Both the position numbers and the translations under genes were made by a program. From NCBI GenBank assembly GCA_004431415.1, contig QPMI01000470.1:186001-250000 (forward strand): DNA of 64,000 bases, given 5' to 3'. Source of the stretch: Cyanophora paradoxa CCMP329. Taxonomy: Eukaryota; Plantae; Glaucophyta. Position 1 is the stretch's first letter; every line of letters starts with the position of its first letter. Below, piece by piece: positions 1 through 64,000 of the stretch. The notes below the pieces were generated by a model. It was given only the letters and a program-made list of their open reading frames with translations. It did not search any database and was not told where the DNA came from.

Positions 1-1456
1 CTACGGCTCCGAGGTCCTTCCTTCTACTTGCACTGAATTGCCTAAGACCCCTCGTCCTAAGACACAACAGACTCCTCTCATATAATAAGTTCTGAAGGCC
101 CGCCCGCCCGCGTGCCCCTCTAACTATTATAAGTTCTGAAGGCCTCTCTAGATCTAGGCCGCCTCCGGATCCAAGTTCCCTAAGTTCTCTTATACGCTAC
201 TTATAATAGACGCTACTTATAATTACTAGTTAGAGGCCGTCCGCTTAATCGGTTATTAGAAGCGGCTCCTAATGCCCCTTTCTAATTGAATTTAATTGAA
301 TTGACTTCTTACCTGATTATAGTTCTTTCTAATTGAAATGACGCGGCCTGTTTTGCGCGCAGACGCCCCTCCGACGCCGGCGCCGCTCCCGCCCCCGCCG
401 GTCCTCGCCGCCCTCCCGGAGGCCCCGCCCCGGGCCCCCCCGCCCCCGCCGGCCCCCCGCCCGCTCCCGCCGCTGCCCCGGTGCTCGCCCCCGCCCCCGG
501 TCCCGGGCCCGCGGCGTGACTCGGCGCCGTCCCCGCCTCTCGCCGGCTCGCCGCCGCCGCCCTCCCGCCCCGCCTGGCTCCCCCGCGACGGCCCGTGGCG
601 CCCCCCGCGCCCCTCACGCCCCCGCCGGCCGTGTCCGGGTACTGCTTCGAGGGCGGGGCGCAGGGTACGGTGCTGGCGCGGCCGCCCTCCCCGGGTACGG
701 CTTCGGGGCGGACGGGGGGATGACTTGGAGGATCTCCTGGAGGGGATGGACGATCGCGGATTCGATCGCGAGGCGCACGCCCCATGGGACCCCGCCCCGG
801 CCCGCCGCCTCCCCACTGGGCCCCCGCCCGCCGCCCCCGCCGCCCCGCCCCCGCGGCGGCACCCGCCGTCACCGCCGCCGCCGCGCCGCCGCCGGCCCTC
901 CCCGCCGCCGCCGCGCCGGGCCTCCGGCGGCCACCGCTCGCCCCGCCGCTCGCACCACGGCCGCTAGCCTATAGCCTAGTAGTACTAGGCTAGTAGCCGT
1001 ATACTCCGTAGTAGGCCAGCCGGCGCCAAAATCCGCGAGCTTCGGTTTTTCGAAAAAATGTTTCGTCAACGCGCCCATTGTTATGAGATCTGCACGCGCG
1101 CGGCCCGGCGGCGCGCGCGCCACGAGGATCCGCGCGTCCCTAGGCCTAGGCCTGGCCTGGCATGATGAGCTGCGCATGCAGCCCGCAGCGCCGGCCCCGA
1201 CCACCCCCCGGTTTGCCCTGCAGCTGGCCCATGGGCCCCGACACGCCCCGTGGCCAGCCCCCAGCTGCGCATGCAGCCCGCAACGCTGGCCCGGCCCCAC
1301 GTGCACCCATCCCCCGCCGCCGCCCTGCATGCGCGCACGCCCTGGGCCCCGGCACGTCCCGCGGCCCCCCCGACCCCTGGCCCCCCACACCCTGAGACGA
1401 GCGGGGGCCGGGGCGAGTTGAATACCTAGTTCTAGATCTCTTCCTTGTGTACAATG

Positions 1457-1540
1457 ACTAGTGGCCTGGCCGCGATTTTCAGTGTAAAGATAAACACAGG
1501 TTACAAGCAGGTAGGCAAGCCCCCCCGCACAGGGGAGGGG
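1457..1540 (-). mobile_element. Possible Helitron-like 3' end (GC-rich segment ending CTAGT), repeat-family remnant
   Basis: Minus strand ends ...cgcggccaggccactagt. It shares GTGTAAAGATAAACACAG with about 13616 and CTAGTGGCC with about 13479. It also shares GTGCGGGGGGGCTTGCC..CCTGCTTGT in inverted orientation with about 19462-19489. The Helitron assignment is inference from the terminus only. Confidence 0.3.
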
Positions 1541-2520
1541 CTACCGGTCCTTCAGGGTGCGCTGGATAACTGCGTGAAAGCGCTTGTATAGGTCGAAGTG
1601 CGGTACCTGGGTACGGGTTGGCCGAGACGGGAGGGGTACGAGGGGAGGGGGTACCGGTCCTTCAGGGTGCGCTGGATAACGGCGTGAAAGCGCTTGTATA
1701 GGTCGAAGTGTGGTACCTGGGTACGGGTTGGCCGAGACGGGAGGGGTACGGGTCGGTTCCGGGGGTACCTCATGCTCGGGGCCATCGAGGAAGACGGCCC
1801 ACATCTGCGGGTCACGTACCCGTCAGAAAAGCCGTACGAGGCCTCGGGGGGGGGGGGGTACGGGGCGCCTTGCGGAGGGAGCCGAGGGTACCCTGGTCAA
1901 GCCGCAGGCCCCCCTCGTGGCAGGGCGTAGTCCCTAAGCGATCGAATCGGAATTCGATCCGATGATCCGGGCCGGATGGAAACGTCGTACCCGTGCAGGT
2001 CCTCGTCGTACGGGTGCCCGGCGGGCGCGGCTGGGGGCGGGCGAGGCGCGCGGGTCGGGCGGCGCGGGCGCCCGGAGCTCGGCCCGCCGGGCCTCCAGAA
2101 AGCCCTGCGCGAGGCTCAGGCTAGAGGCGTAGTAAACGAGCGGAAAGGCCGCGCACGCCACCCGTGCCAGGAGCTCCGGCGCATGAGCAGGCCGAGCGGG
2201 CGGCGCGGGTCATCTCCACCTAGGCGGCGGGGGCATCCTCCCGCTCCAGGATCGCCTCGGGGCGTACGTGTGCAGCCAGCGCAATGCCGTCCACGGGTCG
2301 CGATGCGACCGAGGGGAAGCGGAGACGCGTTTGTCGCCAGCGCCGCGCGCCGTCCTTGGCGTTCACGATTGCTCGACATCCACGAGCGGCGAGAGGCGCT
2401 CGTCCGAGCGAGATGTTCATGTTGCCGCTGCTCTTGCATCCGTGCTGCCGTCTGCTCGGAAGCAAGCGGGGGTGGCGGCGGCCCAATTGGCCCAATCTGC
2501 TGTTCGCGCTGCTGAAGTCC
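1541..2520 (-). CDS. Spliced gene or gene fragment of unknown function
   Basis: Protein-like segments bounded by splice signals: AGHPYDEDLHGYDVSI, DYALPRGGLRLDQGTLGSLRK, MWAVFLDGPEHE, VPHFDLYKRFHAVIQRTLKD. No recognisable domain. Start and end are uncertain. Confidence 0.35.
1542..1750. repeat. Tandem duplication with 110-bp period covering one exon plus intron
   Basis: 1542-1640 and 1652-1750 are near-identical. Both encode VPHFDLYKRFHAVIQRTLKDR on the minus strand. Confidence 0.9.
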
Positions 2521-2845
2521 AGGCTGTGAGGCGGCTGAAAGCCGTCTTTGATCTACGTATACCCCCCTGCGCGGGGACCCAGCCGTAAACGCGGGCCTTA
2601 GGCCCTCCGCGTGCTTTAGATCATCATCTCCCGCGCACGGCCTTGTCTGGTGTGACGAGTACGGAAAGCCACCTTCCAGCGGTCAGCAATCAAACCTCGC
2701 GGCGCGCGCCCCTCAAGCTATCCGCCGCTGCAGGCGCTCAGGAAGCGTAGTCAGCATCGAAAACCCGCACTTGGCCGCCCGGCGCATCCGAATTGAGGCC
2801 CGGAGCCGCGCCGGCGCGGCGGCCGCGCGCGCGCCTCGGCCGGCG

Positions 2846-5800
2846 ATGGCTCCTTCGGTGCCTGATAAAGCATTCGCGCCTGTCGATGCGGCGGCGGCGT
2901 CCACAGAGAAGGACGTTGGCGCGCGCGAATCCGAAGGAGCAGACGCGGCGCAGCAAGCGAAGTCGAAGGGGCGGGACGTCGACGTCGCCGCGCCAGCTGC
3001 GGTCGACATCAACCTGGACAACGCCGGCGCGCCCACGCCCTGCGGCCGGGCGCTCGCCGACTGGCTCAGCGAGCTCCAGAACCGCGCCTACGGGAACCCT
3101 CGTGCGTTCAGCGCCTCATTAGCGCGGATGCACGCGTCAACGTTCTGGGCGCGGACACGCTCAGAGCTGACTCCTTGAGCGCGCGCGGCCGCAGACACGC
3201 AGTCTCCGTCGGGGCGCGCGGCCGCGGACCTCGTCGCGTCGGCGAGGTCGCTGGCGCTCAGATTCTTCGGCGCCGATGAGGACGAGTACGCGTGCGTGCT
3301 GACCTCGGGGGCGACGGCCGCTCTGAGGACGCTCGGCGAAGGTGCGGCTCGCTTGTTCTGTACGCACACGTGATCATGAGCCTGTACACGTCTGACGCCG
3401 CGGCCGCGTCCAGCTTTCTGCTGGAGAGAAGGGAGCGAGTTCGTGTGCACAAGAGAAGCTCATAATTCGATGCTCGGCATCCGAGCGAAAGCCCTGGCGG
3501 CCGGAGCGACGTTCAGCAGCATCCCATACGCCGAAGCGGCAGCCGCGGCGGCATCCTCAAGCTCGACGGGAACAGCACCGGGCGAACCGCGGCCTGGCTC
3601 CAGCCGGCCGCCCTGCCTGTTCGGCTTTCCGGGAGAGTGCAATTTCGACGGGTCTCTGTTCGACCCCGCCCTTGCAGCTGCGGCGAGGCGCGGCCTGTTC
3701 ACGACAGCAGACGGCCCAGTGTGCGTGTGACTCTTCGCTCAGAGCCGCTCAGATTTCGCTCAGATTTCGCTCAGATACGTCCTCCTCGACGCGGCCCGCC
3801 TGGCCGCGACGTCTCCCTTGGAGCTGAGCCGGCTGCCGGCCGAGCAAAGGCCCGATTTCGTAGCAATCAGCTTCTACAAGGTGGGAAATCAAACTTAATC
3901 AAACAAACTTGGCCCCGTATCCCTGTCGTACCCTGAGATCTTCGGCAGATCTTCGGCTTCCCGACTGGACTGGGCGCCCTCCTCGTCAAGCAAGGTGACT
4001 GCCTTTGTTGAATTTCGCGTCAGGTTTTATAACCACCGAAGCCTTGTTACTAAGCTATAACCTTGTAATAACCGGCGTATTAAGTTGTTGAATTTCGCGT
4101 CAGGTTTTTATAACCTTAGCTTGTTATAACCTTATAACCACCGAAACCGACACGCCGCGCCGCCTCAGGCTCCGAGCGCGCGTTGAGGAAGACGTACTTC
4201 GGCGGAGGCTCCGTCCTCGGCTCTGCGGCCGAAGTGCCCTGGGAGGCCCCCCGGCCGGGCGTCGAGGCCCTCCTCGAGGACGGTACCCCCCCTTTCCAGG
4301 TCCTACCCCCTCCCCCTCCCCCTCCCCCCCTCCCCCCCGACTCACGTTCGCGTAGCTCGCATCGGCCCTCGTACACGGCATCGAGGCCGTGGAGAGGCAA
4401 GGGGGCATGGCGTCCATCGGCGGCAAAGCACGCCGGCTCGCCGCCTGGACGGCGCGCCAGGCCGAGTCCCTGCGGCACCCGGACGGGAGTCCCCTCTGCG
4501 AGATCTACCTCCAAAGAAATGCGAAGCGCGGAGCCTCGGTGGCGCTGAACGTCAGGACCGCAAGCGGGGCGTGGGTCCCGCCTGCCGAGGTGGCGCGGAC
4601 GGCCGCCCTCGTCGGCATATGCATTCGCGTGCGCACGCATTCATAAGCTAACTAAAGTAAACTAAATAAACCAAACTTAGTAAAATAATGAAATAAATCA
4701 ACATAAACCTCGCGCCTTCATTAACCGACGTCAACGTTGCGTTTCTCTTTTCTGATCGCCGGTGCATATCTATGCAGGCGGGCGGCCTCTGCAACCCTGG
4801 CGCGTGCCTGACCCACCTCGGCGTCGACGCCAGTGCCGTCCGGGCCGCCGTGGAGGTGCGATTAGATCCGCTGGCTAATCTCAGAGGATCCGCCCTCCTA
4901 GCTAACATGCAATCTGTTTTATTTTCGAAGGCCGGGCGGGGGTGTGGCTCTGGGGACCCCGACTTCGAGTGGAGCGGGGGCCTTCTGGGCGGCGCGCGCT
5001 CGCCCGCCGGAGCGGTCCGCGTGTCGTTCGGGGCCAGGAGCGAGCCGGCCCACGCTCAGGTGAGCCGCGCCGCCCTTGCCTGTCTGTCTCTTTTAAGTTC
5101 TGCCCGGCCGCCCTCACTAAGGCTGTTCTCTTAAGTTCTCTTCAGTTCTCTTAAGGCCGTCCTCACTTTAATTTCGCCCGCAGGCCTTCATAGATTTCCT
5201 GTCCCGCTTCTTCCTGGCCTCGTACCTGCCCGCCGGCGTAGGAAAGGCGGCCGCATTAGGAGCCGGAGTCGCGCGGCAAGCGTTCATCCAGTCGCTATAC
5301 CTCTACCCAGTGAAGGCGCGTCGTCGGCATTGTCTGATTTGATTCGAGTTCGGAACTAAACGTATCGACGGTTCGATATATAGGGTTGTGGAGGAACGCT
5401 CGTACGGCAATGGCCTCTCCACTCGACAGGTTTGGCTCCTTGCCCGGCGCAGCTCCTCGAGTTTGACGCTGAGCAAATCGACCCTCCAGGGCTTATGTAC
5501 GATCGCTCCTGGGCGATCGTGGACACGGCCGGGAGGGCGCTCGGGCCCAAGCGCCTGCCCGCCATGGCCCGGATTCGGGCCTCCGTGGATCTGGCACAGA
5601 GGGCCCTTCGCCTGCGATTCGGAGACTCGAGCATCTCCGTGCCCCTGTCCGCTGGCCTGCAGGCGAGCCGACACGATGTTACCGTTTGCGGCGCCAAGTG
5701 AGTAGCTATAGCTGATTGTGATTATTTTCGTTCGAATTTCGCTCACTGAGACATGCCTGCAGGAGAGTTGTGCACAGCTACGGCCAGGAGGTGCCGACGC

Positions 5801-7437
5801 CAATTTCAATTAAAGTTTAAGCTTAAGCTTAAGCTCAATTAAAGTTTAAGCTTTAAGCTCAATTAAAGTTGGCTCCGGCTGGAGCTTAAGCCGCCGCGCT
5901 CGCTCTCAGGTCAACAGGTGGCTCTCCCTCGCTCTGGGGACGCCTTCCAGGCTCGTGCGAGTTTCGAGCACGTGCGCGCCCCGGCGTTCGGCCGAGGGCC
6001 TGGCCTCTGTTCTCGAGGGGCCGGAAACGCATCCGCCGCTGTGCCTCGTACGCTGCGCTTTAATTTCCGATTTGCGTCCGTACGCTCTGCCGTGCGCTGA
6101 TCTCTGCCCCGTTCAGACACGTCGCCCTAGGCCTGCGGTTTCCTCTTGTGGGGCTGCGTCTTCGTTCGCGAACGAGGCGCCCCTGCTGGCGATCTCGACA
6201 GAGAGCCTGCAGGAGCTGTCTTCTCGGCTCGGTGCAGCACCTTCGCTGCTGCTTCGAAACATTTGGGCGCACGCGTCACTTTCTCACTGCATCCGGATCC
6301 GCAGGCCCCCAATCGCCACCGCTCGACCGGCTGGCGGCGCGCTTCCGGCCCAACCTTGTCGTCTCCGGCACGGGTACGTATATATACGCACGGGACGGTT
6401 AGAGTCGATAAATAAATCTGTAGCAAAGTCTTAAAGATCTGAAGCCTTAAAGCTTTGGGCGTCTTCACCTTCTCGCCGGTACGCCCGGGACGGTTAGAGC
6501 TGATAAAGGACACCCAAAGCCACGCGTGCCGGGCACGCGGGCCGGGCACAGCCTAAAGCTAGCCTCAACTCGAACGCGGTTAACGTTAGAGCTGATAAAG
6601 GACACCGAACGCGTGCCAGGGTCGCGTGCCGGGCGCAGCCTAGCCTTAACTCTACCGCCACACCTAAGCCGCCTCCGGCTATCTATCTTTCCGGCCCAAC
6701 CTTGTCGCCTCCGGTCCGTCTCCGGCGCAGGGCCCCCCTTCAGCGAGGACTCGTGGGCCTCCCTCCGCGTGGCGGACAGCGAGCTCGAGGTGAGCCCGAC
6801 CCCGACGTACGCGTCCAATTTGCCTTGATTTCGTTTCTTATGAATTAAATTTAGCATGTAAGGCAATCAATCACTGCTATCGAAGATTTATTTACAGCTC
6901 TATTTTGCTCCAAGCTAGCTCCGAGCTCGAGGCGAGCCCGGCGTCGCCTTCGAAATTCGCCTCCACATCACTTCAGCTGACTCGCCTCGGTTGGCTTCAT
7001 TCGTCAGGTGGCGGGGCCCTGCAAGCGGTGCTCCGCCATCTGCATCGACGCGGACTCGGGGGCGGCGGGACCCGAGCCCCTCCGGACCCTGGCCACGTAC
7101 CGCCGCTGCCCCGTGCGTCCGCGCTCCTCTAATCCCTTTGCTTCGCCTCTTCTCTGCCTCTTCTTTTTATGGTCTTCGCCATATATAGTATCGCCTCTCG
7201 TCCTAATAGACCCTGAGCCTCTGCCTGCAGCTGTAACATAAGCCATCCCCATCTAGCTATAGACCGACTCGGTTGGAATGTAACTAATTCCTTTGCTTTG
7301 CCTCTTATCTGCCTCTTACGGTCTCGCAGGGTGCGGGCACCGTACTCTTCGGGGTGCTCCTGAGAGGCCCGCGGGCGGCCTGCACCATCTCCGCCGGCGA
7401 CCCCGTCCTTAGTAGAGTAGGCGACCCCGTAACATAG
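2846..7437 (+). CDS. ABA3: Molybdenum cofactor sulfurase (NifS-like PLP domain + MOSC_N + MOSC), multi-exon
   Basis: Exons in the expected order: NLDNAGAPTP, AYGNP/HTQS, VLTSGATAALR, EAHNSMLGIR, FPGECNFDG, YVLLDAA, PDFVAISFYK/IFGFPTGLGALLVK (PLP lysine), YFGGGSV, EDGTPPF, GGLCNPGAC, GAVRVSFG, LYLYPVK, GLMYDRSWAIVD, SFANEAPLLAIS, RFRPNLVVSG/GPPFSEDSW, GPCKRCSAICID, EPLRTLATYRR, VLFGVLL. Stop TAG at 7435-7437. Confidence 0.93.
6374..6730 (+). repeat. Intron of the sulfurase gene made largely of a dispersed repeat element
   Basis: GT at 6374 and AG at 6730 splice in frame (VSGT-G-PPFSED). About 6410-6667 is highly similar to 12511-12763, and the 5' end matches about 11678-11709. Confidence 0.85.
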
Positions 7438-7738
7438 TATAGTATAGTAGACCCTTAATAGACCCTCTAGATCTGCGACCTGCAGCTGTAATATAGTATA
7501 GTATACCCTTAATAATAGACCACTGTGACCACTGTGAAGTAGACCCTTAACTTAATAGATAGACCCTCTAATAGACCCATACTATCCGTCGGCGACCCCG
7601 TCTCTACCACTGTATAGTGTCTCCTCCAGTCTTAATAGACCCTCCGCGACCTAGGCCTGCAGCTGTAATATTAGCCGGTATCGATCCCCTTCGAGACCGA
7701 CTCAGTTTCATCGGAATGTACATGCACTATTTTGACCA

Positions 7739-8265
7739 CTATCGGTGTTGCAATTGAATTCTATTTCCCGTGTGACAGATATAGCTCCGCCCCTCTTTCG
7801 AATTCGATAGCTCCGCCCCTCTTTCGCAAATCAATCACCGGTTCGATCGATTATATTATTCCGGAAAATCAGATCCGCTTCATGATCCGTCAGAAGACTC
7901 AGAACCCGCTTCGACTGGAGTCGACGTCGTTCTGAATTTGATCGTGATCAAGATCATGATCACGTATACGTAATGTCACAGTGTTGATTATAGTCTTTAA
8001 GCTTGGTGGGGCCTCGCCAGCGGCCTTCTCGGTCTTGTAGTCGACGTCACGCTGAGTCCAGTTGGACCTATATATATATTTACTAGTTCTCCTGCCCGTT
8101 ATATCGATTCTTGCTAGTTCTAGCCTATAGGCTAGGCCCTGAGGGTTACCGCCGACTTACCGGTAGTCGACCTCGCGCTCGACGGTACCGGGGGGGGTAG
8201 CAGCCTGATTTCCTTCGCTTTAATGCCCTTTTCAAGTTTGCCTGCTCTTGAATCTCGAGCCACTA
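7739..8265. repeat. Dispersed repeat of about 520 bp (uninterrupted copy)
   Basis: Collinear, high-identity match to 13138-14217, where two insertions interrupt it. A roughly 40-bp piece recurs at about 14624-14662. Confidence 0.9.
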
Positions 8266-8616
8266 CTATTTTCCATATATACATAAATCATTGAAATCCA
8301 ACGACTAACCGCAGGACCGTCGGACTTGCGCGCAGGCTCGCGGCGGCCACTGCAGCTGCAGTTCCAGTTCCGCAGCGCCCGTCCCCCCGCGCCTCTTGTC
8401 CCCGTGCGCGCGCTCCACGCCCGCACGCCGTCCCCCGATGCGTGCGCTCCCCGCGCCGCGCTCCCTCCGCTCGGTATTTTATTGCTTATTGCTTTTATTT
8501 GCTCGGATAGCTGGCGCTATATATATACGGCCGGCCACGTACGCGTACGGGTACGGGAAGTTCGACTTCATATGCATGGTCACGATTATGATGATGATCA
8601 GTTGCATTATTAATTA

Positions 8617-9747
8617 TCAGGGCTTCGCTATGACTGCGGACAGTCTCGCGCTCATGTACGCCGACTGCGAGACGAACGCCCAGAGGACGAAGATGAACGA
8701 GGGGGCGAGAATGGAGGAGAAGAAGTTGCGGACTCCGCGCGTCGAGGACCAGCCGCCAAGCTCCGGGTCGCACGTGCCCCGGGCCTCGATCACGTAGTCT
8801 GGGAATTTGAGGGAATAGAACGCGGTGAGAGCGAAGCCGGCGAAGACAACCGAGGCGAGGAAGAGGACGGTGCAGAGGAGGACGGCCGGCCCGATGAATC
8901 GGAAGCACTCCCTCGAAATGCGCGCCCCGTCCTCCTCGACCTCCGCGTCGATATCGGGATCGATGTCCCCGCGATCGGGGGCGCCTTGGCGTCGGCGGCG
9001 GCCGCGGGCGCCCAGGTCCGAGGTCGCGACGTGCACGAGGAGGAGGCCGATGGCGAGGATGATGACGAAGCTGAGGGAGAGGGCAAGGGACGCCCAGTTC
9101 GCCATCTCGGTGGACGGCTCGACGCGCGCCTCGCAGGCGTACGGCGGGGCCGCCAGCCGCCCGTCCGCCTCGTGCAGCTCGTCGTAGTCGATCGCGCTCA
9201 CCTGCTCGACGAGCGTTCAACGCGCGAAAATCACTGCGGGCGGAATTATAATCAGTTATAAATTGAATCACCAGCGTAATGACGGATGCGATGACGAGCG
9301 CAGAGAGGAGACCAAGCGTGTCGAGCAGCCTCCTTTGACGCGCAGAGAAAATGTAAGCTGATAATTATATACATATATAATATTAAAGGTGCGAATTTAT
9401 CGCGAAAGTACAGCACACCTCAGGGTTTCAACGGTGGGCGACTTTTTTGCGAAGCTGTAGAGAACGTTGAGGAACGGGAGGCGGTCGGGCCAAGCGACGC
9501 GCGTGTCAAAAGGCATAAAGAGCAGCCCGAGGAGCGGGACCTCCGCGAGCGCGACGCAGGCGCCGTGGAAACTCCGTTTGTCGCGAGCGCTCGCGGCCGC
9601 TGCGGGACCCGAGCTCGAGGCCGCTTCCTGCGAAACGCTGCTCTGTTCGTGGTTGCCACCAACCAGAGCGCTGCGCCCTGCCGGATGGTCGCCTTCAGAG
9701 AAATAATCTTCCCGATGTCTTGACCGCGGCCGGCGCCCTTGCTGCAT
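8617..9747 (-). CDS. Uncharacterised multi-pass membrane protein (about 4 TM helices), 3 exons
   Basis: GT-AG splicing gives a continuous frame: ...KKSPTVETLR/RLLDTLGLLSALVIASVITL/VSAIDYDE..., followed by three further hydrophobic helices and a stop at 8617. Confidence 0.7.
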
Positions 9748-11677
9748 CTAAGCTCGAGATCAAGGCGGCACTGGATGCGCGTCGCGCACGCAGGCGTCTA
9801 GATATGGCGCGTGCATGCGCACCGGTGTTTCCGAGGGCGTGCTCGCTTTAAGATTTAGAGGTGACATGTACAAGTAACTAGTCCGGAGGGGAGAGAGAAT
9901 GGGGGTGAAAGAATTTTGAAGGAGAATTTAAGGAATTCGAATTTCGAAGGAAGGGGGGCCGTTAAACGTTCTCGATCGTTGAATAAAGGGTTAAAGGGGA
10001 GAAGCTGATCATGATCATGATATTGTATGCTCATATGACGTGGACGGTCGGACTGTAAACAGCGATGTTGGCGGCCGGGGCAATTGCAACGACAGCTGCT
10101 GCGCTGGCAATCCCGCCCGTGTTCGACGTGACGCGCACCGCGAAAACCCGCGCTTCATGCAGCGGAACGACGGAGAGTTTGCGAGCGACCACCCGCCCGT
10201 CGGTGCGAGCGCGCGCAACTACGTATACAGTTCGCGCATCTCAACCGGCGAGAGCGGCCTATCCTGATCATGACCGACCAGAGAATTAATATTTCGCAGG
10301 CCTCCCCGGGAACACCGAATCGCGCGCCCGCTTGTGGACCGACGCGCACCGCGCAGCGGCCGAAGCCGTTGTACTCCAGAGGTGCGTATGCGGAGCATTA
10401 AACAATGATGAGATGACCGGCCTTAGCCGGCGAGCTCGAGGAGCTCGAGGGTCGCTCCGTCGACGCGTACGTCGCCGCCGTGTGCCCTGCGCATGCGGCA
10501 CGTCATGCATGAAAGCAGCGTAGCGAAAACGCATTTTCGAGCTTTTTAAATTCGGGATGACTGGCCATGGACCGGCTCGATCGCGAGCGCAGCTTGGGCG
10601 CACGTATCATCCGAGCGGACGCGGGACCGGGCTTCCCGCGCGTGCGGCTTGCGCGTCCGATCCAGGGCGCTGTTGAACCCGGCGCGCAAATTAAACAAAC
10701 CCATTTCACTGTTTTACGACGGCAGCAGAAGCGTCTCATTTTAGCGTTGACGTTAACGTTATAAATTATCTTTCAGTTTGATCGCCTGACGTCGATTTGG
10801 GCCGCTGGGAAAGGCTACACGGGGCGTAACCGGTTTAAGCTCACAGCGAGCCGCAACAGTTCCGAGGGGCCGGCGACGTTTCTGTCTTCCTTTTTGTGCG
10901 CCGCACCTCAAATATTAATTGGAAACGGGGTAGGGCCCCCGTTTTCGGTAACTTACAAAATGACGGTCCTGCTCATCTCCCGATCCAGCTCCGGATCCGA
11001 GCTCTTAACCGAGTGTTAGTGCATGCATGAGAGCCCGGAATTCGTTGTCAGAACCCGGACAGAGTGGAATGCTGCGCGGAAAAAAGGACCGGACCCTTTC
11101 CCGGACTCTCCCTTGCAGCACCCGATCCTGTGGTCGTTTAGCGACCGGACCAAGTGCATCCGAAAGCTCTTAGAATGCTTTACAGATCATGTCATACATG
11201 CCAGGGCTCGGGAAGCGGCGCGCAGCGCGCTAGGCCGCCTCAAGTACCTGTTGTACCGAACGTCGAAAAAAACGCTCTGAGAGTTTCAGTTTTTGCTGGG
11301 TACACACAGCAGGCGCCTTCATGGCACGACGCGGTGGGCGACAGCTCGGCTATGCGCGCGGAGTCGAAGAAGCGGAGTTCGAGCTCTGTGTAGAGCCCTG
11401 CCCAGACCCGTCGCGCGCGGCTGTCATCCGGGCGGCAAATGCACATGTACACGCTGTGCTCGGCGGCATTGCGGGACGCGGCGCGGCTCGCCGTCGAGGC
11501 CGCCCTGGATGTCCGCGGCATCGCCTTCGAGCGCGCCGGCGTCGCCCTCCGCCCCCACAACGGCTTCGGTCCGCCCCGCCCCGCCCCGCCCCGCCCCGCC
11601 CTGCCCGGCCCCCCCTCGCCTCGCCCCCCCTCCCCGCCCCTCCCCGTCCAGCCCGGCCCCGCTCCGGCCCGCCCCGC

Positions 11678-12763
11678 TCCGGCGCGGGTACGTATACGCA
11701 CGGGACGGTGCACACGAACTATAGCTAGTCTGCTGTCCGGGTGCCGATCGCAACAAGAGCGCCGAGCGCCCGGCCCGGCCGGCGTGCTCGGCCGGCACAC
11801 GCGGTTCCGCAATATAAGCTCGATATAAGCGCAGCAAGAGAGTACGGTCTAGATCTGGCCGGCCGGGCGTGCTCGGCTGCGATCAGCTGCAGCGGCGCAG
11901 GCAGCAACCACTAGTAAAAGGGGGGTCGCCGGAGCCTGTTTCAGCCTGATTAATATCAGGCTAGCCTGATTCGAAAACAGGCTGGGACGGAATTGAAAAG
12001 CGGCAAAAGGGCAGTGGTTCTCCAGGAGATATTGCGGATCCGGGCCCGCGCTCTTCGCAGGCCGCGGCGCCGGACGCCGCGCTCGGTGATGGCTCCGGCG
12101 ACCCCCCTTTTACTAGTGAACGCAAGCAGTTTGTAGGCGGAAATCTAGAGGAGACGTTGACAGGTAGAGAGAAGTGGTTCCATGCAGAACCGCGCAACGA
12201 AGAGCAAGGCGTACGCGACGCACTGCGAGGAAGCCGAAATCTAGAGGAGACAGCTAGGGAGAACTGGTTCCATGCAGAACCGCGCAAGGAATTCGAAGAC
12301 CGGAGTTAGAGAGAAGTTAGTTTTCCCCTCGAAAACCACTTTTTCCCCTCGAATTCGACGCTCGAAAGTCGAGGGCTGACCGGCCCACCGAGCCAATCGG
12401 AAGGCGAATAAAAGACAATTTCGTTGCAGACTGGCCCTCGAAAACGGCCTCGTAGAAAAATTTTGGCTGAAGCGAGGGAACGGGAAGCAAGGGGGCCCCT
12501 TCCCCCCTTGCAATAAATCTGTAGCAAAGTCTTAAAGATCTGAAGCCTTAAAGCTTTGGGCGTCTTCACCTTCTCGCCGGTACGCCCGGGACGGTTAGAG
12601 CTGATAAAGGACACCCAAAGCCACGCGTGCCGGGCACGCGGGCCGGGCACAGCCTATAGCTAGCCTCAACTCGAACGCGGTTAGAGGTGATGAAGGACAC
12701 CGCAACGCGTGCCGGGGTCGCGAGGCGGGCGCAGCCTAGCCTTAACTCTACCGCCACGCCTAA
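11678..12763 (+). repeat. Second, interrupted copy of the repeat forming the intron at 6374-6730
   Basis: CTCCGGCGCGGGTACGTATACGCACGGGACGGT at about 11678-11709 and the body at 12511-12763 are separated by about 800 bp that includes the CACTA MITE. Confidence 0.7.
11909..12118. mobile_element. Non-autonomous CACTA (En/Spm) MITE, 210 bp
   Basis: Perfect 28-bp terminal inverted repeats CACTAGTAAAAGGGGGGTCGCCGGAGCC (11909-11936 and 12091-12118). A 3-bp target site duplication AAC flanks both sides. Confidence 0.92.
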
Positions 12764-13477
12764 ATAAAATAAATAAAAAAAACCTGGTCGATTTGGCTGG
12801 ATAAAATAATGGAAAGCGATTGGCGAGAAACTGAAGCGTTTAATACTAGCTGGTATGCATCTTGAAGCTAGAATAAGGCCTAGGCTCAGTTTCGTGCGGA
12901 TGCGGTACGAAATTTTCCTAGATGTATGGCCATACAAAAGCGACGAGGAAAAGGCCAGTTTCGCGGCGAGCTAGCCGAGCTAGCAGCGCGCCCGGCCGGC
13001 GTCTTATTGCCCCAGCGTTCGAGTCCCGGGAAGGGCAGTTGGGGGGAGCGGGGGGGCCTGGGCGGGCCTTGAGCTGCCGGTCCTCCGTTCGCTGTGCTCC
13101 GCTAGAATTTCGGTTGGACATGTATGGCGTATGTAACTATCGGTGTTGCAATTGAATTCTATTTCCCGTGTGACAGATATAGCTCCGCCCCTCTTTCGAA
13201 TTCGATAGCTCCGCCCCTCTTTCGCAAATCAATCACCGGTTCGATCGATTAATCTTATTCCGGAAAATCAGATCCGCTTCATGATCCGTCAGAACCCGCT
13301 TCGACTGGAGTCGACGTCGTTCTGAATTTGATCGTGATCAAGATCATGATCACGTATACGTAATGTTGATTATAGTCTTTCAGCTTGGTGCAACCGTGCA
13401 GGGCCTCGCCAGCGGTCTTCTCGGTCTTGTAGTCGACGTCACGCTGAGTCCAGTTGGACCTATATATATATACTATA

Positions 13478-13710
13478 GCTAGTGGCCCAGCCGCGTTTGT
13501 CGCGCCGGGGGTGCAAGCTTTTAAGGGGGGAACCGGGATCTAATGAAAGAGTCGTAGTGGGACGCACATGCGTGCGGCAGATCGACCCCGGCCCAGTGCG
13601 CGCGGGAGGTTGAAGTGTAAAGATAAACACAGATTAAGATTGAAAAAAAAAGAAAAGGCTCGATAAGCACACGCTGCGATCAAACCGAATTTTGCGGTGC
13701 AAGCTCAATA
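13478..13710 (-). mobile_element. Short insertion with Helitron-like hairpin and CTAG terminus
   Basis: Absent from the paralogous copy at about 8080. Minus strand ends ccggcgcg-acaaa-cgcggctgg-gccactag. Shares motifs with 1457-1500. No terminal inverted repeat. Confidence 0.4.
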
Positions 13711-13771
13711 TATAGCTACTAGTTCTCCTGCCCGTTATATCGATGCTTGCTAGTTCTAGCCTAGTAGGCTA

Positions 13772-14091
13772 TTTTTTTTGGTGAATTACCGGCCACAGCC
13801 TCTAGACACCAGCACTGCGGGGGCTGCCCAGGGGGCATATACAACAAAGAGAACGACGCCGACTGAAATAAGAAAACTAAGGTAAGAATTCGAAGAGCAC
13901 TAAAAGCAACAAGACAAAGAGCCAAAATCGACAGCAGAGGAAGAGAGTCCGAGAAGAGACGACGGACGAGAAAATCCGAGACGGAGACCGAGCTACAGAG
14001 TTAGAAGGCAAAGAAGAGGAAATAGAGAGACACGAGAAAGAACTAGAACCAGCACCGAGATCTACAGTAGACGAAACCGACCAAGGAGGAC
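13772..14091 (-). mobile_element. 5'-truncated non-LTR retroposon (LINE-like 3' end) with poly(A)
   Basis: 9-bp target site duplication AGTAGGCTA (13763-13771 and 14092-14100). T8 on the plus strand corresponds to a poly(A) tail. Tail CTAGAGGCTGTGGCCGGTAATTCACC-An is shared with 16592-16651 and 32610-32675. Absent from the paralogous site at about 8130. Confidence 0.85.
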
Positions 14092-14540
14092 AGTAGGCTA
14101 GGGTTACCACCGACTTACCGGTAGTCGACCTCGCGCTCGAAGGTAGCAGCGCTAGCCTGATTTCCTTCGCTTTAATGCCCTTTTCAAGTTTGCCTGCTCT
14201 TGAATCTCGAGCCACTAGTACTGGCAGACCCAGGCGCCGGCAGAGTCTGGCACAACTGCCTCTTCAAAGGCTTGTGGTGACACTGGTGAGGCCAGGTGAG
14301 CCTACCGTGTGGCACTATAAGTCTATAACACCGCGCTCACTTCATTATAATTCACCAAAAAAAATATAATTACCGCGGTACCAAATTAATTACCGGCGAT
14401 TTTACCGCGCCAAACCAAAATCTGGACATAACCGTTGAGTACAAGTTGGCGGAAACCAAACCAATATCTGGACATAACCAAAATGCGCCGTACGGCCCGT
14501 ACCGTACAAGTTGGTACAACACTTAAGTAATTAACGCGCG

Positions 14541-14731
14541 CACTTAATTAATGCGCCCCCAATTTAAATTATTACGTTTTTCGCTGGCAAAACGCTGGCA
14601 AAAAATGCATTAATTACCAACGCCCAGCGGCCTTCTCGGTCTTGTAGTCGACGTCACGCTGAATCACAGGTACCAATCGCTGGCAAAACGCTGGCAAAAA
14701 ATGCATTGATTACTGGCGCATTAATGAAGTG
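14541..14731. mobile_element. Degenerate MITE-like element
   Basis: Inverted pair CACTTAATTAATGCGCC (14541-14557) and GGCGCATTAATGAAGTG (14715-14731). The same terminal motif and the internal CGCTGGCAAAACGC motif occur at 32447-32862. Confidence 0.55.
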
Positions 14732-15248
14732 TGCATGATCATGAGGTACCGAATCACAGGTACCAATCGCCGAGTCGGTTCGATGGTACCGATCGACTGC
14801 CGGTAGCCTACTAGGCTACTACTAGGTAGTAGGTACTCGTACTAGTCTCGTAGGTCGGCATTTGGGCTCCGCGGCACTAGTACTGCCGCGCGCAGGCCCG
14901 CAGTGCGGGCCTGCATACGGCAGTGCAGCGGCACACGCAGCGCTAGCGGCAGCGCCGGCAGGCTGCCGGCAGCAGCTAGCGACGCCTAGTAGTAGCGACG
15001 GTAGTACGTATACGGTATACCCGGTGACCGTACGCTTGGCCAGCAGCGGAGGAGAAGTGGACTCGCCGAGTCGAGCTCCCGGAGTCCCCGGCCTGGGAGT
15101 CCGGGTCCGACTCGTCCGAGTCCCCCAGCGGCCGCAGCGCTAGTCTCCAGCCCAACGCAGCAGAAGCGCTATAGCTATAGCTCAGCGGCTGGGCGCCACG
15201 AATTCGAAGGCCGCGCGCGCGCAGCACTGCAAGTAGAATCTCCGAATA

Positions 15249-18200
15249 ATGGGCGCCTCGAATGCGAAGTGCTACTCGACTTTGAACTGCTCGGGGACCC
15301 CGGGGCTCAGCGTTGAGTCGTGAGCCCCCGAGCCCAGCCCCGTCGCCAGCACCGATCTAGAACTGTGCACGCGTGCCGCATTCACAGCGCGCATCGCGGT
15401 ACTATAGCTGCGGTACTTTATGCATATCATTATAACCGCCACGGCAGAGCCGGTGCTGTCAGCGAAGTCTGCCAGTCTTCCTCGTACTGGTCGGGCCAGG
15501 CGCAAGGGAGCGACGTGTGCGTGCCCTCCAGGCTGTTCTGCTACTCTTCCAGGTGCTTCCAGGTGTATACGTACATGTATATCAACGTTTTCACTGATGA
15601 GTATGACGGTATCAGCGACTGCTCCGGCACTCCGTGGCTACCAGCTGACTCCAGCTCGAAGGCAGCGCTCAGAACTTAGTGCGCACTCGAACTTGAGACC
15701 TTAAGCTTGCCATTAATATTGATCACAAATTTATAGATGCATATGCATATATATATACATCTTTTGCGCCGTGAGCTTTCGTGGCTCGCGATCGCTGATC
15801 ATGTTCATGAATCGAACTGTTGTGCAGCCAGCCCGCGGGTGTGTCGGACCTTGACGCGCTCAACCGCTGCAACATCCCCGCATATATCGTGGTCGATGTA
15901 CGACGCTGACGCTGCATAAATATTTCTCACGAACGAAACTCTGAGAGCTCGCATATACTAAGTTATAACTTATTACTTATGACGCATGCGGACACCCGTA
16001 AAAAAACTCAGTTCTCACGGAACGGTCGAGCCAAAAATCCTCGGTAGTTTGATTGAGGTCAGAAAACTTACCTTAGGGTTGTGTTAACGCATATGAGAAC
16101 ACAGTGTGGCATAGTCGACGTCGGAAGTCCGACCGTCGGACGGTCGACGTCCGACGTTGCGACGGGCGACTCCCGGACCCGGGAGTTTGTTCAGCGACTC
16201 CGGAGTCCGCGTGCGTTAACGTTGCTGCACCGTACTACTTTTAGTACGGTACGCCACCGTACTACGGTACGCGCCGGCGCGTGGCGCCGCAGTACCGTGG
16301 TACTACCGGTAGTACCGACTCCGAACTTAGAGTCCGAAGTTCGAGTCCGAACACGGTCTGCTGCACATGTACAGCGGCACTACAGCCACTGAGCCTGCAT
16401 GGCAGAGCGTTTGGCCCAGACTCCGCCGCCCAGTGGCCCGGCGGCGGCGGGGCGCCGGCCCGGCGGCCGGCGCCGGCGCCTCTAATATGGCCCGCTATAG
16501 CGCTAGGCTAAATAATACTGTAGAACTAGAAATATTAAGTGGGCTGCATATTTATAGTACTTAAAAAGTTTTGGGCAATTTCCTAAATATTACACGCCCC
16601 CACAGTGCTGGAGTAGACTAGAGGCTGTGGCCGGTAATTCACCAAAAAAAACATTTCGTAAATATTTCTCGCCTGCTAAAGCCGAGATTTCGCAGGGGTA
16701 CTCCTTTCTTCGCCATACAAAAGCTCTGCGAAGACCGACCTACCAATAGCTAAAAAAAAGCTTAGGGCCGCGGGGATGAACCGGCATAAGCGAAGACCGA
16801 CCTACCAATGCTACCATTGCTACCAATAGCTAAAAAAAAGCTTAGGGCCGCGGCCCGCGGGGCTGAACCGGTATACATGCTAGTACTGGCCGCCGGACCG
16901 CGGCCCGGCGGGCCCGCTAGCGCGCGGCCCGGCTGAACCGGTGAAAAGCGGCCGCCGGGCCGCGGCAAGTTCACTAGCCTAGTACCGTAGCTGGCCCTGC
17001 TAGCCTGGCAGTGGCAACTAGTATAAACCAATAGGCTAGCTATTAATTTGCGATCGCGAGGACGTCGACGTTCCGGGCAACTTCCGGCCCCATTACACCG
17101 AAATCTGACGGACGACTCCGAAAGCTAGCGCCCGATAGGCCAGCTTGACGTCATTGAACGGTTAGAAAAAAGCGAGTGGTCCGGTTGAAACGGTAAAACA
17201 AATTACAAAGTGGTCCGGTTAGACTCCGGTAAGTATATACGTATATATATATACCGGACCGGCCAACGCGCGTTCAAGAATTATTAATTGCTGGCAATCC
17301 GATTCCGAGTCTGCACCCGAGCTCTGCCCCTTTCCTCGTGTCGTCCCCAGTTCCTCAGATTAGTCTTCAGCCGTCCATTGTTTTACCAACTCTACAATCT
17401 CGATTCCGTTTAGACACTCCGCCAGCTTCGACTTTCCCCTCTAGTGGTGTCCTACGTTTCGCCTCTCCTACTGTTCTACCGCCTTTGCCTCCTGCGACTA
17501 CGTCTTCTAGTTCTGCTGTTAGCTCTGTCTTGTCGTCTTCGTCTAGATCTTCGTCTTCGACTGTAGTTCCTCGTGCTCGTTCTCCTTATTTGCTGCGTCC
17601 CCGTGCTCCTCGTCGTTCTAGTGTGACTAGTACTTCTGCATCGACGCCCTTGAGCTCTTCTACTCCTTCTCCTCGTGCTCGTTCTCCTTATCTTTTGCGT
17701 TCTTCTGATCGTGTCCTTTCTCGTGATCCCTCTTGATTCTGTATATATTTTGTGCTAGTTTACTGTATCTTTGATTTGTGATTGCTTTGTTGTCTTTAAT
17801 ATCACTACCTACGGGGGGTTCGCCCCACCGTAGTCTCTCAAAAAAAAGATATAGGCCAGCGCTAGCTTGACGACTTCGGAAGCTTTAATATTCGAAAATC
17901 GTGAAAATTGTATTTTTCTTTCAGTCAAGTGCCAGTTCGACGACTTCGGAAGCATTAATATTCGAAAATCATAACAATTGTTGTGTCAAGTCAAATCAAG
18001 TTGACGTGTGTCACGGTGTCACCCACACAGTGCCACACGTGGCGTTCGGGCCGCGTTCCTACGCTTAAAAAATGTTCGAAAATAAACCCAAAAAACAAAT
18101 ATCGTAACGGCCATTTCGCGAAAGAGTTCGTCGGCGAATCGTCGCAGACCGACTCCTAGCATCATGACCACGTCGGAATTAAGCATGCGAGAACTATTAA

Positions 18201-21200
18201 AAAAGTACATTTTCCTTCAGTGAAGTTGACGTGTGTCGTCGACAACTGGCATGAATATATATTCCGAAGAAGCAACATACATGTTATACAAAAAAAAGGA
18301 GCTCGAAATTCGCGATCGATCCTCGAATTAATAGCATGCATGCTGTAATTATGTAATTAAAAAGCAACTAATTCGATTGTTACCGGCCGCACTAAGGTCC
18401 GATACCGGCCGGGCCGCACTAAGCCAGCTTGACGTTATCGAACGCACTCAAAAATAAGTATGCCATCTAAGTAATTGTCTTTTTGTTCATTTAGCCCACA
18501 GACTCAACTCCAATTCATACTTTACTATGGAATCGATGGGCTCAATGGTGGAGACATTCGCAATCTTCATTCACTTCTTTCCTCGTATGGCGCCGCATTT
18601 CACAACGCAGCGAGTGCTGCGTTCGACTTGTACAACTTGCGATATCGAATCCACGTCACCGGAAATGCCCATGGCATCTTTGCTACTCGTGCCCGAATCC
18701 ACGACAGCTTGGAATGTTGGCGACCAAGTCATCCGAACTTTCACTGGCAACACCGCGCGACATGCTGCAGGAGAGAAATGCACCCAATGCGGATCACAGA
18801 TCTTTCATAACGTCATTGCAACACAGTGGCCAGAGATCCTTATCATCAATGCCGGAGATCGAACAATGCCAAATCGTCTTAAACAACTTCCTCTTCATGT
18901 GCAGGTGTGCTCATTTGATTGCCGCAAACATGCTAGACCTTTGACATTTGTTTTGCAATAAATAGATACCAGGTTTGCCACCTTACCATCTAGCGGCGAT
19001 CGCTCTTTTCCCACTTGGACATTTCAATGCATTCGTGATGATGCAGTGCGGCAACAATGCTCCTTTTGTGTACCGCTATGACGATATGCGTGATTCCGGA
19101 ACGGACGGATGCCTCTACCCAGTTGTTCCAACCTTCGCAGCGCTGAATGATTCCTTGTCGCCTAGCGAATTCAGCAATGTACATTTCCTTTTCTTTGTGC
19201 GCCAAGCTTAACGACAGCAAGCTCGATTCGTACGATTTTTTAACTTACTCTAAGCTCGACTTTCAAAGCTTTCTTAGGCTTACTGTCTGTTGCTCGATCG
19301 CTCAAGCAGTGTGTCCTGATTTCGGCTCCATTTTAAATTTAGTCTGATCCTCCACTTCCAAAGCTTATCTCGAATTTTCGCTGTATGCCATCTTATAAAA
19401 TAAGTGACTTGCACATTCACTTCTGCCTGCTCTTTTAATAATGCCGTCAATAGGTGGGGGGGTGCGGGGGGGCTTGCCCCCCTGCTTGTTAATATTTGAA
19501 TTCGCGGCGCAGGGTCAAGCGCGCCTTTCCCAGAAGTACGCGCTCAGCTACAAGAATGCCAACGACGGGACGTGCTACCCTGCCCACGAGTTAATCGCCT
19601 GCTACAAGGACTACAAATGCTCGAGCGCCACCGCGGCAGACGTCACCTACGTTCGCGGACGGGACCCGTGCGCATTGCATGAATTAATATATATTGTATA
19701 CACATGCCAAATATAAATATCAGCCCTCGGACATTCGTCGATCTTCATACTGGAGAGTTAATAAAGTTACTTCAAATCTGCAAACTTAAGCTCACATTTG
19801 TTTGTATCCGCAGCTCAAAGTGCCCGTCGACCACGGCGAGCTGGCAGCAACAGGAATTAAACAGCAAATGCAACACCAATGCCGTTCTCTGCTATAGATA
19901 CGCGGATTGTACAGACAGCCCTACAATCGGCAAGGACGCGGCAGGCAATACCTATTCAAAATAGTGCGAAGCACCTTTTAAAAAATTTTCATATCCGGAT
20001 CCCGCATGCATATGCGCACATAGACGACAACGTTTAATTTGAAATCGCAGCCAGCCGACCGGCCTTCCGGATTCCGAGGCGCTGCTCCGTTGCCCTGCAG
20101 GGTACGCGCCCCCGCACATTTCTGGTCGGCACCGTGACGTCTGCAATTGCATTTGATTTGCGAGCCCTCGACTAGGACGAGGGCGTACAAAGATCCGGGA
20201 TCCGTGTGTAAGGCGGCCAAGACAGGCGGAACGTGCTTCCAGGCAAGCGACGGGCCCGCGCGCCTTTAATTTGAAGGTTTTTGTATGCTGCTGGTACCTA
20301 AAGCCCCTCAAGTAGAGCAGGGACTGCTCATCAACGGACCCTTCCGGAGCGGATAGCAAACGCGTACTCGACATGTAAGTGCTAATAATACATGCCCCTT
20401 GGGGCTCTAAACCGGCTGCACTGCACCCGAAACTGCAGCTGTCTTTCAGCTGCTCAGTGCTTTGCATATGCATTAATATTCTTTCAATCAGATCAATGTG
20501 CGATAAGTCGGCAAATTCGTTCATGAAGGATGGAGATTGGCAATGCAAGGCGACGAAGTTGCTTTGTTATGCGAACGAGTGCGCCTTTATCTACTTGGTC
20601 TCTCTATAATTATAAATTATCAGTCTAAACTCTGTGCTGAGCGCGAGCGGCTGCGCGTTCAGATCCTGCACCGGCACGCCTTCAGCAGGAAAGGACGCCG
20701 CTGGGAATACCGTCAGCTCATAGTGCGTCAAGTTCGCGTTTGCGCCCCTCTCGAGCTCGATCTCTAGATCCTAAAGTCTAAATTACAATCCACACGACGC
20801 AGCCAGCCGGCCGGAGTGACAGACCAGCAGGCCTGGGCGCGCTGTCCGGTCAGTGAATACAACGATATAATTATCTTCGTTATACATCTTCTGACACGCA
20901 CACGGTCTCGTATCTGAAGGGTGGCACCATCGCTGTGAGGGAGGCCAACTCTAACATATGCAACAAAAATGTTCACCTGGGCACCGCGTGGTAAGAGGCA
21001 TATTTAATGATTATTCCTCTGAATTCCAGTCAATGTCAATGATCATAATGATGCGCGTGTACTGCATGCGGCAATTGATTCGATCTGCAGCTATTCTGAT
21101 GTCGATTGCGCGTCTACCCCCACGTATGTGTTCGGCATGAAGTGCCCCTCCGGTACCGTAGCGGTGCGAACGAAGCCTCCCCCCCCGCAATTACAGCTAG

Positions 21201-22519
21201 GCCTGCGGCTTCTTTGCGATTTGGATTTAGACTGATTCAAACAAACCGCGAATATTAATCGTGTGCATCATCGTTCAGATTGAAAAAGGAGTCCCCGAGT
21301 ACAACGATTACACCGCCTGCTACAAAGTAAAGACAACGTGCTACGACGAACTCGACTGCAAAGGGTCTGTTGGCGGAGTCGGCTCACAAGAGAATGATTG
21401 CCCCGTTGGTATTTTCTTCTCACAGTAGACTACATGCACGATCTTCGAACTCGTCTTAACAGATGCTTTCCCGTCTCAGGCACGAAATCACAGCTCATCA
21501 CTCGAGACGACGGCTCGAAGACCTGCTCGAACAGTGCGAAGTGCTACGCCACGAACAACTGGTAAGACCGGGTCTAGAACTGGCGCCAGTGTAGTGCGGT
21601 ATTTAATGGTATCGATGAAACTCGATCTAGATCTCTCTGCGAAGTATTCTGTGTGCGTCCTCCGCTGATGCTTGCCGCACCGTTGCAGCTCGGGCGCGTT
21701 TGAGTACGCTCCGACGCCGTTTGCAGACAGGTCTGCAGCTGGCTTTCTAAGCTGTCTTTAATTTACAGAGGAAGCCGACAATCGGTTATCGGACTCGCAC
21801 CTTTACCATTCGGAAACGCAGATCAAGCTGTCTGCGAGTCATGGCCAACACGTCGTCCGCGAGTTCGAAAACCGTAGTCTATGGAAGCTCGTCTGAAAAT
21901 TGCGTTGGTTTCTCCTACGACGTCGACGCAGTCTCCTATGACGAGGTGCGCCCACCAATCATATATAATTAATTTATACATACTTTCGAATTCCCGCGCC
22001 CGGCCTGCAGTTGGCCATGGCGTGTGCATGCGCGCTAATTCGTTCGCGCAGCCGACGGAGCCGATTGCACTGCCACCTGGATATTCGGGGGGTCCGTACA
22101 TACTCCCCAGCGTATACGCGGACGAGGAAGACGACCTCGAAAGCGTATACGCGGACGAGGACGACGACCTCGAAGCCGTGTGCCACGAGTCAGAATTCGA
22201 GGTGAAGTGCATTAAAAAAAATTTGCTTCCGATCCTATCTAGACGCGACATATATTTAATTAGCACTTTAGCTAACTGCGAGCGCGGGGCGGGGTCGCGT
22301 GCGCGCGTGTTTCCCTCCAGGCTCTGGATGCGCTGGAGGGCTCCGCGGGGGCTGCCTGAGCAAACTTCGAGACGGATCCTGCCCATGGGCATCGACGCCA
22401 ACGCCGCCGCCGCCGCAGCGACGCATGCACAGCTCGAGATCAACAACGTCGACGTCCGCGCACGCGCAGCTCGGAAGCAGCGCGCCGGGGCTAGCTTCCA
22501 CATCATTAGCATTAGTTAG
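15249..22519 (+). CDS. Cys-rich tandem-repeat protein with many small exons; one intron of about 3.6 kb is filled with mobile-element remnants; possibly a pseudogene
   Basis: Recurrent C-x5/7-CY/F-x3/4-C...CP-x-G units in spliced exons: KCYSTLNCSGTP (about 15265), VCVPSRLFCYSS/DCSGTP, QPAGVSDLDALNRC (about 15830), TCYPAHELIACYKDYKC (about 19570), KCNTNAVLCYRYADC, QPTGLPDSEALLRCPA, QCKATKLLCYAN, QPAGVTDQQAWARCPV, ACYKVKTTCYDELDC...DCPVG, TCSNSAKCYATNNC. Both ends are uncertain. Confidence 0.65.
16592..16651 (+). mobile_element. Heavily 5'-truncated copy of the SINE tail
   Basis: Identical to 32611-32670, followed by poly(A). Flanked by the near-duplicate ATTTC(C/G)TAAATATT. Confidence 0.8.
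17300..17847 (+). mobile_element. Probable 3' fragment of another non-LTR retroelement
   Basis: Pyrimidine-skewed Ser/Arg-rich ORF end (PRARSPYLLR twice, stop at 17736), T-rich UTR, hairpin CTACGGGGGG-TTCG-CCCCACCGTAG, then A8. No target site duplication identified. Confidence 0.45.
18495..19211 (+). pseudogene. Ubiquitin-specific protease (peptidase C19)-like C-terminal fragment in a low-GC segment
   Basis: CTTC and CTQC zinc-ribbon pairs, WPEILII, an intron at about 18905-18965, then YHLAAI..LGHFNAFV..YRYDD (His-box-like) and VHFLFFVR. The N-terminal Cys box was not found. Confidence 0.55.
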
Positions 22520-23102
22520 AAACCTCTTAAGCTTTAGCTAGATATCCAGACGCGAAACCTTCAAACCTTTCGTTCATTTTGTACTTTTCTGAAGCACAGT
22601 ATACGACGGTCCTTGGTAGTATCTAGTCGGAGAGATTTATTGGGCGATGTGAAACGCGTTGTAGTTGTGTTGTGTGCTGATGCAAGAGTGTGCACAAAGC
22701 AGCGCGCCGGGGCCATGCCCTTGATCTTATGAGCGACCTATAGCTAGAAGTGTACGCGTACGGTGCGAGTGGATACTAGTGCTACGTATACGGTGTAGAT
22801 CAACGTCCGAAATTCACAGTACGACGAGCACTGCGTGACACCTTTGCATAGTACACGTGTTTAATTTAATTTGATTGTTAGCAATCTGCCTATATAGGGG
22901 GCACCTTTAATGTATATCAGTCACAAATTAAAGCCGTCGTCAAGGAAATCAGGGTCGACGTCGACCAGCTCATTCCAACCTCCCTTTCCCCCCTGCAGCC
23001 GTTTCCTATCTCTTGAATCTTAATATTTATAGTCTTGCTCAGGTTAAAGATGTACATGTATGGCCTGCAGCTGCCTAGCTATAAGCATTCGAGCCGGAGA
23101 GG

Positions 23103-25623
23103 TCATCCTAGAGAGATGGTACCGCCGTCCTTGACAATCACTGTCGCCCCGTTGCCGAATACCAGGCATGCCGTCCCCGCCCCGCACGACGCCGGCCGCG
23201 GCGTCTGCTTGCGCCGCGGCGACCGGACGCGTTCGAGTCAGGTTTGATGTGAGCGAGGTGATCATGAGCACGATATCGATGGCGGGGGTACCGGAGTGGG
23301 AAAGGCGATGTCGACGGCCCAGATCTGAGCGGGCAGCGGCTGGTTGTTCAAGATGGAGAGGAACGCCAGCGACCTGTCGGGGGCGGCGTCGACTCGACTC
23401 ACAATGGAAAAGATTGAAGCGGAGCGAAACGGGGCGCGCGAACCGGGGAGGGTCCAGGGACAGACCCGCCAGAACCGCGCTCGGTCCTGTCGTCACGTTC
23501 GTCGCGCCGCATCTGCAAGCCAGGCCCGGCGCCGGGCGGCCGGGATCAAAGGAATTAGAGGGGGGCGAGCTCCCGTGGCACGCGGGCTCCGGGGGTGCCA
23601 GCGTGCTCACATGACCGTCGTGACGACGCCTGCGCATGCGCATCAATAATGTTTTTGTATCAACAAGGGTGCGCGGAAACGGCGAGGGAAGGCAAGGGAC
23701 GTCGGGATGCATATGGATCCCCGGGGGCCAGATAAGGATGGGCTCAATCGCGAGGAAAGGAATCGGGCGCGAAATTTCGAGGAATTTCGAGGCGGTCGGG
23801 GGGCATGAAGGGAGGGGGGAAGCAGCCCACGAGGGCAGGGCTGAGGACGGGCCGAAGGGCCTAGAAGCACTAGTACGGGAGGGCGGCTTTTCACCTGTCG
23901 GCACGTGGAGCTTCCGGAGGCACAGCGTCGTGAGGAGATGCGTGATGTAGAGGGTTTGCCCTGGGCGATAATACGCTGAAGAGTGGGGATTTGTGAAGCG
24001 GGCGTTCGTGCCGACCCCTGCGCATGCCGCCCTGCAGCGTTAGAGGCTTCTACACTCGGTTCGGTTCAGAAATGATGTCTATCCTAGACGTCAAGTAATC
24101 CGATCGATATCTGTTAACGTGCAGAGAGGAGCATACCGTCGGCTAGGCCCGACGCAGCCACGGGAGGTGGCCGCCCTGCAATCGTCGTAACCTGCCAACC
24201 CCGACAGCGCTCATAATCAGCCGAGCTGCATTGTACACGCGTACGTGCAAAAGTGGTAGGCCTAGGGCCGCAGATCACAGCTAGTGCCGTACCGTCCCCG
24301 TCGCCACGACGATGTGGCGGATCGCGTTATTGTCCAAGTCGGTCGCGAGGAGAATCCCGGGCTCGATCTGGCGCCGAACCACGGATTGATCTCTAATCAA
24401 GCTGGCATATGGCGTACAATTCGATTTCTTCAATCATCGACGTCGACCTACCTCGACCATGGATGACAGAATGCGGAATCGCGCGGACGCGCCTGTCCGA
24501 CGGTCAGCACGCGCGCTTTCAAAAAATGGGATAGAGAAGCATGCTGAGATCGCTCGCCTGTCCCGTCAGCAAAGCCGGTTGTGCTGTTCCCTGCAATTCT
24601 TTGGGGGGTGCTCCACGCTAAATTCGGATGGGGAGTTGGTTGCAATTGAGAGAGAGCGGAAGTGGTACCGGAAATCTAGATCTCGCACTCTGTAGGTCCG
24701 TGTAAAAGACCTGGCCGTTTGCATAAAAGTAGAGGGTCCGCTGGTCGATGCCGATGCACTGGCGGGGAAATGAAACTGGGCGGACGAAGAGACGCACAGC
24801 TCATGCGTATGGTGGGACATGTTCGGACCAGGGCCGAGAACTGTTCCCCTGAAGGTATCTGAAGGGGGGTATCGACGTAGCTGTCGTTCATGCGTATCCG
24901 CCGCAGCAACCCCACAGCTGTCGAGCCCGTCGCCCCTCCCTGGGCTGCAAGATTGACGGGTTACTTGAAGTTAGCGGTCGAGGCGATGCACCATGGCCAG
25001 CGGCCGTGGCGTGCACGTGGGGTTCCACGCACGGATATACATGTGCGTGCAGAGATCGTTCAAAATGATGCCCTTGCTGCCGGTCGTGACGGTGAGGGTA
25101 GCGCTCGTTCCGAACCCGTCTGCTGTGCCCCCCGTGCTCCCTCCCGCCAGAGTAGACGCTGCGCACGCGCGCGCGCGGGCCGCCCGCAGAATCAGCGATC
25201 AGATCGCCGCAGTGCCGCCACGAACGCCGCCAGTCCCGGCCCTAGGCCTGGAGGCGGGGCACACTCGCACCTGTAAACGTCGCATTGTCGTTTGTCGTCG
25301 TATTCACCTTGTAGATAGCCGTCGAGCTTGCAGGGCCCACAACAAACAGCTGCTGGGTCGCTACGCAGTTCGCCATGCCACGCGGGGCGTTCCCCACACC
25401 TGCAGCTCCCCACGTGTACCGTATCGACCCTGCGCATGCGCGCGTGATCATGAGCGCGAGGTTTCAAGTTTAAAGGCTCACGTGCACGCGCAGTTGATTA
25501 TAACATAGCAAGCGGCGGACCCTCGGACGCGAAGCTGTAGACATCGCCAAAGGCGGGGTGCGCGCGCCACAGAAGCAGGCACACCCAGGTCAAGCTTAAG
25601 CTCAATTGAAAGGACGCGGCCAT
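23103..25623 (-). CDS. Secreted NHL-repeat / beta-propeller protein, multi-exon
   Basis: Signal peptide MAASFQLSLSLTWVCLLLWRAHPAFG. Blade-like exons: VGNAPRGMANCVATQQLFVV, GTADGFGTSA, IAGNSTTGFADGTG, ILLATDLDNNAIRHIVVATG, GVGTNARFTNP..LYITH..LRKL. Candidate stop at 23103-23105. Confidence 0.7.
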
Positions 25624-27433
25624 GGCCGGCTGCACGCCACGCATATGGCCACGCCCGCCCGCCCGCGAGGGCCACGGCCCGCGGCCGCGCGCGCTGCAGC
25701 TGGGGGGCATATGCATCATGGCATGCGCGAACTCGGAAACCGTCGCGGAGTCGACGGCGGATTCGGATCGTCGCCGATATATAGCGCTTAATGAAGATAA
25801 ACTGCAGTGCTTCCAGCGGCTGGTACGCGTATACGGTAGATCTAGATCCGTACGTTTCATAGTATACGTACACGGTCCCGGAGTCCGGTACTATCATAGT
25901 ATGGGAGAGCGCTGCTCAGCGCGCGGCTGCTTAGGCTAGCCTAGTAGCGCGCTCTCTGTCACAGTGTATGCAAGGCATTGCAAGCTAAAAGTGAAGGCAT
26001 TGCAAGCTGATGCAGGGCCTTTGCAGGCTGAGGATCATGCTGCGGCGCAGTGCAGCTGCCGCAGTGCGCCGCAGGCCCGCAGCCTGCGCGCTAATTTAGG
26101 AGAGGACGAGCTCACGCCGCCTCACGGAGCTTCCGAACTTCGGATCCGGATCCGGATTCCGGATCCGGATTCGGAATCCGGATCATCGGATATCGATATC
26201 GATTCCGGAACTTCGAAATTCCGTAAGATTGCAATTGCGCACTGCGCCGGTGCGCATGCGGCACGCCGCGATCGCGCGAGGCTGGCCCAGTGGCGCGGCC
26301 GCCGCCGACGCCGCCGGCCGCGGCCGGCGGGGCCGCCGGGCTCGCGAGTCGCGACTCGCGATCGGCGGAGTCGGCGCCCGGACTCAGGGACTCCGGAGTC
26401 CGGACTCCGGGTCCAGTCCCGGTCCCGGGGATCGATATCCGGAGTCCGGGATCGCGCGCGCGCGCGCGCGGCGACGTCGATATACTGTAGAACTGGTTAA
26501 TTTAGTACAGGAAAATAATTAGTACTTCGCGAGTTTGGTCAATAATTAGTACTTCGCGATTTTGGTCATTTTGGTCAATACCGTATATCGATCGGACGTC
26601 GACTCGGCGAGGTATACTATGATACCGTGACCGTCGGACTCGCGACTCCGCGACTCGCGGTGGTGCCATGGCCATGGCCACTGCACTGCGGGCCTGCGGC
26701 AGTCTGCAGTCTGCAGCTGGCCCCCTCGGAGACCGTCGCAGGCTCGCGCAGCTGGCCCGCCCGGTCGGCCGCAGGCCCGCAGCTGGCATGGGGAAGAGAG
26801 GGGGGGGGGCGAGGCCCGAGGGGGGCAAACGGTGGCGCGGGCCGCGCGGCACCAGATGAAGAGAGTTTTTAGAGGGCGGCGGGCTCCCGCGGCCGGGGAC
26901 TCCGGATCCAGGATCCCGGGCCAGAGGCCCTCGCGATCGACGTAGTATGTACGTATACGGGGGTAACTAACTTAGTAGTTACGGGGGGTTAACGTTATAA
27001 TCCGGCTCCAGGATCCGGCGCCACATGCACAGGGCGGCTGACTCATTGGTCCCGGATCCCGGATCCGGATCCGCCAACGTTAACGGTGGTGGAGACAGAT
27101 TCAAGTTAAGCCGAGGCCGGCCGGCGCCCAGCTGAACACGAAGATATCGATTAGCTGCACCAGGCCTCCAGCGGAAGCCGCAGGCAGGGGTGAGGGCGGG
27201 GGCGGGAGCGTCATGTCTTAGCAATAGCTTCGTTTTTGTGCCTCTCAAACGCCTGGGAGGCCCCCGCAGAGACTGCGGACGACAATTTCTCATAAAAAGA
27301 TGCAGGTGGAGGAAATTCAATGATTCCGAGTTTGATTCAAAGCTTAAAATGCCACGCGTACGTATACGCCAAGCTGAGGACGGCTGGCAGGAATCGACGT
27401 GCAGCATGCAGATTTATTATAATTAATTTCAAT

Positions 27434-30400
27434 TTAGTGACGACGGGATCCGGACATGGCGAGGGCCGCCGCCGCTGCCAAAGCCGCCGCGATAGCCGAA
27501 ATCGATGTGGCGGGCTGCGAGCTCGAGCTTCCTGATCCGGAAAGCGCGGGGGCACCTACTGCACCTCCACTAGCCACGAGCACGAACTGCGCGTGCGGGT
27601 TCGGCGGCTTAGTCTTGTCCTCTCGAAAATTGGCTGTGAGCTTCTGCGCAGTTGCAAATCTTGCGCGCACTGCAGTGAGATGGGTGCAGGTGGCGGTGTA
27701 GACTGCGGCGGACGTCTGCGCGACGGCGCTGCAGCCGTCGGCCTTCCACTCGCCCGCGGCCTCGTCCAGCCAGCGGAGCTGGACGCTCTGTCCGGAGGCG
27801 AGGGAGCTGCTGGCGGGGATCTCGATCTCGAAGCGGACGCCGCCGGGGAAGTCCGTGAGCTGGCCCGCCAGCGTCGCGGCGGTCACTTCGAAGATGGAGG
27901 ACAGGAACCGGGCCCCGGGGGAAGGCCGGGGGTATCTCGAGGTCGTCGGCGACACCGTCACCGAGGCCTGGCCCGGCCCGGCCCGCACGCCGTCAAATAC
28001 TGCGACAACTAATATTCATCGTGACTTCATTTTGCTGCACCTGGAAATCGGCGCCAGCGTTCGCGCTGGCATTGAAGGTGACCTGCGCGAACAGAGAGAC
28101 TCGAATTCGAATTCAACCTGGAGCTCGAGAAGCGTCGAATCTCAAGCGTACCACAATCGCGCCGCGCGCTGCGCCGCGCGGGCGGACGCGAAGCGTGAGG
28201 GATTCCGACTGCCCAGCCTTGTTCGGGCAGACTTTGAAGCTGTACGGGGACACATCGCTGTCCGCGCGGTTCGGGTTCTGACTGCCGCAGGCCGTGCCAT
28301 TGCCGCTCAGAGTAATCTGCATCGAGCGCGTCATCATAATCTGCCATTAAATATTGCCGACGCGATCATATATATTGTCTCTAGTTGAAAAACGATTATA
28401 TTTACCTTCGCGGATACGTCGGCGAGAGCCTTCTGGGTTTCCTTGCGGACAGCGGCGGCGACGGAGGACGAAGCGGGGAGGGCGGCCACGAGCCCTGCGA
28501 GGCTCTCTTGGAGGGCCTGCGCACGATAACACAGAATAAGATCATGTAGAATAATAAACTCCGGCACATAATAATACGATGAATGCTAATGACTTTAATT
28601 TATTGAAACTACGACCCAGACCGCGAGTATAGCTAGATATAGGGCCTCGGGGGATGCCCGCGCAGCCCCTTATCCCGCAAAACTAGCGTTGGCCATCGGT
28701 TATTAATAACACGTACCGCAGCGTTGACTCCAGGCGTGGACGCAAGGTTCTGGACGCAAGTTTCTTCTGGAGAATGAACTGCAAAAACGATCAAATTAAA
28801 CGACGCACTGGATTCTCCTTGATGACCTTCAACAGGAGCTCTGTACCCCGGACCGCCGAGGCCTCCTGCAGCGATCGCGAGACATATCATGAGTAGACGG
28901 ATCGAAATCGAATGCAGAGGAAATTGAACGTTAACGCACTGAGAGGGCGCCAGTACTCGAAGCGAGGGGCGCGACCGACGAGAAGAAGTTTACGAGGGCG
29001 CCGGCGGTCTGATCACGACGAGCGAGATGGTATGGCAATCAGTGTTCGTCACAGGATCCGGAGCTGCAGCTCTACTAGGCTGGATGCAGGCGCACGGCTG
29101 GGTCTTTGAGGTTGACTCCGGCCTTCGCTGCTTCCGTCGTTACGGTCTGCGTTCACGTTGTTCAACGCTCGTACGCGTCATAAAGTTCAAGCTCGTTCAA
29201 CGCTTGTTCAGGGGTGCAAGAAATAACTGTCGCACCGACATGGCAGTAGAGAGGGCGCCGGAGAATTTGGAGAGAAGGTCGGCGCTCGACTGGTGCAGGG
29301 CGCGGCGGAGCTTGAGGCTGACTCCGGAGGCCTGGAAATAGTACGTCTTCAGCGACTCGATGTTGGCGATGATTTGGGCCATCTTCTCCACGAATGTGAG
29401 GTTGGTGTTCTGGAAGCGATCGCGACCAAGACTCGATCAGATCTAGATTTAATCTGGCTTCGATCGCGAAGCCGTAGTGCTCGCGCGCACCGCGACAACT
29501 GCGGCCATTTGCTGGTCGAAGGTGGCAAGCATTTGCTGTCAAAATTGCGGCATATCAGCAGCGGATAACACATATTGTGCAAATGAAGGCTGAACGAACG
29601 TCGAACTGAGCGACGAACGGCATGGTCGAGTCCACGACGGGATTAACCGTGATGGCGCCCGGAATGGGGAAGCTGGTCGAGAGGCCGGCTGGGTCCTTCA
29701 CCACAACAATTAGAGACGACGTCACCGCACCAGCAGAGCTCTGCGATCGCGATCACGATCGCGAGCCGCAAATCAATATTCATGCGAGTGCGCTTTCAAG
29801 ACTTTGCTTGGTTGCTACTAGAACTTTGCTTGCAATTATAATCACCGCGGCCGAGGGGAAGTATAGGCCGAAGGTAGCGTCGGGGGAGTCGCGGGCGAGC
29901 TCGCTCGTGTAGCCCGTGCCAGTGACGGTGTACCTGCCATCCCGCCATCGCATTAGCTCTCTAGATCTCTAGAAGTTAATATAAGCTTTGCGTGCACGCA
30001 CGTGAGGGGGAAGGAGCTCGCCCCCCAGCCCGTGCACGTCACCTGAAACGAGATAAGCGAAAATCGATCGCGACTGCATACATTGGAATAGCGCGCGTGC
30101 ACCGTGACCTTGTCGATGACGGCCTTGACAGTGCTGGGCGACGCGCTGCACGAGCCGCCCGCCGGCGGATTTCCGGCCAGGACGACCGGCGGCGCGGGCG
30201 TGGGGGTGGGGCCTGATCATGGGCACCATCGCGATCGGTATCGGTATCGGTAATAAATTTTTAATAGATCGCGCGCGTGCGCGTGCGAACCCGTGGGAGC
30301 CTGCGGGGGGCTCGGGGACGCTGTTGGGCTTGGGGCGGCTGCAGCGGATCCGGAAGGGCTCGGGGTAGGGCTCGGCGACGGCGACGCGGCCGGGCTCGGG

Positions 30401-32166
30401 CTTGGGCTCGGAGAAGCGCTCGGCGACGGCGAGGGCGACGGCGACGGCGACGGCGTCGTCGGCTTGGGGCAGTCGGCGGCGCAGCTCGCGCAGGCGCTGA
30501 GGTTCAGCTTGACGTAGTCCAGCACGATTCGCTGCGTGATCTGCGCCATGTTCGACCCTGCAGAAGCGGGGTCGGAGTACTTGTAATTATTGATCAGGGC
30601 AGGTCCAGGCCTAGCTAGGGAAGATCATCGGATCTCGAGTTTTCGGGACCGGACCGTAGGCGAACAAGGTGAGGGCCCACTTTCTGTCCCCGCGGAGCCC
30701 GCCCTTGGCGCCCGTATTCGCTACCGAAAACGCGAGGGTCGAGGGGTCGGCAGTCGTCTGAGTATCATCGATGACGCCGAAATCGCTCTGGGTTTTGGAA
30801 AATCTGCGGCGAATTCGATCAAGTGGTTTGTTTTTATTTTTATTCAGCGAACGCGGTCTGCACTGACATGGTAGGGCTTGTCTTGGTCGCGGATGTGAGA
30901 TCGATTGTGCCGAGGGCGATCGGGGCGGCTGGGACGGTGAGGCCGCTCGAAGATGTGTACGGGTTCTGCGCCGCGTCCACGGCGCTCTGAAACACCACGT
31001 CGAGCTTCGATGCCGTGTTGGTGTTCCCATCGTCTCGCCCCGCACTGATCTCCTGCGAAAAACGTTTATATATGTGCCAATGATAAAAAACGCATACGTG
31101 CCGATAATTATATACAGCTAGCTATATCTATAGATCTAGCGTTTAAGTTGTTGATGCACAAAGACCGTAAACGTTGCCAAAACCCACTCACGATCAACCA
31201 AAGCAATATTAATATTAATATACCGTAGCACATCTATATAGATTGCCAAGTTGGCCCAATACCTAGGCCCCCGACTCTTGGGAATCAATCCGGATCCACA
31301 CAGCGAAAATGCGCACGAGGCCGCAGATGAAAGCCTTTGGATCATTCGTCGCGACAGTCCTGCATTTTGTAGGGTCCTCGGTAGTTCCTGGAAGCCCGAG
31401 CTTGCACTTTCCAACGTTGTCCGGATCTTCCATCGGTCCCAGCACAGCAGATCCGACCGTGAACTGAAACTTGATCCACTGACGGTCGATTGTGTCGCAG
31501 CCCGATTGAAAAGTGCACGGGTCGGTGCGCCCCGCCCCCTCATTAGTCCCGCTGCACAAGCGCATAAATATGCATATGTGCGTGTAAGTGCACTGCGGCA
31601 GCACGCATGTGCGCGGAATTCGAGTACTGAAATCGGCCAATTTTCGATTTATGAAGGATAAAGCTATACGCACAAAGTTATGTGGGTGTCGACATTGTAG
31701 GTGCCGTAGAAAGCAATGCTCGGGTTTTCTGCGGGCGAGAAAGGATAGTGCTGCGCGTCGGATTGAATGAGTACAGATCCATATATACATATCGGACATA
31801 TATATGCTTGTGCGCATGCATATACATGCATGCTTATATAATTATTTATGCTTATGTGCATGCGTATACTTGCATATGCATGTACACGTGGCGCCGGCGC
31901 ACGAATGCGTTGTCTACGGACGAGACTGCGTCATCGGCGACGAAACCAGCCGTGGGCTTGTATTGCTTGCTGGTGCTATTGTACAGGCCCTCCCACCTAA
32001 CCTCCGTAAACGCGGCGGCTGACACGACCCGGCTGCTGTGCACGTGGCCGACGACCAGCAGCTGCAGGGCGATCGCGAAGGAGAAGAGAACGGTGCCGGT
32101 CGCCGCGGCCGCGGCGAGCGGCGCCGGCGCCGGCACACGCGCACATGCACGACCGCGGGCAAACAT
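27434..32166 (-). CDS. Cell-surface protein: signal peptide, (SP)n linker, REJ-like segment, GAIN/GPS motif, short hydrophobic tail
   Basis: N-terminal hydrophobic VLFSFAIALQLLVV. PSPSPS linker at about 30300-30460. REJ-like NPPAAGSCSASPSTVKAV at about 30110-30180. GPS motif WLDEAAGEWKADGC...ATCTHLTA/FVLV at about 27580-27775. Tail ISAIAAALAAAAALAMSGSRRH then stop. Confidence 0.72.
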
Positions 32167-32446
32167 CTCCCAGGGTTCTTCGACAGCCCCGCGCGCGCTG
32201 GCGCCGGCTCGCCGCTGAGCTGCACTGCCGCTACGAGTTTTTTGGACCGGCGGATCTTCGCGCCATACAACCAAATCCGAGTCAAAATGTACGGCGAGTT
32301 TTCAGACTCGTCCCGACTCCCGAGTCCCGACGTCCGGCCGCGGCAGTTATCGTGCGGCAGTAGCGTGCGGCAGTTATCGCTGAGTCGACGCTTACGTATA
32401 TGTACGCGTACCCTACTACGGTAGTTATATATATATACGCGTTTTC

Positions 32447-32862
32447 CGCTGGCAAAACGCATTAATTTGCCCCCGCTCATAGCGGTGTGGTTATCATACA
32501 CGCTTTCCGATGCATGCCTTCCGTGTTCGAATCGCCCTGCGATGAGAATCACGCCTTCAAATCCCGCCCGTTCCACATAATTCCGATCGATCATGCCCCA
32601 CCTTGCCTGTACACGCCCCCACAGTGCTGGAGTAGACTAGAGGCTGTGGCCGGTAATTCACCAAAAAAAAAAAAACGCATTAATTTGGGACCGCATTAAT
32701 ATCGGAACGCTAAGAAAACTGCGCTATGTACCCCCCTAACGTAGTCAAAGGGCCGAAAAGGCTTCAAAACGCATTAATTTGAGACCGCATTATTATCTAT
32801 TCTAGGGGTCTGGGTCCAAAAACGCATTAATATCTGGCGCATTAATTAAGTGCATTACGGTA
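32447..32862. mobile_element. DNA-transposon remnant hosting the SINE (Tc1/mariner-pogo-like right end)
   Basis: Repeated AAAACGCATTAAT subterminal motif. Ends GGCGCATTAATTAAGTGCATTACGG-TA. Related to 14541-14731. The superfamily is inferred only from the TA-CCGTA-type end. Confidence 0.4.
32470..32675 (+). mobile_element. Apparently full-length tRNA-derived SINE (about 200 bp)
   Basis: A-box-like TAGCGGTGTGG (32480-32490) and B-box GTTCGAATC (32525-32533). Acceptor-like pairing CTCAT/ATGAG. Shared retroposon tail and A13. Flanking 16-bp direct repeat AAAACGCATTAATTTG (32454-32469 and 32672-32687). Confidence 0.8.
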
Positions 32863-33806
32863 GGCATTGCTATACCGGTAGGCTGCGGTAGCTATAGCTA
32901 TTAGCTAGCGCTGCTCACTAGTACTAGTATACGTACTGCGGCATGCAGAGTCATTGCAGACTGCAGTGCTGCACAGCCTGCACTGCGGCAGCTGCGGCAC
33001 TGCGGCACTACCGGTAGTACTGCCGCCGCAGTGCGCATGCCACTGGGCCACTGTACATGTACGTACATGTGGGCCAGGCTGGCCAGGTACCGCCGTACCG
33101 GGTACGTACGAATCCCGGTCGATCGGAGTTTCAATTGCATGTTCGATCGAAGTTCAACTTAAAAAAACAAATATGAGCGTATACCCCTGTTACCGGTCAG
33201 CCCGGCGCGACGGCGGCAGCTGCAGGCTGCAGCTGCAGGCAGGCGAAGACGTCGAAGTCGACATGCATGCGCATATGCCGCCGCGCGTAGTGCATGCCGC
33301 GGGCCCGCGAGAATGGCGGAGTAGTGCTCGGCCATGGGGGCAAGCGCCGGCGGGGTACACTCTCGCATATTCCTCGAGAGATTCCCGTAGATTCCTCGGT
33401 CTCCCGCCGGCGTACGCACTCGCAATTGTCACTGCTGCTCTGCAGACAGCTCTCCCGTGCCTGGCAAGCAGGCATCGCGACCTGCCAGGTTGGCAACAGC
33501 GAGAGCAACAACGGCCACGCGCACGGCTGATCGCTTGCAGCTTCCTTGCAAAGCATCCAAATAGCTCGCGCGTCAAGCTGCAGCACCACCCGGCACAGCA
33601 GGGTGCAGGCAACAGGTCCGGCCGATCGGCCGCGTATACGTAACCGCGCACGCACGCGCGGCGCCCGGCAGCCGGTCGCTCTCTCTAGATCAGGGCTCAT
33701 ACAGACAAAGCGCGGCATCTCCAGGCGCGGCCGCTCTGCGCGCAACAGCTCTCCGGCTCTATGTGGCGCGCAACGTTAACGCAGCTAACAGCCGCTCCCG
33801 CAGACG

Positions 33807-36800
33807 ATGACCCTCCCCGCGGCGTCGGCGCCGGCGAGCCTCCGCCTCGTCTGGGGTCGGGCCAACGAGTTCAAGGAAGGCGACGCCTCTGCGGGGCTCG
33901 CGGCCGCCTCGGATGCGGAGCGGGCGGCCGCGCGCGCGGCGATCGCCGCGACGCCCCTCGCGGGCGTGCGGGGGTACGACTTCGTCGACGACGCCGTCAC
34001 GAAGCTCCTTGAGTCGTCCATCGACGCGGCGGCCGCGGCGCGCGCGGAGACGGCGGGCCGGACCATCGGAGACCTTCGGTCCTTTCTCCTCTCCGCTTCT
34101 GGCGACGAGGCGCGCGCGGCCGCGGGGTTCTCTCTAAGCACTTCGTATTCAAATTCGATCCTTCGATCTCAAGAACGGTCCTGCGCAGATTCGAGCCCTG
34201 TGCCCCGGGCTGCGCTCCGAGGTCATCGCGGGGGTATGCAAGCTCATGTCCAACAACGAGCTCAGCGCCGTGAGCGCCAAGGCGTGCCCGTACCCCCCTC
34301 TCTCCCCCCTCTCCCGAGCCGCCGCCTTATACCCCGCTGCAGATATACAACCCGCAGGGCGAGGGGGGTCTCGGGGCGGAGGGGTACCTGTCCAGTCGGT
34401 GCGCCCCGCCCCCCCCCCAACTTCCTCTACCCCCGGATGAAATCTGACCTCTGGGCCGCCTGCAGAATTCAGCCGAACAGCCCCACAGACGATCCGGAAG
34501 AGGCGAGCCTCGAAAATTCGATCAAAACCTTCCTTCGTGTACCCCACCACCGATCCCGGTGACCCGGGTACCCCCGCAGGTCCTCTACAACGTGCTTGAG
34601 GGCCTCAGCTACGGCTGCGGCGACGCCCTCCTCGGCATCAACGGTACCCCAATGCACCTCGTATTCTTCGAACTCGTACCCCCCTCACTCTCCGGGTGCA
34701 GTGGTTGCCGGGGACGCGGCGAACGTTCGCCAACTCGAAAGGGTACTCCGCGACGTCGTCGAAACGTTCTCGGTACCCCCCTCGAAGCGGGAGCTGGAGG
34801 GGGTACGGATCCCGAGCGCTCCCGCCCTCCACCCCTTCCCCCCGCCTCTCGGCGACCCTACATGAGCTACCCGTCCAGGTTGAGGGCGTAGAATTCGAAG
34901 ACGAGAGCGAGCCGCGGGGGGTACCCTTCGCCCCGCTCCGGGCGGCCACTCGCTGGCGAGCTCCGATTTCCTTTGCTTCCGTACCCCCCTCCCAACCCAC
35001 ATTCCTGATACCCCCTCGCGCCCCCTAGGTGCGTCCTGGGGCACATCGACGCCCAGGTGCGATATCACTATCGTTCGCGGGTTGTACGATGCTCCAGGAG
35101 GGGGGGCTCCGACTTTCGGATCCCCGCCTAGGCCTCCTACAGGCCTCGCTATTTTTAGCCTGCCTCCCTGGGGCTCCGGATGCGGATCCCCGCCTACTGG
35201 CCCTGTTCTTGCTCGCGTCAAGGATGCGGATCCGGCTGCCCTGTTCTTGCCCGCGTCAAGGCCTGGGGTAGGCCTGGCGCCGGCCCAGCAACTATCAATA
35301 GCCCAAGTCAGCGTGCAGCGGGCGCCCCGCCCGCGCCAATGCCTCTCGGCCTCCGCCTCGCTAGCTATATATAGGCAGCTCCGCCCCGGTCTAGGCTCGG
35401 CTGCGCCCCGCCTGCGCCCGCGCTGACCGGGCCCGCCCCGCCCCGGGCTCAGGTGGAGGCGGCCGCGAAGGACCCACGCCTCCTCGACTGCGGTGCGCGG
35501 CCGGCGCCCCCGCCTAGGCCTCCTCGGATCAAATCTCGCCCAAGCTAGCTCAAGCTAGCCATCGGCCGACCGAATTGCCGCGCCTCACCTGCTCCGGCGC
35601 CCCGCCCCGGCCCGCAGCACCTTCAACAGCTTATATATAAGCCTCCTAACTAACTAACGCCTCGCCCTTCAAATCCCCCCGAGCCAATGCCTCACCGGCG
35701 CCCCGGCCCGCAGCGTTCCAGTCGATCGGGGGCACCGAATCGCTCCTCCACACCTTCGGCCTCGAGCTCGACCGCGTGCGCCCCAATTACAAGCCCTACA
35801 GCTATCTTAAGGCCTTAAGTTCTAGTTCCTCGCTATCTATTTATCTCTTACAGTCTTACTCTAGTTCCTTACTCTAGTTCCTTAGACCGCGTGCGCCCCG
35901 GGCCCTATCTTACGGCCTTATGTGAAGCTTCTATATAAAAGGTTTAACCGCCTTTAAGCCTTCCTCCCGGCCTTCCTCTCTTGACCCCCTTCCCTTCGGC
36001 CTTCCTCTCTTGACCACTTTCCTTATCTATTTCCTTACTCTCGCACTGCAGTTCCGGGGGCAGCTGCGGGGCACGGCGGGGCAGGCGCAGTACTTCGAGA
36101 CGGGGCAGGGCTCCGCCGCCACCAACGGCGCCGCCCACGTGCGCCTCACCGGTTCCCCGCCCCGCCCCGCTCGAACTATAGTCGGTTTTCGACCTATAGC
36201 TACCCTCTTAGATATCGATATGCATCTTCCGCCGCCCTCGCCCTTGCTTCCGTCCTCTTCGGCTTTCGCCCCAGCCGGCGCAACACAAATTACAACTTTA
36301 AACGTCAACGCGCTCCGCAGGGCGTGGACATGGTGACGCTGGAGGCGAGGGCGCACGGCCTCGCGCGGGCCCTCGCCCGCGGCAACCGCCACTGGACCCT
36401 CGCCAACACTGTGCGCATGCGCGCGCGCAGAGCCGGGGATGGATAGAGCGGATATATAGAGCTGGGATAGATAGATAGATAGAGCGGATAGAGCTACGAT
36501 AGATAGGGCTCGGGTCCTAAGGAGGCCGGGTCCTGAGCTCTGGAAAGGCGAGCAGCTCCGGGGGTACGCGATTAGCGATCGATCTTCTGATCGGGGGGGC
36601 AGGTGGCCGGCTTCATCGGGCCCGAGGTCTTCCGTACCCCGGCCCAGCTCCTCCGGTGCGAGTGACTACCCCCCAGCTCCACCTCCACGCCCAACTTCTC
36701 CACTTCCCCCCTTCCCCTCCCCCCTTCCCCCCCCCCCCTTCTAGTTCGTGCAGCTGCCTCCTCCTCCTCTCTATCCCAGGCTGACGACGCTGACGGGCCG

Positions 36801-39800
36801 GGCCGGGCTGGGCGGGGGTACAGGGCCTGCCTGGAGGACCTCTTCATGGGGAAGCTCCACGGCCTCACCTTCGTGCGCGTTCGCGTACCCCCCCTCTCCC
36901 TCCCCCCCTTTCCGAAGCTAAATCGGGCACGCGCGCAGGGGCTCGACGTCTGCTCGACGTACCACATGGGGGTCGACCTGCCCGAGGCGCGTACCCCCCC
37001 TCCCCTCCCCCCCCCTTTTCAGTTTTCTTACCCTCCTTTCTGCCTCCAGCTCGAGGCGATTGCGGAAGAAGTGGCTCGGGCGCGCCCCGCCTTCTTCATG
37101 GCCCTACCCGGCCCCAGGCGCGCTCCGCCCCGCCCGTAAAGAAGTTTTTGAAGCTTAAAGCGTAAGCTTAAGAAGCCGTAAATACCCCGCCCCGCCCGTT
37201 CCGTCCCGCCCCGTCCCGTCGTAGGATTTAGCCGCGGCGTTCAATGCCGGCAAGAGCCGCCTCCTCCCGCCCCTCTTCCGCGCCCCTTCCCAGTACAAGA
37301 TGGATCGCGCACTAGTACTAGCACTCCCGCCTCGCTTCCCTTCCCCGGCGGCCCCTAACTGGGCCGGGGCCGGCGGGCAGCGACCCGATGCTGAGCTACC
37401 TGTCGACGTCGGCGCGGCACGTGGCGCGCCTCCGCGCCGCCCGGCCCCACGAGCGCCGCGTGCGTAGATATAGCCCCCAACTCTCCGGGGATCCCTACCC
37501 CTCTCTTAGAAACGCCTGCGCCCCTGGCCTAAGCAAGCTTGAGTTACACCAATGTGACCGGTGCCCTCTCTGAACTCAGATGACTCGCCCGATGGCGGCG
37601 TTCCTTCGGGGGCTGGGCATCTGCGCCGCGGACGGATCCCTCATCCCCGGCCGCGCCGGCGACACCCCCCGCATGTCCGCCTGCCTTCCCCCCGGACCCC
37701 TGAAGCTCCTACCAGGCTAAGATAATTTAAGATGCAGCTTACAAGTAAGCTAAGATATTATCTAGATGTGAACCCACTCGAAAGCTTACGTACACGGCGC
37801 GCATAGTCCTTTGATCTCTCTGACCCACGGCCTTAAGCTTACCACCATCATATCTCATCTCATCATGCTGACCCCGAGAGCCCATCACGCGTACGGCAGG
37901 TACGCGCTCTACCGGCGGCGCAAGGGGGACGCGCGCCCCTGGGGCGATCTCCTCTCGGAGGCCCGCGCCGCCCTCGCCAGGCTCCAGGTCAGACCCGATC
38001 CGATCCGATTCGATCCGAGGCGTAACGCCGACCAGCATTAGCCAAGCTTAAGCTATACATAGTTCGAAGATGAGAGCGCGCCGCGTAGAGCTCGGAGGCG
38101 CGAGCCTCGCCCCCCGCTGACTCGATCGCCCTGCACGCAGGCGCGAGGCCTCGACGTCGGGTTCGAATCCCCGCCTCGCTTATTTGTGGATCGAAACGCC
38201 CGGCCCCCGGCCTCTATAGCTAGATCTTGGCCCCGAGCGATCCTCGCCCGAGCGATCCGTGATAGAACCCCCTAAATTCTCTCCCTTTAAACTTCGCCGC
38301 CCCTCGCTCTTCTCCCGGAGTCCTCTCACTCACTCACCCCCGCCCCCAAGGTACGGGCACGACGGGGCGTTTGGGGACCCGCCGGCCGTCCGCGCCCGCC
38401 TCGAGCGCGTCTACGCCCAGGCCAAGGTCCGATCTGATCTGATCTGAGCTGATCTGAGCTGATCTGACCCGATCTAATTTGATCCGATTCGATCTGGTAT
38501 AGAGCGCATGATTTGCGACACATTTATATAATTAATCATCTAAGCGATAACTCGACTCTGATCTGATATAATCGGATCTGATCTGACAGCGGGTGCTGCG
38601 GGAGGGGATGGACGTGCCCCGCCTCCTCCGCTCCGCCCCCTCCCTCCGCGACGGTGCGGCCGTGCCCCGGCCCCGGCCGGGGTACAGGAGGCGCCTCGCG
38701 ATCGCCTCCTGACTGAGCCGCCCCGGCAGCGCTGGTCGTCCACACGGCTTCCCGGGACCGCGAGGAGTGCGCTCCTTTCTATGGTCTTCTGTAGCATTTA
38801 CTAGCTGTTCTTCCATTTCTTGCATAGATAAAAAAGCCTTATCTCTGGTGGTCAGCTGTATTGAGGCGGCCCCCTCATACGAGTGCGCGCAGGTACCTCC
38901 TGCGGCCGGCGAGCGGCGAGGCGCTGGCGCCCTCCGCGCCGGCAGCCCTGGCGCCCCTCCGCGCCGCCCTGCGCGCCGCCGCCGCCGCCGCCGGCTCGGG
39001 CGCGGGCGGCGGCGCCCTCCTCCAGATCGTCGTCTCGGACGGTGCGGTACCCCGGTCTTATACATCCGATCTGATCTGATCCGATGTATCTGATCTGATC
39101 TGATGTATCTGATCCGAGCAGGCCTGAACCGCGAGGCGGTGGAGCGCCCGGGGGCCCTGGAGCCCTTCCTGGCGGCCCTCGCCCGCGCCGCCACCGAGGG
39201 GGGCGCGGGGGGCGCCCGCCCGGGCCCCGCCCCGCGGGCCGTGATCCTTCCCAACGGCCGCGTCCGCGCGGGGTGCGTGCGCATGCGCGCGCAGCATCAG
39301 TAAACAACGTTAACTAAACTAAACTAAAGACAACTAATTGTGTAATTGAGCGGGACTGCTATGCTGACGCTCTCTAACAGGTACGCGGTGGGGCGGGAGC
39401 TCTTCGGCGGGCTGGCGGACCTCGGGTCCGGCGCCGTACCTGGAGCTCAGATCAGATCAGATCTGATCTTTAGGGAGGCCGGCGCCGGCGCCGGCGCCGG
39501 CGCTGAGTGTATGTGCGCCCTGGTGCACGTCGTCGGCGAGCGCCCGGGCAACGGCCACCACACCTACTCCGCGTGCGCTCCTCCTCCCTCCCCTCCGCTC
39601 CCTCTCCCACTAACCTATCCGTGACAAAAAGATAAACTAAACTATCCGCTCCCCCGCTCCCTCTCCCACTAAACTATCCGTGACAAAAAGATAAACTAAA
39701 CTATCCGCTCCCCCGCTCCCTCTCCCACTAAACTATCCGTGACAAAAAGATAAACTAAACTATCCGCTCCCCCGCTCCCTCTCCCACTAAACTATCCGCT

Positions 39801-40375
39801 CCCTCTCCCACTAAACTATCCCTCTAAACTCTCCCACTAACCTATCCCTCACCCTTCCAAAAGATACGTGACGGCGGCGGGGGCGGGTCGGTGGGCGCGG
39901 GCGCCCCTGGACCACTGCGACGCCTTCGTCGTCAGGTGCGCGAGCACGCGCGCTACATACGTTACTAATTATGCATCTAGCATCTGCTTATAGATCCTAT
40001 CGATCCTGCAGCGGCGTCTCGGAGGAGGCGATAATTTTATAAGATATAGATATAAGATATATATAATTCTAGCATCTGACTGTAATTCCTATATATCGCA
40101 CGCTACATACATAAGAGATCCTATATAGCATTGCTTAGAATTGCTTATAATTATGTAATTCCTATCGATCGTGCAGCGGGATCTCGGAGGAGGCGACGCG
40201 GCCCGAGGCGGCAGCGCGGGAGGTCTGGTCCCTCCTCGCCCCGCGCCTCGCGGGGCCGGCGGGGGAGGGGGCGGAGGGGGCGGAGGGCAAGCTCGAGGAG
40301 GCGGCGGAGGGGGAGGGGGAGGATCCGGAGGAGGGCCCCGACTCCAAGCGGCAGCGGCGGGGGCCGGGGGCGTGA
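33807..40375 (+). CDS. eutBC: Fused ethanolamine ammonia-lyase large + small subunit (EutB-EutC), intron-containing
   Basis: EutB exons: RANEFKEGD..ERAAAR, TIGDLRSFLL, GLRSEVIAGVCKLMSN, GAEGYLSSR/IQPNSPTDD, EGLSYGCGDALLGIN, WCVLGHIDAQ, FQSIGGTE, YFETGQGS, GVDMVTLEARAHGLAR, VAGFIGPE, CLEDLFMGKLHGL, GLDVCSTYH, DPMLSYLSTS. EutC exons: LQIVVSDG/LN, NGRVRAG/YAVG, VVGERPGNGHHTYSA/Y, DHCDAFVV/SGISEEATRPEAAA. Stop TGA at 40373-40375. Confidence 0.92.
39600..39845. repeat. Intronic minisatellite, 59-bp unit, about 3 copies plus partial units
   Basis: Unit CTATCCGTGACAAAAAGATAAACTAAACTATCCGCTCCCCCGCTCCCTCTCCCACTAAA repeated at about 39615, 39674 and 39733. Confidence 0.9.
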
Positions 40376-41317
40376 TCGATCGCGCCGTCCGCGCCGCGCC
40401 GCGCCGCGGCGCCCGGACGTCGACCGACCTCATGATCACCGGAGATCAACGTTAACATGTACATAATTTATGTTATAAGGCTGCAGCTGTTTCCTTTCTT
40501 TTCTAGATCTTGGGTTTCGGACGAACTCGCACGCATACTTTGACAGTTGACGTTTTAATTTCTCGTCACTGCGGACGCCATACGCTCGCAGTTGTGTTGT
40601 ACTGTATGGGGAATGTAACAGTGGGTCGGGCAGCATTCGCTAGCGCTGCATCGCATGTGCTTTAGATACTACTAGATAGCAATAGATAGATTCAGCATTG
40701 GCTTCGACGATCTGTAGATGCCTATAGCTAGTAGCCAAATCGAAACGTGTACGTACTATATATATATATATCGCTTGAAAGGTGCACAAATCAAAGAAGC
40801 TCGATCGAGAGGAATATAAGTGGCACTAAGTAAACGACAAATCGACAAAGAGGGACGACGAAACCGGATCTCTCCAACTTCGAAATCTTCAGAGCGGACC
40901 ACGAGGAGGGGGGGCGGGAGTCTACTAGTTGATGGGAATGTTAACTGTACTTAAACTGCTGCCGATACCAATGCACGAAGAGGGTCCGGCAGGGCCGGGG
41001 GCCGGGGCCCCCGCCGCTGCGCCAAAAATTGCCTATTTACAAAAATCCGTCTAGGCCCGATCGGGGTCCGACGTCGACCGACGGCGCCCGAAGAGGGGTG
41101 GAATGGGTGCGGTGCCGCGGCGTAGTTAGAGCAGCCGGAGCCGGGCGCCGGGGTCCGCCCGCTCGCGCCACGCCGTGCCGCCCGCGCCACGCCGCTCGGG
41201 CCCCTCAGGCGTAGCGGTGGATGAGGTGGAGGCCGCTCCGCCCGCGCCGCCCCCGCCACGCCGCCCGCGCCACGCCTGAGGCGTAGCGGAGGGCCCCGCC
41301 CCGCCCCGCGGCTCGGC

Positions 41318-43361
41318 TCAGGCGTAGCGGTGGATGAGGTGGAGGCCGCTCTCCGTCTCGACGACCTCGGAGACCTCGCCCACCGGCAGCGCGAACCTGG
41401 CGAAGGAAAGAGGAGGGGGAGCCGGGTGAGCCTCGCGAGCCAGGGCCGGGGCCAGGGCCGGGGCCGGGGCGTCCTCGGCTGTCTAGTGAGGAAAGGAGTG
41501 GAGGCTAGTCTAGTGAGCCTCCCGGGCCTCCGAGCCTCGGGAGACCCGCGGGCCTCGCGGGCCGAGGCAGGGTCTCCGCTATCTCCGCTCTCTGGCGGGG
41601 CGGGGCGGGGCGGGGCGGGCGCACGCGGCGTTCTCGAAGGAGCGCTGCATCTGGCCCCGCCCGAAGAAGCCGAGGTCTGGCGCGAAGCGCAGCCTCAGCC
41701 AGCGCGCGCGGCCTCAGCCTCACGCGCGCGCGCAAAGCTAAGACATACTAATAGATCGAGGGCTAAGTTCTGAGAGCTAAGTTCGCGGCCTCGCCGCAGA
41801 AAGCGTGGAGCGTGGAGCGTGGAGCGTGGAAAGCGAGCGCGCACCGCCGCCCTTCTTGGCCGAGGAGCAGTCCGACTCGGCGCGGGCCACCTCCTCGAAC
41901 CGGGCCGCCCCGGACACGATCCGCGCCCGCAGCGCTGCGCGGGCGAACGGGCGAGCGTTAGCTTGGGCGCCGGCGAGCGTCGACGCCCTCTTCTCCTCTC
42001 TTCCTTCGTCTGTCGCTGCGCACCGGCGATGATGGCGAGGGCCTCCTCCTTGGAGCGCGTGATTGTCTCCTGCTTCCAGCTGGAGGGCCGCCGCGACTGC
42101 GCGTGCTTGACGAGGACGTGCGCGCAGTGGACCTGGTTGCTTGTGCACGCCTCCCCCGCTTCACCAGGACGTGGCGCGGCCTTGGCGCGCTTGGCCTCCG
42201 CCTCCGAGTCGCTCCGCGCCCGCTGCTCCTTCTTCTCCTTGTCCGCGCGCCTGCGCTCCTCGTCCTCCTTGCGCTTGCGGGCCGCCGTGGACGGCGACGC
42301 CATCAGCTCCGAGCGCGAGTGGTACGGCGGCGTCGGCGGCCGCGCCGTGACCGTGCCGTTGGCGCTCTCGTCCATCCGCTTGTCGCGGTCGTGCGAGGGC
42401 GAGCGCCGGTGCACGACGGGCGACGAGCGCGGCGAGGGCGACGCCGTCGCTGGCGACCCGGCGTCCGACGCCAGCGGCGGCGGCGTGTCGACGGCCCCTG
42501 CGTCCAGGCCGGTCACGGAGGCGGGCGGGCGGGCGGGCGGGCGGGTGTGGCACGCCTCTCAGAATGTATGTCCGCGTGCTTCCGCCAAAGGTAACGGCCG
42601 CGCCATCGGAGAGCCTGAACGGAAGCTTCGGCTGGATGCGCTTCCCGTCTACGAAAGTCCCGTGCGCTGCGCCACGACGACTCCGGTCAGACGCGTGCGT
42701 GCGCGAGGCGGGTCGGGCGGGGGCCGGGCTGGCGCGCCTGAGTGCAGGTCTCTGCGGGCGGCAGGAAGATAGCATGTGCAACGCGGGTGAGTGGGCAGAG
42801 AATACGGGGCGGCCGGGCCGGGCAGGCGGGGAGAGGGGCCGGCCGCACATGATGTATACGTCGCCTGTGCGACCGTCAGCGCGGCGCGCTCGCGGCGGCG
42901 CGACGCGCAGTGCACGCACCCTGCGGATCGAAGGCGATCGCCGCGTGCTGCCGCGAGATGCTCTGGTGGTCGAGGACGAAGTTTGAAGATCTGCGGCCTC
43001 CAGTTAGCTCTCTGCACCTTCCCAGGCCGCCGATCGCGGTCGCAAGCGGATCTATTAAGCATATTCCGCCCACGGCAAGCGCCTCGCGCCGTGGACGCGG
43101 CCCCCGACGCACGCTTGCCGCCCAAGGAGGGCGTACTTCAAGCTGAGCGGGAGTTCTTCAATCTTCTTGTCGGCCTTGAAGCATTCCAACCGGGTGCCGC
43201 TGGTCTTTGGCACGGTGCACCTGCGACGTCTCGGTCGGCACGAGCGGTTTGAGCGACGGGGAAGTGAAGGGGGAGGCTGACCAGTCGGGGATCGCGTCAA
43301 CCTGCGAGGGAGATTGTCCTGGAGACACTGAGGGGCCTGGACTCCTTCCAGGTGGCTCCAT
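41318..43361 (-). CDS. FHA domain + Pin1-type parvulin peptidyl-prolyl isomerase
   Basis: FHA part: [49 protein letters not shown]. Parvulin part: [82 protein letters not shown] then stop. Confidence 0.9.
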
Positions 43362-43468
43362 TCTGCGATGGATTCTGGGGGTACACACCTTCTCCAGTTG
43401 GTGGCAAGGCCGAACGCAGCGATGAACGAAAGCATGAGCTAATAGCGCTGCGGACACTGAGCGAGACC

Positions 43469-44540
43469 ATGGAGAGCTGGGCCGCGGAGCTAGCCGCCCT
43501 TGCGGCCCGGCCGGAGGGTTCCTGGGAACAGCACAAGCCGGTGCGCCGCAGCGTCCCTCCCTGGCGCGGAGCTGCGCAATGCACCAGGCTGCGCGTAGCT
43601 AATCGCTCCCACGCCCCGCAAAGGTTGCCGAGCGTCTGTGGGAGGCTGTGAAGGGCGCCAGGGACCCGCAGCAGAAGAGGGCATGGCTCCAGGTCCCGGC
43701 GCTGGCAGTCGCGGCCCGGGTAGCCTCGGCCCGTCCTCCACGCCCCCGTCCCAAAACTGATCGGACTGCGCCCCTCGCAGCTTGCGTGCCAGCACGCTGC
43801 CTCCCTCCCCCTGGGATCAATGGAGCCGCTGGAGCTGGTATGTCGCCCGCGTAAGCGCGAATCCCGCCGCCCGCCCGCGTCCAACGCTCCGCCCAGGTCT
43901 GCAGGCACCTCTCCGAGGGCTGCCCCGAGGCGGCGGACGCGCTGGTCGGGATGCTGCAGTCGCGCATCGAGAGGCACGTGGCGGAGCGGCGGGGCCGCTG
44001 CATCGGCTGCGCGTCGCTGGTGGCCGCCTGCATGCCCGTCGCCGCATTCAGCGAGGTCCGCGCCGCGCCGCCCGCGCCGCCGGCCCGCCGCTGACGCGCC
44101 GAAGGCTGCCGTGCGGAACGGCTTCCTCGTTCCTGGCCTGCTGGACCTCTACGGCGACTGCTCCGCATACATCGCGGCGGCCTCGCAGCAGGCGGCAGGC
44201 CCCGCTCCGCCCGGCGCGCCGCAGACGTACGACGAGACCTTTCGGAGCGTGGACACGTTCGTCACGGGCGAGCTCGCCACTCCGCACCCGGCCGCGTCCA
44301 GCGCGGACGTCACGGCCCGAAAGGAGTCTCTCGCGGCCACCGGCACCGACCGCGCCGACGGGTTCTCCACCATCCCTTTCGCGGCGCGTCTTCCCTTCTT
44401 TCCTTTCTTTTCCTTTCTCTTTCTGAGGGGGCGGGCAGGACGACGACCTGGACGCGTCGCAGTCGTTCGTTGGGAGCCCGGGGGGCTCCCCCCGTGGCCC
44501 AGGGACCGCCAAGGGGGCCGCGAAGTACCAGATCGGCGGC

Positions 44541-44579
<39 letters not shown>

Positions 44580-47500
44580 CCGGTGCGCCCCCCCGCCGCC
44601 GCTCTCGCCGCCCGCCCGCCCCGCTGACGCGGAGCGCAGCACGGGTCGCCGCTGCGGGTGCCACCCCTCCGTCAGACGCTGCTGGCGCTTAGCCGCTCGA
44701 CGGGGCTCATCGAGGGGGCCCGCACGACCCTCGCCGACGAGCTGGGCAGCCCGCTGGCGCCCCCAGGGGCCGTCCCGACCGAGGGCGAGGCGCCCGGGCG
44801 TACCAGCCCGACCCCCAGCAAGGTGCCTCGCCTCAAGCTGCCCTTCCGTGTGGAGGCGGCCCCGCAGGCGGCCTACTCGCGCTCCACGCGGCGCCTCCGG
44901 AGCCGCCTCAGCTCGCAGCCGGGGTCGGCCGTCCCCTCGGGGCGGGCCGAGCACTACGACGCCGCAGGCGCCGGCTCGGCGCCCCTCTCGCCGCCGCCGC
45001 TGAGCGTCCTGCCCCCCGACTCGGGCGGCGACCCGCGGGATCCGATGCTGTCGCCCCCTCTTCGGGCCGTGGTGGAGGACGAGGGCACGGGCGGCCCTCC
45101 CGGCGGCGGCGGCGCCGGCGGCGGCGGGTTCGGCGCCAGCCTGGGCCAGGGCCTGGGTCTGGGCCTGGGCGTCGGCGGCATGCTGCGGGCCACGGCCGAG
45201 CTGGAGTCGGTGCTCCGGCGCCTCCGCTCGGCCCGGGACGAGCTCTCCGAGCTGGCGGGGAACCTGGGCGAGACGTTCCTGATGGCCGACCTCGGAGGCC
45301 TCGTCTCGCACAAGGTGGGTGGAGAGGGCGGGGGTAAGATTCGGAGTCGCTGACTCTGCTTCTTCCCTTCGCGATCCGCAGCGCGACGCGGAGATCGTGA
45401 ACACGCGGCGGACGCCCCGGTCGGCTCGGCACACGCCGCGCGAGGCCGGGGCGAAGCTGGGCACGGGTACCCCCCGGGACGCGGCCGGCATCGCCAAGCA
45501 CAAGCTGGAGCTCCAGGCGGCGGCGGCCGCCGCCGTCGGGCGCTCGGTGGTCGCGCTGGGCCCTGAAGGCGCTCTCGCCATCCGCGTCAAGGCCGCCGTC
45601 CTCGAGGCGCTCTGGGCCCTCTACGGCCTCGCCGCGCCCCCGGAGCGCCTCGCCGCCCTCCCTTCGTTCGCCAACATGCTCTTCTCGGACCTCGTGTTCA
45701 TCTACCGGTACCGCCCCCACCCCTCCTTCTTTCCACCTGTACCCGCCTGAGGGGGCCCTCCTCCTCCGGCAGGCACGGGCAGCAGCACGGCCTGCAGGCG
45801 CGCGTCGCGGAGCTGGCGTTCCGCCTCCTCTCCGTCACGGCGTGGCGCGCCGAGTGGGCCCAGGCCGGGGACGAGCCGTGGCGCCTCCTCACCGCCCACG
45901 CCTCCTCGGCCCCCGAGCGCGCCGCGGCGCTCCGGTGCCGCCTGGACCCGGTTCCCCTCCGGCTCCGCTCCCGCCTGGAGGCACTCCTCGCGAACGCCCC
46001 CGCGCCGGCCCCGCCGCCCGCGCACGACTCGGCTGTCGTCCTCCGCTGCCTGGGGGACTACCTCCGACTCTGCCGGACACGCTCCTCCGCCCTCCAGGCG
46101 CGCTCCGTAGTACCCCCTTACCCCCGTACCCCCCCGGCCCCGCTCAGACGGGCGGCTCAGATGGCGAGCGTGGCGCTGCCGCCGCTGGTGGCGATCAAGC
46201 ACCGCCTGCTGCTGAGGGGGAAGCTCTCATCCTCGAACGCCCCCGCCCTCGCCCCGATCGCCCACCACATCCTGTGCGCGCGTACCCCTCCCCCGCTCCT
46301 CCCCCACTTCTGACGAGGTGTACCCCCCCAGGGTCGTCTTCGGAGAGCTGGCGCGGCAGTGCCGGCACCGGCACCTTGCCGAGCTCCTCGTCGGCCTCTT
46401 CTGGGAGAGCGAGGACGCCGCCTCGTGGTTCGACACGTACGCCGGGCAGCTCCTCTGCAACCCCCGCATCGCCTCCCGCGTCCTCCTCGCTCCTCTACCC
46501 CCCGACGACCCCGCCGGCCCCGGCCCCGGGCCCGTGCCCGGCCCGGGGCCCGTGCCCGCCCTCTCCCCGCCGGCCGCCTCGCCGTCGCCCGTACCCCCCG
46601 CCCCGCCCCCGCCCGCCGCCGTCTTCGTACCCCTCGAGGAGCTCCGCCTCCGCGTCGCCCTCCACTACCTGGTACCCCCCAACTCTTCCCCCCCCCTCTA
46701 AGCCTTACCCCGCCCGGCAGACGTACGTGGACCTGCTGGAGAGGCTCTACGAGGGGCGGGAGGGCGAGGACGAGGCGCCGGCGCCGGCGCCGCGGGCCCC
46801 GAACGGGCGGCGGCCCTCCCTGGGGGTCGCCGAGCTGCCGGGGCCCCTCCGGCGCAAGCGGCAGCTCCTGCTCCGCCTGGACTTTTTCCTGTCCCCCGAG
46901 GACGGCGTGGCCCCCAAGTTCCTCTACGAGCAGGGTACCCCCCTCATCCCAGGCCCGGGGTACGGCGAGCAGCAGCTGGACGTCCGCTGCGCCCTCCTCC
47001 GCCTCGTCGCCGCCGCCTTCTCCGCGCGGGGCTCCCCGTTCCTCGAGCGCCGCTACACCGACTACTACGTCCGGTACCCCCGTACCCCTCCACCCGCCCC
47101 GACCCCTTCGAGAAAACCCTCCTGACCCGATTCGAACCCGTCCCAGGGTCGTCTTCGTGAACTTCGTGAAGCTGTACAACGCGCAGGTCCCGTACCGCCC
47201 GCGGGACGCGGCCGCCCTCGACCTCTGCCGCGCCCACCTCCAGGCGCGTTATTTAATCGCGTACCCCCCGCCCGGCCGTCCCCTTGCCGGCTTTACCGAG
47301 CGGGCGTACCCCCGGCAGGTCCTCCTCGCGATCGCCCACTCGAAGACGGAGGACGTCACGAACCGATTCTACCAGCTCCGCGTCATGAACTACCTGGTAC
47401 CCCCGCCCCCGCCCGTCCGCGTACCCCGGTCCCGAACGGAAGGCGTACCCCCCAGGTGCGGGAGATCGATCTCGAGTTCGAGATCACGACGATGCGGGAG

Positions 47501-50500
47501 AAGTACGTGCAGGCCCGGCTCAAGGTACTAACCCTTCCTTTCCTGTACCCCTCCTTTCTGAGGGGGGTACCAGGCGGCGCAGGCGGCGCAGACGGGGCGG
47601 GCCGAGCTGCCCCGCGTAGGCTCGAGCAAGCGAGCCGCCGGGAACACGTCGCTCAAGGGAGCGCCGCCCCTCGCGGCCGCCGTGGGCGCGTCGGCCAGCA
47701 TGAAGCAGAGCATGAAGGGCGGCGCGTCGGGCCGCATTGTACCCTCCCTGGTCCTCGGCATCGGGCAGACGCCCCCGCCGGCACCCTACGGCGAACCAGC
47801 GGCGGTCGGGAGCCTCGGGGGACCCTTCGGCCCCGACGCGGGGGGCCGGCCCCGCATACCCCCCCTCCGCCAGACCTCCGTCACCTTCCACATACCCGAC
47901 AAGGCCGTCTCCGACAGCGAGTGCGTACCCCCCTTCCTCCTGGCCGCTCTCCCCCCCCCCTGCCTCATGCTGTACCCCCGCAGGGCCTTGATCCCCCAAT
48001 CCGTCATCCCCAGCAAGCCCCACGCCACCGCCCGCTCGTCCGGTAGCTCTACCTCCCTGCCCAGCTGTACCCCTCGGGGCTGATGTACCCCGTCCAGACG
48101 CGAGCTCCGGACGGGTACCGAGGCTGGACACGTTCAAAGCCGCGGAAGCGCGATCCTCCCACCCGGCCCCCGACTCCCCGACCCGCGAGCGCCGCGTCAT
48201 CGGTACCCCCCGTACCCCTTGTACCCCGCCCTCCTCTCAATCCCCCCTCTCTTAGACCCGGAGCTGGATGGCTCGGCTGCCCTCGACCCGACGGGCAAGG
48301 GCCCCCTCCCCATCCGGGCCCTCGCCGTACCCCCCCTCCTGGTCGCCACGGGCTCCTCGCCCGGCGCGAAGCCGTCCGCCCCCTCCTCCGACCCGTTGTA
48401 CCCCTCCTCCGACTCGCCCCCGGGCCGCCCTTCCACGAAGCTTCCCGTACCCGGGGGCGACGACAACTCTCGGCGCTTCAGCAGCGCTTGGACCGATCCG
48501 GAGGACGAGCCGTCCCCACTCCCCGAGCGGCCCCCAGCCCCCGTCCCGCCCCCGCCCCCGCCCAAGCCCGCCAGCCTCGGCCCTGCCATGCCCAAGCTCA
48601 AGATCGGCGGCCTGGGCCCCTCTGCGATGGGCTTGGGCCTCGGCCCCCCCGTGGACGAGCCGCCGGCAGCCCCACAGACCGAGCCCGCTCCCGCTCCCGC
48701 CCCTCCGCCCGTCCCGGTCGCCCCCGCATCCAATGGCGTCGGCCTCGCCATGCCCAAGCTCAAGATCGGCGGCCTGGGCCCCTCTGCGATGGGGCTCGGC
48801 CTCGGCCCGCCTGTCGACGAGCCGCCCGCTGCGCCCGCGGCGCCGCCGCCGGTTCCGAACGGCGCGCCGAGCGGATCCGCGATGCCCAAGCTCAAGATCG
48901 GCGGCCTGGGACCCTCAGCGATGGGCTTGGGTCTCGGCCCACCCGTCGACGAGCCGCCCGCTGCGCCCGCGGCGCCGCCACCGGTCCCGAACGGCGCGCC
49001 GAGCGGATCCGCGATGCCCAAGCTCAAGATCGGCGGCCTGGGACCCTCTGCGATGGGCTTGGGTCTCGGCCCACCCGTCGACGAGCCGCCCGCTGCGCCC
49101 GCGGCGCCGCCGCCGGTCCCGAACGGCGCGCCGAGCGGACCCGCCATGCCTAAACTCAAGATCGGCGGCCTGGGCCCCTCTGCGATGGGGCTCGGCCTCG
49201 GCCCGCCTGTCGACGAGCCGCCCGCTGCGCCCGCGGCGCCGCCGCCGGTCCCGAACGGCGCGCCGAGCGGATCCGCGATGCCAAAGCTCAAGATCGGCGG
49301 CCTGGGGCCCTCGGCGATGGGCTTGGGCCTTGGGCCACCCGCGGAAGAGTCGGCGGCGGAGGACGAGGCTGCGCCGGAGTCGCCGCGGCCGGCGACGCGC
49401 TCACAGAAAAGCGTCCAGCTCATGCCGAAGCTGAACCTGAGCTGGAAGGCGGGGCGGTCGGACGGGGGTACGGACAGCTCCGCCCTCGACGAGTCCGGCA
49501 CATACTACGACGACTCGTCCGACTACGAGACGGACATGGCGCGTACCCCCCACACACACACCTGAGCTCATCTTAGCTGAGCCCTTCGTTCGCGCGCAGA
49601 CGCCGCGGCCGTCAACGGTGCAGGCGAACAGCCTGAAGCGCATGCCCAAGCTGAACCTCAAGATGGCGGCGGGGGATAGGGGCCCGGCGGCCCCGGAGCC
49701 GACCCTTGCCCCGCCGGGCCCCGATGACCTCGCCTCCTCCGCCCCGCAGTCCTTCGTCTCCATCCCCTCCGGCCCCCTCGCCTTCCCGAACAAGCGCAAC
49801 AGCCTCCCCGCCATGCCCATGCCAGCTCCCGCCTCCGGCTCCGCGCTCGTCGCCGACCCGCCCCCCAAGCGTATGTCCATCCCTTCCATCCCCAAGCTCT
49901 CCCTCGCGGCCGGCGGGGGCGCCGGAGGCCTGCAGGGCATGCCGCCGGCCCCGGACGACCCGGCCGCGCTGGCGGAGGCGGCCGCGGCGGCGGGGACCCA
50001 GCCGACGGCCGGCGGCGCGGGGGGCAACGGCCTCGCGGCCCTCGCAGCCCGCGTCGACCCCGCCAACCCCAAGTTCCAGGTACCCCCCTCCTTGCTCCGC
50101 CTGCCTCGAAGCGGGACGTAACGGTGTACCCCCAGCTCGTGCTGGGGCAGCCCGCGAAGCCCGCGGCGGCGACAACCGCCGCCGCCGCGGCCCTCGCGAG
50201 CAACCCGACGCAGGAGCAGCTCATGACCGAGGCGCGCTCGCAACTCCTCCCGCCCCTTCCATTTTAAACTGACTCCTGTGAGCAGGCGGCGCTGTACGCG
50301 CGGGAGCGGGCGCACCGGCCGCTCTACGCCGACACGGCGCTCCACGTGACCCTCCTCGAGCTCGTCCTCGCCCTCCTCCTCTCCCCCAGCGGCGCCCTCG
50401 AGCGCCTCTACGCCCAGCAGATGCCCCACGCCGAGAAGAAGGCGCGCACCGCCGAACGCTGTACCCCCCCGCACCCCGGCTCGCGCCCTGACGAACGCTC

Positions 50501-53500
50501 AGACGAACGTTCCCTTCCTGCTCCACCTGCACCTGAACCACCCCGCGAACGCCGCCGTCGTACCCCTGCTCGCCGAGTGGGCCTTCTCAGCCAACCGGCG
50601 CGCCCCCCCGCTTCCCTTCCTCCACCCGCCCCCCCTCCCGTTCTTATCCCGTACCCCCGCCGCAGGCACCTTGCGAGGCTGGCGCGGCTGCTCTGCGGGC
50701 GGCTCTTCTGCGGGGAGCTCTACAGGGATCGCGAGCGCGTCGCCGCCGGCGCCTACGGCGTCGTCCACCGCTGCCGGCGCGCCCGTTTCGGCATTCTGTA
50801 ACGCTCAAAGGCTGATAATTCAAGAAACTTAGAATCTTAACTCCTTTCAGCCTGTCTCCTCTGCCTTCCTTTCCTCACGCTCCCTCGCAGGCTGCCGCGG
50901 GAGGTGGGCGCCGGGGTACGGGGCGGGGCGCAGGCCCTCCCCCCCTCCCCCTACGAGGGCGGCGGCCACTCCCTCCCCGAGCAGGACCGCCTCGTCGCCG
51001 TGAAGGTGCCGTACCCCCCGGTTTCTTCCCCCCCTCTACAACCCAACCGACGCGGGGGGGGTACGCAGATCATGGACCTGCCGCTGAGCGTGCACGACCG
51101 CTGCGTGCTCTTCGACGTGTACCACGAGATCCAGGCCCTCGAGGAGCTCCAGGCGTACCCCGCCGCCTGCCGCATGCGCGTACCCCCCTCCCGCTTGCCA
51201 CCCGAACACGTACCCCCCCCTGACCGGCCGCCCCCTGCAGGTACGACTACGGGGTGGACGAGCACGCGTACTACATCGTGATGGAGGCGTACGGCATGTC
51301 GCTGAGGCAGTGGCGCCTGAAGGCCGCTCCGCCGCCGGCGCGCCCAGGCCACGAGGAGGAGGAGGAGGCCGAGGCGCGGGAGCGCGCGGCGGGGGCCCCG
51401 GAGCGGGAGCACGTACCCCGGTTCCTGGTGCCGACGCTCCTGCGGCTCTTCCGGCAGGCCCTCGACTGCTGCCGTACCCTCTCCGCCCGCGGCGTCCTCC
51501 ACTTCGACATCAAGGTACCCCCTCCCCCGTACCCCGCGAACCTGTCTTCGCCGTGGACTCATTCCCCCCCTCCACCCCCCCCCCCTTCGCTCAGGCGGAC
51601 AACTTTCTTCTGCGGCCCGTACCCCGCCCCGGGCCCTCCGAATCCGGGAACCCCCACTACGCTGTCGTCGTCGCCGGTGGGTCCCGCTCCTCTACTCCCC
51701 CCCCTCCCCCCCCCCCCCAACCTCCCCCGCCCCCCGCCAGAAAACTAATTTTTGGAAACCAGACTTTGGGGAGTCGAAGGTGTACCAAATGGAGGAGGAC
51801 GGGCACACGTTCCGGAACAGGGGTACCGAGTTCATCAAGAGCCCCGAGATGCTCACGATCGCGAACGCGTCCCAGCAGGTCCGCTCGCTCGTGTACCCCG
51901 GTCTCTGATAGATTCGGATCGTAGAGCTCGTCTAGCCGCAAACTAGATGCGAGAGATGTCTTCCACGTCGCTTTTTCGTGCATCTGTACCCCCTGAGCCC
52001 GCTTCTGTACCCCCGCAGACGCGTGCGACGTACGACCGGCGGCGGAAGAACGGCGCCGGCGCCGCGTCGGACGTCTGGTCCGTCGGCTGCCTCTTCTACG
52101 AGCTCCTCGCGGTGCCCCTACCCCCCGCGCAATCTTACCCTCCCCCTTCCCCGTCTCATCCTCCCGTACCCCCCCGCAGGGAGAGTTTCTGTTCCACGAT
52201 GACGACTGGATCCGCTTCTTCATCCGGCTGACCACCGTGGACCAGGTGATTGCGCCGCGTCGCGGAAGCGCACCGAGCACCCCTCGGAGCCGTCACTAGA
52301 TGCGACTCCAGCAACCTAGAACTCACTAGTATCTCATCTGGGCTACTCCTCTCCTCTCCCTGGGGAACAAGCCTAGGGAACAAGCGCCGAGCTGAGCGAG
52401 ACGCGCGCGCACAGGTGGACCTCCTGCCGCCGGAGCGGCGGGCGAAGCTGGAGCCGCTGCCGGGGGCCCTCGAGTTCCTCGAGTACGTCCTCGTCCGGGA
52501 CCCCATCCGCAGGCGAGCGAGCGAGCGGCCTTTGCCTTTGCCTTTCGGTCCAGTCGGTCCTTCGCCTTATCTGGGGCGGCATGCGCAGACCGACGATCGA
52601 GGACGTCGCGCGGCGCTTCGACGCGACCGTCGGGAAGCTCGCGGAGCCGGCGGGGCCCCAGGAGGAGGAGGAGGGCGCGGCGGAGGGCGGGGCGGGGCGG
52701 GGAGGGGGGCGGCACCCCCGGCGGGGCCCCCGGCTCGCGTTCCTGTGCGGGCGGGAGGGGCCCCTGGCGGGCGAGGGCGGCGGCGCGATCCGCTCCGCGG
52801 GCGGCGCGGCCCTCACGCGGCGCGCGTCGGCCTCGGCGGTCGCGGTACCCCTCGCGCCGGCGCCGGCGCCGACGCCGACGCCGGCGCCGGAGCCGACGGC
52901 CGCGGACCGCACGGCGGCCGTCTACGCGGCCCGTGTCACGCTCCTCACCGACGAGATCGCAGTCTGCCCTGACGCCCTCGCCGCCGACCCCGCCGTGCGC
53001 CCGTTCCCGTGTCCGCGATTCGATCCGATTTCGACGTACCCCCCCTCTCCAACCCGCAGGCGCTGCTGGAGGCGGACGTCACGCACCTCGTGGACTGCTC
53101 GCCGGCGGGGGCGGGGGCGGGGCGCGCTGGCGCCGGGCCCGAGCCACTCCCTGCGGCGCTCCGCATGGGCTTCGAGCGCTGCCGACCCCTCGTGGAGGCC
53201 GGCGGCGACTTCGGCGCGGCGGTCGAGCGGGTCGCGGCCCTCGCGCGCCACGCGGCGCTCCGCTGCGGGCGCCTCGCGCTGCACAGCGGCCTGGGCGAGC
53301 CGTGCTGGGGCCGGGCGGCCACGCTCGCCGCCTGCGCCCTCGCCCTCCGCGGCCCCTGCACCCTCTACGAGGCCTTCCTCCACGTCCGCCAGCGCCTCCC
53401 GCCCTTCGCCGGCCTCGACCCTCCCTCGCCGCCCAGGCCGTCGCCTGGGCCGAGGCCCGCGCCGCCCCGCCCAGGCCCGGCCCCGGCCCGCCGCCTCCGC

Positions 53501-53976
53501 TGGCCTTCGGCTGCGCCTGCGGGGCGGTTCGCGTGGAGCTGGCTCGCCCCTTCGCCGGCGACGGCGCCGCGAACCCGCGGGCGTGCGCGTGCGACGTGGA
53601 CCGGCCCTCCATCGACTGCCCCTCCCCCGCCTGCGCCGCCCTCCTCGACGAGATCCGCCTCCACTACGGGGCCGCCCCGGACGCCCTCTCCTGGGGGTAC
53701 GCCGCCGCCCCCGACGTCCGCGTCCTCCCGGCACCCCCCGCCGCCCCCGCCCACGAGCCCTTCGACCCGCTGCTCGCGGTGCCCGCCGGCCTGCGGGGCC
53801 GCGCGCAGCGGCGGAAGCCGTGGACGCTCTTCCGCTGCCGCTCCTGCCGCTGCCCGACGCACGCCGTGCCGGGCGCCCCCGCCACGTCCATAGCCGTCGT
53901 CTCCAACCTGGCTCGCCTCCTCGCCCCGGGCCCGGGCCCGGGCCCAGACCCCCACCCGCGCGCGCCGCCCCGGTAG
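43469..53976 (+). CDS. Large Ser/Thr protein kinase with a long N-terminal region, a C-terminal dual-specificity-phosphatase-like domain and a Cys-rich domain
   Basis: Kinase motifs at about 50700-52630: AAGAYGVV, VAVK, HEIQALE, YIVMEAY, LHFDIK/ADNFL, DFGES, GTEFIKSPE, SDVWSVGCLFYEL, DPIRR/PT. Then VTHLVDCS..LALHSG..RAATLAACAL..LYEAFLHVRQR and CACG..CAC..CP..C..CRSC. Upstream exons appear continuous from ATG 43469, but a single gene is inferred rather than proven. Confidence 0.8.
48588..49340 (+). repeat. Coding tandem repeat, six copies, 132-bp (44 aa) period
   Basis: MPKLKIGGLGPSAMGLGLGPPVDEPPAAPAAPPPVPNGAPSGSA units start at about 48588, 48750, 48882, 49014, 49146 and 49278. Differences among the last five are mostly synonymous. 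Confidence 0.93.
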
Positions 53977-54969
53977 CCTTAGCTTGGCGGCGCCCGGCCC
54001 CGGCCCCGCGCCGCAGTTTTGCAATTGTGCACATGTACAGCCCCCCGGCCCCGCCGGCTAGTTTGTGTACGTATACCAGCCCAGTCAATGCACCAGCTCT
54101 CGATCTAGCGATCATGACCAACAGCCGAGTCACGCTCAGGGTAGGCCTAGGGGCGAGGCTGCAGCAGCTTTTGAAAGCCTAGTAGCTAGCCTAGCAGCCT
54201 GCAGCTGGCAGCTGAATTCAATGATTGCAGTGACTGCGGCAGGGTCCGCAGTGACTCCGCAGTGAGTCCGCACTGACTCCGCAGGGATCGACCGCAGCAG
54301 GGTGCCAGGCACTGCCATGCAGGATGCAGGATGATGCAGCCCGCGGCCCACTGCCACAGCAGGTGGCAGGAGCCCAAACAGCTGCAGACGAAGCCTTCAC
54401 ATGCATATGCATGATCATGATCATGATTGTGTGATCGGCGCTCCGCAGTCGGGGTACAGTCTTGAGTCTGCCAGCCTGTGCCCTGCATGCACGCAAAATA
54501 AAAAATATTCTTTGGGGTACAGACCGTACAGCCGACCGTCCATCACGGTCCTGCCGGCGCCGCGCGGCCCGCGCCGCCGGCGCATCTCCCCATGATCTCC
54601 CGTGAATTCAAATTCCCGTTCGCGTCTCGTACCGTACTACCGTAGTACGCGAATGCTCCGAGGCTCCATCGCCGCCGACCGCGGGCCGCGGGCCGCGGCG
54701 CATCCCGTGCAGAGACGTGCTTAGGGCCTTATATAATTAGGCGCGCGGAGTGACGCCGGAGGTGGCCCGCCGGAGTCCTGCTGCTCCTGCACGCCCCCCG
54801 ACGCGCGCGGCGCCGGAACGCGTACGAGCTCGAGCAACAGCACTGCGCGCAGCACGACTAATGCGCGGCTGCGCGAGATAGCTACAGTAGTTAAGCAGCA
54901 AACTAGCTCAACTTTATGGTCGCACCTTGACGGCGCGCGCGCGGCGCAAATCAGTCCGGCCGGTTTCCC

Positions 54970-57900
54970 ATGGCGACGATGTCTCCTGCCATCGATGCCG
55001 CAGCCAGGAAGGCTGCCGCTTCGGAGCCTCTGGAGCCCGAGCTGGTCGCTAGGCGTGCGCTAGAACACATCGACCATCTCGTCGTCGCTTTTGGAGCGGT
55101 CAACATCGAGGACGACGCGTCGGACGCCGAGCGTTCCGGGCCCACGGGCCCGGCCGCGGATCCTCCCGCTGCAGCAGCCGCGGCAGGGCCCGCTCCCGTG
55201 CATGCACAGGCGCCAGCGGTGCAGACGGCAGATTCCGCGCACCCCAAGTTCGTGCAGCTGCCGACGCCGCTCACAACCACCGTGCGCCTCGCGATCGAGC
55301 TCCCCCCCGCCCCTCCCCGCCGCGCGCCGCGCGCCTCTGAGACGTGCGCGCGCAGCCGCCGCCCTACTGGGCGTCGGAGGAGGAGCTGGCGGCGCTCGCC
55401 TCCGCCGCAGAGGCCGCGGGGGCGCCGGAGGCGCTCGCCGCGGAGGAGGGGCGGGAGCGGCTCGCGCGGCTCCTCGCCGACCCGCGCATCCTCGCGACTC
55501 CGCTCTTCGGCACCTTCTGCGGGCGGCAGCGCCTGCACGCCATCTTTGCAGGCCTGCGCGCCTTCTCCCGCGACGCGTCGGGCACGCGCCTCGTCTGGGC
55601 GATCGTCCGCTCGCTCCTGGAGGCGCTGCTGCAGCCGCCGCCGGCCGCGGACGAGGGCCCCTCGCCCTTCCGCGAGGCTGACGTCGGCCGCCTGATCGAC
55701 CTCGCCACCGCTTTCGTCGAGGCGCGCCCGCCCGCCCGCCCGCCCGCCCGCCCGCCCGCCGCGCTTCGGGCGGCCGCCCCCGACTCGGCGACGCCGCCGC
55801 GCATGCGCAGACGTGCACGTCGTGGAGCTCGCGGATCGACTGGGACCTCTTCCTCCTCCAGCCGCCCCTCGCGGACCGCCTCGCCCTCTGCGCCGCGGAC
55901 CTCGCCCTGCCCTTTGCCGACCGCCCGGGCCCCATCCACGCCCGCGCCCTCATGCTCCGCGCCAACATCCACCGCGTCGTGCGCCGCCCACCGCTCCGGC
56001 CGCGGCCCGCCCGCTGTTCGGCCGCCAACTGCCGTCGGCCGCGTCGCAGTTCGACCGGGCCGGCCCTGCCATCGAACTCTACTACGAGGCCCGCCCCCCC
56101 GCCAGCCCGCCCGCCGCCGCCGCCGCCGCCAATGCCGTCGGCGCAGGCGTGGTCCGACCTGCGGCGCAAGGCGCTGACTCCGAGCGACGAGGAGGCGAAT
56201 ATTATTCGCCGCCTCGCCATGCTCCTCTGTCCGCCGCCCCGCCCCGCCCCGCCCCGCCTTGCCTCGCCTCGCCCCGCCTGACGCCCGCGCTCGCCAGACG
56301 AGACCCAGCAGCTGCGGACCGCCCATTACGGTAAGCACCTCGACAGACCGCGCCCGCGGCGATCGACGCGGCCGCTGACGCGCGCGGCCGGCAGTGAGCG
56401 GCTCGGCCTACCTGCCGCCGGGCGCGACTGGCGAGGAGCGGATGGTCGAGGAGTACCACCTAGCCTACCTCAACGGTCCGCGCGATCCTGCCCGCACGCG
56501 CAGGAGCCGCGCCCCTCACGCCGCGCGCGCAGTGGTTTCGCTGCGCTGGCGCAACGAGTTCGCACTCGCTGAGCGGTACGGGCGGCGCTGCCTCGAGATC
56601 GCGGAGAAGCTGGGGCCCCCCTCCTCGCAGTGCGCCCGCGCGTCCGCCCGCGCGGCTCCGCCGCTCGCCCGCCCCGCCTAAGCCTACGACGCCCCCGGCA
56701 GCGTGCTGCGCATACGAGTCCTGATGGACCTCATTACGATCTCCAACCACCGCCGTGCGCCCGCCCCGCCCGCCTCGGCCCGCCTCCGCCTCCGCCCCCG
56801 CCCCCGCGCCGCACCCCGCGAGCCCCGCCGCAGTCCAGCCGCGCGGCATCTGGGGGTACGGGCGCATGGCCAGCGAAGACTGCATGGCTCTGCACGTGCG
56901 GCCGTACCCTCCCCTCCCCCATCCCCCCCCCCCCCCCCCCCCCATCCCCTCCCCCTTCCTTGGCCTCGTCGCCGCCCTCACCGCTCACCGCCCTCGTCGC
57001 CTCGGCCCAGGACCCCTCCGCAGCCGAGCTCGACATGCTCTCCTGCCTCCGCACCGTCCGGCGCTACGTGCGCCGCCCGGCCCCGCCCCCGGCCCGCCCC
57101 GCCCGCCCCGCCCCGCCCTGCCCCCTGAGAGCTTAGAGAGCCGCGGCTTATAATTAGAGAAGGGCTTAGATTCGAAGCCCCGCACCCGCCCCCGCCCCGC
57201 CCCCGCCCCCGCCCCGCCCCCGCCCCCGCCCGGCCCCGCCGAACGACGCCAACACGGATGTGCCGGGCCGCCCGCTGACAAACATAAAGAAAGCATGTAT
57301 ACAAACATAAATAAGCATGTTCTCAAACATAAGCTTGCTCATAAAGAAGCTAACTCGCTCGCTCGCTCGCGACAGCTCCCCATCGAAGCGTTCATCGGAG
57401 CCTGCAAGCTGGGCGCCTTCACGTTCAAGGCACGTGCCCCACCCCCCACCCCTCCCCCCGCTCCAAAGACGCTCCGGCTCTTTTGAGAGCTTAGATAAAT
57501 CATGATTAATTAGCTTATCATGATGAGCTATATATAGCTGATCGTGATTGATTTCGCCCCACAGCGCGTGACGGCGGCGCTGGTGAAGGACGTCCCTATG
57601 GTGGCCCACGCCCTCTACCAGCTGGGGGACGGCCAGCTCGCAGCGGGGGACGGCCCCGCCGCCGCCCGCAGCTTCGCCGCGAGCCTGGCCGCCCTGGAGC
57701 CCTTCGCATGGACGTTTCCCCCCGACCACCCGCGCCGGGCCCGCATCGAGTGGGTCCTCTCGGAGCTCCGCGCCGGCCGCCTCCCGCGGGCCGCCTTCCC
57801 CCCGCCCGAGCAGGACACGACCTCCCTCAACTCGCCCCCCCTGCCGGCGGCCATGGAGTACCCCCCCGCCGCCTCCTCCTCCCACTCCAACCGCAGCTTC

Positions 57901-58611
57901 ACGAGCACATTCCTCTCCCGTCGGGCCGCCCCCGCCGCGGACCCCGCCGGTACCCCGTCTCCCCGGGCCGCGGTACCCCCGTCCGAGGGGGGTACGGCCC
58001 TTCCCTCTTCCTCTTCTTCTTCTCCTTCCTTGAGGCCAGCAAGCGGGCGCGGCCGTCGGCGGCAGCGGCCGGCGGCGGAGGATGTCGTGCGACCGCTTCG
58101 GCCCCTGCGGCCCGCCCCGGGGCCCGGGCCCGGGCCCCCCATGGCCATCTCGCAGCCCTCCCCGCCCCCGATGATGACGCCCCCGCCCCCGCCCTCGCCC
58201 TCGCCCCCGGCCCCGCCCCCGGCTGGAGGCTTGGCGCAGCCTATCTTCGTTTTCGGCGCAGCGAGCCCGTTTCCTCCACCGTTCACGGATCCGAATCCGC
58301 CTGCGCTCTTCTGCTTGCCGCTCGTTTCGGCGTCGGCCGTGCATGCGGCCGGGCGCGCGGAATTCGAAGGCGGCAGCCGTCCCACCGCGCCCGTGCCTGT
58401 ACACGTGTCCCCGCGGGACGCATCTGGACCTGCGCCCTCGGCATCTAGATCTCCGGATCCGGGCTCGGATCCCCCGGCGTCCGGTTTCGAAGGGTCCGGG
58501 AGTCCCCCGCCCCTCTCCTTCAGCCGCCCTCTGCACATGCGTGCCGCGCCGGATGTCGACACTCCCTCGCCCGTCTATCCCAGCCACCCCGTTTACTTGG
58601 GCGCACTGTAA
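54970..58611 (+). CDS. Uncharacterised helical / TPR-like protein with a Pro-rich tail, multi-exon
   Basis: Exons include WRNEFALAERYGRRCLEIAEKL and VAHALYQLGDGQLAAGDGPAAARSFAASLAALE..PDHP (TPR-like). Splice signals are consistent. Confidence 0.55.
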
Positions 58612-58726
58612 CCAAATTCCAACCTTCATACGTGTGCGATAGCTTTGGCTACTTGATATACCAATTTATACTAGTAAGTAGATATGCGTTTGCACTGGGT
58701 TTATTATGCATTACTGAAATCTTTGT

Positions 58727-58756
58727 TTTTGGCGAATTACCGGCCACAGCCTCTAG
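58727..58756 (-). repeat. Remnant of the shared retroposon tail
   Basis: TTTTGGCGAATTACCGGCCACAGCCTCTAG is the reverse complement of the tail at 16618-16646 with one mismatch. Confidence 0.7.
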
Positions 58757-59645
58757 TACTGAAATCTTACTTCAGACCCCTGATTTTACGTATATACGTA
58801 AGTTGCCGCGCGGGGCACCTGCACCTGCGCCACAAAAACGCAAGGAGTTGGCCAGGGCCCGCCCGGCCGGGCGTGAGATCTAGAGGCGAGCTCGAGGCGG
58901 CGGCCCACGGCCGGCTCCGGATCCCGGGGGCGGCCCGGCGGTCGATCTCGAAACGTCCACTCCTATAAAGTATTTGCTTGCGGAGAATCGAAATCATTTA
59001 TCTGTATAAGTATCTCTGGTTGCAGCTGCGGGGCGCCGGGGGGGGGGGGGGGGGGGGGTTAATGTCTGAACAACGTTATCTAGTACTGTGCTAGCGCTAA
59101 GCTTAATTAAGTCGGCACTTGGAAAGCCGGAGCTTTATATCGAGTCCACGGCCGGAGCTCGAATCCGAGGCGCACTATGTATAGCTATGTATGTATAGCC
59201 CTCCCCCCTCAAGCCTCCCGCCATCCCGCCCCCACCCACCATCCCTGCCCCCTCTATTTCTGTTCACTTATAGCAGTGAAAAGCCAGAGATCTATACAGA
59301 TCTATACAGATCTATAGCTATGCATATGCGGCCATCGACATCAAAATTGATACACAACGGCACATGTATTTTAATCTCTGCCGCATTAATTCAATCATTG
59401 ATGATTGAACAAAAGCCTGCATCCGCAAAAAGATTTTGAAGATGCATCAGCTTACGATCAGAGAATATGCATGGCAAGGATGATTGATACGAAATGGAAC
59501 AGCAACGTATAATTGCGAACGGTAGATGAATACAGATAAATACAACCTTTACTTCGCGAGATAAATGTAAACGCTGTGTGTAAATCGCAAGCCTAATGGC
59601 AAAAATTGCGATTGAACCGCATTGCAATGGAATTTTGAAATAGTG

Positions 59646-60550
59646 TCAAGGCTCGGCAACCGGTACCGGCGCCTCTATGGTTTCTGGATCGTGATCATAT
59701 GCCTGATGTTGAATCGCATGTGGCAGCTGCAGGGGGCTCTCTCGATCTGTAGGCCGGCTAGCGCTCTGAACGTGGATTCTCCGAACCCGCCGCCGTCGCC
59801 GTCTAACCATAAAGACATAGAAAACCACGAGAGCGGTAGCGATGACAGCCACTGTGACGCCCGCCGCAACTCCGGCAATGAGCCCCACCGGTATCGGTGT
59901 GCCTCCATTTGCAGTGTCGCCGCCACGTGCACCGGCATTGGAAGTCCCGGTACCCGTGCCCGCAGTTGTGGACGTCGATGGCGCCGCGGCCGGGGTCGAC
60001 GGCGCTACGGATGTCACCTGGGTGCGCAGGATCTTCACCCCGCCCGTTGCCGCCTCGATCTCGCGCGCCGTCGAGTCGGCCAACACGACATTTGCCAAGC
60101 GCTGCAGCGCCTCTGCCCGGTCCGCCTCGCGCGGGACGCCGCTTGCGCTCATGTTCACGGCAGCGCTGAATTCGAGCACAACGACTTCGACCCCCTTGTC
60201 GTCCGCCTGCATCAAGGCCCTTTTCCGCGATCGCGATGCCGCTCTGGACCTCATGATCAGAGCCGACGCCCTTGGTACGCATCGTACGGACTTGATAGTT
60301 AGTTTGGTGCCCTCGCTGGCCAGCGCCTGTGCGCGCGGCACGTGCACGCTCAGTAAATCCTGGCTTGCATACGTTCCGCGCAGCATGCGCAGGTGGAAGT
60401 CGAACGAACCTTGGCGAAAGCTCCATGGATGGACTCGCCATACGAGTCCAGGAAAATCGAAAAGGGGACATTCCAGGGACATTGGCGAGAAACTGAGCAA
60501 GGATAACAACTACGCACGCACGTACCACACTCCTCCTATTTTCAGTTTCT
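59646..60550 (-). CDS. Single-pass (type I-like) membrane protein, start uncertain
   Basis: Ser/Thr/Gly stalk, TM segment VGLIAGVAAGVTVAVIATALVVFYVFMV, RRRRRR stop-transfer, short tail, stop at 59646. Confidence 0.65.
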
Positions 60551-60992
60551 CGCCAATCCCTTCCTGTGAGATCCCGATTCCGGCCCCCCGGGGGACCCCC
60601 GCCCCCCGGCCCCCCTGCTTCCCGGGGCCGCCAGGCCGCGCCGCTCAAGGAGCAGCATTGCAATGCCAGCCCGAGCTAATGCGCGCCTCTACCGTGCCGG
60701 TCGCCGGCTTTTCTCCAGATTTGATCTCTGCCCCCGAGGGCGCTCGGCGGGCCGCCCCGGCCTTGCGCGCACGCGCCCCCGGCCCCGCCCTCGGCAGTCG
60801 GCCTCGCGCGGCTTGCGCGCCTGACAAATAACCGCTAGTGCACGCCGCCGTGATAGCTGGTTATCCCGGGGACCAGCTCCAACTCGCGGCCGCCAAGTGC
60901 ATCAAGAGTTGAGCGCGAGCGGTCAAGGACGAGCACAAGTCTTCTCTTTATAAAAATACAGCGCTAGCATACTAACGTTCTATCTATAGCAG

Positions 60993-61187
60993 AGCTAGAG
61001 GCTTGGAGAGCCATGCCAGGGAAAATGTGGAAATTGAATTAGAGACGCCCCTCGGGGGGCGTGAAGAAATTAATTACGTTAGCGTTACATCTATAACACA
61101 TCTATTACAGCTAGAGGCTCGGAGAGCCAAGCCAGGGAAATTGAAATAGAAAATGAAAGAGGCGCCACTCGGGGGCGTGAACAAATT
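60993..61187. repeat. Imperfect tandem duplication (blocks of about 80 bp) downstream of the TET/JBP-like gene
   Basis: AGCTAGAGGCT.GGAGAGCCA.GCCAGGGAAA...CTCGGGGG.CGTGAA.AAATT occurs at about 60993 and 61109. Confidence 0.75.
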
Positions 61188-61237
61188 CAAGGTGGCGGGG
61201 CGCCGAGATCCAAAAAAGAAAGCAGAGTAAAAACTCA

Positions 61238-63897
61238 TTAAGGTGCGTTTGGAGAGGCGCCCTCGGAGTTGACCTTGAGGTTGTTCCCCAGCGTCAGCAC
61301 GATGCAGTATCTGCCGGAAAAGAGAAGGCTCGGAGTGAGCTTGAGAGGCGCCGCTGCGGCGGCCGCGGGGAGGGCCCGGCGCACCGCCCCTCCGTGTCGT
61401 CGTCCTCCACCACGCCGTGCTTCAGATAGTGGCCCTGCCGCGAGAGGCGACGCGTCGGCCGCCGTCGCCCCCGCCGGGCGAAGCCAGAGGCGCGGCCAAG
61501 CGTGCATGCGCACCTTGATAAAGACGACGTCGCCGTGGCGGAGCTCGACGGAGATGCCGAGGGCGGGGAAGCGGAGGCGGTGCAGGCGCCGGTCGCGGTC
61601 GCCGTCGGGGTGGAAATAGATGAGGGCCGCGTACCCCTCTCGCGCATCGTTCACGTCGCGGTGCGGATCCGTGATCCTGCACCGGGGGAAAACGTCGGCC
61701 GCTCGCGGGCCGGCCGGGGCGGCCGGACGGGGGGTACGGCGGGGCGGGGGGAGGTGGCGGGGGTGGCTCACTTGTCCGGCCCGTTCATCCACTGCATCGC
61801 CCAGAAACCTGTACACGCAGGGATGATGGGGAGCCCGGCCGCGCCCCCCGGCCCCGCCACCCCCCGAGGGCGGCCCGGCGGCGCACCGTAGTTGTACGGC
61901 TGCTGCTCGAGCAGCCGCAAGCTGATCTGGGCCATCTGGCAGGCGGCCCTCAGGTTGACGATGCTGAAGGCCGCGATGAGGTACTCCAGCAGCCCCGCGA
62001 GGTACCAGTTGAAGAGGTGCAGGCGCCGGTTCGCGTTCGTATCCGGCCCGAACTGCTTGTTGATGACCACCTGAGGCGGGCGTGAGCGCGGGCGCTCTGG
62101 CGCGCGGGGGGAGGCGGTCGGGAATCGCGGCGGGCAGCGGGCGGGCGCACCGGCGTCGGGACCGTGGCGCTAAGGCGCTGGCAGCCCGTGGTGACCCGAT
62201 CGCCGCGCACCCCCTCCTGCTCCTCCGTGCCGCACCCGTGCCCCCCCTTCTTCTTCTTCTTCGTCTTCTTCTTCTTCGGCTTGGGCTCCGGCTTCTCTTC
62301 GGCCTGCGCGAGCCAGCCCTCGCGCTCGAGCTCCGCCAGCTTGGCTCGCATGACGTCGAGGCTGCCCGTCTCCAGCGCCGCCTTGGCGGCCTCGTCGGCC
62401 GCGTCCAGCAGCGCCTGATCCTGCGCGTCCCGCCCCATCAGCATCGCGACCGCCCGGCGGCGGGGACCGCGGGGTGGCGGCCGGGCAGAGGCGGGGGAGG
62501 GGAGCGCGGGGGGCGGCGCACCAGCTCGGCGTTGTCGTGCGGCTTCCCCTTGGAAGCAAAGGGCATCGCCACCGAGCCGCAGGCGACGACGGCCGCGACG
62601 CGCTTGATTGCGGCGCCCTCCGCGTCCCAGAAGAGGTCGGGCAGGTGGGCGGCGGCCAGCTCGCCGCCGAGGACGAGGCGCGTGAACGTCCCGCGCCCCA
62701 TCACCGCGTCGTGCTTCCGCACCTCCCTTCCCGGCAGGCCGGGCGGGAGGGGCTTCAGGCCGTGGCAGAGGGCGCCCTGCGCGCCGGGGGCTCGGCGGGG
62801 GCGCGCGTGGGGCGCGCCGGGGGCGTGCGGAGGGGCGGGCGGGCGGACCTGGGCCCGCAGGACCTCTTGGATGAAGCGCGTGTCCACCTCGCCGCCGCCG
62901 GGGAGGTTGCAGCTGAGCACGAGCGTCTGCGGGGGCGACACGGCGCGCTTCGCCACCGCGACGGCGTGCAGGGGCCCGTGGGGGTCGTCGAGAAAGGCCC
63001 CCTGCAGGGCGCGCAGGGTCCACTCGGCGACGGGGCGCGGCTCGAGCCTCTTCCCCGACCGCAGCCGCAGCTCGGAGCCGTAGAGCTCGGCCTCGCGCGC
63101 CGGGGGCCCGAGCATCCCCGGAGGTACGATCCCGCGAGGCAGCTGCGGAGGGGGAGGCGCGTTCGGGCCGGGGCGGCAGCGGGCGGGCGAGAGGGGGCGT
63201 CTCGCACGTAGATCGTCTTGCCGGCCCAGCGGTGGGCCCCGAAGGACGGGAGCCCGTAGGTGTACCGCGCCAGGAGCGCGGCCTTGGCGAACGGATCTGC
63301 GGCAGGGCGTCGGGCGGGCAGCGGCGCTGCGAGCGCGGGGCGAGGAGGGGCGGGCGGACTCTTTGTGCGGAGGGGGCACGCCGGGCCCGGGAGCGCGTTG
63401 GACGCGCGCCTCTGCCCGCCGACCGCCAGCCCCGCCGCGCGCTTCTCGTTGCGCTTCCTCAAGGCCTCGGCGCGCCGAGCCGCCGCCGCCGGGTCGGCCG
63501 CGAGCGCCTCTGCCGCGGCGGCGCACAGGGCCGCGTCGTCCGCGCCGTCCGCCGACGCGGCGGCGGCCCCGGGCGGCTCCCGCGGCGGCTCCTGCTGCAG
63601 ACGCTCGCCCCTGCGCGGGCGGACGCGCCGCGGGGCCTCCTCCGCTTCCGCCCGGCCCGGCCGACCGCCGGGGCCGGGGCCTGCGCAGGCGCCGGACCGC
63701 TCCGGTTCCCCGACCAGGGCCGCCTGTGCGTTCTCGCGCCTCCGCTTGTGCGTGGCCTGCGCTGCAATGCCGCGGTGCCTGGCGGCCGCCTTCCTCGCCG
63801 CCTTGGTAGCCTTGGCCAGCTCCGTCAGCGGGATCAACTCCAGCCCCGCGCGCGCAAGCATGCCGCCGCGCGAGCTGCCGGGCCCGCCGTCCGGCAT
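61238..63897 (-). CDS. TET/JBP-like 2-oxoglutarate Fe(II) dioxygenase domain protein, multi-exon
   Basis: C-terminal exons: ITDPHRDVND (HxD), ALIYF, LRFPALGISVELRHGDVVFIK, GHYLKHGV (distal His), GRYCIVL (Arg). Upstream NLS-like PKKKKTKKKKK. ATG at 63897 has an in-frame stop just upstream. Confidence 0.7.
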
Positions 63898-64000
63898 GAT
63901 CTTCGGATGCGTGCTTCACCTGCGAAATTAAAGGCGAGGCGTCGGCGCGGGCGGCCGCAGGGCTCGAGCGAGTGGCGGCGAGCTTTCGATATCGGTCGCG

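Follow-up and report, generated by a model that had tools for sequence, protein, structure and literature searches.

A single-chain EutB-EutC gene with host-type introns in the glaucophyte Cyanophora paradoxa, likely encoding an adenosylcobalamin-dependent ethanolamine ammonia-lyase

Introduction

The closest described systems are the ethanolamine ammonia-lyases (EAL; EC 4.3.1.7) of Escherichia coli and Salmonella, formed by an alpha subunit, EutB (PF06751), and a beta subunit, EutC (PF05985), and represented by structures 3abo and 7xrm. The chemistry of EAL, comprising homolysis, radical migration and formation of acetaldehyde and ammonia, has been documented (PMC4413051; PMC8473560; PMC5821096), and the role of Glu287 has been described (PMC4413051; PMC8473560). 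The substrate-binding and catalytic residues of the E. coli enzyme are Arg160, Gln162, Asn193, Glu287 and Asp362. Cobalamin is contacted by alpha residues 194, 246, 295 and 401 and by beta residues 206, 207, 228, 241 and 258; Pro194 contacts the corrin via its backbone. The EAL of Acinetobacter baumannii is active in the absence of EutA and a shell (PMC9426561).

Surveys of B12 use in eukaryotes list methionine synthase (MetH), methylmalonyl-CoA mutase (MCM) and class II ribonucleotide reductase (RNR II) alone (PMC2667541; PMC8085122; PMC11439496). Glaucophytes are obligate B12 requirers, some with MCM (PMC11439496), and all three known B12 pathways are complete in Blastocladiomycota (PMC8085122). 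No report or test of a eukaryotic EAL was found in the literature searched, which left out most subscription journals. A 64-kb stretch of the C. paradoxa genome, hereafter the window, was analysed, and a fused EutB-EutC gene found in it is described here.

Gene structure and transcription

The fused EutB-linker-EutC gene lies at 33807-40375 on the forward strand, as do all features below unless stated. It starts at 33807 and stops at 40373-40375; in the spliced-frame check it gave 825 codons (825 amino acids) with a single terminal stop and none internal. Its 28 exons, placed by coordinate from splice signals, are 33807-34109, 34189-34281, 34343-34398, 34466-34502, 34580-34643, 34702-34802 and 34879-34955 (exons 1-7); 35029-35056, 35453-35492, 35714-35775, 36052-36138, 36321-36410, 36603-36655 and 36824-36872 (exons 8-14); 36939-36986, 37050-37117, 37381-37459, 37580-37674, 37900-37987, 38141-38160 and 38351-38426 (exons 15-21); and 38590-38653, 38730-38766, 38893-39041, 39122-39272, 39381-39572, 39864-39935 and 40177-40375 (exons 22-28). 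The 27 introns are 58-396 nt long, 21 with GT-AG and six with GC-AG ends. The GC content is 0.75 in exons (GC3 0.92) and 0.58 in introns.

The original prediction, made from sequence alone, had the right start and stop but gave about 25 exons. Its central claim of EutB and EutC in one gene, splicing in frame, was borne out by the frame check and the RNA contigs. Frameshifts in the linker exons (about 37400-38950), which it had named as a refutation, were not found, and a frameshifted pseudogene was rejected. The frame is open across all 28 exons. The gene encodes EutB, linker and EutC as a single chain in one reading frame.

The EutB region, a TIM barrel, occupies exons 1-18 (33807-37674) and was assigned by exon-wise Pfam matches and an E. 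coli EutB residue map. It carries an acidic, proline-containing loop insertion of about 30 residues at 34774-34955 (end of exon 6 plus exon 7), which is Cyanophora-specific in the alignment and without profile match, and which is present in RNA contigs X2 and X3 and in the public protein model P0001. The helical alpha-to-beta linker (37900-38426, exons 19-21) is conserved in the fused family; it shares 18/29 and 18/25 identities with the Blastocladiella emersonii protein and is helical in the AlphaFold model of the latter. The EutC region, the cobalamin-binding beta subunit, spans 38590-40250 (exons 22-28) and was assigned from exon-wise profile scores and a residue map. The translation ends in an acidic tail (40251-40375), with a short basic patch resembling a nuclear localization signal (NLS) at its end, which is unconserved among homologue termini.

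Exon-only contigs were found in three runs that are probably RNA; the introns are present in a DNA-like run. A contig of 1336 nt carries exons 6-18 at the model's predicted length of exactly 877 nt, with base-for-base agreement, and its further 303 nt beyond exon 18 agree in length with exons 19-23 followed by 18 nt of exon 24. In further contigs exons 24 and 25 are joined and exons 21, 24 and 27 are covered, and the first exon junction is identical in the EukProt model. Two joints were directly listed as GT..AG, and the remaining ones were derived from contig offsets and depth bins. The comparison excluded exon 1, intron 1, the last 150 nt and the upstream stretch 33780-33803, and the RNA nature of the runs was guessed, though the contigs lack introns. 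With the runs taken as probable RNA, an intact spliced gene is transcribed in C. paradoxa.

Some details of the splicing pattern remain ambiguous. A 48-nt in-frame stretch with GT..AG ends (39426-39473) inside exon 26 may be a short intron or an exonised loop, the frame being intact both ways; depth arithmetic for run X2, with 75 nt in bin 39425-39624, is in favour of read-through without proving it. RNA contig X1 retains the last intron (27). At 40006-40035 within this intron lies a near-duplicate of the exon 28 acceptor, use of which would lead to an early stop. A branch-point-like motif with an AG directly before the ATG (33780-33803) may possibly be the acceptor of an upstream untranslated or coding exon; a convincing in-frame 5' extension was sought upstream of the ATG and none was identified. 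Intron 26 contains a 59-bp tandem repeat (39595-39850; 3.5 copies, 99% match), and 5-bp repeats occur in introns 21 and 24 and within exon 26.

Public annotation and genomic context

Exon 1 matches the EukProt C. paradoxa model tig00020801_g13923.t1 (P0001) at 100%. This model has 398 amino acids, omits exons 9-10 and ends after exon 16; being truncated, it hides the EutB-EutC fusion in public annotation. Downstream on the reverse strand (41600-42516) lies an intron-bearing gene for a Pin1-like parvulin (prolyl isomerase; E 5e-13 to human Pin1) with a like intron and donor style.

A tblastn search of the 64-kb window with 17 E. coli Eut proteins and Eat returned eutB plus one weak eutA match, and eutA, eutT, permease and shell genes were not found. 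The original prediction that the window lacks eutA, adenosyltransferase (eutT) and microcompartment genes was upheld by this search. The weak E. coli EutA match (25163-24969, reverse strand; E 0.03, 34% over 58 amino acids) was treated as chance. The marks of a long eut (microcompartment) system, namely nearby eutA, eutT and shell genes and an encapsulation peptide on EutC, are not met in the window. Pfam searches of 20 other open reading frames in the window gave nothing beyond a weak GPS (GPCR proteolysis site) motif at 27437-27988 on the reverse strand (E 0.005).

Domain identity and active-site residues

Searches were run exon by exon and not with the joined spliced protein. Six single exons matched Pfam EutB at E 0.025 or better (best 9e-14), the match beginning at residue 11, whereas no single exon reached Pfam EutC, because the EutC exons are too short and divergent. 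With a profile of 97 fused homologues, 22 of the 28 exons, including EutC exons 24-28, beat all 200 shuffles in strictly collinear order. All columns invariant among these homologues were kept (78/78), three of them in intron-split codons. The B. emersonii orthologue carries Pfam EutC, and its AlphaFold model (pLDDT 90) superposes on E. coli EAL with TM scores of 0.88 for alpha (3abo_A) and 0.74 for beta (7xrm_B). The homologues score 83-88 bits against NCBIfam EutC, below its cut-off of 230 bits.

The key alpha codons are Arg160 (split, 34397-34398/34466), Gln162 (34470), Asn193 (34640), Glu287 (36097), Asp362 (36945), Met392 (37098) and Tyr404 (37397), and the key beta codons are Arg206/Val207 (39259-39264), Glu228 (39538) and Tyr241 (start of exon 27). 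Identical to E. coli are alpha Arg160, Gln162, Asn193, Leu225, Phe245, Gln246, Ser247, Glu287, Phe329, Asp362, Met392, Met401, Leu402 and Tyr404, and beta Arg206, Val207, Gly227-Pro230, Ser239 and Tyr241. Retention of Arg160/Gln162, Asn193, Glu287 and Asp362 had been predicted correctly, but Asp362 had been misplaced: the motif named for it corresponds to E. coli 346-353, and the residue lies in the motif that follows, at the beginning of exon 15.

Among the cobalamin contacts, positions 246, 401, 206, 207, 228 and 241 are identical, and three differ: Pro194 is replaced by Val (Ile in most of the fungal clade), Ser295 by Thr and beta Cys258 by Val. These departures are also present in relatives. 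Changes at alpha 365, 393 and 403, near the pocket, are family-wide, and those at alpha 409-412 were found in Cyanophora only.

Relatives and origin

Scanning genomes with exon 1 returned 74 loci from prokaryotes (L001-L074), 64 of which have full-length fused EutBC open reading frames. The bacterial relatives being already fused, the fusion predates the eukaryotic copies, and a fusion made in eukaryotes was rejected. Protein searches found fused orthologues in Blastocladiella, Catenaria, Allomyces, Sorochytrium, Paraphysoderma and Gonapodya, plus further contigs, several of which are eukaryotic by introns or by neighbours (cullin; pogo transposase with FEN1; TPD). One Paraphysoderma assembly (L091, L092) lists an identical EAL protein with four accessions, spread over three contigs.

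A full-length tree of 50 rows (LG+G4) placed Cyanophora in a 16-row clade with fungi and other eukaryotes (support 97/94), which includes one member of unclear origin (P0278). The sister of this clade (97/94) joins a second eukaryote group and five sequences; the contigs of two of these five were examined and look bacterial, with dense genes, ribosome-binding-like sites, kinases and 70% GC. All 25 rows nest within bacterial fused enzymes (99/97). The Cyanophora branch is long (0.67), and its row is the truncated P0001, which covers 49% of the columns in the full-length tree. A quicker EutB-only tree under a mixture model broadly agrees. Origin from the bacterial fused-EutBC family is therefore likely, and the predicted descent from a bacterium with fused eutBC held on this nesting. 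A single old transfer into Cyanophora, as first proposed, was not shown, as zoosporic fungi and other eukaryotes share the clade.

The distribution of the eukaryotic copies is very patchy. Forcing all of them into one clade was not rejected (p-AU 0.065). About 16 intron positions are known in the other eukaryotes, none matching the 27 of Cyanophora (the closest miss by 1 nt and by one codon), and one intron is common to Blastocladiella and Paraphysoderma. The lack of any position in common with Cyanophora leans weakly to separate intron gain after lateral spread. The single 97/94 clade, the p-AU value and the common replacement of Pro194 by Ile or Val speak for ancient inheritance within eukaryotes; the patchiness, the unmatched introns and the bacterial-looking group beside the second eukaryote group speak against this alternative, which is held unlikely. 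Taken jointly with the whole enzyme reading, descent of the eukaryotic copies from one ancestor, with introns gained separately in each lineage, is considered likely. The spread is best accounted for by transfer between eukaryotes or by repeated acquisition from a single bacterial lineage that is poorly sampled; donor and order are not established.

The bacterial-looking contigs (L077, L080, P0163-P0167; 70% GC) carry fused EutBC that groups with eukaryotic copies and starts with a signal-peptide-like stretch. They may stem from a lineage that served as donor or from a transfer back out of eukaryotes, both being no more than possible, and a neighbour-gene search did not reveal the identity of the group. 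No closer members came from a metagenome scan (best 47%); one locus labelled as human-gut metagenome (L152) was left out of the later locus reading. A viral scan returned just distant split-type eutB (33-34%), and thus no sign of a viral vector. A cyanobacterial endosymbiotic origin was rejected, as no cyanobacterium was among the named matches and EutB starts at residue 11.

In 51 of the 64 full-length bacterial fused EutBC proteins the EutB start is preceded by more than 55 residues, and 37 of the 64 show a twin-arginine pattern, a few of them spuriously; Bacteroidota often have RK variants. Conserved eut neighbours are lacking. Tat export of the main bacterial fused clade is possible, and no paper on a periplasmic EAL was found in the literature searched.

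Proposed function

The gene product is likely a functional single-chain AdoCbl-dependent EAL; its activity, compartment and AdoCbl supply are inferred. The B12 requirement of glaucophytes and the complete B12 pathways of Blastocladiomycota suit such hosts. Telling against this reading are the departures from E. coli at alpha 194, 295 and 409-412 and at beta 258, the homologue scores below the NCBIfam EutC cut-off, the long Cyanophora branch, the last intron retained in one RNA contig, and an adenosyltransferase not located in this genome. By established EAL chemistry, AdoCbl would be bound between the alpha barrel and the beta domain, and ethanolamine would be held by Arg160, Gln162, Asn193, Glu287 and Asp362. 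Homolysis of the Co-C bond, aided by Glu287, would generate the adenosyl radical, and hydrogen abstraction and amino-group migration would then yield acetaldehyde and ammonia. The enzyme is inferred to act in the cytosol, without a microcompartment or EutA, the location being inferred because the protein has no N-terminal extension, no clear transit or signal peptide and no Tat signal. Nitrogen, and perhaps C2 carbon, may be recovered from ethanolamine that is set free as phosphatidylethanolamine turns over or that the cell imports, and the B12 required would be that which the alga must already import. The B12-dependent nitrogen scavenging of the original prediction stays an inference, as there are no activity or growth data. 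To our knowledge, no member of the fused clade has been assayed.

Alternative explanations

An unlikely alternative is that the protein has the EAL fold and is an AdoCbl radical eliminase, but acts on another vicinal amino alcohol (e.g. 2-aminopropanol or an N-substituted ethanolamine) or serves to control the ethanolamine pool instead of gaining nitrogen. In its favour, the fused family is uncharacterised in the literature searched, no conserved eut genes flank its bacterial members, many of which have Tat-like export signals, and the changes at alpha 365, 393 and 403 are family-wide. Against another substrate, pocket positions 160, 162, 193, 225, 287, 329, 362, 392, 402 and 404 are identical to E. 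coli.

It is less probable still that the protein is kept for binding B12 or for regulation, possibly in the nucleus, or is an enzyme decaying without cofactor supply. The acidic tail with its NLS-like patch, the loop insertions, the long branch, the last intron retained in one contig and the absence of a detected reactivase in the window would fit such a role. All 78 invariant residues are kept, however, those binding substrate included, and the tail is unconserved in orthologues.

Bacterial contamination or an assembly artefact, suggested only by the bacterial nature of the nearest named families, is excluded by host-type features, namely 27 spliceosomal introns with the donor style of the adjoining Pin1-like gene and a codon bias (GC3 0.92) set against an intron GC of 0.58, and by probable RNA runs that skip the introns covered by the DNA run; the predicted argument from introns held on these spliced contigs.

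Significance

The enzyme and the fusion are already known kinds, and some fungal copies are auto-named in databases. A bolder reading, with activity inferred, is favoured by a modest margin: EAL would be a fourth class of B12 enzyme, a radical eliminase, active in at least two eukaryotic supergroups (glaucophyte algae and zoosporic fungi, plus other protists), providing a microcompartment-free and perhaps reactivase-free route to ethanolamine nitrogen. If true, this would imply a cytosolic AdoCbl pool. An active enzyme would give algae and early fungi an extra, nitrogen-acquiring reason for their B12 demand and link bacterial B12 supply to the use of organic nitrogen. It would also raise the questions of how AdoCbl reaches an enzyme without evident mitochondrial targeting and how a suicide-prone enzyme is reactivated. 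Cyanophora and Blastocladiella or Allomyces are culturable. The original prediction had held that novelty would drop if eukaryotic orthologues were characterised; orthologues exist, some auto-named, and no paper on them was found.

Comparison with known systems

The Cyanophora gene shares with EutB and EutC of E. coli and Salmonella the same two domains, the same fold (shown on the fungal orthologue), the same substrate-binding residues and most cobalamin-contact positions. In contrast to those enzymes, it encodes one polypeptide at about 34% identity, resides in a eukaryotic host, contains 27 introns and has Pro194 replaced, and no operon, EutA, EutT or microcompartment accompanies it in the window. 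The inferred algal enzyme would have to resemble the EAL of A. baumannii in working free of shell and EutA, but the latter is split, two-gene and bacterial.

The fused EutBC proteins of Acidobacteriota, Planctomycetota, Bacteroidota, Myxococcota and others (about 690-800 amino acids) have the same fusion, linker and family motifs. Many of them bear a twin-arginine export signal, which the eukaryotic copies lack, and no experimental characterisation of them was found in the literature searched. The fungal orthologues (Allomyces KNE66001.1, Blastocladiella KAI9183326.1, Catenaria, Sorochytrium, Paraphysoderma and Gonapodya) are fused, intron-bearing nuclear genes of the same clade, with identities reaching 61% across the aligned columns of EutB. 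They differ in having 2-7 introns placed elsewhere; they bear automatic database names only and are absent from the fungal B12 survey (PMC8085122). MetH, MCM and RNR II are likewise B12-dependent, and MCM and RNR II also use AdoCbl radicals, but they catalyse other reactions, and none of the three works on an amino alcohol as a radical eliminase.
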